This document shows, one piece after another, positions 1 through 64,000 of a DNA stretch of 64,000 nt; within the stretch, counting starts at the first letter, position 1, and each line of letters starts with the position of its first letter. The notes beneath the pieces are model-generated. The model was not told the DNA's origin, searched no databases, and worked only from the letters and a program-made list of their open reading frames with translations. Source of the stretch: Octopus vulgaris (taxonomy: Eukaryota); NCBI GenBank assembly GCA_951406725.2, contig OX597821.1, positions 118,606,001-118,670,000 of the forward strand, given 5' to 3'. A program made the translations under genes and the position numbers.

Positions 1-533
1 GCAGTGCTGCAGCGTGGCCACAGTCTAACATTTGAAACAAGTAAAAGATAAAGAAAGCTATTATGCGTCTAGACGAGGCGTAGAACATGTGAGTAAAATG
101 GCTTGTATGAGACATAAACCATTCTGCTTGGTACTTATTGTGCTGAGTGGTTGTTTATGATAGGAACTCTTTGCAGTCAAGGAACATGTCTTCTTCCTCT
201 CTCTCTCTCTCTCAAATATACACACATACGCACACCAGCGTTACGTGACACAGATAATTAGAGATTGTTCATAATGAAGGAATTACTTGATATTACATAG
301 TGTTTGAAGCCTTCCAACGATTCCGAGAAATCCTCAAAAGCTTGAGGTTTTGTTTAAAGGAGAAAAGTGAGAGGTGGCGGGGTCAGATTGTAGATGGCAG
401 ACGAGTCAGAGGATGGTGCATTGTAGAGGCAACGATGTAGGGTAGTTGGTAAGAGGAGAGAACAGTATTCAACAGACAGTTCTAAACATCGTATCGTAAA
501 TACAATATCTTCGAGAACAGAAAAGAAAGGATA

Positions 534-577
534 AGCCGAACTAGTTTCATTTCTGTTTTAGAATGACTTCAGTGACT
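534..577 (-). ncRNA. Decayed hammerhead ribozyme candidate
   Basis: AGTCA-CTGAAGT-CATTCT-AAAAC-AGAAAT-GAAA-CTAG-TT-CGGCT. Confidence 0.4.
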
Positions 578-721
578 AAATACCCTCTTTAAATCGCCAC
601 AGACACACAATTTATATATCAAAGATTTAAGGAAATGTACAGGACTGATTTGCATAAAGCCCGTATTATTGGCAAATAGTTTGATTAAAGATTTTTGTGT
701 ATTAACGGTTTTAAGAACGTG

Positions 722-780
<59 letters not shown>

Positions 781-999
781 ATATGCATATAATGCATGCT
801 TGTTGGTATTTACCGAATATGAGGTAAAATATTTAATTTTTCAAGTCTATAAATTGTTTATGGCAATAGTCATAATTTTAAATTTCTAAAGATTCACCTG
901 AAATATTTTATTAAGCAATTTTAATATAAGTTGTTTTTCTTATCAAGGAATTAGCACTTTTTCTGTGACATACGGACATACACGCATACACACACACAA

Positions 1000-1064
<65 letters not shown>

Positions 1065-1273
1065 TATAACATTATTTAGAGGATTTGTTAACCTCAGAAA
1101 GGGGTGGTTACATCGAAAGAAATACCTTATATTTGAAATTCCCTTAAATCAATAGGTATATAACACGTATATAATTTATATCCAGTTAATTGAATATTAG
1201 TGTGATATTAATCAATACTTAGTAACCTGGCACGAACTGATAGGATGGCTTGTAATATCTTAAAGTCTATCTG

Positions 1274-1371
1274 TTTCTCTGATGAAATTATGTCCATAAC
1301 ATATAAATGCAAATTTAAGGCACAAATTTGTAATTTAACTATTGAGTACTAATGAAAACAGGTGTAAGAAG
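1274..1371 (+). ncRNA. Decayed hammerhead ribozyme candidate
   Basis: TTTCT-CTGATGA-AATTA..TAAT-GAAA-ACAGGTG-TA|AGAAG; stems II and III imperfect; followed by (TA)n. Confidence 0.45.
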
Positions 1372-1451
1372 TAAAAATTACCAATTTGCTAAAAACAAAA
1401 AAATATTAACATTCAACTCTCCATTTTCTTTCCTTCAATTAAATGGATATG

Positions 1452-1504
<53 letters not shown>

Positions 1505-1506
1505 CG

Positions 1507-1628
<122 letters not shown>

Positions 1629-1643
1629 CATATATATACATAC

Positions 1644-1688
<45 letters not shown>

Positions 1689-1789
1689 CAGGCAGACAGA
1701 TAGATAAATATGTATACATATATATGTATGTGTGTAAGTATATATGTGTATGTATAGTCCATTGATAACAGCGTGTCAGAAGACTTAGA

Positions 1790-3229
1790 TATTTCTGTTT
1801 AGGGGCAGGAAATATAGGACACGTTGTAGCAATTGCGGACATTCTAAAAATCTCAAGTCGCTTCCACAATGTAATAGTGCTCGTATCGTTGGGTGGGGGG
1901 TGCTGTTACACTTAGACACGCGTGCATACACATAAACACATACATACACACACTTACACTCATACACACATACATATAATACACTACAGATACGTACATT
2001 GCATACACACATATACACACCAGATACGCATATATTCTGAGACACACCCAAATGAAATTCCTCAAGCTGGATGACAAATATTCAATCACCTTCAAATTCT
2101 AACAACTTCGCCCCATTTTACTTCAAAAACTCAACTATAATAAGGAAAGCAGCTTATTCATTAGCTAAGATAATTGTTACAAAAGTAAGTAATTATTAAG
2201 CCCTTCATTGTCTATAAAACTCTTATAAACTCCAAATTTAACATATTTTTATCAAAATGTCGTTCTTAAATATCTTTTATTACAATTCAACTTGAAGATT
2301 TAATCGCAGAACTAATTTTCATTCACTGTGACATCTTACATTGCGCGATAGAGTTTTTTAACATCGCTGTTTTTATTTCTGGATATATGAAAGTTGCGCA
2401 AATATTTGCAGCTACACTTTCTACAGAAAGTTTAATCAGGCATCAACCAAACCATATCGATTCCAGTATCCTTCCATATTTGTTGAGTTCTATTGAAGAA
2501 AACCAAAGCTGATTAGAATTTGTGATAATAATCAGCTTTTGATTTCAAAAGCGATTGCAATTCCTTACACCATTTCTACCAAATATACACAACTATTATC
2601 TTCTTTCCATTCAAGTATTTCCTCCGAATTTCCTACTTCATAACTTTCAGAAAAGTAGGTATTTTTTAGTAAATTTCTCTTCAGATAACTTTCAGATGAT
2701 GTAAACTATATTGGAATTTGGTTTTCATCCTAAATTCACGTTTTGATGATGTAGAATACAATTAAGTTAGACAAATTACTTCTGAGGCCTATTCCACTTT
2801 TTTCTTCTGGGATTTGTTAAATGTATATTTTTCATAGATGTTGGCAGTTTTTGAAATAAAACAAATAATCAGATTTGAATTTGTTGACATGGCTATATGG
2901 AATCACTGGATTCCTGCTATTTCTAGTATGCTAAATTACCATATAGAGGATGGGCTCCCTTTGTGTTTGTTTTAAAAGGGAATCATAAATTTAAGACAAC
3001 ATAACAGCCGATTCCTTCAAGAAATCTAACACTGTCTTTGAATGTTTTGTATTATTCCGAATTTGTTTACCGAGCGGGTAAATACGATGAAACGAATAAA
3101 AGGTCGAAAGGAAAATTAGTCGTAACATACCAGAAAGTTTACACAAATAGGGAATCAAATGTGTGAACATAATTCAGCAACTGCAATTAGTAGTATTAAT
3201 AGCAGAGACTGAGTCACTAGTTTCAGCAT
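1790..3229 (-). pseudogene. Possible decayed secreted C-type-lectin-like gene
   Basis: Signal-peptide-like MLKLVTQSLLLILLIAVAELCS from ATG 3229 with a GTATGT donor at about 3130; fragments YTFNKSQKKKWN, NGAKLLEF and YLSSSLRNFIWV; many stops. Confidence 0.3.
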
Positions 3230-3499
3230 TATATTGTTCTATGCTTTTCCTGAATTATCAAACTATAAACTAATTCTGCTTAAATACACAAAGTAGATTA
3301 TCCTCCCTCCTTTTCATTTTTCGTGTCATTATAGCAGTGGTCACTTACAAATCCTACACTAAAGTATCTGTCCAGTTTATATTCTGGAATTCTTTCCTAA
3401 CTCATGTGTTTCCTGCAAACATCAACCACATCGAACTTACCAGCCTCTCTATTTGTATTTATACAGTTTATAAAAGAAAATAGAAATTGAAATGCTTAC

Positions 3500-3621
3500 T
3501 TGAAACAAACGTGAATTATTACTGTAAGAACAAGACAGACAAATGATAATCCACAGCCAATATTGGATATAACAGATAAGGATTTAACATTTTCCATATC
3601 GTCTTCATTCCTGTAGACATC
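3500..3621 (-). CDS. Adhesion GPCR exon: TM1 of the 7TM domain
   Basis: 122-nt phase 0-2 exon, TTGTAG/GTAAGC; DVYRNED...LSVISNIGCGLSFVCLVLTVIIHVCF. Confidence 0.93.
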
Positions 3622-4397
3622 CTACAATAGAAACAAACAACAATAGTTTAGCTCCTCTTCGTCCTCTTTTCTCATATGTTAGTTAACACTTATATAAACG
3701 AATGTGTACAATGTTGGTGTAGGAGATGAGGACGACTGCATGCTGTATTATTAATGTTCCTTACAACGCTGACAATAATAGAGACAATATCAGTGACCTG
3801 ACTGTTTAATCTCCGTCCTTGGAATATCAGTAGAAGTCGTATGGACTTAACTAACATGTTTGGTAGTTCAGCTTTTCCTTCAGGCTGGAATATTTACCAT
3901 AGACAGGGGAATGGTTTACTGTTGTAGGTAGCAGAGGTATTAACAGGCAGATATTGGATAGATGTATATTCTATGTATATTGCTGACATGAAAGTCTGGG
4001 GTGAAGAAATCCCATGAACGAGAGGAAAGATCTTGTAACAGAATTATGAAGGGACCAAAGTTTAATGTCTGAGCAACAAACACACCTCAACATAAATGAA
4101 GAGATTTAAATTAAGAAAGATGACCCTGACCATGCTGGAGGAATCGCCATGCATTGCATTAAGAATGGTGTCTTCGTACATCTAAAAGCCATCATCCTGA
4201 GTATAAACTCTAAACAACAGCAATGGCAACAAAAACAACAGCGACGTTTTACAATATATCAACCTTATATATTTACCAAGATAGCCCCCAACACAAAGTC
4301 TTGTGGATATGTTATTATAAAACACTTTAAAATTATTGATGCATTGACATAACTGTCAGATTACAAGTAATTAACAACTGGTCATAATGTTACCAAC

Positions 4398-4547
4398 CAT
4401 TAATAAGGCAAAACTTGTAAGATGGTCGCAGGAACAAACTACTTTCTTTCCAGGTACATAATCGGATTTTTTACAGCCTTTTGTTGCCCAATGAGGATCC
4501 TCTCCTGAAGTTTCCTCCCAGTAAACACATTCTGGGTTGGCGGCATT
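4398..4547 (-). CDS. Adhesion GPCR exon: GPS autoproteolysis motif and Stachel
   Basis: 150-nt phase 0-0 exon, TTTCAG/GTTGGT; CVYW...WATKGC...CSCDHL|TSFALLM is the canonical GPS. Confidence 0.95.
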
Positions 4548-4917
4548 CTGAAACAAATTCAATTCTAATAATTTAATCAAATCACTTTCTAATTAGAGTA
4601 CATGTAATTATGATATGTCTCTTTTGACTTAGAAAGAAGATACCAAGGTCATTAATGTTTGGTTGGTATTAACATTGTGAACTCCACATCGGATGCTGTG
4701 ACATAGTTTAACTGACCATTCCATCTTGTTTATAAATCTTTGTTTTTTCTCATAATTTACACTGCATCGTCATAACAACGGAAGAAAACGATATTGGATG
4801 CAGTAGTTCGGGAAATATTTAATGAAATATAAAATGATGTGATGGTCACGGCTGGGATGTGTTTCATCATATGTCTACTGGGTTAGTGATGGCATGAACA
4901 TAAACAGCAACAATTAC

Positions 4918-5046
4918 CTGGTTTATTAAATTGAATGATATATTAATTGGTTCATCAAGGTTGCTTATTGAAATATTGGGGACACTGGCACCAAGAATAT
5001 AGCTGTTAATTTTAGTATTTCCTTTGGCACTGGAGTTTTGTGTTAC
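4918..5046 (-). CDS. Adhesion GPCR exon: GAIN subdomain B
   Basis: 129-nt phase 0-0 exon, TTCACAG/GTAATT; KINSYILGASVPNISISNLDEPINISF. Confidence 0.92.
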
Positions 5047-5248
5047 CTGTGAAGAGATGTTATTAAGTAAATTCATCTATTCAATGGAAAACATTATTAA
5101 AGCATGAAACGATCAGATGTTAGTATTGTTTTGTTAAGGTTATTTCTACAGATATAAAATAGAAATTTTAGCCAACACTGATTTTTGTTACAACGATTCG
5201 TATCGGGACGTCAGATGTAAACTATAAAATCGAAAACAGGAATGTGTA

Positions 5249-5297
5249 ATGAGTATATATGCCATATTGTGGAGGGTTTTTCCTCTTCATCAGCACC
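5249..5297 (-). ncRNA. Decayed hammerhead ribozyme (paralog of 5606-5659)
   Basis: GGTG-CTGATGA-AGAGG..CCCTCC-ACAA-TATGGCATA-TA|TACT; GAAA is mutated. Confidence 0.55.
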
Positions 5298-5605
5298 TGT
5301 CTAACCCATTCTCGCCTCCGAACATATTGCTTATATAGCCATCGCTTTCAGTCATTGGATATACCAATTAACATACTAAACGCATTCCTGAAGCTGGTAT
5401 GTAAATATTAATGAGTTGTAGGTAGGTGGTATTTCGTTATGCAACCATGCTATACTAGAAAGTATATTAAATGTCTTTTTTAAGTCAACACTATGTACTA
5501 CTGTGTTAGCAGTGCTTTTTACATTACTTTGGTAAGGTTATTTCTACAACATTTCTTACCAAGACGTCAGATGAAAATCAATGAGATCGAAGATGAAAAT
5601 TGGTA

Positions 5606-5659
5606 ATGAGTGTATTTGTCATATTTCGGGGGCATGCTCCCCCTTTCATCAGCACTCAT
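5606..5659 (-). ncRNA. Type I hammerhead ribozyme (near-intact)
   Basis: ATGAGTG-CTGATGA-AAGGGGG-AGCATG-CCCCC-GAAA-TATGACAAA-TA|CACTCAT; 7-bp stem I, imperfect base of stem II. Confidence 0.72.
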
Positions 5660-5719
5660 CTAACCCATTACACAATCGTTACTTTAGTCAGCAACACAAC
5701 TTAATGCAATATATATTAG

Positions 5720-6300
5720 TTTCAAATTTTGGTCTGAGGCCAGCAATTTCTGGAGGAGGGGTAAATCGATTACATCAACCCCGCTGCTCTTATTTCATCG
5801 ATCTCGAAATGATGGAAGGAAGCGTCAACCTCGGCCGTAACTTGAACCCACAACATAAAAAGGAACGAAATGCCGCAAAACATTTTACCCGGCGTGCTAA
5901 CGACTCTGCCAACTCAACAATCTATAATAATCGTTTCTGCTGGAAGCACAAAGCTACAAATCTAAAGGAAGGGATTAAGTCGATTACATTGACCCCAGTG
6001 CCTAACTGGTACTAACTCTATCGACATCGTCGGAATTTGAACTCAGAACGTAGCGGCAGACGAAATGCCTATTTCTTTACTGCCCACAAGGGGCTAAACA
6101 CAGAGAGGACAATCAAGCACAGACAAACGGATTAAGTCGATTATATCGACCCCAGTGCGTAACTGGTACTTTTTTAATCGACCCCGAAAGAGTGAAAGGC
6201 AAAGTCGACCTCGGCGGAATTTGAACTCAGAACGTAACCGCAGACGAAATACCTCTAAGCATTTCGTCCAGAGTGCTAACGATTCTGCCAGCTTAACACC
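5720..6300 (-). mobile_element. Cluster of tRNA-derived SINE family B copies
   Basis: Repeated GTTCTGAGTTCAAATTCCGCCGAGGTCGACTTTGCCTTTCA core; other copies at about 25945-26140, 27075-27290, 40760-40970 (-) and 55470-55920 (+, two copies). Confidence 0.8.
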
Positions 6301-7353
6301 TTACAATCTATAATAATTAGTACCTAAACGAATTTCTGCATGTCAGTGTGTCACACTTTCACCTCTTCACTTACTATTCAAAGACACGTCTACTATTCCT
6401 CATGTTGGAGTGAGAGTAATAGTTATCATAGAGACGGTGAGGGCAATAATGGATTGGTGGTTGTGGTGATAATGGGATTATAGTAATAGTATGAGCTGTA
6501 GTTGTGATATAGGCGGAGGTGAAGGTGGTGGTGGTGGTGATAGCCAAGGCGGTCAGACATGACGGTGAAAGTAAAGGATGTGAAAGACAGTGATGGTGGT
6601 GGAGGGAAAGGCGGCAAAATCAAAGGAATTAATGGTAGTGGCGTCAGAAATCTGAATAATGTATGTATGGCAGTTGTAGTGGCGATGGTGGTGGTACTGG
6701 TGATGGTGATGGTTGAAAACAATCAACAGAAAGAGAGAGATAAAGGAAGAGGCGAGAAAAATAAAATTGTACTGACCCTCGAATGGGACGACAAATTATG
6801 TTGTTTATCATGCAGTTTTGCAATAAATTCAAAGTCGACAAATTGTATCATTGTTTTAATGAAAATTGTTCATTGCTTGAAAAATATTCGTCACGTTTAA
6901 TAATATTTAATATGTACTTAATGCATGAAGTGTCATTGTTGTGACCAAGGCCCTATGAAGAGCCCTCCACAGGAGTAAACTTAAAAGCTGCTCGACAGAG
7001 CGGCTTTTAAGCTTGTAATACAATATATATTACAATCAAATGTTCCATAAGTGTCCACATATGACGGTTGTACTCCTTCTAAGGAATGGACTGTTCGTTT
7101 TACATCGAAATTGTTTAGATAAACGCTGCTGGTACTTAACAAGTTCATTTGGTAAGCAACGAGTCCGGCGTTCAAACTCACTCCTTAGCACCTTGTGTAA
7201 ATAAATATATAACACAGACTCTGGTTGATAAAAAAGAGGTCGAGGGGAATTTAGCGGTTGAAGTCGTTCTCTAATCCCAATTGTGAGTATAGATGTGTAT
7301 ATGAGTCTGTGCGTGTGTATAGTGTGTATCTGTATGCATGTATGCATGTATGC

Positions 7354-7386
<33 letters not shown>

Positions 7387-7523
7387 TGTATGTATGTATG
7401 TATGTATGTATGTATGTATGTATGCATGCATGTATGCATGTATGTAGTGAGTGCACATAGCCTAATGGTTAGGGTGTTGTAACATAGAATTAAAAATATA
7501 TCAAATTTTTCAGTCTTTATTTT

Positions 7524-7711
7524 TATTCTTTTATTTGTTTCAGTCATTTTTACGGAGCCATGCTGGAGCACCGCCTTTGTCGACAAACCAACTCAGGACT
7601 TATTATTTGTAAGCCTAGTACTTATTCTCTTTTGCCGAAGCGCTAAGTTACGGGGACGTAAACACACCAACATCGGTTGTCAAGCGATGGTGGGGGACAA
7701 ACATAGGCACA

Positions 7712-7770
<59 letters not shown>

Positions 7771-7930
7771 TTACGACGGACTTCTTACAGTTTCTGTCTA
7801 CCAAATCCACTCACAAGGCTTTGGTCGGCCCGAGGCTATAGCAGAAGACACTTGCCCAAGGTGCCACGTAATGAGATTGAATCTGGAACTATGTGGTTGG
7901 TAAGCAAGCTACTTACCACACAGTCACTCC
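7524..7930 (-). mobile_element. tRNA-derived SINE family A
   Basis: Reverse-complement homolog of 13558-13963. Confidence 0.85.
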
Positions 7931-8270
7931 TTTATAAGTTGTGAGTTTCCCTGCCTAGGACTTTCATACATACTCACCTTGTCTCCGATGAAGGAATACA
8001 CAGTGTACGGATATGCTAGCTTATCAGTGGGGACATCCCAGAAAAAGCTGGGATACCACAAACGATATCCAATTTCAATTACTATAAATGACTCCTACCT
8101 TGATTTTTGTTGTCCTTTCTCCCTAATATATACTTGTTAACACGGCATCCTAATACGTATCCCAAGCTCCACCCTCAGCCGTGAACTTGGAAACTAACTG
8201 ATGACGAATTATAGCACTTACTCTGCATAACTATTCTTTTGATCACCAGTGAACTAAACCTCCTACATCC

Positions 8271-8315
<45 letters not shown>

Positions 8316-9623
8316 CTATCCCTAGTCAGAACAAAAATTGTTTCAACACGCAAATTCACATAAAGAATCTTGCAAGCCAAATACAAAACGAAATATATGT
8401 ATGACGTCCGAGCTAAATCTGCCAATTTTCATAAAATGGAAAGGAAAGTACAATATCCCTTTCAAATATTAAAGTATTTTCAAAACTCAAAACAAAATCC
8501 ACAACGTTATGGCTAAAAAGTCATAGTTTACTCCAAGTACCCATACTCAGTTTCCACCACGGTCGTGAGAAACCTCCGGAACCTGACAAATGCGTTTCTT
8601 ACCGGGTTCCTGGTTTTTGAACACCTCTCTAATCAAAGCAACCAGCTCAGCCTTGCAGGCAGGTAGGCAGGCTGATGTCTTTCTCAACCTGACCCACACA
8701 TGGTAGGAATTAGGAGGTCAGAAATTGGGGTTAATGAAATTAAATTCTCTAACAATATCTTCTGACTGTTTTCCAGGGATTTTGCAAGGGGCCGCATCCT
8801 GCTGCCACACTTATGGCCTTACAGCAGCTACCCTTCCCGGTAAGTAGCCTTTTTTTAATTCAGCTTAAGACTCTGTTCATAGGTTAAACTATGACACAGG
8901 ATCAAGAACAAGTGCCTGACAACAGGGGAGGATGCAGGGCTACACCGCTTTAAATGTGTTTGGGTGACAGTACAATATAGACAATGGTAACGAGGTGACA
9001 GTGTGTGCCATCAAGGTAGAGGAAGGTAAGTATAAAATGGAACAGGGGAAAAGAATGCGTAGCAAAGAGAATGACAGAGGGTAAAGATGGGGCAGGAGGT
9101 GAATTGTAGGAGTGATGAAAAGAGACAGAGGTGTGGTTCACAGTAAACATCATTATGGAGCAGAGGGGGTTGCTGAGAGACAGAAAGAGAGAGAGAGAAA
9201 GAGAGGAGTGGTTCAAGAAGGAGGAAGTGATAGTGGTGGCACAAGAGTCATGGTGAGTGGATTAGGTGGAGGACGGAAACTGGACAACAAATGTCTTGAA
9301 ACCACAATATCCACAGTTTATATAAACACAGGTAGACTTGTTAGTAGGCTGTTATGTAGACGTTTATATGTGTGTGTGTGTGTGTGTAGATAAATGGATA
9401 TGTAAGTAAAATGATAGATAAATAGATAGATAGGTAGATAAGTATTACGGACGAACAAGCACACACATACACAAATGAATACTGAAACACATGCCCATAT
9501 ACACACATGCGCACTTCACACACACACACAGAAGGAGACAGAGGTACACATACAAACGCGCAAACATGAACACACAAACAGATGAAAATGCAGAATACAT
9601 ACGTAGAAACGTATACACATGCT

Positions 9624-9675
<52 letters not shown>

Positions 9676-10592
9676 TATACATATATTCATACATACATAT
9701 ATGTGTATGTACATGCGCAGTGACGCACACACATGCGCACAAACAAACAAAACGGGCGCAATTCCCATAGGGGGCAAAGTGAACGACTATTGAAAAAGTT
9801 GCAAGACACAACGAAAATTTTAGAAAATTAAATAAGTAAATGAGTGGAAATCGAACCGGTGAGTGTGTTAAGCAATAAGGCACTAAAAAAGAATGGCTTT
9901 CAAAAAATATGCTTCACATAAAAAATCTTCTAAACCAAATACAAAAACGAAATGTATATATATGTGTGTATGTGAGAGAGAAAGTGGGGGTTCGTTTTGA
10001 CTCATCTAGGCTTAGGTACCCAGATATTGGGTCTACAAGCCCTTTTCGTTCCAGCAGGTCAAATGACCTTGTGATTAGCCGAATTCGTTGTTGTATTGTC
10101 CGGTTTTCAACCATCCAATTGCGTGTTAGGAACTCTTTGTTTTTCCTTACGCTGGAAATTAATCACCAACTCTGTGAGCCTAGTATTCTCTAAGAACGGC
10201 AGTTTTCGACTGCTCTAGGTCCTTCGCACTCACCACTGATCACATGCAACTCGTCTCCGGCAGCGATGTATCTCACACCAGACAGTCTTCACTTTCAGCA
10301 ACACCAGACGTCTGCCTACATTGCTGTTGTATGAACATCACACAGTCAACCGACCAACAGCCGCCTCTACACACCACCAAACATTACGTCAACCCTGTCT
10401 ACGAGATCAACAGTCCATCCTAACCACGAAGTCTCTCACACGTCTTTGTTGTAACCTGTTAAGTTATTTCATGTATGGCAATCATTGCATCTTATAATTT
10501 TATAACGGAGAGTAAATTGTCATGGTATATATCCATTCATATTTTCCTGGTCACCACATCAATATATTATCTGTATTTATCCTCTTCGTTAT

Positions 10593-10663
<71 letters not shown>

Positions 10664-10810
10664 GTTAAGTAATTGAGATTCTAGTGAATTCTAAAGAATT
10701 CACATGAATATGGTCCTTAACTAGGATGCACCGGATATCTATATGGTGTTAGCCATACGACAAGTGGGGTGATTATAAATAGGAAAAAAGCAACAAGAAT
10801 GGATTAAAAT

Positions 10811-10896
10811 CTCGGTACGATCGTTTCGTACGAGGACATCTTTAATAAGCTACAAAAAATGCAGTGAATACAGATGGCTCGTACTCGTCAGCCGAA
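10811..10896 (-). ncRNA. Type I hammerhead ribozyme (intact, mirror copy)
   Basis: Exact reverse complement of 11067-11152 in the left arm of the palindrome. Confidence 0.9.
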
Positions 10897-11066
10897 AAAA
10901 TATCAGAGAATTCCCAAACATCAAAAGGGGTAGATATAAAAGAGGTTGTAGGATTAACTGCATTGAAGAAAGTTCGATTCATGAATCGAACTTTCTTCAA
11001 TGCAGTTAATCCTACAACCTCTTTTATATCTACCCCTTTTGATGTTTGGGAATTCTCTGATATTTT

Positions 11067-11152
11067 TTCGGCTGACGAGTACGAGCCATCTGTATTCACT
11101 GCATTTTTTGTAGCTTATTAAAGATGTCCTCGTACGAAACGATCGTACCGAG
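11067..11152 (+). ncRNA. Type I hammerhead ribozyme (intact)
   Basis: TTCGG-CTGACGA-GTACGAG..(43 nt)..CTCGTAC-GAAA-CGATCG-TA|CCGAG; stems I-III pair; GUA cleavage predicted after 11147. Confidence 0.9.
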
Positions 11153-11180
11153 ATTTTAATCCATTCTTGTTGCTTTTTTC

Positions 11181-11215
<35 letters not shown>

Positions 11216-11382
11216 TAAAAAAATATTCAACGTAAACACGAAGTTTCTACCATTATAAACAAGGAGTTACAACACCTTTACTTGTGAGATTTTGCTGCAC
11301 TGGTAACTATTTATTTATTTTTCCGTGTTAATTGTTAACAAGGTAAAAATACATTTATCTATTTATATATATATATATATAT

Positions 11383-11992
11383 ATCACAATCAAGGAACGG
11401 CCATAATAGGCCATTCACCCACTAGAAATAACAGCCAAAAGCTTTAACCGCAAAATAACATTAATACCGTAAACCAGGAGAAAATTGAAAAACTTTTACC
11501 CTGTAATTTCTTAGACGATGCACCGTTTCATCTACCGTTTAATGGTAAACTAACCTGATTAAATTAAATCAAGCCAATCCACCATAGGCCCTTAGACTCA
11601 TCAGTAAGAAATAGCCAAATCGGAACAGATATTTTTCACGAGGCATTCCTCTTGCTACCTCGGCAATATCTGACCTAAAATTTTCAAATCGTCGCACTCG
11701 CGCCAAATTTATCGGCAGCAAATAAATATAAGCCACCGATTCCTTTACGGAACTAACCAGAAAATTCATAATTAATCAATATAGGGTGGCAAAAAAATTT
11801 TGTAGAATTCTTTTGCCACCAGCGGCCTAGTAAGAAAAAATTAAATAGTCATAAACCATTTTTACGTTCAACATCAAAATCAAGGAACGGCCATAATAGG
11901 CCATTCACCCACTAGAAATAACAGCCAAAAGCTTTAACCGCAAAATAACATTAATACCGTAAACCAGGAGAAAATTGAAAAACTTTTACCCT
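11383..11992 (-). mobile_element. (TA)n-flanked direct-repeat HHR element (490-nt period)
   Basis: 11388-11502 is identical to 11878-11992; one HHR lies between them; (TA)n on both sides. Confidence 0.78.
11506..11612 (-). ncRNA. Type I hammerhead ribozyme (intact)
   Basis: ATTTCTTA-CTGATGA-GTCTA..TAGAT-GAAA-CGGTGCATCG-TC|TAAGAAAT; 8-bp stem I; GUC cleavage triplet. Confidence 0.88.
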
Positions 11993-12008
11993 ATATATAT
12001 ATATATAT

Positions 12009-12472
12009 GACTAATGTACGATAAAATTTTTTTCCCGAAAAAAATTTTATCAATGGCCAGCATATCAAAAAATACCTTTAAGGGTCAAATTTATAAATAA
12101 TTTACAAAATAAGGGCAAAAGAAAAATTCTATTGCCAAATATGCCGAAAAAAGACCAAATTGTCAATAACCATTATAATTTATGCGTCTCGAAACAAACC
12201 GATAGAAATTTCTAAAAAATTTCTAAAAAATCCGTTATTACCGTATTGGTCCCAATTTCGGGGTTAATTCATAAGAATTTTATCGCTGAAGAGGGGAAAA
12301 TTCTTATGAATTAACCCCGGAATTGGGACCAATACGGTAATAACGGATTATTTTAGAAATTTCTATCGGTTTGTTTCGAGACGCATAAATTATAATGGTT
12401 ATTGACAATTTTGTCTTTTTTTCGGCATATTTGGCAATAGAATTTTTCTTTTGTCCTTATTTTGTAAATTAT
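12009..12472. mobile_element. (TA)n-flanked palindromic HHR element
   Basis: Arms 12097-12281 and 12297-12472 with few differences; 15-nt spacer contains CTGAAGA. Confidence 0.78.
12280..12340 (+). ncRNA. Type I hammerhead ribozyme with GAAA>GGAA core substitution
   Basis: TTATCG-CTGAAGA-GGGG..CCCC-GGAA-TTGGGACCAA-TA|CGGTAA; the inverted left arm retains GAAA at the equivalent position. Confidence 0.75.
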
Positions 12473-12841
12473 ATGTATGTATATATATATATATATATAT
12501 ATGTATATACACGACAGAGTTTCTCCCGTCGAAAATGACGTATGAGATTTCAGCTTATTTTTTTGTCGAACAACCTGCACAAAGCATTTGTTTATAATGG
12601 TCGAATGTACGTGCCGCACATTAGCTTAATCTCCCCATCAAGACCGACGTTGTGTCACGCGTCAGGTGTCGAAGTGATTGCAGAGTGATGTGAGATGTAG
12701 TGTTTTGCTGAAGAATACAAGGCACCAACCGGACTAGGAAATGAAGTCACAATCCAGCGATCGTGTGTGCAATACCATAACCACTAGGACATCCGCCCTC
12801 ACAGACATACACACACACGCACACACATACACAAATATGTA

Positions 12842-12889
<48 letters not shown>

Positions 12890-12891
12890 TA

Positions 12892-13212
12892 TATTAGAGA
12901 CAAAACCACTATTTTGCAAAACAAACAAGGAAAGACTTAATCAATACATAAAATTTTAATAAATAGTCAAAAAAACCGCCACTACAATTGTTTCTTGTCT
13001 TGATCGACAATCTTCAGGTGGACTTCCAATAAGTCAGTTTCAAATTATGACTATTTATTAAAATTTTATGTATTGATTAAGTCTTTCCTTGTTTGTTTTG
13101 CAAAATAGTGGTTTTGTCTCTAATAATATTTTATAATATTTTACTATAAAATTGGATTTAATCCTAAATCTGATTTTTTCCCTGTAAATTTGGATGTATT
13201 CCCTAATATTTA
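12892..13212. mobile_element. (TA)n-flanked inverted-repeat HHR element
   Basis: Perfect 78-bp arms 12892-12969 and 13048-13125 around an HHR; a related fragment lies at 36835-36948. Confidence 0.78.
12979..13021 (-). ncRNA. Minimal type I hammerhead ribozyme (intact)
   Basis: CCAC-CTGAAGA-TTGTC-GATCAA-GACAA-GAAA-CAATTG-TA|GTGG. Confidence 0.9.
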
Positions 13213-13216
13213 TTAT

Positions 13217-13253
<37 letters not shown>

Positions 13254-13557
13254 TAAATATACATAAGAGTTTTTTGAGTAATAAGATAAAAAGCAAGGCT
13301 GTATAGATATTAGAGCATTTATAGATAGAGCTGTAAGACCTTCTATCTATAAATGCTCTAATATCTATACAGCGTTGGCTTTCTATCACATTACGTACAA
13401 ATCTCTTATAAACACAGGCTAACATAGAACCAACGTTGAAACCTTTATTCGCAATATTACCGAATCTGGAACTTAACTATGATCTGTCTATAGCACTCAT
13501 TCAGCATTACCTGACACATTTGGGTCTCAATGACACCATTATCTCTTATATATATAA

Positions 13558-13963
13558 GGAGTGCAGGAGTGGCTGTGTGGTAAGTAGCTTGCTAACCAGC
13601 CACATGGTTCCGGGTTCAGTTCCACTGCGTGGCATCTTGGGCAAGTGTCTTCTGCTATAGCCCCGGGCCGACCAATGCCTTGTGAGTGGATTTGGTAGAC
13701 GGAAACCGAAAGAAGCCTGTCGTATATATGTATATATATATGTATGTGTGTGTGAGATTGTGTGTCTGTGTTTGTCCCCCTAGCATTGCTTGACAACCGA
13801 TGCTGGTGTGTTTACGTCCACGTCACTTAGCGGTTCGGCAAAAGAGAGCGATAGAATAAGTACTGGGCTTACAAAGAATAAGTCCCGGGGTCGATTTTCT
13901 CGACTAAAGGCGGTGCTCCAGCATGGCCACAGTCAAATGACTGAAACAAGTAAGTAAAGTAAA
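13558..13963 (+). mobile_element. tRNA-derived SINE family A with an internal microsatellite
   Basis: A/B-box head (TGGCTGTGTGG...GGTTCAGTTCC) and conserved body; other copies at 7524-7930 (-) and 20120-20562 (-), with partials near 37450 and 57850. Confidence 0.85.
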
Positions 13964-14029
13964 GATATACATATATATATATATATATACAGGCATACAT
14001 ACACACAAACCTACATACATATACATGTG

Positions 14030-14072
<43 letters not shown>

Positions 14073-14148
14073 ATGTATGTATGTATATATATATATATGT
14101 GTGTATATATACATATATATATATATGTATATATGTATATATATACAT

Positions 14149-14199
<51 letters not shown>

Positions 14200-14659
14200 C
14201 CACAAAAATATAGATAGCACACATTTATCTAACAACTTAGCTCTATTCCCAGACCCCCTAAAAAAATTGGCGGTCGCTCTATTTTGTGGTGCACGCCACC
14301 ATTCTCTTTTAACATTAAGAACTTATCTAAATCCTTCTTTAGAATACAAGACTGTAACTTCCCTCGACAACATAAATATAATTTAATCGGTGCACCCTGA
14401 AACTATCTTATTCTAACTCACCTAACTTCGAATCTATTGTAGCAGCGTCGAATAAGCCAAAGCTCTCTCTTTACTATCAAAACTCACATAACTACAACTC
14501 TAGTAATACAAACACTGAACGCACACACAGACCCAGCACAGATACCCTTGCATTAGACCACAACCACAACCCAATCCATCCTACTGACACTGCACGGAAC
14601 ACCACCACAATCTCTAACGCCCCTAAAAATAGCAGAATTAATAATAACTATAGTAGTAG

Positions 14660-14716
14660 TGACGGTGATAGTCATGATAACGTTGGTAATGATGATGATG
14701 ATGATGATGATGATAC

Positions 14717-14776
<60 letters not shown>

Positions 14777-14781
14777 TAGTA

Positions 14782-14838
<57 letters not shown>

Positions 14839-15129
14839 GTCATAATAATAATAATAATAATAATAAAACAGAAACAATTCCTATCATAGTAGGTGCATTA
14901 GGCATGATAAAAAAATATTCAGACAAATACATAACAAAAACACCAGGACTTACAAACACATATAACATACAGAAAATTGCACTACTAGGCACTGCACACA
15001 TCCTACGCAGAACACTTTCCATACAATAACCATCAGAGCATCACAACAAATCACAGCACATACCCAAGGCACACAGAGCTGCGCTCGGTAGTGAAGTGAA
15101 AGCACGCTATAAAAATAAAAGTAAAACTA

Positions 15130-15200
<71 letters not shown>

Positions 15201-15215
15201 TAATAATATTAATAA
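14660..15215. repeat. (TAA)n/(TGA)n microsatellite split by a Dong-like insertion
   Basis: Directly visible. Confidence 0.95.
14866..15133 (+). mobile_element. 5-prime-truncated Dong-like element inserted in (TAA)n
   Basis: IPIIVGALG...IQKIALLGTAHILRRTLSIQ* plus 3-prime UTR; long (TAA)n on both sides. Confidence 0.8.
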
Positions 15216-15289
15216 TATAGAAATTTTCACCCCCTTCTATAACCTCTCCTTTGACGATACAACCTCCTCTATTTCCCAACACGGTCCCC

Positions 15290-15720
15290 AAAATTCACCT
15301 AATTGTAATTGCCGTCCTGGAACCATCTGCCCTTTACAAACCCACTGCTGAAGATATAATAATGTAATTTACAAATGAACGGTCCTTAATCTATTACACA
15401 ATTCTAAAGACATATATATAGCATCAACTACAAATTTTATGCAACAGTATGCCACTCATCTCCATTCTTTAAAGATACGATAAACATAGTAAATCTACAA
15501 CACTCGCCAACCACATACATCATCTCAAAAATAGAAATACACCCTATACTCTATCATGGTCCATACTGGACTCAGGACTTCCCTACCGAGGTCCACGCTC
15601 AACCTGCAAGCTTTGCCTGAAGGAGGCACTCCACATATTAAAGCACAACTCTCCAACACTGCTAAATAAACATAATGAGGCACTAAGCACATGCAACCAC
15701 CGCTTTTATCACACATTCAG
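15290..15720 (+). mobile_element. Decayed Penelope-like GIY-YIG fragment
   Basis: NCNCRPGTICPLQTHC..NVIYK...YIASTTNF.QQY..HLHSF with stops and frameshifts. Confidence 0.65.
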
Positions 15721-17042
15721 ATTCTACCACAAATCTAAATGCCAGGATGACCATACAATACATTTCCACAATACCCCTTAGGTAATCCCAATAACCTTAT
15801 AAATCTATATTCTAACTCATAATTCCTATCTAGTTCTTCGCATATACAACCATCTAATTATATTCGTATGTATGTGCATACACCCATGTGCGCGTGTATA
15901 TGTATGAGTGAGTGTATGCGTTTATGTATTTGGCTATTTGTAAATATACGTATGCATGCAAGGTATATATACCTGAGTATACAGGGGCGATGATACATGC
16001 AGATGCACGTATACGTGAGTGTGTATGTGTGCATATGCATGCGAGAAGGGATTGTTTGAGTAACTTGTCTGATATATACATATGTATACAGCTTCACATA
16101 TATTTTCTTATATTACTAAGCACTGAACTACTAAACCATATAAATTCCTTAATTCTTCATACTAATAACCCCTCTCTCTGCCCCTACACTTAGACTCTAC
16201 CACTACACATTTGCCATTACTTTACATTTTACCATACCCGCATTCCTTCTATCTTTTTACACTATAATACCTTTCTCTCTCTTTAACCCTTCATCTCCCC
16301 ACTCCTATTTTCTAATTATCTCCACTGACCACTGACTTATCTATATCTTCATTTTTCTTTTTCTTTCTTTCCTTTATCCTTCTCTTCAGGGTTTTTTTTC
16401 ATTATTTTATTATTTTTCTTCTTACTTTATTCTCCTTCTTCTCTCTCTTTTTCTCTTCTTTTTTTCTCTTTCTTCATTCCCCTCTTCCTGTTTTCGATTT
16501 TATCCTACTAATACATTCCCTATTTTTAGGTCACTTTAAATAAAAACCTTTGACTCTACAACACTGTGCATGTACTTGGAATGACCAAGTTTAAATACTG
16601 CTGGATTTCACTCATAAGGTATTGGAACCTTACAGTGTGTATAAGCTCCATATTTGGAAGGACCCATTTTAAACTCAGTTGGATTTTACTCATAAGGTAT
16701 TGGAATCTTACATATATATCATTCTGCCTGAAAAATGGATCTACAACTTCAATATCCCTACATATCTTCCATCTATTTTCTTTCTTTTAATTTCGTGTCT
16801 TTGTATGAACAAACATTAGTACAATATTTACAAATTAGAAAAATAATACCCACTGTTACAGAGATGAGTATCATGTTATAAATAGTGAGGCAGAGACAAC
16901 ACGTATATATGTATATGTATTAAAGAAAGCAAAAAATAAAACAAAAATGATAATGTTCAGTATGTTGGCGACGGGAATTTCTGTCAAAAAGACATGGTTA
17001 AACAAAGTTGTACAACATCTCCCTCTTCCTCTCACATACCCA

Positions 17043-17078
<36 letters not shown>

Positions 17079-18560
17079 ATTAATCCCACTGCCACCATCA
17101 ACACTACTACTTTTAATGAAACATCAACAACTCTCCCTAAATTTCTTTATCTCTCTTTCTCTCCCTCTCTTTTTCTTTCTCTCTCTTTCTCACTGTCTGT
17201 CTTCGCCACCGCTCTCACAGTCTCTATGCCTACTATTACTCTCATCCCAGCATGAGGAATAGTAGAAGTGTATTTGAATAGTGAGAGATGGGGTCTAAGT
17301 GTGACACACTGACACACAGACATTAGTATTCGTATCTATTATATTAGATTCTCAGAAAATCTATCCCGCTTTAAAAATATAAGTAGTGTGGCAGATTCCT
17401 TTGACTAATCCCGTCAACGTGGTGCCCCAGAATATCCGCAATTCACTGACTGAGGCAAGGAAAGATAAAAGATAAAATATGAATCATGTATTTGCTATTT
17501 GTGTTCCCGTGTCTTAATATCACGCAAAAGTTGTAAACTTGGATCACCGTCATACAAGCGGGCTTCTTTGTTTCTTGAAAACCTTTTCTGTCAGAGGAAC
17601 AGTTTTCTTCGCCTGAATCAGGTGATGTTTGGTGTTTGTAACAGCATCTGACCATAGAAAATCTGTGTCACTGAATTCTGCCCGACCCATGCAACCGTAG
17701 CAATATGGACGTTAGAAGAATGATATTATACATGGGTGCGTATGTGTGTGAGTGTGTGTGTACGCGTGTGAATGTGTGTGTATGTGTGTGAGCGTGTGTG
17801 TATGTGCGAGAGTGTATGTTTGTGTGTAATGCGTGTATGTGTGTGTATGTGTTTGATTGCGTGTATCTGTTTGAGTATGTTTATGTGTGTATGTGTGAGT
17901 GTGTGTATGTGTGTGAGTGTGAGAGTGAGAGTGAGTGAGTGTGTGTGAAAGAGAGTGAGAGAGAGACGTAGAGTGAATGTGTGTGTGTTTGTGTGTTTGC
18001 CTTTATGCGTTTCTCACAGAAGTTTCTCCTAAGTGACTTGGTGTATTAAATCAAAGATCTTTATGACAAAATATTATTGCTAAAACTGTTTAATATTTGT
18101 ATTTCATTTACAAATGTTGTTCACATTTTTGACTTTAATCTAATGCTGTTTCAAGAGAATGTTGTGATTTAATTGACACCCGGTCAACCTCTGCACGAAT
18201 CAGCAAATGTTTAGCTTGTTTAATGCCTTATATTGGAATAAAGAGACTGGATTAACTCAGGATGTCTGGGATCTTCGTCGCTTTGTAGCGGCCAAATCAA
18301 ACTGAAACATCGTTGATGCCCTCTCTGTGTTTTTAATACACCAAATTCCTTAAGCGAAGTCTATCCGAGACAAAACTCAGAACAAGCGCCGTTCTGAGTT
18401 TCTCTATGCATTATAAATGATCTACACACAAACTGTCATATACAGATGAGTACATACATGTAAACATTGGCAGTTATGTTGTATTAATATTGTTTCAGCC
18501 ATTATAAAAAAAAACGTATCAATGAATTCAAACAGAAAGAAGAAAAGTTTTGTTCCGTAC

Positions 18561-18718
18561 CCTATAGAGCTTATCATTCCTCATGGAGTAAAATACTACC
18601 CTTGCAAGGGTTGATCTTTGTTCGTCTTTCAGATGTTTTGGTAAACTCTTTGGTAAGGAAATAAAGGAAAGTGTCTGTATATCATCTTGTTGTTGGTCAG
18701 AGTAGAGTGGTTATAGAG
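18561..18718 (-). CDS. Adhesion GPCR exon: GAIN subdomain B (apparent 1-nt deletion)
   Basis: TTTTTCTCTACCAG/GTACGG; the main frame reads DQQQDDIQTLSFISLPKSL...RVVFYSMRNDKLYR. Its 158-nt length between two phase-0 junctions implies a frameshift or use of the internal acceptor at 18675-18676. Confidence 0.8.
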
Positions 18719-19140
18719 CTGGTAGAGAAAAATAAAATGAAAATTGAAATTGATAAATAATAAATAACACTACAACTGTTGCTGTTGTTATTGTTGTAAC
18801 CTCTTCTTCCACAACAACTTTAATATTACAACACATATCATAATAGCTAAAACTATCAATACCAAAAAACTACCACTATCTCATTCATAGGCAACCATTG
18901 GGGGGTTCTGCATTGATCAACTAATTCTTAGTCTGTCTAGTAGTTTTCTATTTTTGTCTCAATCTCTTTCTCGGGTTTGCAGTGACAGGAATACAGAAGT
19001 ATTTGGTGCAAAATCATGTTTATCGCATTGTTTTTAACCATTGACATCATTTTTTACTATTTATTCCTAAATCCTTTTGTAAGAAACACACATACAACCA
19101 AATACATGCGTATAACCCCAGAGCTATACATAATTACACA

Positions 19141-19629
19141 TTGGCACAAATGTCCATTTCACTGAATTGGTTGGCAATATTAACCAGCTCAAGACTATAT
19201 CCATTAATGACGGAACCAAAAGTGAAAAAATGTGGTCGGCCTAACAGTGGCACATGCCCCCACCTTTTGGAGGGTTCAGAGTTCCACTTTAAACAAGGTG
19301 AAATATTTAAGATTAAGTCAAATTTCGCCTGTGCCTCGGAAAACCTAATTTATGCCATTACCTGCTTAAGGTGCGGTAATCAGGATATTGGCCAAACAGG
19401 AATATCACTCCGTCGAAGAACCACTCTCCTCAAAGAACAAATCCACCACCCACAATACAGACAGATACAGGTCAGTGAACACATAGACAGGTGTGCTAGG
19501 ATCCTAAATCCTAATTTCCTAATTTTCCCCTTCTATCGATGTTCACAGAACACCTCAGTACAACAAAGAATGAATAAAGAGGCAACTTTCATCAATACGT
19601 ATCTTCCACAATTCAATATAAACACATAA
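19141..19629 (+). mobile_element. Penelope-like element GIY-YIG endonuclease fragment
   Basis: KCGRPNSGTCPHL...FACASENLIYAITCLRCGNQDIGQTG.SLRRR...VSEHIDRC...KEATFINTYLPQFN matches the PLE GIY-YIG pattern. Confidence 0.85.
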
Positions 19630-19996
19630 CATAATATAGAAGACTACTAACCTTTCAATTAATACTACTAACCCCCATACATCCCATACACCATTCATAT
19701 TACAGTATTATTTCTACCCTAACTGCTCCAAATCCAGAACCACTTACCTCCATTACACATAATCTTTTTACTCAGGGACTAGTAGACCCGATAGCTTTCG
19801 GTAATCGATGTGCATTCAAAGGCAGTGAACAGTAATTGACAAAATCGGTATGCCTTTGAATCTCTTTAACAATTCTCAATAATGAGTTTTATTACTTTTA
19901 TTCCTACCTCAGTTCATCTAATTGTATATATACCAATCGCTACTTTTCCCTTATATTTCCACATGTAGTTTCTATTTTCTTTTTCAAATATATCTC

Positions 19997-20074
<78 letters not shown>

Positions 20075-20119
20075 GTGTGTATATATATATATATATGTAT
20101 ATATGTATATATGTATATA

Positions 20120-20340
20120 CTCTTTTACTCTTTTACATGTTTCAGTCATTTTGACTGCGGCCATGCTGGAGCACCGCCTTTAATCGAGCAACTAGACCCC
20201 GGGACTTATTCTTTTTGTAAGCCCAGTACTTATTCTATCGGTCTCTTATTGGCGAACTGCTAAGTAATGGGGACATAAACACACCAGCAACGGTTGTCAA
20301 GCAATGCTAGGGGGACAAACACAGACACACAAACAAACAC

Positions 20341-20397
<57 letters not shown>

Positions 20398-20561
20398 TAC
20401 GACAGGCTTCTTTCAGTTTTCGTCTACCAAATCCACTCACAAGGCTTTGGTCGGCCCGGGGCTAGACAGAAGACAATTGCCCAAGATGCCACGCGGTGGG
20501 ACTGAACCCGGAACCATGTGGTTAGTTAGCAAGCTACTTACCACACAGCCACTCCTGCGCC

Positions 20562-20562
<1 letters not shown>
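20120..20562 (-). mobile_element. tRNA-derived SINE family A
   Basis: Reverse-complement homolog of 13558-13963. Confidence 0.85.
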
Positions 20563-20608
<46 letters not shown>

Positions 20609-21699
20609 ACGACTGTGTGTATTCATGTAGTCACACGCGCATGTGTATGTGTGTGTATTGGTTGACGGCCGCAGTAAATACACATAAAGAACATTATTTC
20701 TCGCACCATTGTTACCACACTTATTTTATTACATTTAATAGATGTAGAAAAAAAGATAAAGGACAGATGATGGAGGAGCAGAAGAATTTGAAAATATAAT
20801 TAACCTAGTATCTCTTTAACAATTAGACTCATTAATATAAACCTATAAACAGAAGTGTCGTCGTCCATAGACAAAGTTGTTGAATGGTTAGTTTTGAGAG
20901 TCTGGCATTTTGTGGCCGCCACAGAAATTCTAAGCCATTTAGCAGCAGGCACAAGAAATGTTTTATAGTGAAGAACACAACTTTCTGTACTTTTCTGTGG
21001 TTGTGTTAATAATATAATTTGTGTTAATAATTTGTCATCAAATATATAAGATTTAAAAAGAAATATGAAAGAACTTGTATAACGAGATTACACTGTTGTG
21101 CTTTGGACATTTAACTGGACGACTTTTGGTGTTTAATTGAAAATGCACGATATTATATATTAACGGACGTATATATGAATGTTGAGTGGTGAGAACGGAC
21201 TGTATTGGTGTGTGTGTATATATTTATGTGTACATATAAATATGAATCAGTCTGCATGAACGAGAATGTGCATATATGTTGAGAGAAAAACTGGGCAAAA
21301 TGAATGAGATATAAGGTGCAAGAGAGAAAGAGGGGCGTCGGCACTGGTATAGTGAAGAAAGTTGGGAGGCAGTAGTGAAAAACCAACCTGCGATCGCTGA
21401 GTCTCTCCCAGAAAATGACGACAAACGACACGAGATGAACCGTCATTTTAAAGCAAATTGGGATTTTAAAAGCATATCTTTATTATCTATTCCCACGGAT
21501 TCAATCTGTATCTGTCAAACCTCCCCACCAACTCATCTTCACATCACCCACACTACGATCACCCCTGACTATGGCATAATTTCCTCAGTTGCTGTAATTA
21601 TATGAGCCGAACTGCACATATTCCATCCCTCTTTTGTGCTACTAATTATCCCTTTCCTTGGAATCACTTCTTTTATCCCTCATCTAACACTTCTATCAC

Positions 21700-23430
21700 G
21701 TACAAACAAGAAAGATTTTGTTACAGAAGACCAAATAAGTGTTCCTCGCTTATTTTGCTATTCTCATTTTAAATCTATAATTACATTTTTTCTATAATGT
21801 CTAGATTTTGTGTGAAATGCCCATCACTTAATAAGATTTCTTACCACGTCCAGATTTTGGTTTTAATCATCTTAATGCCAGTGATATGGTGTTTGCTTTT
21901 CAAGGTGAAAGCAATTTCTGCTTGACAATTATATGAAGATTCTAATGATTCTGATCAATTAAATTTATCCCGAGTTAGCCACACTGAGTCAAGAGTTGCC
22001 AATTGCCTAACGGTTAGTCGCTGCATGACAGCCAAGTAGATTCGTTGTTGAAGACAGCAGTTCACCAGAAGAGTTTGATAGTGAAATAGAAATAGGGGAA
22101 AGCATGACATATATTTTCCAGATGCAACCAGCTCCTTACATTTGGGAAGTCAAATGGAGTTAAATGACATAGTGTCCAATTTGGAATTATTAAAAGAAAA
22201 GGTATAGTTGCACGGTTCCAGACCTCAAGATCGGAATTTTCTCCAGCGAAACTCCAAAGTTCCTATTTACCATCTGCAGTTTTCATCATTTTACTTAGAC
22301 GAGGACAACATTTGTTTCTGCCATGATATCAGTGGTTTGATAGAAAGGATTGGTTTTTGCTATGATCCAAAACTATGGAGACTGTCTGTTGACTCTAGAG
22401 AAGCTCGTCTTAAAGCTCTATTACTGTACAACGGCAATGAAAATCTTTCAATATCTTTAGCCACTGATCTTAATGACTTATGAATTAGTGGAACTGCTAC
22501 TAAGCTTCATCAAATATAAGGACCACATATGTAGTATTTGTGACTACCTTAAAGTTGTATTATTACTTCTTGGGTTATCTGCTTTTTGTGTCCATGGAAC
22601 AGCAGAGATGGCAAGAAATACAACAAAAAACGTGATTGGCCATCTAGAACTGAACATGTTGGTAATCACAATGTGAAATACCCAGCACTTACTGACCCTC
22701 AGAAAGACCATCTTCCACCACTTCACATTACACGTGGGCCTTTGAAGAATTTCATGAAGAGTATGGATGATCAATGTAGTGGTTTCCAATAATTAAAGGA
22801 TAAATTCAAAGGAATTTTTACAGATGCAAACCTAGAAGCTGAAGGTTTCACTTTACCTCAGATCTGCAGTGTCATCCTCGACTCATCGTTTACATTTAAT
22901 CTAAATGAGAAAAAACTAGGAGACTGGGCGACAAGCCTGATGAGCAATTCCACCAACAGATCTCAGTTAAGGAAAACAGATCCCAAGGTAATTTCAATCC
23001 AAATATGAAGCGAGATTATTGTTGGTTCCTGCAGAAGGAGAACTCGTCTTCATACAAATAACAAATTAAGAGAAAATATTAAAGTTTCCCTTAGGAACAG
23101 GAAATCGCCTTTCGGTAGTGACAACAAAATACTAATGTGCTTTGGGTGGGTGGTTGGTTGGTTGGGCGGAGGGATGGTAATTCTACCAACGGAATTCTGT
23201 TTTAAGCTGGAAGAAGGAGGAAAAAACACACCTGTTCACTAATTATTTATGTATGCTTAACATAAAACGTGGCATGGAAAAGTACTTAGACGGCTTTCGT
23301 AATAAAAGCAGGCGACAAAAAAAGGAAAAATAAGGGATTTCGATTCCACAAAATCTGGATGTGATAGAACAATTTAGATGTCAGATGTGAAATTAGCATC
23401 AGAAATTGGATAGGAATCAGGAATTGACGT
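21700..23430 (+). mobile_element. Decayed DNA transposon, probably Chapaev (CMC)-like
   Basis: WRLSVDS..RLKALLLYNGN; CPWNSRD; DWP.R; LPPLHI..G..KNF.K.M; FHQQI; DYCWFL. Family assignment is from recalled motifs. Confidence 0.6.
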
Positions 23431-24761
23431 GTGTGTAACAAAGAAGTTGAGGTGTGTTGCCTAGGATTATCATCCTTTTGTTCCCTATTTCCAATGAACG
23501 TTTCTTTGCCCTGAATACCCTCTTACATCTGCCATCGAAATCACTTTACTTTTCGTCACTCAATATATCCAGTCCTACGTGCCTCTTACCTCTATCTCTG
23601 TCACTGTGCAACTTCTCTATCCTCTGCACTTCACATTATCTCACTATATCTTAACTATCAATGGTTTTATTTAATTCTTGCTCCCCGCCGTTTTATTTTT
23701 GCTTTGTCCCCAATCTCCTCCTCCTCCTCTATTTTCATTACCTTCCCCTAAACTGAGATTCTCCATTGCCCACGCCTCCAATCATGTCAACCACTCAAAA
23801 TTCAATTACATCTTTGTGCCATGGGTGAAGGGTAAAGAACCCCTTCTTTCATCAATGACCATGGGATTGCGCCCAGGAAGTTCCCCTCCGAGGCACCAGT
23901 CCGGGCGAGGTTGTTCGTGGAGTCGTTCATGCATATCAGCCTCCCTCTCCACCAATGTTTTCCAAGGGAAATCGCAAAATCCGATACAGCTTTGCATCAG
24001 TGACCTCACAACTCATTTTTACAGCTGAGTGAACTTGAGCGACGAGAAATAAATAGTTTGGTTCAAAGACACAGCAAACAGCCCGGCGCGGGAATCGAAC
24101 TCATTACCTCATGGTTGTGAGACCAACATACTAATGGTATGAGAAAAGTACCCATTCCACTCTGTAAAGTGGTTGACATTAGGGAGGGCAACATCCATCC
24201 ACAGAAATCAAGCCAAAGCTGACAATGTAGCACAATACAGTCCCTGGGGAGACCGGATTCTGTCAATCCATTCAACTCACGCCAGCATGAAACATGGACG
24301 TTAAATGATGATGAGGATGAGGATGATGATGATCATGAGGATGATATAATATAGATGAAACTCGCACAAATGATGATGAGGAGGATTATGATGATCATGA
24401 GGATAATGATGATGATGATGTAATATAGGTGAAACTCGCACAAAATTGTTATTTTTTTCTGATGAAGCAAAGATCAGAAAAATAATGCAGTCAGTTGTAA
24501 GTTCTAATCATTACGTTAGCATTGCAGCTGATTTGTTTAATCTGTATGCTATGTATGTGAGTGTGTGTGTGAGTGTGTGTGTGTGTGTGTGCTTGTGTGT
24601 GCTTTATATTTAAAATTGTAAGTTGCATCAGATAATGTGTATACAATAACTAGTTTATACAACAATAAATGAAATTATATTCCAGTTCAAATGTATTTCA
24701 TCAATTCGGGTGTTTATAACAAAATGGTTAACGAGAGAGTAATCATGAGAACATTTGGTAC

Positions 24762-24933
24762 CCGTGAGTTTGCTTCTGTTTCATTAGTTCCGTGGGAAAC
24801 ACCATAGAAAAGACCATCGAAAGTATCTTGATTCACTTTGGCAACACCAATACCAAGATTCGAGTATGAAACGTTGACTTGCTGCTCTTCCAGTGGAATT
24901 GTTTCTGGCGTTATTTTTATAATGTCCAGCATT
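24762..24933 (-). CDS. Adhesion GPCR exon: GAIN
   Basis: 172-nt phase 2-0 exon, TCTTCAG/GTACCA; MLDIIK...VNVSYSNLGIGVAKVNQDTFDGLFYGV... Confidence 0.88.
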
Positions 24934-25213
24934 CTGAAGAGAAAATCAAGAAGACGATTTTTAATTAACAGTGTGTTTCTAATACGTAATTAGCTATAGG
25001 TGTAATTACACTAATTAGCTTAACTAACAAGGCTTTGTATGCTACTGATGCTTCTACTACTTCCGTTGTTGCTAGGTTAGCGTTGATGCAGCAACTTTTA
25101 TTATTTGTGCCGCTCCAAATATGGCTACTGCTACTGCTACTTTTCTTTTTTCTTTTTCTCTCTCTTTCTTCTTCTTCTTCTTCTTCTTATTATTATTATT
25201 ATTCTTCTTCTTT

Positions 25214-25279
<66 letters not shown>

Positions 25280-25303
25280 ACAGAAAACAGATTTGAATAT
25301 TAC

Positions 25304-25526
25304 CTGCTGACACTTCTATTAGATAGTTCTGCCGCAACCAAAACCTTCTTTGGTGTGTTAATTATATTGTTTATGCTACGTATATGGTTCAGTCTTGTGT
25401 CAGCCGATGCGTTCAATGGCACCATTTCCTCAAGAATATCTACAGCCAAGTCAATATCTTGTTGTTTGAAATACACTGATTTCTGCGAAACATTCAAGAC
25501 CTCTTTCGAAATATTGGCGATATTCC
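25304..25526 (-). CDS. Adhesion GPCR exon: GAIN subdomain A
   Basis: 223-nt phase 1-2 exon, TTGCAG/GTAATA; NIANISKEVLNVSQK...DIDLAVDILEEMV...SINNIINTPKKVLVAAE. Confidence 0.88.
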
Positions 25527-26694
25527 CTGCAATGAAAAATTTAACATGAAATTTAATGGAATTACAATCGATTTGAGTGCAAATTAAATGTCACAAAACA
25601 ATTAATGAATCACCGGAAGTTAATTAACGACTCCAGCTTTAAGGAACTGAATGTGTTCAGTTCATCTGTTGTTCAGTTCATCGTTATATAGCCTTAGGGT
25701 CTCCTGCTCTGTAACATTAACTGGAACAGCGGGTGAGTTACACAACACTAGGGATCCCTTTATAGGTGAGTAAGGCAGACATTTGACGGTGGTGGAAGGG
25801 TGTTTGTACATAATATCATTGACAATCAATGAACTGCGATACACCAACCATCATAAACAGCCATTAATTTCAGCGCAACTATTTTTCCAATCCCAAGGTG
25901 AATCTAAACGAAAAAAGGGTCGCTGTTCTAAGGAATAATATTGGCTTCAAATTTTGGCACAAGGCCAGCAATTGTGGGGGAGGGTGTAAGTCAGTTACAT
26001 TGACCCTCAATGCTCGACTCCGAAAAGATGAAAGATAAAGTGAACCTCAGCGGAATTTGAACTCAGAAAGTGAAGACAGACGAAATGCCGCCAAGCACTT
26101 CCTTCACCCGGCGTGCTAACGATTCTGTCACTTCACCGCCTCAATCTAAAGACTAATATTGAAAGGTTTTCATCAAGATGTTTATAAGAAAGTGAAGTCA
26201 TCAAAGGACTGTGTGCCGATGAAGATATCTTCAATTTTACAGTGCTATAATAACATTTGAGAGAGGTAAATTGCTCATATTCTATGATAAACAGCTATGT
26301 GGACAGCGTCATTGTAGATTTATAACCCAACATAATGTATGCGCAGAAGTATGTACCAGTAATTATCTTTGTTGTTTTTCTACTTCTCTATGTAGTCAGC
26401 CCATCAGCAGAAAGGGAAGGGGGGAGTAGTTTTAACGATATAAAAATAGACGCAACTCTCCTAATTAATAGATTGTGTCATAACGATTCCATAAGTGAAT
26501 CAATTGATCTGCAATTGGACGAGATGAATATATTGCTGGAGAACTGAAAAGGGAGAATGCGGTGTGCTACCGCTTGAAAGATAAAATATTAATTAGCAAC
26601 ACACACACGCGTATATGGTGGTCGTAGGGAAAGAGAAATGCAAAGACACATACATATACAGTAAAAGTATTTCGAAACCCAACTACTCGCTTAC

Positions 26695-26864
26695 TTTGAT
26701 CAATGTCTTGGCTTCTGATGAGTTTTAGTCGTCGAGTGATCCCCTCTGTATTGTAACATTGTGACATGTCTGGTACTTTCCAGATACCAGTAAATGGTGA
26801 ACATTTTAGTGATGTCCTAGATTGGCTTGATGTCATTTCTATGTATCCCACCGTTCTGGAAGAA
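26695..26864 (-). CDS. Adhesion GPCR exon: HRM part 2
   Basis: 170-nt phase 2-1 exon, TTTTTTCAG/GTAAGC; completes the Cys codon TG|T; ...KCSPFTGIWKVPDMSQCYNTEG... Confidence 0.88.
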
Positions 26865-27535
26865 CTGAAAAAATAAATGTAAAACATTCTCTTTTCATCA
26901 ATCTCAGAGGAATGAAGAGACCATAGGCCTGGTTGGGATTTGAACTCATAATCTAGTGAAAGAAGAGCAAATAGTGTAATGCGTTTTTGTAAGACATCTA
27001 TTATTTATTCCAGATTCCGATCCTCAAAATAAATATAAAATGAATTTTACAACTGGACGAGCTTATGTTTTGTTAAATATTGCTTTCAAATGTTGGCACA
27101 CGACCAACCATTTTGGAGGTGAGGCTAAGTCTATTGCACCTACCCCAATGCTCAAAAGGGGCATATTTTATCGATTCCCAAGGATGAAACGCAAAGTTAA
27201 CCTCGACGGAATTTGAAATGGGAACATAAAGACAGACGAAGCGCTGCTAAACATTTCGCCTGACGAGTTAACGATTCTGCCGGTTTGCCTTCAATCTTTG
27301 TCTAATATTGGCAACAAATCAAACCTTGGAAGTTAGACCAAAGCAAAATTGTGTCACATAATATATAAAACACTTACAAAATGTAAGCTTGTCGTGACAA
27401 GTGAATTCAACCGAAGTACATTAATCTCATCATCTTAATCTCTCTTGGCATTTTATTTCCTCTACCATGTAACATCCAATAGGATGACACAGAAAACTTC
27501 CGATTCTGAGAAGAAATTAAACAATAGAAACGAAC

Positions 27536-27647
27536 CAGTGTCTCGTTGCTACATTTGCATGGCATGGAATCGTCGCATTGCTTCCTATTTTCGTCACTGG
27601 CCAATGGAAAATACCATCATCTGAGGTTGTGTCTTCATTACAAGACC
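27536..27647 (-). CDS. Adhesion GPCR exon: hormone-receptor motif (HRM), part 1
   Basis: 112-nt phase 1-2 exon, CTTTTCCAG/GTTCGT; SCNEDTTSDDGIFHWPVTKIGSNATIPCHANVATRH(C). Confidence 0.88.
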
Positions 27648-27685
27648 CTGGAAAAGAAGCAAAACATGTATATGATAAAAGCCAC

Positions 27686-27724
<39 letters not shown>

Positions 27725-27749
27725 CAGCTGCAATAGTAGTAGTAGTAGC

Positions 27750-27781
<32 letters not shown>

Positions 27782-28033
27782 CATCAGCAGTAGTAGTAGT
27801 GGTAGTTACTGTTGTAAATAAATAGTTTGGACGTGCTGGCTGAGTTGAGGGCAATGATTCATGAATCGTTATCAGTATATCTGTGGAGACATACTCTTGT
27901 GCTAACAGGAATCTGCTCATTTTGTTCTATTTTTAGGATATTTTGTAATTATCAAATTATCTCCTTGAGGCAAGCCAGGCGTGACCTCAACATTGAACTA
28001 TTAATCAATTCCATTTGGTTGCAACAACACTCC

Positions 28034-28684
28034 AACCTTCGAACAAGAAGGGAGGTCAGTCGCTCCACACTACTTGACCGGCAGCTACAGACGCGTTTCG
28101 GGGTATTGCCCCTTTTCAATGCAGCGTAGCCAGCCAGTAGGTGTCGCTTCCGACAATCTCTGTTCGATGGTTTTATTTACCTAGTTTCGGTGGAATACAT
28201 CCACTTGTTTTCAATAATAGAAATATTAAAATAACTAAGTCTCTAAAAGAGAACAGCGGCAGCGTTCCCGGAAAATAATAGTTATCGCCATACTAATATG
28301 GCTTTCTTATAAAAATAAGAAAAAAATGTCCGCTTATTAGCTCCATGAGGCCATCGCCTTAAGTTAGCTATTTGATACACAAACTGTATCCATATAACCT
28401 TTGAACAAGGGAGGTCAGTCGCTCCACACTACTTGAAAACAAGTGGATGTATTCCACCGAAACTAGGTAAATAAAACCATCGAACAGAGATTGTCGGAAG
28501 CGACACCTACTGGCTGGCTACGCTGCATTGAAAAGGGGCAATACCAAACGCGTCTGTAGCTGCCGGTCAAGTAGTGTGGAGCGACTGACCTCCTTGTTCG
28601 AAGGTTATATGGATACAGTTTGTGTATCAAATAGCTAACTTAAGGCGATGGCCTCATGGAGCTAATAAGCGGACAGCTTTTTTC

Positions 28685-28693
<9 letters not shown>
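28034..28693. mobile_element. Partial-tandem plus inverted HHR element ending in (TA)n
   Basis: Direct repeat 28034-28077 / 28396-28436 (about 360-nt period); 28433-28693 is an inverted copy of the unit. Confidence 0.75.
28084..28125 (-). ncRNA. Decayed or variant hammerhead ribozyme
   Basis: GCTGCA-TTGAAAA-GGGG-CAATA-CCCC-GAAA-CGCG-TC|TGTAGC; stems intact, core differs from CTGANGA at two positions. Inverted copy with a 3-nt deletion at 28522-28560 (+). Confidence 0.65.
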
Positions 28694-28752
<59 letters not shown>

Positions 28753-28898
28753 GTATAATATAATATAATATAATATATGTGTGTGTTAAACAAGAGTGAG
28801 CAGAATTTTTCTGGTCGATGGCAATCTGCTTTTAAAGATTTTGTCCTAGTGACAGAAATCTAAATTGCACCGTTATATAACACTGACCACTGACTCAC

Positions 28899-28959
28899 CG
28901 GACAAGCTTTCATTTACAGATTATGGATAACAATGTATCCACACTGGTGCGTGTCACAC
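28899..28959 (-). CDS. Adhesion GPCR candidate exon needing +1 nt
   Basis: TAG/GTGAGT, 61 nt; reads CDTHQCGYIVIH then shifts frame to SVNESLS. A 62-nt length would bridge the phase 2 to phase 1 requirement. Weak polypyrimidine tract. Confidence 0.4.
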
Positions 28960-30040
28960 CTATTTCTTTACTTTGATATGGCTGCGATTATTACCTAGTT
29001 GATTACAGGTGTCAAATGAAACAATTATTCCACGATTCCAAAACATATGTGCCTATGTTAGCAAACAAATACATACAGACATTCTTGCATGCATAAGCAA
29101 GCACCACCCCCATACCCATACACACGTGATCTAGTATTTCCCCCGCCAGTTCTAAACGTTCTTTTGTCGGCTGTTAATATTCTGTGCTTATTAGTATTAT
29201 GCTTTCTCAGCGGCTTTATGACATTCTAAGTATACCCAGGTTAAATAGGATATATATATATATATGCTTATATATATATATGCTGATTTCCTACGGAGTT
29301 TATACAAATCCAAAAAGTGGAACAAGAACGCAATATTAAAACATCCGGATAGATAGACGGACAGGAAAAATGATAAAAAGATGTACAGGAAAAAATAAGG
29401 ACGTAAATCCTTCTCGTCAGACAAGTTCCAAATTATCCTTACAGTTTCGAGCAGTTACACTTGAAACTGTTCGAATCTAGCTGCTCTCGAAAATCTAAGC
29501 TAGAAGCATTAAATTTGAGGGAGAAAGCAAGCGAATATGTACGACAACAAAGACAAATAACGGAGAACATGTTACACAATTACAAATACAAACAACAGGA
29601 CAATAAGAACCGGTGTCCTTCGACTACGAAGGACGAATCAAGTTTAGACGGTGTGTGTAGAGTGAAAGTCTTGAGGCAGGATCATTGGAGGTGAAAATAA
29701 GAGATGAAAGTCAAGAGACAGGAATATAAGAGATGCTTCGCGTCCGGTAGTCAAGCAAAGAAAGCAGGACAGATAATGTCTGGTCGAACACCAGTCACGT
29801 GGAAGTAGAGCAATAGTATCAGAAATATAAATATTTCTGATACCATTGCTCCTACTTCAGTACCACAATTAGCCTAATTAATTATCCATGAATATATTGC
29901 TTAACAAGCCACTACGTGGAACCTGCCTATGACTAATGTAAATGATTTCAATTCAATTTTAACCATCCTTGAAATCCATTTAACACAATATGCACACACA
30001 AGTAAAAACCATAATTAATTATGGAATTTACCACCATTAA

Positions 30041-31223
30041 TCTTTATATATATAAGACTGAGAATGTGTGTATGTCTGTCTGTCTGTCTGTCTGTGTGTG
30101 TTTCCCTAAAACTTGAGAACTACACAACCAATTTCATTCAAATTTTACACATGCCTTACTTAGGGTCCGGGGAGTGTCATCGGCAAAACCATTTTTAACT
30201 TTTTGCCTAGGGCAAGCCCACAGCAATATCATATCTTCTCCACTACGATTCCCTAAAACTTGAGAACTACACAACCAATTCCATTCAAATTTTACACATG
30301 CCTTACTTAGGGTCCATGTAGTTTCATGGGCAAAAAAAATGTTCAACTTCTTGCCTAGAGCGAGCCCATAACAATATCATATCTTCTCCACTATTTCAGT
30401 ATTACGTGTTAAAAGTGAAACAAAAACGTTTCTCTATTTTATGTCAGATGCTTTCACTTTAACAATAAAATAATAATAACAATTGAATTATATGTAGTAA
30501 GTAATAATTAAAATCAAACTAAAGTAACATAACAAAAGTAAAAATAGCAATTGGTATAAAATTGCATCAATGATTGAACTTGAATAAGTGGTTTCACATG
30601 AATAGGAATAAATTAAAAATAAACTTAGTGTGCAGAAATGGAATAGTCCAGATGGATAATAAAAAATTAAATTAAAGACAAGACTATTGTCTATAAAGTA
30701 TACAATGTAGAGAAAAAAGAAGATTTGAACACCTGGAGGAAAACATCTTTGAAAAGTGTCTTGGTGCGACTATGAAAGATATCTAACCAGAGGCGGTAAA
30801 TTCGCCACGATAGAAGCAAGGTTCGAGTCAACGGAGCGTGCAAGGGAGTACTCGACTGGAATTGCAAAGTGGAAATATTTTATTTTTACCTTTATATCTG
30901 GGACGTAGGACGTCCCGGAAAAAAATTTTAAATGCCCCCTCCCCCCACCAGAAGTAGAGGTAGGCTGGATTGTAGCCACACTCCTATACAAGAGGGAGGA
31001 CAAGATACAATTGATCGAAATTACAAGAGACTGGCTAACAATTCCAGTCTGTTATATATTTTGAGTATTGTTATCACTAGCGATATCAAGATATAACTTT
31101 GAATTTTGTATTTTATGTGTATATATATATATATATAGATGTACATGAAATATGTACACATATATATACACATATATACATGCACTAGCACTATGACCCG
31201 GCAACGACGGGTCATAATGCTAG
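30041..31223 (+). mobile_element. Non-autonomous Helitron-like element
   Basis: A|TC start, (GTCT)n near the 5-prime end, internal ~145-nt tandem duplication, 3-prime hairpin ATGACCCG..CGGGTCAT then CTAG|T. Confidence 0.75.
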
Positions 31224-31723
31224 TTAATAAATAAAGATTATTAGTTTACACACACACTCATAAAGAATTCTACGATTCAATAAATTTTCGACACAATTAT
31301 AATTCCTTCTTCAAAACAACATATTCCCAAAAATAAAAAAACACAAACATACACATACACACACCACAAAAGCAAGCACACACACCACTATAAATAAACA
31401 AACATATACACACAGCAAAAAAATACTCACACACAAATCAACATATTCTGAAAAACAAAACACAAACACACACCACAAAAAAGAAAGATATACGCGCAAA
31501 CACACACACATCACAATAGACAAAAACACACACACTCACGCACGCAAGAAAAACACACATACACACTCACTTGAAAGACTTCACCAGGTGGTGCTATTAA
31601 GTTAGACATGGCCTGGGCCAATGATGGCCGAAACCTATCAAAGTATCAAAGTATATGTGTGTGTATATATACATATTGTGTGTATTTGTGTGTGTATGTA
31701 TGTTCGTATATGTGTATATGTAT

Positions 31724-34700
31724 GGCCCACTCAAGTAGAGAGTTATTGTTTACAGAGACATATCCGGGTGTAGGGGGTTTATCCGGGATTTCTTGAAGGA
31801 ATCTGTCCAAAGACTTCTTGAACCCTATAGGGTCTGTTTCTGTTTTAATGTGTTTTGGTGTAATGTTAAAGAGAGCGGGGCCAATTGAGGTGAAATAATT
31901 GGTCCGTATTGTTGTTATGAGATGAGAGTGCGATTTTTGTTGTGGGACGGATGGCACGGGGCCCAAGCCTTGGATGTACCTTAAAGGTGATGCCAACATC
32001 ATTTGGGCAATGCTGATGGAATATTTTCCACATCATGCAGATGATGTAGCGCTCACGGCGACGTTGGAGAGAATAAAGTTTTAGTCGACCCCAATAGTCG
32101 AGGCCTGTCATGCCATCTATCTTTTTTGTGATTGTCCTTTGAGGTGCTTCAAATTTTATGATACTTTGTTTTGTGTGGGGAGACCATTGTGGACAACAGT
32201 ATTCAAGGTGGGGTCGGGCAAATGTGGAGAAGAGAAGGATAATGGTGTGGATATCTCTCGACTGGAAAGTTCTGAGAATCCAGGAACACTTTCTGCGGGC
32301 CATGTCAATTTTGGTGTTTATATGAGTGGCCCAGCTTATGTTGTTGTCCACAATTACTCCCAAGTCTCTGATGTTGTTGGATGCCACGAGAGTTTCACCT
32401 GAAGGAAGGGAGTATGGGAGTTTCAGGGCATTCTCTTTTCCAAAGTGGATTAACTCGAATTTATCCTCATTCAGCAGCATATTGTTCTTTTCTGCCCATT
32501 GGATAACAGCCAGTAGATCTGACTGAAGGCATGTCCAGTCACTCGCCTCATTTATGACCTTCTGGAGCTTGGAATCATCTGCAAAGATTTTTATGTTGCT
32601 GCGCTTGATGATGTCATTAATGTCATTAATGTAGATGATGAAAAGAAGTGGGCCCAGCACAGTGCCTTGCGGAACGCCACTACTGACTTTGGCTGGGCTT
32701 GATTTTACTCCTTCAACTACAACATGTTGAGATCTGTCTGTCAGGAAACACTTGATCCATTTCAGTAACTTTCCAGAGACACCAATGTTGGATAGTTTTT
32801 TCAATAGGATCTTGTGATCAACCCTGTCGAAGGCCTTGCTGAAATCAAGGTAGATGACATCGGTGTTGGAACCCTCTCCCAAAGCTCTCAAAATGTCATC
32901 AAAGTGATGCAGGAGCTGCGTTAGGCAGTCCATTCCATTACGGAACCCATGTTGGTTAGAGATCGGCCGTCTGTTGCTTTCCAGAAATTGGGTTATTCGA
33001 GATCTCACCACCCTCTCAAATACCTTGATGATATGAGAGGTGAGTGAGATCGGACGGTAGTTCACTGCAAGGGACTTGTTTTTCTTTTTGAAAACTGGGA
33101 CAACAGACTGGGACAGAAAGTTTTTAGGAATATAGCCAGCATCCAGTGAGTTTCTCCAAAGATTAGCAAGGGGAGATGCAAGTTGGTGTCGGCACACCTT
33201 CAGGACATAAGCAGGGAACCTATCGGGGCCTACTGCTTGTGTTAAAGTTTAATATAATTGTAACATAACAAAAGTAAAAATATATACTTTTATTTCGTTT
33301 ATCGCCGCTAAGACATCCGATATAGTGTGTTGGGGGTTGACATCACTGATACAGCCCAGATCGGCCATATCAGGATTGCTGAAAACAGAGCAGTGTTGTT
33401 TCTCCAGTATCTCGGCCATGGATTTGGCATTATCTTGGAGAGTGCCATTTTCATCAATTAGAGGGCCAACAGTGGAGACAGTGACCCTGTGTTTCCTCGC
33501 AAATGAAAAGAACACTTTGGGGTTGAGTTTGATTTTTTCAATGGCCCACTTCTCCTCAACTGATCTTTGGTTATTGATGAGGGTCTTCATGCATTGTTGG
33601 AGGTTATATTTTTTGGATTCAAGCAGTGTGATAGCCGTCGAATATGTGTGTTGCTATTGGCAGTATTTTAGTTTGTTAATTTTTTTGTTTGTTCTTTTTA
33701 TTTTTCTGATAATAGTTTTTCTGTTTTGGGGGATTCTGCACTTTTTGTTCACAGGTCTTGGTGGGGAGTGTTTTGCACATATGATTGTGACGGTGTCTAC
33801 AAAGATCTGCCAAGATGTTTTATTGTTGGTGGAGATGTGTGTATGTGTAAAGGACCAGTCAACATGTTATAGCTCGTTCCTGATTGCATCCCAGTTGGCA
33901 TTATGGAGATCCATGTTATCAAATGGGTGGACTGGAGGGAGGTCACTAGGATTAGCTTTCGGCTGGTGGAATTTCATGTTACAGAGAACCATGTTATTGT
34001 CTGAAAGAAGGGTTTTTCTACTGTAATGTTATGTATAGTGTTAGTGTGGTTACTAAACACTAGGTCCAAAATGTTCTTCTGATGTCTTGTTGGTGCAAGG
34101 ACAAGTTGGGACAAGAAAAACTCATTCATAAAGTCGAAAAGTGACTCTACTGCTTCTTTGTCAGTGCTTGGTTTCAAACAGTTTGTAGTCCAGTCAACAC
34201 AGGGTAGATTGAAGTCTCCCATCATGAGTAGGTTGCTAGAATGGCACTGTTGAATAAAGCACTTAATGCTGTTGAGGCATTCTTTAAAGCGCAGTATGGG
34301 TGTTTGGGGTGGCCTATAGAGCCCAACTACTGTCAGGTCATTGGCTTTGTTGTGCACGGTGACTGATTCACAGTAGCCGTTGGAGAATATGCTATTTCCA
34401 TCTACCGTAAACGAATCATGCAGGAAAATGGCAGTTCCACCCTTCCTTCTGTCGATACGATCCGCGCGGATGGTTGTGAAATTCTTCACTCTCACTTCGG
34501 CTTCCAAGTGGGAGTTGTCAAGGTGGGTCTCAGTGAGAATGAAGAAAGGGATGTGGTGTGGATGGTTACCAACCCAGTCTTCAATGAATTGGACCTTCCA
34601 TTTTTGTGCATTGATGGAAGGGCTGACACCTTGTGCATTGAGTAGAAATGTGGAGGTCAGTGTAGTGGCTGGTTTTGATTGTTGCAGGGGGCTTGGATTT

Positions 34701-34955
34701 TTTGTGTGTGTTAGTGACAGCAATGCGGAGAATTGGTGCATTGGGGTAATAGCATAGGATGGTGTTGAGTGATGGCTAGAATGTTTTTGTGTATCTCTTT
34801 TGCCATGTTCAACATGGCTAAAAAAGAATTTTCCTGCTTAGGGAGCAGTTTTTGTATGGAGCTGTGTTTGCACTGTTGGATAGGGTTGTAGTTTCCACTT
34901 TTGTTGTTGTTTTTGTGTCTTCGTGAAAAGACTGGACCAGCATTACTGAGCATGG
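31724..34955 (-). mobile_element. CR1/L2-group LINE (APE endonuclease plus RT), frameshifted
   Basis: ORF 33974-34741 has ILTETHL, GLYRPP, MGDFNLP, NILDLVF; ORF 31866-33197 has NYRPISLTS, YLDFSKAFD, GVPQGTVLGP, FADD. Confidence 0.92.
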
Positions 34956-35091
34956 TGTGTTTTTATTTTTATTTTTACTCTGGTTTGTGTGTTGGTTTGA
35001 AGCCCTGATTCTGTTTGTGCGTTATATATATATGTGTGTGTGCGTGTGTGTATGTATGTATATATATATACATAAACACATATGTATATAT

Positions 35092-35186
<95 letters not shown>

Positions 35187-35421
35187 ATAGATTTAGAGAG
35201 AGAGAGATTTCAGTCAGTATGTTTATACGTGTATGTGATTGCCTTTTGCATGATAAAACGCTTTGCCATTTGATTGGCAGAATAAATTTTGTATAGTGTG
35301 GTTCACAAATACAGCATTGTTAAGTATTGCAATATTTAATACATTCGATAAAAATAACTCTGGATTCTTTGGAGCAAAAATAAATGAATTTGAATAAAAG
35401 TGATAAAAAGTTTTTGCTTAC

Positions 35422-35474
35422 TTGCAATATTCAACACTGAAGATTCCTGTCAACGCTGATAAATCGCGTTCAAT
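35422..35474 (-). CDS. Adhesion GPCR exon: ectodomain linker (probable)
   Basis: 53-nt phase 0-2 exon, TTGCAG/GTAAGC; IERDLSALTGIFSVEYC(K). Phase fits the upstream exon. Confidence 0.6.
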
Positions 35475-35511
35475 CTGCAATAATCGGTTATATATATAGA
35501 TATATATATAT

Positions 35512-35556
<45 letters not shown>

Positions 35557-35593
35557 AGAGAGAGAGAGAGAGAGAGATACATATATATATATA

Positions 35594-36022
35594 GATTCAA
35601 ATGAATATGGTACTTAACTTAGATGCACCAGAATCTTTTTATGGTGTTACCCATAAAATTATGTGGGGTGATTATAACCAAAAAATAAGCAACAAGAATG
35701 GATCAGTAGTTTAGTACAATTGTTTCATACTATAAATATTTTATTAAAGCTGTAAATATTACAGCAAATATAATGTCAAGTAATCTTCAGCTAAATCTCG
35801 TATAGGTTTTCCAAACATTTTAGAGAGTGTAAATATACTTATAAAGTTATAGATGTGAGCTCCAGGAACTTGAAGTAAGATTCCAAGCAGACCATATATG
35901 TTTTCCAACAATACAAAGTTATTAAATTATATTTGCTGTAATATTTGCAGCTTTAATAAAATGTCTATAGTATGAAACAAGTGTACTAATCTACCGATCC
36001 ATTCTTGTTGCTTATTTTTTGG

Positions 36023-36024
<2 letters not shown>
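35594..36024. mobile_element. (TA)n-flanked inverted-repeat HHR element, diverged relative of 10661-11183
   Basis: Shared leader (atgaatatggt.cttaact..gatgcacc..atggtgtta.ccata..gtggggtgattataa); arms about 35673-35773 and 35925-36027. Confidence 0.78.
35710..35795 (-). ncRNA. Type I hammerhead ribozyme (core intact, one stem II mismatch)
   Basis: TTTAG-CTGAAGA-TTACT..AGTAT-GAAA-CAATTG-TA|CTAAA; homologous to 10811-10896. Confidence 0.8.
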
Positions 36025-36080
<56 letters not shown>

Positions 36081-36371
36081 TAGTGGTTTCACTTTTTATC
36101 TTATATTAAACTTTTAATACTTTTTGATAGTTATATATATTTTTTAAAAAAATAAATAAATATATAAAAAATAAAAAATAAAAATAAAAATAAAATAATA
36201 AAATAATAATAAAAATAAAATTTTTTTAAATATATATTTATATATGTATGTATATAAATTTAAAATTTAAAAATAGGATAAAATCTTCATAAGAAATTAT
36301 TAGGTAGTAAGCATGAAAAAACCTCATAAGAGAAAAAATCTGTAAATTTTTTCAGTTGAAAATAGTTATTT

Positions 36372-36607
36372 ATATTATATAGAGGGCATTATTACACATA
36401 AATGCCGCACGCTAAGAGGAACTTTTAAAGTCAAAACTACCAAAATAAACAAATCGTACCGAATGCAATTTTCGAAGCGAGTCATTTTAAAACAGAATTT
36501 ATTAGCAGATCACCTATGATTTCGCAATCAATGCATTGGTAGTTTTGACTTTAAAAGTCCCTCCTAGCGTGCGGCATTTATGTGTAATAATGCCCTCTAT
36601 ATAATAT
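36372..36607. repeat. 72-bp inverted repeat between TA tracts with a half-HHR in the spacer
   Basis: Arms 36372-36443 and 36536-36607 with 2 mismatches; minus-strand GC-GAAA-TCATAGGTGA-TC in the spacer. Confidence 0.7.
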
Positions 36608-36610
36608 GTG

Positions 36611-36659
<49 letters not shown>

Positions 36660-36938
36660 TTATACGTATAAATTTATAATTAAATTTTTTTTTAATTTAA
36701 ATTTTAATTTAAATAATTTAAATTTTGAATGTTATATTTTATATGTTATACTTTATATATTTTTTTTTATATTTTGTATATTATATTAATTAATTTTATT
36801 TCTATGTTTTGGTTTATGTTTTTCACTGTTTGGTTTGCCTAATAGTGGTTTTATCTCTAATTTAATATATATATTTATACTGTAAAATTAGATTTAATCC
36901 TAAATCTAATTTTTCCCTGTAATTTTGGATTTACTTCC

Positions 36939-36992
<54 letters not shown>

Positions 36993-37043
36993 GTGTGAGT
37001 ATGTATATACATATATGTATATGTATATATATGTATGTATGTA

Positions 37044-37078
<35 letters not shown>

Positions 37079-37564
37079 TATATTAAATTAGATATATATA
37101 TACATACATACCTTTATGTATTTGTTTTTAAAGAGTTTTGATGTAACATTTTTATACATGGAGTCAGCTATTTTTTGCCAATTAAACACATGCACTATTT
37201 ATTCGATCTTCACCTAAGCTTTTCTTCGTATTAATTCTAGTTTATACGGTTGTGAAACCTCTTTTCTCACACATTCTATTACCTCTTCGGTGACTCCTTG
37301 TTCCGTGTGTTTCCTCTTGTCCTGCTTTTTACATGTTGCCCTTCTGTGTTATGTTTCTAAGTACCTATTCGTTTATGTCTCTGTGTAGTGTGTGAGACCA
37401 CGTTGTTCCTGGAGGAGAACTAGCATATCTTTCTGGGAAAAGTTCAAGTAGGGTATAAAACTTGCTTCCCAATCACATGGCTTTGAGTTCAGTCCCACTG
37501 CGTAACATATTGGGCAACGCCTTGTAAGGGGATGTGGTAGAGAAACTGGAAAGAAGTCTGTCTT

Positions 37565-37601
<37 letters not shown>

Positions 37602-37646
37602 AGAGTGAGAGAGAGCGTGACAAAGAGAAGACAGACATCTACTCAC

Positions 37647-37729
37647 AGATATTGACATGTTTTCTTCAGAGATTTTATATTCGTTGAGATTTTTGAAAAC
37701 AAGGTGGAATATAAAGGGAGTGTTCCTGC
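37647..37729 (-). CDS. Adhesion GPCR exon: ectodomain linker
   Basis: 83-nt phase 1-0 exon, strong TCTTTTATTTCTATAG acceptor and GTGAGT donor; RNTPFIFHLVFKNLNEYKISEENMSIS. Confidence 0.75.
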
Positions 37730-37957
37730 CTATAGAAATAAAAGATAATAGCGTTTATAAATAAGACACAAGTCATAGATTCCCACAAACCCACGTACAT
37801 GGATAAAACACATTTCACATACACACAAAGAAAGAAAAGGGAGAATTATGGATGTATAAATGATTTAATTGTATGAAATAACGATGTTGAATTTTTTTAT
37901 GAAAACAATACAAATAAACTATAAGTTGTAAAGCTCTAAAAGAAATGGTGGATACCA

Positions 37958-38077
37958 AAAACCTACATATATGTTTCGATTCATACCCCTAGGGGATACG
38001 TAATCCTAAGTATTTGGTCATATGCGAAGAATTGGTATCCTTTTCAATTATATGGAGCAGAATCTCGTCAGGGCTTT
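37958..38077 (-). ncRNA. Type I hammerhead ribozyme (intact, long loop 2)
   Basis: AAAGCC-CTGACGA-GATTC..(~76 nt)..GAATC-GAAA-CATATATG-TA|GGTTTT. Confidence 0.88.
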
Positions 38078-38322
38078 ATGAGCTTAGAGAGCAAAGGTTA
38101 ACACATTTCTCGAAAGGATTCACATTACTAATAAGTTTAAGAAGTTAGCTCCTATATATCATGCTTACGTATCTAGCTAGTGAGGTATAGATATTAGTAA
38201 AAATACAATAAAGTAAAATAAAAATAACATAAAAATAAGGGTAAAGAAAGAAGATAAAAAGGATAAAATATAAAAAATCAGTAATAAACAGAAACTGAAG
38301 AAAATAAAAATATAAATGTATG

Positions 38323-38411
<89 letters not shown>

Positions 38412-38519
38412 GAAAAAAGAATATATATATAAAAGAAAATAACAATACTTACATATGCAAATGGAGAATTATATAATAAAATAAATGAAGGATAAGTTAG
38501 ATCGTAAAATAAATTTTAA

Positions 38520-38820
38520 AAGACATTTACTAGTCAACCATTCTAGAGCTGTACTTTTGTGATCCTTTCTATCAATTTGCGTAAGAGTCCCCTATCTGAA
38601 AGTTTTAGTTTTCTTCTGGAGCTTTGTTTCGACTAGGAGGGTTTTCCCTCTTTCGAAAAGGCTGTCGTCAATTTCGAGAAGTACTCCTTGATTCACCAAA
38701 CATTTCGGCTGTTTTCGTTACGCTAAGGTCTACCATACGGACACCAAAAATTTGACCTCTTTGACTTCCCTTTTTAACAGCTCATTTACTGGAGCCTTTG
38801 TGTTGTATATATTATAGCTA
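38520..38820 (-). mobile_element. Decayed Penelope-like GIY-YIG fragment (tentative)
   Basis: KF.CPYGRP*.NENSRNVW*IKEY resembles VYkFxCxCGxxYxGxTxR...IKEH; lies upstream of the HHR at 37958-38077 on the same strand. Confidence 0.45.
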
Positions 38821-38857
38821 AATTGAAATTCTAATTGGGCCTCTAATTGGGTTGATT

Positions 38858-39183
38858 AGGAATGATGTTGGTTGGATGTTGAGAGAAAGAGGGAGGAGGT
38901 GGAGGGGGTAACTCTTTAATCAGACCTAAAGGGTTGATACCTTCTACATTGTCACAATACATCTCTAGAATTTATGACCCTACACATGACATACTTTGTA
39001 TCTTTATATACTTATTTTTTTACATCTTTACTCTTTTTATTACATTTTGTACTTACTATTATCCTGTATAATCATGTTTAGATTTATACATATACTTTTT
39101 CCTCTTTGTGATCCCAACTTCATTAAAGAGTTACCCCCTCCACCTCCCCCTCTTTCTCTCAACATCCAACCCACCTCATTCCT
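38858..39183. repeat. About 60-bp inverted repeat adjoining a PLE fragment
   Basis: 38858-38919 pairs with 39122-39183. Confidence 0.7.
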
Positions 39184-39543
39184 TATCGACTGAAAAAACG
39201 GTATGGACGTTTTGTTTTTGTGTTTCGCTATGCCATATACGACTATGAGGATTTACCTTCCCAATGAAACTCTTTTTTTTCCCAAACTTTTTCTCAAACC
39301 TGCTATAATGTAATACATGTCTTTGGTGTGGTAATTGTACGCGGCTGAAGAAGGCTGTTGACCTACATGTTATATCAATTATGCATTGATATAAATTGCT
39401 CGATAAAGCCAGAAACATATGTACCGCAAAATCGTTAGCATCCTGTTTTTTCTTTTGATAAATATATATATATATATATATAAGTATGTATGAATATATA
39501 TATATGTATATATATGTGTGTGTTTGTGTGGGTGTGGGTGTGG

Positions 39544-39598
<55 letters not shown>

Positions 39599-39684
39599 AA
39601 TTTCCAGGATTCCAGGTGCCGTATCAAATAATGGTGGGAAGCTGAATCGACAAAAGATGCAAACAGCTGGCTGGCCACTAAGTA

Positions 39685-40040
39685 TTATGCAACCCCCGGA
39701 ATTCGTTAGAACTGCCCCCTAGAGGGTAAGTGTCTGGCAAAGTCGATAGTATATAGCATTAATATTGAATCAAATTACTGGAATGAACCTAAAGTATATA
39801 TTAGGGTAACGGAAGAATCATTCAGACATCATTATCATAGACATAAACGATCATTTGTCAACCCCGATAGAATATGCGCTCCTGTTTTGCGGAAGTTCAT
39901 ATGGTCCTTGCGGGAGACAAGACTTCACCAGTCAAAAAATTCCTGATCGATTGTAAATAGAATGCAACCATACAGGAATGGGAGCTTTAAATAAAAAAAT
40001 GCTGTGTGACTTTTATCTCGGGGAAAATTAAAGAAATTTA
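39685..40040 (+). mobile_element. Decayed Penelope-like GIY-YIG fragment
   Basis: NCPLEGKCLAKSIVY...KVYIRVTEESFRHHY.RHKRSF. Confidence 0.7.
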
Positions 40041-40198
40041 TCTCAAAGCATACACACATATGTATACAGATGCACACACATGCCACATGCACATGCACAC
40101 AATAAAATAGCTTCCTATATATAAACTATTAATCAATGTTCTTACTAACTATTGAGGTGTAATAAATCAGATGTAGTTAGATAATAAATAACACTTAC

Positions 40199-40382
40199 CA
40201 ATGATGTCATTCTTGTTACACAAGTTTCCGACGCAACAACTAGTACAGGAAGTGCCATCGGTCCATTTCTTGCATCTGAGGCGATTGATTCTCATAGCTT
40301 CCACACATTTTCTGTATGTGCTGCAGGACCTTTCAAACCTCAGTTTAACACCATTCATTGATGAAGTCAACCGACAAACAGG
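40199..40382 (-). CDS. Adhesion GPCR exon: second half of Ly6/uPAR-like Cys domain
   Basis: 184-nt phase 0-1 exon, TTACAG/GTAAGT; PVCRL...RSC...KC...RC...SCTSCCVGNLCN with the CCxxxxCN terminus. Confidence 0.85.
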
Positions 40383-41919
40383 CTGTAAGAATAGATATAA
40401 CAGTCATATACTACAACCACGACATTCACTTGTACGACTACTGCTAACTACAGCAACAACAACAACTACAACGCTGGAGATGTTTACCACGCAAAAGAGT
40501 TTAATCATTGTTACAAAATGTATCCCCAAACAGCAAATAAGACCGAAAATAATTTGCGCGAGTGTTGTAAGATAATAGATTAAGTGATCCCTTTGAAAGT
40601 TTATTGATATTTACCATTTATAAATAACATTTCTTGAAATGCTTCATGAATACCAACGCGCTCGGATCACATATAAACATGGCCATCGAATTACAGTCCA
40701 TATTAAAATCACAACTCTTTGTCATAAACCATCAAACTTACAATTAGTGAAATAATCCTTTCTATCATAGACACAAGGTCTGAAATTTTGAGGGGAGGGG
40801 ACTACTCGATTACATACACCTCAGTGTCTCACTGGAACTTTATTTAGTGACCTCGAAAGGATGAAAGGCAAAGTCGACCTTGGTGGAATTTAAACTCAGA
40901 ACGTAACGACGGGCAAAATACCGCTAAGCATCTCGTCCAGTGCTCTCCCGATTCTGCCAGCTCGCCACCTTAAATTCGTCAAATAATTCCAATAAAACAC
41001 AAAATATCATTCAATCCAAGTTTCTTCTCAATCGAGGAATGCACACAGGAATTTCTTTTGCGCAAAATTTACGAAAAAAATAACGCGTGCAAAACTCACC
41101 AGGAACGGAAACTAATACATCCGCACTGAAAGATGATAATTAAATATAATTGTCAGACTGAACTCCTCAAGTCTAGCAAATAAAACAGAAAATGCATAAA
41201 ATAGACGCAAGAGAAATATGCTTCTATTCTTCAAGCAAAGTTTATAGTCACGAAATGAAAATACAATATACTTGTATAAAATTTAGAGAGAAAATGGCCC
41301 AGATCTAAACGTATCGGACTTCAACAAACAAGTTAACTTAATAAGATAGATTTTGAAAACGAAAAAATACCAGAAATTTAGAAGATAAAAAGGACGATAC
41401 ATTACGAAAATGTAATTAATGATCGCAAAAACCTGGTAACAATAAAAGGCAATGAAAATATCGACCACAAAGTTAGAAATAAGATAACCTTAATTTGAAA
41501 CTGAAACTTCAAAAAACAAATAAAGTTGGTGATTGCAAATGAATGAAGTATTAAATAAGGTAATTCAGCTTCAAGAGAACAAAAAAAGATCTGAGCAGAG
41601 GACAGACAGTAAAACAGAAGGGGATGCAGCCATGTGCTTATAACCGGCTCGATTCAATATCAGTTGATGTGAACCATAGCTCTGTGTCGTTTTCAGTCTC
41701 TCTTATTGTCTCACTTGAGATTCTTTGACCCATGTACAGGAATATAACTGTGTTGTCCAGGACACGTCTGGCAATTTCAACCCGGGTTTTGGCTGCGTTT
41801 TAAACATATAGGTTTTGTCTTTTCCACTTGAAATAATCCCCAACCAGTTATGTTCTGGAGACTTTGATGAAGTACTTGGTATGAGGGAAGATTTAATCCT
41901 CTTCCATCTTTTCGTTGGC

Positions 41920-44100
41920 AGGTTTATGTATTTCTCTGTTCGCATAACTTTCAATCTCGTCTACCAAACAACTTCTTTCGCTAAAGCCACAAGACGAAGA
42001 AAAACTATGTTCTCTGCCCAGTTCCAGGAGAGGGACAGGATATAATCCTTATAGACTCAGCCGTTAGCCAGATCCATTTTACACACGACATTTATTCGAT
42101 ATAACTCTACAAGTCAGCAATTCCCTGACACTAAACGACTGTATGCAGAATGGTTTTATCGCTCTGCTCGCATCTCAGAAAAGCTCGAACAGCTAGGGTG
42201 CCTTGATAGCACTTCCGGAACTGAGGCTTCCGGAAGTTAACCATAGTAGTTCTCGATCCGAAAGTCCTCCTGAACAGAGTAACCAATTTGTTTCCATCGA
42301 CATCTAAACTTTCTCGGAGGATACATTCATTCTTCCTTGCTAAAAATCCTCTACATTGCTAGAGTAGAGCGTCTACAGATTCAGTTACACAACTACGAGA
42401 GGGATAGATTGCCTGATGACATAATAGATGCCGGGAATCTAATCTTGGTCTTAAGTTCACTGAGGACCGAAGCGCATTCAAAGACACGAACCGCGAAAAA
42501 ACGTGCTTCACGATCGGTTTCCACACCCTCAACGTGTGCCTGTGCATTGGCAGCAAGAGCATTCCTAACCCGTCTTTCATAAGGAGCTGCACAAAGATAG
42601 GCTGTTCGATAATTGGAACCCTTCCCTTCCATGTAAAGTTAATCCAATGAGATGGAAGCTGGGACAGGGCATGATGGTCATGTGATAATCAATAAAATAG
42701 GTGATAAGACATTTCCTCACCACTGCCCGACCCTTCGGAGACAGCTTTATTTCGGCCCATTTCTGATTAAGACTAGCCACGCTGCTCCTTATCTTTTTTC
42801 AGACCTTCTCTACCTGGACTTAGGGAGAAATCCAGACGCCAAGTAATTTAAGCTGTTCACCGTGCCAGGATAGCACAACACCTTTCGCCAGCCTCTCCAC
42901 CTGCCTCTCCAGATGCCTAGCTTTATATCTACTCAATTGTCCAAGTTGATCTTAGTGCATGCCACCGTTTCGTATTCTTTTAAAATTGTACCGTTTGTTT
43001 TCACTTCGGTAGTATCCAATACCGTGACAATGGCATCATCCGCATAAGCTGACAAGAACTTTCCATTTCGAAAGGAACATCTTTGAACTGGTTCCATCTA
43101 TCTCTGTTGTGACTTAAAACCCAGCCCCATGTGAGGCGAGAGAGAGGGCAGCCTTCTTTGAGAAAAGGCTGTAAACTTTGACCACCGAGTAGGTGTTGCT
43201 GTGCATCGCAGCGAATAAAAGTGTTGTAAAAATCTTCGAACTCGGCCGCTTCTTGCATATCGTCCAAGTAAAGAGTGTCCACGACCCTAACAAAAGCTTT
43301 CATTTTTACCCATATGTTAAGTTCTGAATTTGCAGAAGTCATGGGCCGAAAATTGTATAATGTGTCTCCTTTTCTTAGTGGCATTGCCACTCCAATCTCA
43401 CACCACTTGGAATTCCCCCCGTCCTGCTGCTAGTTGCGATAATCATCTTTTAAGAGGTTCCCAAGCAAATCTGGCATGAATTCCTTAATCTCAGAAAGCA
43501 GACCATCTTAACATGGCAGTTTGTGCCTTCTTCCTTCGCTCATCACCTCCAGTACACAAGCTAGTGTCATCAGCTTCTCACTGGACCAGGTAGTCCATGG
43601 AGGTAGGCACTTGAGGTCGCCTATTGTCTCCGAATCATTAGCGGCCCCGAATACTCGACCGTAGCCATACATATCTGTTCTTCGAAACCGAGTACCACGT
43701 ACCGTTTCCATCCACCAAAGGCCAAATTGTGGGTGTTTGTTCCCTCGTGTTTTAATGCAGAGACGACTTTTGCTCTGGTAACGCAGTCTTCTTGTTTTTC
43801 ATTAAAGAAATGCTCAAGGGCCAAATTCAACACTAGAATGTTGGTTGCTATGCTTTTACCAAGCACCTCTCCTAATCACCTTTTCACTCTATTCCTCTTT
43901 ATTGGTAGCTCTTTTCGAAACACTTTCGATTCTCATCTAATAGGCCCCTTAAGTACGTCCTACCACCGGTTCTTCCTGGTTGCTTCTGTCACCTGATGCT
44001 TAACTAATTCATTAAAACGCTTCCTGTAATCTTTGCGAGCTGGTAGGGACACGTCCAACTTCCAACGACCCTTTCTAAATCTAGCGTTCCGAGGTCATTG
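41920..44100 (-). mobile_element. Decayed L1/Tx1-like LINE RT
   Basis: DGL..E...MPDLLG.LL...QQDGGIP...NFRPMT..N.EL; EGCPLS; many stops. Confidence 0.65.
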
Positions 44101-44507
44101 AAGTGAGACCTTTGTTTCCGAATTGATTCCTGGTCACATGCATTCATATATCACACTCTAAGTACAACCATGTTTGTCAGGCAATGATCACTCATAAGTT
44201 CGCGTGTTCGATTCCTGGACAGGGTGGCACGTTGTGTTCTTAAACAAGGCACCTCATTTCGCTTTGACCCAGTCTTAACTTAAAATGAGTTCCAGTCTAG
44301 TGATGGTCATCAATCTCTCCCTTCATGTGTCTTATCCTTGCTGTCCCATTGAGTTAAGGATAAAAATACCGAGAGGGTGTCTACGTTTACACTGGCACCT
44401 AAAACAATTAGCGAGAGCATAGTACAAGCTACCTGGTCACAATGGCTTTCGAGTGATGGTTGTGGATATATTTTAACGGAAAGGAAGAAAGTAACATTTC
44501 AGTTTAC

Positions 44508-44599
44508 CTCTGCTCCTGGACAGTTTGTCACTCCTGAATGATTGCACATCATCCCTGAACATGTCTGACACTGTAAATTCCGTTGAAACAACGAGTAAT
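44508..44599 (-). CDS. Adhesion GPCR exon: first half of Ly6/uPAR-like Cys domain
   Basis: 92-nt phase 1-0 exon, CTCTAG/GTAAAC; YSLFQRNLQCQTCSGMMCNHSGVTNCPGAE (LxCxxC start). Confidence 0.8.
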
Positions 44600-45045
44600 C
44601 TAGAGAACATAAATAAATATCCATATTTAGAAACCAAATAGTGTCATGCATAGCAATAACAAGAAATACTTTGTGATGTGAAGCAAATATATACGTGTTA
44701 AGTGTTGGAATTAATACGTGTTAGACATATAATCCAAATTATTACGGAAGACTATAAACATGTTCTTATACATTAACAAAGACTATAAACCTTTTCCTAA
44801 TTTATGAACTATAAACATGTGAACAATAAACATGGTCTTAATGCATGAACTGAGCCAAACAATATTTGAATAAAAATTAGAAACCATTGGCAATAGTATG
44901 CTGCTCTTTTGAATATATAAGTTTAAGGATGTATGTCAGTATTCAGTTTTATTTGAAGATTTCTTGCCAATTAAGAGAGAACCGGTTTCTAACCTAGATC
45001 CAAGGCTCTTCATTAGAGTTTCAACAACATTAACATGGGTACTTT

Positions 45046-45077
<32 letters not shown>

Positions 45078-45656
45078 TGTATGTATGTATGTATGTATGT
45101 ATGTATGTATGTATGTATGTACGTACGTATGTATGTATGTATGTATGTATGCATGTATGTATCTACGTATGTATATATGTATGTATAAGTACAGATTGGT
45201 ATGTTTTGCAATATGCATGTATTCTCATGCATACACTTGCGTATCTAGACATAATTGTATATATATAAATGATAAACTTGTGGAGAGTTGTACAGATTTT
45301 TACAGTTCCAGTGATACCATGGGTCATCACAATTGCTTAAGGTAAAAATGAATTCCTCGCTCTTTCGAAACATATCTTCGTATTGACCGCTTTCCACCAC
45401 TTTGATCTGTTTTTGTATTGAATACGTATCGCCACCGTACTGCATCGAACTTGACATATACTTCAACATATACTAAACTATACATGAACTATATATCAAC
45501 TATAAACTTAAGTGTCTGACTCCGGTATTAAATGATTTCTTGTGTTGATGAGCTGTCTTTTATATATAACTTTTTGATAGTTATTAACTGAAACATGTTA
45601 TAATGTATATAAAATTAAAATTGTATAATACAGCAGCATTTTCGAACTTCATTTTT

Positions 45657-45698
<42 letters not shown>

Positions 45699-45960
45699 AT
45701 ATATATATATATATAAACAAAATGAAAAGACAAACTGCTTGGCAAGACTTGTCAAGGACATTTAATTTAAATATATAATAAAATGTTATAATACATAGTC
45801 TATTAGTCTTTTATTCTTTTACTTGTTTATGAATTTATTTTCCAAGACTTCTGATGTGAAATCCCGTGTTGAAACACATATTGTTGTATTTCGGGATGGT
45901 CATTTTTTTTCGCCAAATAAAAATACCTTTATTATTGTTCTTATTCTAACTCATGACCAT

Positions 45961-46005
45961 TGTCTGAAAATCTTTCGTCGCGCATCTGTGACCTCTTCAG
46001 TGACA
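45961..46005 (-). ncRNA. Decayed hammerhead ribozyme candidate
   Basis: TGTCA-CTGAAGA-GGTCAC..GCGAC-GAAA-GATTT-TC|AGACA; stem III weak. Confidence 0.4.
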
Positions 46006-48573
46006 CATTTCGTCTTCGTGTGTGCCCCTGCTCCACATATTTGATTCTACTCTTCTTTTGGAAAGTTGTATGTATGTATGTATGTATGTATGTATGTATG
46101 TATGTATGTATGTATGTATGTATGTATCATGTATGTATGTATGTATGTATGTATGTATGTATGCATGTATGTATGTGTATATCTGTGAGTATTGTGTGTA
46201 TGTGTGCATGTACGTGTGCGCATATACATTTCTATACATAATGACGTGTATGTCTTCTTGGGTGGTGTACGTAATCGATCCCCATATTATGTCCATCACT
46301 TGGAACCATGGCTGCCTTTAACAGAGGCTTTTCTCTGTTGTAAACAATCAAGGCATGTCTCTGGTTTGAGGATATCTTCCTCCCTTTTCTCCAGCCAATC
46401 ACAGCAGCCTTGGAAAGGGTCACGGTAAAGACATTTACCAACCTCATATACTCAAAACAAGGCTTGTTCGTGATCCGGTCTAGGTGAACACTGGCCCATA
46501 ATATCAAAGACATCTTAAAGTATCATAGAGTCATCCTACTTGGCAAAGCATCACCAGTCACTCGATGTTTCCGCTTCACCGACCACTCTACCCAACGCCT
46601 CTCGCTTTTCAAGTTGACCTTCAGCACCGGATTCTCCATTTCTTCAGGAAAGTGATGTATATCTTCTATCTCAAAACTTATACAACTTTTGATTTCAATT
46701 CCTGCCCACACCGCAGTTTTTACACACACAAACATCTCACCTCGGTCATCATAGTTACTCTCTTCATACTTTATCACACACACACACCTCTTCCCCTAGC
46801 GTCTTCTATCATTTACACATACATACAAACAAGTATTATACACTGGTACATGGACCCAGACATATTCATGCACACACACACACACATGTGCCCTCACACA
46901 TTCACTTTCTTAAACCTTGCTTTGGTTTGTACCTCTAAATCATTCACGTCTCTCTCCTCCTTTTACCTTTCATTACTGCTTGGCCGCTCTTAACTGCCAC
47001 CATTTCACTCCCATATACATAACCGCCACGCAATCGCTCTTTTTCCGGCTCTCTCTAATTGTGTTCACTCTTCTTCCAATAGAAAACACTTTTGCTCTTC
47101 TCTCCTCCTTCTGACACCCATTTCCTTACCCTCTCTTCACATATGTGTACCAACGCCTTGCTTGGACCGTCTACATTATTTGATCTTCATGAAGTGTGCC
47201 ATCTTGTCAGACTTTTTATATTCCTGATTTTTTTTCTTTGGTTTCTTGGAATTTATCTTGTCTTGATATTTGATCTTCTCAAATAATTTTCTTCTCGCAT
47301 TCGAATTTTAGCTTCTAGTTTCTGCTGAATCTCTCCATGTCACGTCTTACAGCCTTTACAGTGTTCACAAAGCATTGAGCAGCAAGCATGATGTTAGCAT
47401 TTTGATAACCGGTACGAAACATAATGATACATGTGACTGTTTTCCAATATTCAGATGGATCCCAGTCCTCCATGTCAGCTAAATTTTTCTCAGCTACAAC
47501 TTTATGTTTATGCTCTCCAACGCCATTGACTATTCACGAATACATTAAGCTTTTCCTGAAAAAATGGGATATAAAGATCGTCATATTTAATCCGAACACT
47601 GCACATTTTCCTCCATATGTTCATCCTCTACGTTCATTATTCTTGTGAGGGTCATGAAGATAGAGTCCTGAAGTACCTCATGCATAGGGTCCTATCAAAA
47701 GCAATTGTCAATACACTTTCTGGCTGGATTCTCGAACGGGACCGACTGAAACTGGATATTATCTCACCATCTTGTTCTTGGTCTACCCTTAGATTTTCTG
47801 CCGGTTTGGAGAGGCGCCGTCATCTCCGAAGCATGGACCCTGTCAAGTAATGTTCTAGAGATTCTTCGGAGGAAACTCATTTCGGCCTCTGTTATTTGTG
47901 ATCATACTCTTCCGGTCGTTAATCAACATTCATGTCCATAGGTGAGGGTAGGCTTTCTTACCAAGCTGCCCTTTTCTGAGGATCGAATACTAGAGCATTT
48001 ATTGTACCTCGGGAAGGTCATTATGCCAATAATAAACGCTCGCACTTGTTCAATTTCACTTCTTTATCTTTCGTCAATTTGTTTAATCATTTGTTAACCA
48101 ATTATTCTCTCAACCAGTTATGGTTGTTAGAGACATTTTGTCGCCATTCATGACCTCTTCAATGTCAATCTTATTTTCTGGTTCTATGCTTATGTAGTCG
48201 TACGGATGTGAGTGAGAATGTATGTGAGAGAGGGTGAGTTAGAAGGAGGATGTGTCTCTGTACATGTGTGTATGTGAATGCCCATTCATGCCTGCGTGCG
48301 CTGTTGTGTGTATGTGTGTGTTATATATGTGTGCTTGTGTATGTGTGTGTGTGTGTGTGTCGATTAGGGTTTGTGTGATACAGTTGACTCCTTAAATGCA
48401 TTAGAAAGAATGTGTGAATGTGAAGCGTATGGATGGCAAAACGTTTATTTCTTTATATTTGTATCTGTTGGTCCTGTTTCGTAAGACATTATATTGTGAG
48501 CTGCAGAGAATAACCGGAATTTTCTTTGTGTTAATAATAAAAGAACAAGAGAAACAAGGAGGATTTTACTAAC

Positions 48574-48731
48574 TTGTACATTGCGAATAATTCAGTATAT
48601 GTATTCTTTTGCCGAGATCTATCTGACACTTGCCAATGACACGCACATTTCTGTTATAGTTATTTCTCATATATTTCACCAAGGCTGGCAGGTGACATCC
48701 ACACATCAAATCCTTATTGCCATTGAGGTCG
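48574..48731 (-). CDS. Adhesion GPCR exon: LRR C-terminal cap (LRRCT)
   Basis: 158-nt phase 2-1 exon, TACAG/GTTAGT; DLNGNKDLMCGCHLPALVKY...GKC...QC matches LxLxGNxxxCxCxL. Confidence 0.85.
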
Positions 48732-49499
48732 CTGTAATTATAAAGAGAACTCTAACTGAATACGCTTCAGATCAAAAGAGAAACTGCTGTTTGATTTAAG
48801 AAGAAACAAGGTTTATAAAATTTGAGCAAGCTTATTAAAGTTATGACATTCAGGTTTATTTTTTCCAAAAGATGCTGATAACATCAATAATGTGAAATGG
48901 TTTTTACTGGAAAGTGGAACCATATAAAGTTCCTGTTCTCTTTTAGCTAACATTGTTGAATAATAAAGTGCATTTAAGCGAGAAGACTATTAGCCAATTG
49001 TAATGATTCCATTTTATGGTGGTTTAGGGCGGTTTTGGTGTCGGAGGTTTGGTAATAACAACCTGGCCATTGTTTCTGAGTAAAACACATTTAGACGGGA
49101 CGTTGTGGCACTAAGAACGTTGTGATTGTTCTACGCACCAACTATCTTTAAAGTTGGAGATGTACCACTGCAGAAACTGAGGAAGTACAGAGATGTATTT
49201 TTTTTTTTAGTTTCTATGGCAGACATGCACGTGAATGCTCATAATTAGCAAGGAGAAAATAAAATGATAAAGGTTTATTTTTCGAACTATCATTAAATAT
49301 TTTCTGCTTTTTCTAAACAATAATGATGGCATGGCACAGCCATTTGGCTCACCAATTCTGTGTTTCTTCTTTCCCTTCTTTCTATGCCATAACTTCCCTT
49401 CGTAATCTGGTGTGTTTATTTAAATGGTCTACGAATGTATTTAGTGAATTTCTCTGTCCTGGGTGTCGGAAAGACACTCGGCAAGAAATGGAAACAAAA

Positions 49500-50530
49500 T
49501 TGAAAGAATGAAATTACCCAGCTGGATGACAAAAGGAAAGATATTGTTATGTGCCGAGGATCCTGAAAAGGGAAATGTTGCATCCAACTTTAGACCAATA
49601 ACAGGCTTCTGCTAATGTGGAGACTAATGTCAGGTGCTTTGGCCGGTGAACCGTATAGATTCTTGAAAAAAGTGGACTGCTAGATATTGAACAGACAGGG
49701 TACCGAAGGAGGAGTCGGGGTACGAAGGATCAGCTCTTAATTGATGATCTAATTAGCAGGAACTGCAAGAAACGGCACACAAACCTGAACATGTTATGGG
49801 TTGTCAATCTTAAAGCATACGATATGAAAACCACTCACCTGGATAATAAGAACAATGGAAATATATGGAATAGTAGAAAATATGTGAAGCCTCATATGGA
49901 ATGGCATGAAGGACTAGTGAACGAAATTGGCAGCATGGAATCAAGCATTAGGAGAGGTGAAAATCAAAAGAGGAATCTTCCTGGGAGATAAATGTGCCCC
50001 TCTGATTTCGTGCTAAGAATGATTTCCTTGAGTGAAATACTACAGAAGACAAAGTTGGGGTATGAGCTGGGAAGAGGTAAGGGAAAACTGAACCACTTGC
50101 TATTCCTGGACGACTGGCTATTCACAAAACTGAGCAGAACTGGACAGCCTAGTCCAGTCTGTGCGGATTTTATCCAATGAAATTAAGATGGAGTTTGAGT
50201 CTCAAGATGTGCTACGACGGTGATGAGACGAGGAAAGCTTCTCAGGACAAGGCATATGGTTGCAAAGTGGTGAAAGGATGAGGGCAATTCAACCTCGATC
50301 CAGCTATAAATACCCGGGAATACTTGAGGCAAATAGAATCAAACACAACGACATGAAGGAAAAGACAAAAAGAGAGTACCTGAGGCGAGTGAGAAATATA
50401 TTGGCTTCGAAGGTAAATGCCAGAAATTTCGGCAATAAACTCGCACGCAGTCGCAATAGTTCGGTATGGCGCTGGAATCGTGAAGTGGACAGAGAAGAAA
50501 CTAAAGGAGATGGACAGGAAGACAAGAATA
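49500..50530 (+). mobile_element. Decayed R4/Dong-like non-LTR RT fragment
   Basis: NFRPIT; KAYD; RGIF.GD; KLNHLLFLDD; YKYPGILE. Confidence 0.7.
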
Positions 50531-51639
50531 ATGAACAGGGCTTACATCTCTTACGGCTGTTATTCAAAGTACGGTGTGCAGATACTCTAATGTTAGACTT
50601 CCTGGAGTCAGAAGTAGAGATTAATAGTTCTCTTATATTTCTATTCCGTCTAAATGCTACAATAGGCTTTGTTGAAGTGAAAATATTTTCTACTTTGGAT
50701 CAAACTGTATGTATTTGCAGGTTCAGCATGAACTAAGCTCACCTTTCTTTCTTTTGGTCTTTAATTATTCTTCACATATAAACGCAAACGAATATATACA
50801 AATATAATTATTTGGGGACATATTACAGAATTCCGCGTATCAGAATTGGTAAGGTACAATTAAATAGGATGGAGAGAGAGAGAGAGAATATCTTCTTTAG
50901 ATAGCATTCTAGATATATTTGGGAGACGTAAGACAAACATGATACAATAAAATGTATCGGTCAAAGAGACTACATGGAGTATACATAGGAATGCAGTATA
51001 TAGATGACATACAATACATAGAGGACATGTATAGGTAATATACTACATGATATACCAAAAAGGTTACAAACTAGATTTAGATGATATACAAGATATATGT
51101 AGCTAATCTATAACATACAAATTACCAACTATTAGATAGAGCTGACCTCCTAGCTACAGCCGGCAAACACATTAGGTATTTTGGTCAAAGTCGATAGTTT
51201 TTGCTGACCTGCGAGATATTGCCGAATAAAATACCAGTTATATTTGATATAATAGCTTTAATTGATAAACATCCTAAATAAATCTGGAAATTAAGGCAGA
51301 TATATCTGAAATAATAGGCTTTTCAAATAATTCGCTCGCATTCGTCACTCATTTTTTTACAAAAATAATCTTCAGAAAAGAGAATGTTCTGAACCCTTTA
51401 GACTTTGGCCGAATCGTTACCGAGTATTTACTTATTAATTTATTTATTAATTTACTTTTTAATTTTAAGTTACCGTAACCACACTACAATTATTTTAATT
51501 CTAAATTATTTATTCCTTCAAGAAAATATTTTGTTTTAATTACTATGTTATCCTTTGTTAATTCGATGTTAATTTCTTTCCTTTGTAATTCTCATTAATT
51601 CAATCAATCTTCTGAATCAGTGACTGCAACCATAGCTAC

Positions 51640-53010
51640 GACCTGGCGCGATGTGTAATGAGCAGTATGGATGTAGTATCCTTATACCCATCCATCGATG
51701 TTGACACAGAAGAACTGGGCCTCTTCCTGAAACTGGCAGTTGACAAGGATTACTTAGATGAATATGACATTAGTTGTTTCTGCCCCACTATATCGGTAAA
51801 GGGTAGACCCCCTACTATAACCTCAGTAGCCAAGAAGACTCCTAGAGAGAGATGGAACGGGTGGACCAGCGCTATACGAACCAACAAAATGAATATCGTG
51901 TAAAAAAGATGGTTGCACATGCGTTGAGTGCGAGCGAGTCCCCGGGTGACAGTTAAGGGCCACATATTCAAGTTTAATAACAAGATATACGCCTAAGAGG
52001 AAGGTGCAGCCATTGGTGTGAGTGTCGCTGATGATGAGGCTAACCTATTTATGTTTTGATCGGATAGGGACTCAAAGAGAGATTAGCAGGGAACTCCAGA
52101 ACCCTAACCATGTACTCCCCCTATGTGGGTGATATCGACATAGTGGCCAAAGTGAAATAAAGTTACAGTAGACAGCCCTAACACGCACCCGAAATATAGG
52201 CTACTGGATTTAGATGCGGAATACTGGCTGGAAACTAAGAATAGTAAGGTCCAGGTCTTTCATTTCCACTATGCCCAACCTATGTTCTAAATACTTGGTC
52301 CACAAGAAGGAAGCTACTGCAGACAACGCCAAGTTTCATATTCTAATAGTGGACTTGGTGAGAGTGACGAGGAACGTGTCTCGCATTTGCGACCTCTGTG
52401 AATTGGAAACACATATAGAACACTTCATCCACTGCATACAGGTCACTGGCTACAACCAAAGGAACATGATTAGAGTGTACAAAGAAGCCTGGGTTAAGTA
52501 CAAGGCCATCATAAAGAGTGATGAAAACGGAATGCAAATGAACCAGGAAAAACATGGATAAGTCCAACTCATGGTATGACAACAAGAAATACCAGAATGT
52601 CATTTTCGTTAATGTTGACCCAAATGGCAAACAAGCATACCATCTTAGAAAAGGAAAATCTATGGATTAAAGTAGTAGAAAGGCCGGGAACCCATATAAA
52701 ATCTTGATCTGTAGAACTTACTCCTTCGGTAGGTCCCTACATGTACGGAGAACAATTGCATAGTATATAGGATGAAAGCACATGCTAACTGTAAGATTAG
52801 GAATGTAGTCTAAAGTTTACGGAGTATTGAAGGACGGTGCAGAAACAAGACAGCTTACATAGGGGAGACAGCACCCACAACAGGGGAGCAAATAGGCGAA
52901 TACTGGCGGGAGCTCAAAGAGAAAAAAAGGCTCGTCATTGTTCAACTAATATGCCAAACACAACATAGAAGCTCGGTTAATAACATAGAGGCAGTTGTAG
53001 AGGAATTCCA
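51640..53010 (+). mobile_element. Decayed Penelope-like retroelement (RT plus GIY-YIG)
   Basis: SMDVVSLYPSI; HIFKFNNKIY..EG.AIG; YVGDI; later NVV...AYIGETA; many stops. Confidence 0.75.
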
Positions 53011-53079
53011 GATCATTATAAATTTAAGACATGACGCGGATAAAGCTGAAGAAAAAGATTGGTCTCATATTCATGCGAG

Positions 53080-54850
53080 TAGACCTGTAACGGATAAGAA
53101 AAAAGCAAAACAAATGTTACGACTCAATCCATACTATGGGTGCGGCGGCTTACATTTTAAATGTAACTGGTCTTGTAAAACTTTTTAATATTTTGAGTGT
53201 GGCAAATTCGGATATAAGACCCCACATTGCAGAGCGAGAAAAGAAAGTTCGAACGAAAAGAAATCTTTGAAGAAAGTATTGCTAACAAAACAATCTAAAC
53301 GAGGCTCAGAAAAGAAAATTTGTGTTCTTGAAAATGAATAATGTGGAATATCAAGTTACAATTGGATACGTGCCGAGATATCACAACACTAAACGCAGAT
53401 ACGTGGAGAAAATCGGAAAACATAGGTGGAAAGAAAGTTTGAAAATTGCACGTGATATTTCAGGAAAAAAATTGCGTTTGAAAGGGCAAAATGATAAGTG
53501 ATGTAACATTTCGTGGAGAAACCTTAAAAGCCAAGGGTTTAGTGCGGAATAATATGACAAAGGTATTTGAAACAGACTGGATGGAATTATTTAACTGATG
53601 GGACTTCACCATCATTTTGTTTTTCTAAAATGTGAATGGTTCTTCCGGAGGAATTAAGAAAAGAATTAAAGAAGATTTTTCTTATGAATTTGGTTTTTGC
53701 ACCAAACGAAGGCGAAGTTTCAAGTAGAAGAAAATTTTCTACCGGTATTTAAACCAAATAGGACTGTACTTTTGTCAACGTCCCCAAAACGAGTTAACGA
53801 AGAGTTGGATAGACTTGAAAAGCTTCGAGTTATTGAAAAACTTGACAACGCTGAATGGGTGTCCCCAACAGTTTATATCAAGAAAAAAGATCTGTGTATA
53901 TGTTGAGTTTTCAACAGAGATAAACGAATATTTGATGCCTTATATTACCCCTTACCAAGCCCGGAAGAAATTTTCGCGAATTTAGGGGAAAATTTTTTCG
54001 AAGTTGGACCTATCTGAGGCACACCTGCAGGTACAAGTTGATGAGAAATGTTCAAAATTACTAACGATAAATACCCATATAGGAGTGTATAAATTTAATC
54101 GACTTCCTTTTGTTATTAAGTTAGCACCAAGTAGGTTCCAGCAAGTTATGGACACTATGCTCGCAGGTTCGTATTTCGCAATAGCTTATCCTGACAACAT
54201 ACTCAAAATAAGTGAATCTTGTGGTCAGCATGCTGAGCATGTTAAAATGGTCTTCGAAAAAATAAAAGATTATGAGCTTAAGTTTAGCGAGGAATACTGC
54301 GGATTTTTTATGCCAAGAATAAAATATCTCGGGCAGATTATAGATGAAAATAGACGTAGACCAGACCCGTCAAAGGCGAGTGCAATATAGAATATGCCTC
54401 ACCCGACAAACATTACAACGTTACAAGCATTTGGATGGCCCACAAATTACTACCAGGTACACATAGTGTATATGCATGATTTGAGAGCACCGCTGAATGA
54501 CTTGTTAAAAGGAGGTTAAGTGGAACTGGTGGGACAAATGCCAAAAAGATTTTAAAGAAATTAAAAGCATCTTAACGTCAGAATTGTCTTTATCACGATT
54601 TGACCCGAATTTAGAAATGGTAGTGGCATCAAATGCTAGTATAAGTTGGTATTTGAGCTGTAATTTTACACAAATATGAAGATGGTATCGTGAAAGCTGT
54701 AGCTCATGCTTTGCGTTCCTTATTTCCGGCTGAGAAAAGTTAGAGTCAAATAGAGAAAGAAACATCAGCCATGAAATTTGCGGTAAAGAAGTCCCATGAA
54801 TTTATACATGGAAGACGATTCCGTCGGCAGACAGACCACTGCTCATTATT
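53080..54850 (+). mobile_element. Decayed Ty3/Gypsy gag-pol fragment
   Basis: CCHC knuckle ECGKFGYKTPHC; RT motifs DLSEA.LQ, RLPF, FQQVMD, YLGQII; RNase H YSQIEKE-like motif. Confidence 0.85.
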
Positions 54851-55260
54851 CTACTTTCTGGTTTTGTGAAGCCTAATCTCTGAAGATTAGTATTTAGGCA
54901 GTGTGTTACATATCCCAGGGTCCTAATAATTACAGGTATAAACCTGAACTTGTAATCTGGATAGAGTAACCGCAAATTTCTTAATAGTTTATCGTAGGTA
55001 TTTTAATTTTTGCTGATCTTCAGCTTTATGTTTATGTCCGCTGGGCAGCTGATTTCAACAACTCTGCACAATTTCTCTTCTCCATCCCAAATCACTATGT
55101 CAGGTTTGTTGTGTCTACATTTTATTGAGGTTTTCACTGGGACATTACACCAGTACTCCTTTTTATATGAGTGGCTATGGCTTCCACTATACTGTGAGTT
55201 TTATTTCTTTGTCGTCCGGATTATCCGCCGAGCGAATCTCGTTATACAGTATCCAAACTA
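54850..55260 (-). mobile_element. 3-prime fragment of an R4/Dong-like element
   Basis: KPDIVIWD...VVEISCPADINIKLKI...YDKLLRNL; related to 60870-61040. Confidence 0.7.
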
Positions 55261-55291
55261 AAACATTATATTTTAGTGTGTTTGTGTGTAT

Positions 55292-55369
<78 letters not shown>

Positions 55370-56114
55370 TTATCTAAAAATCAGAAAAAAAGAAGCACTG
55401 GGGGTCTGTTATTAGGCAATAAAGTGGGTATATTAGTATAGTTTATTTAATGTTATATCATAAACCAAAGCAGCGAACCGGCAGAACCGTTAGCACGCTG
55501 GCCAAAATGAAATGGTCGCCGACATTTTGTCCGTGTTTATGTTCTGAGTTCAAATTACGCCGAGGTCGACTTTCCCTTTCATCATTTAGAGATTGATAAA
55601 TTAAGTACCAGTTGAGGACAGGGGCCGCTATAAACGACTTACACTCTTTGCTGGACTTGCTGGCCTTGTGCCAAAATTTGAAAGTCATAATATATTATAG
55701 ACTCGTGAATACAACGAGCTTGCAGAATCGTTATCATGCTGGACAAGGTGCTTGGCGCCATTTCTTCCGTTTATACGCTCTGAGTTCAAATTCCGAGGCC
55801 ATCTTTACTTTTCATCCTTTCGGAGACGATAAGTTAAATACCAATCGTGTACTAAGGTGGATGTAATCGATAAGCCTCCAGCCATAAATCTTCAGACAGT
55901 GTGCTTGTAGTAGAAAGAATATTATATTCTTGCGATAACCAAATTACTGAATGGTTTCATGGTGGAAATGCAGAGGCAAAAGCAGCAACCATCAAACATG
56001 TCGGAATGGAAATGTTACGGATATTATTACTTTTGATAATTTGGTAATCATATGAATATATCATAATAATAATAATAATAGTAATAATTATACATGTGTG
56101 TGTTTATGTACAAA

Positions 56115-57119
56115 CTGGGTCATCCCATAAATAATGCGTTTCTTCAGTTGCATGAACTATCTGCATCAACTTGTTATAAAAGCAGGTAGTAGTTCTACCT
56201 TAAACATATTCTTAGTGTAAGTTTTGAAGCGTGCAGTTTGATTTTAACAGTTATATTTTCAAAGCTATAATGGAAGTGACAAAGGAACATATTCGGCTTA
56301 TTTTGTTTCACGAGTTCAATAAAGGCAACAATGCAATGGAAAGTGCGAGGAATAAATTTAACCAGTGTCAACATTGGCGCCAAAACTTCCGAACCGGAAT
56401 CTACAGCCTAGAAGACAAGCCTCAACCAGGAAGATTTGTAGAACTCGACGGAGACATTCTGAAAAATCCCATCGTAACTGTTGAGGAACTGGCAGATAAG
56501 CTTGGATTTGATCATTCAACCATTCTTCGACACTTGCGTGCCATCGGAAACGTCAGAGAACTGGGTCAATTGGTTTCCCTCAAACTTTCTGAGTCTAATC
56601 TGATATGAAAGAATGCTTAATCCTCTTTGAGATTTTAAACCGAAACCAAACGATAACAAAGGAGATCTACTGCAAGCAGCTTGAGTAGATTAAGTCAGCG
56701 CTAGAATAAGAATCACCATCTTTGGTTTCAAGACGAAAGGTATTCTTCCATCAGGATAATGCTCGGCCACATACAGGAAGATTGAAATTCCAAAGGGTGG
56801 AGCAGTTTGAATGGGAAACGTCGCCCCACCCACCATATTCGCCGGACATTGCCCCATCTGATTATCATTTATTCTGCAGTTTTCAAAATCATTTGGACCG
56901 AAAAACGTATGAATTCTGTAGACGGGGTCAGAACAGTACTGGAGGGGTATTTTTTGTCACGGACAAGTGAATTTTAGATGGGCCTCGCAAGTCTACCACA
57001 TAGATGGGAGAGCGTTATAGAAAATGAAGGAGAGTATATTTTAGATTAAAAAGAACTTTGTTTATCTTCATTTTGAAAAATAAAAGATTAAAAGCTGCAT
57101 TATTTATGGGATGACCCAA
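56115..57119 (+). mobile_element. Mariner DNA transposon, internally deleted
   Basis: TIRs TGGGTCATCCCATAAATAATGC at 56116-56137 and 57097-57118; HTH ORF; FHQDNARPH and HPPYSPDIAPSDYHLF. Confidence 0.92.
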
Positions 57120-57413
57120 TACATACGCATACACACACATTTATGCATGTATGTGTCTGGACCATTTTATCATCTCCAGTTTATTATGTATATTTATAAA
57201 CATGGATGAAATTAGGCTAAATCAACCCTCATGCTATCTGAACATCGATTTACAATGATAAAACACAATACTCGGAAATAACCATTTCGAACCACTAAAA
57301 TTAAAAGCAATTCATCGTTATTTATTGTCACCTGTCTTTCGCAAAGAACTAAGATACTGATGATCTCTTCTATAAGATTTTAATTTTCCGATAAGCAGAT
57401 TCGTTGTACTTAC

Positions 57414-57485
57414 ATTTTAGTTATGCTGGGGAGGAATAAGAAAGTACCATCTTCATAGTTTTTTATTTGGTTATGACTCAAATCT
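57414..57485 (-). CDS. Adhesion GPCR exon: leucine-rich repeat
   Basis: 72-nt phase 2-2 exon, TTTTTTCAG acceptor and GTAAGT donor; encodes DLSHNQIKNYEDGTFLFLPSITKI (LxLxxNxI LRR). Splices in frame to 48574-48731. Confidence 0.85.
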
Positions 57486-58823
57486 CTGAAAAAAGAAAGA
57501 CAAATATTATACACATTAAAATAAAAGTAAATAAATCTGTTTTCTCTTGTTCAGTACTGTCTAAAATGGTCTTTGCTCAACACGAACTGAATAAATGTTC
57601 ATGTTCACAGTTCAGTTGTTTATTTCTTTGAATTGTTCTTATGGCAGTGTTGTTTGGACAGGAATAGGTTCCTTCAATCTGATTTAGATTTTCTAAGCTA
57701 AGAGAAAACCTTCTGTGAAACCCCCAAGAACAAAAGATGGAAGATAATAAAATATAAAAATGACACAACAACGAGACTCTGTTATGTGCTTATCATGGGG
57801 TCTATACAACATTCTCATCTATGATATAAATATTATTTTCAATGTAGGCACAGGTATGGCCCTGTGGCATAACGATTGCTTGTCACAGACATGGATTCCT
57901 TAGTCGCACTGTGTGCCACCTTGGGTCGAATATAACCTTGGGTCGAATAAGCCCTGTGAGTAAATTTGCGACTGGAAACTGTGTGGAAGTCCGTCGTATA
58001 TATGCGTGTGTATTTGCCTTTGTGTTTATCCCCCAACACTCTTGCCAACAGGTCTTGAGTTGTTTACGTCTACGTAACTTAGCGGTTCTTTATTAGAAAC
58101 ATCAGAACATTTCTACGTATGTTCCATTGGTTGCATGCAACTTGCTGAGTTGTCCTTATTTTTATACTTCCTGAATCTTTCAAATTATAAGGGTTGATTA
58201 TGGACACCCTGTATATCCTTCATAATATCAGTCCCTACACACACAGGCTCAATGTTGTTGGAAATACTACTTGAAGGTTGCATATAATTTGAATTCTAGA
58301 AAACCTGCAAAGTACCACGTATTAAACTAAAGTACCGTAAAATACGTCAGTTATACATGAGATATATATTATTTCAACTTACTCATGAAGCACTGTTAAA
58401 TTAAATCCATTTTACAATGTATAAAACTGTCACATGCCAGTTACTTTGTAGCATTACGTTAATGAGAACAGAGATATGATACAGAACTAATTAATGTCTA
58501 CAATCGTTTCATTAGCAGTCTTCTAAACAACATTAAGTGATAAGGTAACTGCTACCGTTGCTAAAATGATATAATATATATTCCGTCCCCATGGTTCTGG
58601 TTGCGATTCAAATCTGTTAATATTACAATTAGACACACATTGAAGGTCTTCTCATGAAATTAAAATCATTAACATTTTAATTGTAGATATGTGAAAGAGT
58701 AGTTAACTGCAGATATTGAAATACTGGTTAATATATGGACAACAATTGACACCAACTAAGATGCCTAAAAGTCAATGAAACGTTATACTTGTCAGATAGA
58801 GGGAGAGGGAGAGAGATATTCGT

Positions 58824-59310
<487 letters not shown>

Positions 59311-59399
59311 ACCAGATACGGGTATGAAAAGCTGTTAACGAAATTGGTAGTGAGTATTTATAGCAGTGTGATGAACCCACATACTAAACCATTAACGCC

Positions 59400-61170
59400 A
59401 GTCTATATACTCTGGTTACTACTGCAAAGCAGGACATGAATGACATTCAGAAGGTAAACAAAACCGAAACAACAAAGAAAGTACCATCATGGGTTTTGAA
59501 GACAGAGAAGAACATAACTGCTTTACGGAAGACCAAAAGTCATGTAATGATGCTTATTGCGTGCAAACGTCCCAGCAACAGAAAGTAAAAGAGACAGAAA
59601 TGATGTTTGGAGACAGCAAAAAGAGAACTGATTATCCTGAAGCAAGAGCTAAAAGTTGTCAGTGAATTAACTTCGACATCAGAAGAGAATAACCGAGAGA
59701 AGAACAATAAAAATTCAACTGGAACCAGGCAGCAGTAGACAGACATGAGAGGAGGAGGAGGAGCAGTGAACATCACAGAAGCTCCTTCATTAGGAGACAT
59801 AGACTCCTTGTGGAGGAAAATCTGGAGTGAAGAGAAGGAATTTAACCAAGATGTTCCATGGCTAGAAGAAATCCGAAAAAGTCATTGCTCCTGCATTACA
59901 TCCAAGACACACAACATTGATGGTGAAACCCTTGCAACTGTGATCCAGAAACTGCAGGATGGAAAAGCATCTGGAAGAGACTTACTTGCTGGATATTGGT
60001 ACAAGAAGCTAACATTCTACCGACCATATCTTATCGAACTGTACCAGCAAACTCTCATTGGGAACGGTAGCATACCACCCTGGTTAGCTCTGACAGAGAC
60101 AAAGTTGATCCCCAAATGCAGAACCATCCACATAGCAAAAAAAAACTACCGGCCAATTGCATGCCAGAACTTAATGTATAAGATATATACAGCATGTTTA
60201 AAACTCTTCCTCCAGGACCATTGTGAAACTAATGACATCATCACAGCAGAACAAGCAGCTGGGAAGAAGGGAGTTTGGGGCAGTGCCGAGTAATTGTTAA
60301 TCAACAAAGGTGTGATGTCAGGTGCGAGAACGTAGGAGGAACCTCGTTTCAATGTAGCTAGACTACAAGAAAGCCTTTGACTCTGTTCTCCACACATGGA
60401 TGCTAGAAGTCCTTCAACTTGCTAAAGTTCCAGTGAGCACGGTCAAAACCATAGTTGACCTGACTTCATCGTAGACCACCATCTTGAAATTAAACGCAAA
60501 GAGTGACTGTATTATCACTGATAGAATACAGTATCGCAAAGGCGACAGCCTCTCTGTGATAGTGTTTATACTTTCTGTAAACCCCTTGTCATTCATGTTA
60601 TTGAAGTCTGAAAGATATCTCGCTGGTTCACAAGGAAACAGAAATACCAAAATTACACACTGTTTCTTTGTGGATGACTTGAAACTTTATGCAAAGAATA
60701 TGCACGGGATAAAAAAAAGAGGACGAAGAAATAAGGACCCACATTATGGTAAAAGCCATAGCCACTCATAATAAAAAGGAATGCTGGTGGAATGTCCGAA
60801 TGCAGACCTCAATAAAATGTAAGCACAAGAGGCTAGATGTAAGGATTTGGGATTGAGAAGAGAAACTGTGTACAGTTGTGGAAATCTGCTGCCCAGCGGA
60901 TGTTAACATTAAGCTGAAGATCAGTGAAAAAGGGAATGCCTACGCTGAACTATTGAGAAATCTGAAGATGCTCTATGCAGATTACAAGTTCAGGTTTTTT
61001 ACCTGTAATTACTAGCGCACTGGGATATGTAACACTACCTAAATACCAATTTTGAGAAATTTGAGCTTGTCAATACCAGAAACGAAAAGCTAATTCAAAG
61101 ATTACAGATCCAATTTCTCACTGGAACTGTAAAATTCTGTAAGACTTTCCAGAAGTTAATCATTTAAATA
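59400..61170 (+). mobile_element. Decayed R4/Dong-like non-LTR element (RT plus restriction-like endonuclease)
   Basis: NYRPIACQNLMYKIYT, DY.KAFDSV.H.W, GDSLS, HCFFVDDLKLY and a C-terminal EI.CP.D.NI..K..EK...Y..L. Confidence 0.78.
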
Positions 61171-62205
61171 TATTTGAGCGTGTCTATATATGCAACTATA
61201 CGCATGAGAAAACGTACGTAATGTAAAAAGAATTTTCACATATACATACATACATACATATAAGTATGTATATACACCCCAGTTCTATATTTATATTCCT
61301 TATTATTAATGTATATATGTGTGTGTGTGTATGTGTTTGTGTGCGTGTGTGTGCGTCTATGTATGCGTATATATATATATGCGTGTGTATGTGTGTGTGT
61401 ACGTGTGTATTTATAATTAAAATAAGAGATCTAAAGATTTTCGTTAAAGAAAATCCTTTGTTGCGCTCAAATGATTCGAACTTAGACTCCGACACTTTTA
61501 CCAGTTTCGTTGGGTAATGTGTGACTGTAAGAGGAATCCAGGTGATCAGATACGGAAGCAGTTGTGTGGGTAAACAAATTAAATACAGCAGCTTGGGCTT
61601 GATATACAAAATATATGCTATATTTATATATGTAAAGAGAAAGAAAGTAAAGACTGAAGGTTTTCAGACGATGAATATTTGAGCATAAATATATAGATAT
61701 TTATATGTTAAGAGATCAAACTTACACTGCGTACAGACGACAAAGAAAATTAAAGGGGAGGAGGCAAGGTGTTACAAATCCAACATCTGTGTCTGGGGCT
61801 CAGAGATCCGTCATAATATTTGTAGATGTAGCTCACCAGAATATGCGGCCAGTAATGGAATCAAACAAACGTTGGATAAGTTGACCCTTCTTCGTCAGGG
61901 TAGAAGCAAGATCTTACATTTCAGATCGTGATGCAAAGAAGTTTAAAGGGGGAATGTTTAAATGTGTAGAGCAAGCAGTTTTGGAGGGGGAGAAGTAGAA
62001 GTCTCGGTGGAGAGTGGAGCTTGTTGAGGCAGAGAAGGATGAGAGGAGATAAGGGAGTTGGGTGGTGAGTGGGAGGGTGAGATGGGTAGTAATTGAAGGG
62101 TAGTCAGTTGTTAGGTTTGTGAATAGATGTCAAAATTTAGGGATATTGGTTATAGAACAATGGGAAGTTGAAACAATGGGAAAGATGTGATCCTAAATGT
62201 CAGAT

Positions 62206-64000
62206 TGTTATAACACCCTCTTCGCTATAACAGTATAGTTGTTAGACCAGTAAGGGCACGACTATCTAAAACTGCCTACTTCGTACTCTCTCCCTCTCTA
62301 TCTTTCTCTCTTTATATACTAACCGACGTCACCTTATTTATAGTGACTCACATATTACACGTGACATGGGAGGGGTCTACCATTATTATTTCTATCCCCA
62401 CAACATTTCCCCTTTTAAGATTTTCTTTTTTTCTTAGTGAGTGTCATTTTATTTCTTTTAATTGCAATACTCTTTATATCACCCTACTTCTCATTTTTGA
62501 GGGGTATTTTTTCTTAGTCACATATTTAATATTTTTTTCCGTTTGGTATCCACTTCCAGGAACCATGTACATCTTTTTCTTACGCTTGTGCGCCTGGGTT
62601 CAGTCACCTGTAGTGGCGTTGGTACTTGAAAAGTATCATATAACCATTCTATTGGTTCTTCCATTCTCTTGGTTTCGTTCTCAACGAATCTTTATTTTCT
62701 TCAGTTGGTTCATGTATCTCTTGTATACGTCTTTTCTACTTTTTACCAACTATGACATTTTTCTATGCATTTGGTAATCGCACCATCTTCCCAACTCTGT
62801 TTTTCATTTTCATATGCCCTCAAAAATACCTTTTCACTAAGTTTGAAAACTCTTACTGTATTTTCCCTTGTAATTTTTCTTTTCTTGCTCGGTAGCAATT
62901 TGTCGAAGACTGGTTTTATTTTCCTCGCAAACTTCAACTCCGCTGGTGACATACCTGCTGCTGTATTTGGATTTGGTGTCACACGGTCTGCTCTTAAGAA
63001 TTATTGTAGAGCCACCACGCCCGTGACCTCCTTATTCATCTTTCTCTTGAACGTATCGACAAAGCGTTCTGCTTGTCCGTTAGATCTCAGATGGTACAAC
63101 GCAATAGTTACATCTACTGCGACTATTTCACAAATCTTTTTAAATTCAAGAGACACAAATTGTGTTCCGTTGTTAGACACCATCGCCTCTGTCATGCCAA
63201 ACCTTGTAAACACTTAATGAGAAAAAAATTGTCGCATTTGAGGTAGTCGGGTTTTTACACTTTCAAATTTCAGATCATCTAGAGAAACTATCAACTACCA
63301 CTGAGTAGTATGAACCGTTTATAGGACCGTCGATAACTGAGTAGTATGGACCGTTTATAGGACCGTCGATAATTTTGCTGCTAGATTACATCTTCTACAG
63401 CCTGTCACTCAATTTTCGATTTCCCTATCCATTTTTGGCCAGGACACGTAGCTACGCATTAAAGCTTTCATCCTCGACATACCAAGATATCCAGCATGAA
63501 ACTCCCTCAACATTTTCTTCTGTATTGTTTCACGTATCACTGCTCTCTGTGCATTCATCAGTAGGCCATCACAAATTGAGTACAGATTCACGACTTGGTT
63601 TCGTTTCGCACCAAACCTTCGTCTGGTTCATACTTTAAACTCTGTTATCAAATTCGCAACATAATCTGGCGAGAACATTTTTTCCAGCGTTTCCTGATGA
63701 GTTACTATTCATTAATTACAGCATTTGTTGCTGTAATATTAATTATTGTTGTTTTTGTAGCATCTGATGTTGTTCTTGCAATTGCATCTGCTGTTGTTCT
63801 TTCAGTTGCTGCTGTTGCTGTTTTTGCAACTCGAGCAAATTGGCCAACAAATTTTCCGTAATTCTGCGATTTTTTTCCCCGTAAAATTCGCACAAAAGAA
63901 AAACTTTTGTTTGATAATTCCTCGTGGCTTTGTTAATTTCTCGTCGCATCTGTTATAATCCTTAATGTCGGATTCTTATAACGCCCTCTTCGGTATTGCA
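62206..64000 (-). mobile_element. Internally deleted Ty3/Gypsy LTR element
   Basis: 3-prime LTR 62206-62405 (TGTTG...TAACA) preceded by PPT AAAAGGGGAAA; integrase motifs FHAGYLG..RMKAL.RSYV.WP, NGTQF and SNGQAERFV; a second LTR copy begins at about 63977. Confidence 0.82.

What the first reader, a model, noticed from the sequence alone, without database searches (positions are those of the whole stretch)
11383..11992. 1.24-mer of a 490-nt HHR unit: footprint of reverse transcription from a circular RNA
Seen: 115 nt (11388-11502) recur identically 490 nt later, with a single intact GUC-cleaving HHR per period and (TA)n on both flanks. The ends do not coincide with the cleavage site (11514/11513). 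Inference: this circularly permuted, slightly-more-than-monomer form is what rolling reverse transcription of a 490-nt retrozyme-like circRNA would leave.
Basis: partly seen in the sequence, partly recalled or inferred. Interest (0 to 1): 0.75.

Follow-up and report, generated by a model that had tools for sequence, protein, structure and literature searches.

The report
Ribozyme repeat copied from both ends
This is one short copy of a young, non-coding 490-base jumping repeat with a predicted self-cutting RNA motif, pasted into TA microsatellites; its relatives in the genome nearly all end at one of two fixed points and repeat one sequence variant per insertion, which likely records a Penelope-type enzyme copying a single, probably circular, RNA onto both sides of a DNA break.

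Summary
In detail: 115 identical bases recur 490 bases apart, one type I hammerhead lies on the minus strand, and (TA)n flanks both ends. The copy belongs to an ORF-less family of about 2,800 units in this genome. Among 89 complete insertions, 138 of 143 RNA-sense 3' ends sit at two sites 105 nt apart (A, B). Of 55 head-to-head two-arm insertions, 50 have one A and one B end; none is AA or BB. That is the Penelope (PLE) 'tail' signature. Units within one insertion, across both arms, carry one haplotype, often with rare variants in every unit, and 278 of 278 cleavage junctions lack indels: a monomer, probably circular, was amplified during reverse transcription. No copy abuts a PLE ORF; no partner was identified; cleavage and circles are untested. 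It is a non-LTR retrozyme. The scan noted this family and anatomy before on other DNA.

The parts
11383..11992 (-). One-arm insertion of the 490-nt unit, 610 nt (1.24 units): RNA-sense 5' end at unit position 12, 3' end at position 131 (position 1 = first base after the predicted cut)
11388..11502 (-). 115-nt stretch, unit positions 12-126, 3' copy
11878..11992 (-). 115-nt stretch, unit positions 12-126, 5' copy, identical
11506..11612 (-). Type I hammerhead: 8-bp stem I, core CUGAUGA 11604-11598, 5-bp stem II capped by a long hairpin (68 nt between core and GAAA), GAAA 11529-11526, short stem III with palindromic loop UGCA, GUC with predicted cut 11514/11513
   Evidence: conservation across subfamilies; cleavage predicted, not tested
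11383..11388 (-). Start site A used by this copy (unit positions 126-131, ends in AT shared with the TA target); the same site in the internal unit is 11873
   Evidence: 65 of 143 3' ends at positions 120-140, most at 131
11768..11779 (-). Start site B (unit positions 225-236), internal in this copy
   Evidence: 73 of 143 3' ends at positions 222-246; run contigs leave the unit into (AT)n at 11768
11768..11872 (-). 105-nt 'tail' between sites A and B, holding a 13-bp hairpin
   Evidence: equivalence to the PLE tail is inferred
11988..11996 (+). Possible 9-nt stub of an inverted B arm (matches unit positions 217-225), indistinguishable from junction plus TA target
   Evidence: L040 has the same junction with a clear 17-nt stub; L187 arm ends at position 225; ambiguous here
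11364..11384 (.). (TA)n target, left
11993..12008 (.). (TA)n target, right

Best explanation
The stretch is one short copy of a dispersed, ORF-less 490-nt tandem repeat with a type I hammerhead fold (a non-LTR retrozyme), likely inserted by a Penelope-like reverse transcriptase/endonuclease that nicks both strands of a TA tract and starts DNA synthesis at two fixed sites of one, probably circular, monomer RNA. Steps: (1) arrays are transcribed and self-cleave to monomers (inferred from hammerhead conservation; shown for other retrozymes in PMC7229834); (2) monomers are ligated to circles (inferred); (3) a PLE enzyme makes a staggered cut of about 13-15 nt in AT-rich DNA (duplications shown; enzyme inferred); (4) one 3' end primes at site A and the other at site B on the same RNA (two sites, A+B pairing and shared haplotype shown; same molecule inferred); (5) each enzyme runs 0.1 to 9 turns (arm lengths shown; rolling inferred), and some stop at the hammerhead cut; (6) the two cDNA ends are joined head to head, or one arm is lost or reduced to a stub (shown). 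The window copy is an A arm of 1.24 turns with no B arm or a 9-nt stub.
For: Two sites hold 138 of 143 3' ends; 50 of 55 two-arm insertions are A+B, 0 AA, 0 BB, 5 with one atypical end; 34 of 38 in the pattern-chosen set. Same sites in the ~90%-identical GUA subfamilies: of 20 loci, 12 two-arm A+B, 2 two-arm with one atypical end, none AA or BB, 2 more A arms with B stubs. TA on at least one flank in 85 of 89, both in 63; 13-15-nt duplications at non-TA sites (L140, L052, L060, L064, L090). An autonomous RT+GIY-YIG family in the same genome shows the same anatomy: TA targets, two 3' ends about 40 nt apart, one per arm in the 2 of 20 loci with an inverted arm. Arms agree at all diagnostic sites in 46 of 55 insertions against 13% for shuffled pairs. 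Subfamily variants are in all units 315 times, in one unit 42, mosaic 6. 21 variants are fixed in only 1-2 insertions, touching 22 insertions (63 had enough double coverage). 278 of 278 matched cleavage junctions have no indel. 97 of 145 arms exceed one unit, the longest 4,604 nt. Hammerhead: position 7 takes all four bases, triplet GUC or GUA, paired changes in stems I, II, III and palindromic loop UGCA to UAUA. Sense strand folded as a circle z -5.1, antisense -2.0. PAc extends both strands and initiates internally at two sites (PMC11167929).
Against: No circular RNA, cleavage or strand-specific expression was shown; the runs are contigs of guessed or unknown type. No partner: no DNA likeness between the unit and 21 PLE 3' regions beyond shuffles except one 44-nt match in an old family that led nowhere, and the young PLE family has no hammerhead by my scan. 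17 mosaic variants (2 or more but not all units) exist, about 6 shared between arms at single units, and a 6-nt deletion is missing from one unit in L031 and in L037: a single monomer circle does not predict these; multimeric templates, template switches or assembly polishing do. 5' ends pile up at the cleavage site, so some templates were linear or opened. The active hammerhead fold is 3.9 kcal/mol above the local minimum. In PAc no strand difference in start site was seen, and the tail is 30-40 nt, not 105. 33 of 89 insertions show one arm only. All counts rest on one assembly; three diverged insertions and noisy arms in six loci were dropped before the counts.
Confidence: 0.6

Rival explanations
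1. Same PLE two-site priming, but the template is a linear, partly uncleaved multimer transcribed from a genomic array; no circle is needed, and this copy ran from site A almost to a cleaved 5' end.
For: 5' ends enriched at unit positions 490-15 (17 of 145; L046 has both arms ending exactly at position 1); the window copy ends at 12; mosaic and cross-arm single-unit variants; uncleaved RNA is the dominant PAc substrate in vitro (PMC11167929). For the window copy alone this is about as likely as a circle.
Against: Linear copying with 5' truncation only shortens arrays and cannot fix a new variant in every unit, yet variants fixed in only 1-2 insertions occur in 22 insertions, many in 3-7 units and both arms, and more than 25 haplotypes each form uniform arrays. 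In L046 the arms differ by 105 nt plus two whole units, so adjacent A and B sites on one linear RNA do not fit.
Confidence: 0.22
2. Short insertions are expanded later in DNA by unequal exchange or slippage, as satellites are (the route favoured in bioRxiv 10.64898/2026.07.22.740005).
For: Would homogenise units within an arm; a few mosaics are in adjacent units or alternate with period 2 (L046, L101, L143).
Against: Single-unit variants (277) far outnumber mosaics (17), a star-like pattern; both inverted arms are multimeric and share variants; within-insertion minority bases are only 0.25%.
Confidence: 0.07
3. The inverted arm is made by snap-back or self-priming on the first copy (self-priming model of PMC3846280), not by a second target-primed enzyme.
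For: Explains shared haplotypes and the occasional symmetrical junction (L046, L093, L119; neighbours at window 10774-11189).
Against: In 9 of 50 A+B insertions (and 4 of 11 GUA ones measured) neither arm is long enough to contain the other; both outer ends are RNA-sense 3' ends at fixed sites joined to the target.
Confidence: 0.05
4. The intermediate is a DNA circle (excised monomer) amplified by rolling-circle DNA synthesis, and the hammerhead is a passenger.
For: Would also give clonal arrays with seamless junctions.
Against: Hammerhead-specific conservation, strand-asymmetric folding, run-off ends at the RNA cut site, and the same end anatomy as an RT-encoding PLE family.
Confidence: 0.04

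Closest known systems
Metazoan non-LTR retrozymes (Cervera and de la Pena 2020, PMC7229834; Li, Clavereau and Pollet 2026, bioRxiv 10.64898/2026.07.22.740005)
   Same: Non-coding tandem unit with one type I hammerhead, low GC, target duplications longer than 4 bp, co-occurrence with PLEs; the rolling-RT life cycle was proposed there.
   Different: Unit of 490 nt (150-450 bp in the 2020 paper, 51-972 in the 2026 one); TA targeting, two fixed start sites, obligatory A+B inverted arms and per-insertion clonality are not described in the parts I read; circles are shown for coral, mussel and axolotl, not here.
Endonuclease-bearing Penelope-like elements and their 'tail' (Craig et al. 2021, PMC8557442; Arkhipova et al. 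2013, PMC3846280; Frangieh et al. 2024, PMC11167929)
   Same: Partial tandems, inverted 5'-truncated arm, optional extension on one end only, (TA)n preference, 8-15-nt duplications, internal initiation at two sites, extension of both strands.
   Different: No ORF; tail about 105 nt rather than 30-40; strict one-site-per-arm pairing, where PAc showed no strand difference in vitro; no sequence link to a PLE pLTR found.
Dimer-cleaving hammerheads of newt and axolotl satellite repeats (as described in PMC7229834)
   Same: Short stem III capped by a palindromic tetraloop.
   Different: Stem III has about 3 pairs here, stem II carries a 60-nt hairpin extension; dimer cleavage untested.
L1 twin priming (recalled, not from a call)
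   Same: Both target strands prime on one RNA and give an inverted 5' part.
   Different: Here both start sites are fixed and internal, there is no poly(A), and the arms overlap in sequence over several units.

Membership tests
Non-LTR retrozyme | Type I hammerhead in each unit | tested here: met
   (below Rfam gathering score; core conserved, stems covary)
Non-LTR retrozyme | Short tandem units, at least two consecutive hammerheads in some copies | tested here: met
   arrays of up to 9-10 units; the window copy itself has only one hammerhead
Non-LTR retrozyme | No protein coding | tested here: met
   longest ATG ORF 66 codons in a unit concatemer; 0 of 89 loci abut a PLE ORF
Non-LTR retrozyme | GC below 50%; target duplication longer than 4 bp | tested here: met
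   GC 0.354 in the 2-kb bin holding it; 13-15-nt duplications where the target is not pure TA
Non-LTR retrozyme | No LTR, PBS or PPT | not tested
   no LTR-type structure seen in the arm maps; PBS and PPT were not searched
Non-LTR retrozyme | Highly self-paired predicted circle | tested here: met
   -141.6 kcal/mol against -112.6 +/- 5.6 in 60 shuffles, 68% paired (natural monomer of L033)
Non-LTR retrozyme | Self-cleavage and accumulation as linear and circular monomer RNA | not testable with these tools
   only contigs of runs guessed to be RNA hold it
pLTR of an autonomous PLE | Attached to an RT plus GIY-YIG ORF | tested here: not met
   PLE protein hits in 9 of 89 loci, none contiguous: TA tracts, other repeats or an own duplication lie between
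pLTR of an autonomous PLE | Sequence likeness to a PLE terminal repeat in the genome | tested here: inconclusive
   none in 40 GIY-YIG loci or 21 3' regions; only a few of 6,136 first-look candidates were seen
PLE-mobilised element | Partial tandem plus inverted 5' arm, tail on one end only, AT-rich target | tested here: met
PLE-mobilised element | Used as template by a PLE enzyme | not testable with these tools
   needs biochemistry

The most novel reading that the evidence does not exclude
Each insertion records an asymmetric PLE dimer clamped on one RNA circle: its two subunits start at two fixed sites flanking a 105-nt structured tail, one on each strand of a staggered cut, and chase each other round the circle. 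This would be sequence-level proof of rolling reverse transcription of animal ribozyme circles and a general explanation of PLE inverted ends and one-sided tails; one run carries the family at a summed depth near a million, so the circles may also be among the most abundant RNAs of the animal.
Probability: 0.4. Interest if true: 0.75.

Novelty: new variant of a known kind. Interest (0 to 1): 0.5.

Why it matters
Who moves animal retrozymes, and whether their circles are the template, is proposed but unproven in the papers read; how PLEs make inverted ends and one-sided tails is also open. This family gives countable genomic rules (two start sites, strict A+B pairing, one haplotype per insertion, seamless junctions) and a defined 490-nt RNA with a young candidate enzyme family in the same genome, so both questions become testable in vitro. 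The single window copy adds little on its own.

Tried and rejected
(1) A base at unit position 127 first looked specific to terminal copies; one search showed it is the family norm and the window's internal unit has a rare change there, so the idea of a unique linear 3' end was dropped. (2) Arms that seemed to come from another subfamily (L059, L152, L153, L151) are riddled with deletions on one arm only and are more likely read errors through inverted repeats; not used as evidence for two templates. L032 is discordant and unexplained. (3) Partner search: no likeness to the young 781-codon PLE or other PLE ends; a 44-nt match near an old PLE's stop codon was followed to 20 loci and gave nothing. 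(4) Expression: no RNA holder listed on record; contigs of guessed-RNA runs cover the unit but cannot show strand, ends or circles; no back-joint beyond what tandem DNA gives. Runs X16 and X17 (type unknown) show summed depth 1e5-1.3e6 with about 99% GUA type at 11514, against 1,812 GUA to 968 GUC motifs in the genome, while X7 is all GUC there; suggestive of RNA but contig filters make it inconclusive. (5) Arm lengths of A and B do not correlate (rho 0.11, n 50). (6) Start sites are not simply the longest alternating AT runs (runs at 278 and 338 are unused). (7) Junction microhomology could be measured in only 35 two-arm junctions, 21 skipped; not used. (8) CpG enrichment did not separate fixed from single variants (3 of 21 against 25 of 186). 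(9) Look-ups of earlier notes near the place and by sequence found nothing.

Full report
Observation. The repeat is as described: 11388-11502 recurs exactly at 11878-11992. A type I hammerhead lies on the minus strand, with an 8-bp stem I, intact core, a 5-bp stem II capped by a long hairpin, a short stem III with the palindromic loop UGCA and a GUC whose predicted cut is 11514/11513. Rfam scores it 22 bits, E 0.012, below the gathering score. Both flanks are (TA)n. Below, unit position 1 is the base after the predicted cut; the window copy runs from position 12 (11992) through one hammerhead to position 131 (11383).

Family. The genome is 2.8 Gb; an earlier scan note calls the animal an octopus, which I did not test. 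The copy has many 98-100% relatives (145 matches from 40 of 787 candidates). Exact patterns give 422, 968 (GUC type), 1,812 (GUA type) and 2,801 hits, with 0 for reversed controls. I mapped 89 loci of the GUC group (the window, 38 from the similarity search, 50 from pattern hits on contigs 1-3), holding 92 insertions, 89 of them complete, and 20 GUA loci. This is a sample of roughly a tenth of the family.

Ends. RNA-sense 3' ends fall on two sites: 65 near position 131 (A), 73 near 231-236 (B), 5 elsewhere. Fifty-five insertions have two arms, head to head, with both outer ends being 3' ends; 50 are A+B, none AA or BB, 5 have one atypical end. In the pattern-chosen subset it is 34 of 38. The GUA loci repeat this (12 A+B, 2 with one atypical end, none AA or BB). 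Thirty-three insertions have one arm (12 A, 21 B); four of the A ones carry short inverted B stubs. Targets are TA-rich (85 of 89 on at least one side), and where the target is not pure TA a 13-15-nt duplication is visible. The sites are not just the longest AT alternations of the unit, so RNA structure or protein binding likely sets them.

This is the anatomy known for PLEs: partial tandems, an inverted 5' copy, and a 30-40-nt tail on one end only (PMC8557442, passages; PMC3846280, passages). The anole enzyme PAc nicks AT-rich DNA, extends both strands and initiates internally at two sites that bound the tail (PMC11167929, parts 1-2 of 4). A young RT+GIY-YIG family in this genome has the same TA targets and two ends about 40 nt apart, one per arm in the two loci with an inverted arm. 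It shares no DNA likeness with the unit, so it is a candidate, not an identified partner. No family copy abuts a PLE ORF: hits in 9 of 89 loci are separated by TA tracts, other repeats or an own duplication.

Template. Both arms of an insertion agree at all diagnostic sites in 46 of 55 cases, against 13% for shuffled pairs. Variants shared between insertions are in all units of an insertion 315 times, in one unit 42 times, mosaic 6 times. After dropping three diverged insertions and noisy arms in six loci, 21 variants are fixed in only one or two insertions, touching 22 insertions, often in 3-7 units and both arms. All 278 matched cleavage junctions keep their length. Arms reach 3,449 and 4,604 nt. 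Copying a linear multimer with 5' truncation cannot spread a new variant to every unit, so a monomer must often be amplified at or just before insertion; a covalent circle is the simplest template, as proposed in PMC7229834 (parts 2-4 of 6 read; its supplementary model figure was not seen). Snap-back is excluded for 9 of 50 A+B insertions, where neither arm can contain the other.

Against a circle-only model: 17 mosaic variants, some shared between arms at single units, and a 6-nt deletion absent from one unit in two arrays; many of these revert to the commoner allele, which polishing errors would also produce. 5' ends are enriched at positions 490-15 (17 of 145, 4.7 expected), strongly in the similarity-chosen set, which is biased that way, and weakly in the pattern-chosen set (7 of 97, p 0.04). 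L046 has both arms ending exactly at position 1. Some templates were therefore linear or were opened by their own ribozyme during copying.

The ribozyme looks selected as RNA: across subfamilies up to 10% apart the free core position takes all four bases, the triplet is GUC or GUA, stems I, II and III show paired changes, and the stem III loop changes from one palindrome to another in most. The monomer folded as a circle is far more stable than shuffles in the sense strand (z -5.1) than in antisense (z -2.0); the active fold is 3.9 kcal/mol above the local minimum; the longest ORF is 66 codons. Activity is not guaranteed: only 1 of 9 predicted Xenopus retrozymes cleaved in vitro (bioRxiv 10.64898/2026.07.22.740005, parts 1-3 of 5). 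Sequencing runs gave no firm evidence on expression.

The window copy. It is an A arm of 1.24 units. Its 3' end needs no circle, being the family's fixed start. Its 5' end lies 11 nt inside a cleavage position and shares a junction with L040, where a 17-nt B stub follows; here a 9-nt stub is possible but cannot be told from the TA target. The two passes over position 127 differ by one base, which the family's 0.25% background allows. Taken alone, the copy cannot distinguish a circle from a linear RNA with one uncleaved hammerhead.

Known and new. It meets every sequence-testable feature of a metazoan non-LTR retrozyme and fails the test for an ordinary pLTR. The link of retrozymes to PLEs is in print as co-occurrence and pLTR phylogeny. 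I found no paper describing fixed paired start sites or per-insertion clonality for retrozymes in six searches (listings only, apart from the five papers named); the library lacks most subscription journals and I read no supplements. My reading was written down before I looked at earlier scan notes; those notes report the same family and the same anatomy, also for ~360-nt families, on other DNA of this genome, which is not independent evidence.

Verdict. Real feature; non-LTR retrozyme with PLE insertion anatomy (about 0.9); two-site priming on one mostly circular monomer (about 0.6 overall). New variant of a known kind; interest 0.5, resting on the family, not on this copy.

Noticed in passing
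window 10661-11189: (TA)n-flanked near-perfect palindrome (208-nt arms) with a type I hammerhead in each arm (11072 +, 10891 -); one arm runs about 115 nt further than the other, the same one-sided tail in another family. A 74% relative lies at 35595-36017.
   Followed up: partly
window 12010-12470: Second (TA)n-flanked palindrome directly beside the finding, arms differing by about 90 nt; hammerhead-like core seen by eye near 12286, and found by the scan script in its relatives L079 and L121.
   Followed up: partly
window 12882-13135 and 38071 (-): Two more hammerhead motifs of other families (13017 -, 38071 -). About a dozen distinct hammerhead types turned up in the flanks of fetched loci.
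   Followed up: no
window 19177-19617 (+): C-terminal fragment of a PLE RT/GIY-YIG ORF, 53% identical to the young family.
   Followed up: no
L123:1744-6993 (G000:C6:133341500-133351400) and L120-L138: Young autonomous PLE family: 781-codon open frame (RT, cysteine linker, C-terminal GIY-YIG), an overlapping upstream frame of up to 479 codons, ~500-nt pLTR without a detectable hammerhead, TA targets, ~40-nt tail. The upstream ORF was not examined.
   Followed up: partly
runs X16, X17 laid on window 11383-11992: Summed contig depth up to 1.3 million, almost all GUA-type subfamily; run type unknown.
   Followed up: partly
L170-L189, L154: GUA-triplet subfamilies, 89-96% identical, 483-499-nt units, same A and B sites, arms up to 4,604 nt.
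   Followed up: yes
L059, L152, L153, L151: One arm of an inverted pair carries many small deletions; likely long-read error through hairpins, a caution for repeat annotation in this assembly.
   Followed up: partly
L045, L040, L149, L104, L175, L189: Apparent one-arm A insertions carry 9-18-nt inverted B stubs; no clear A stubs were seen on one-arm B insertions.
   Followed up: partly
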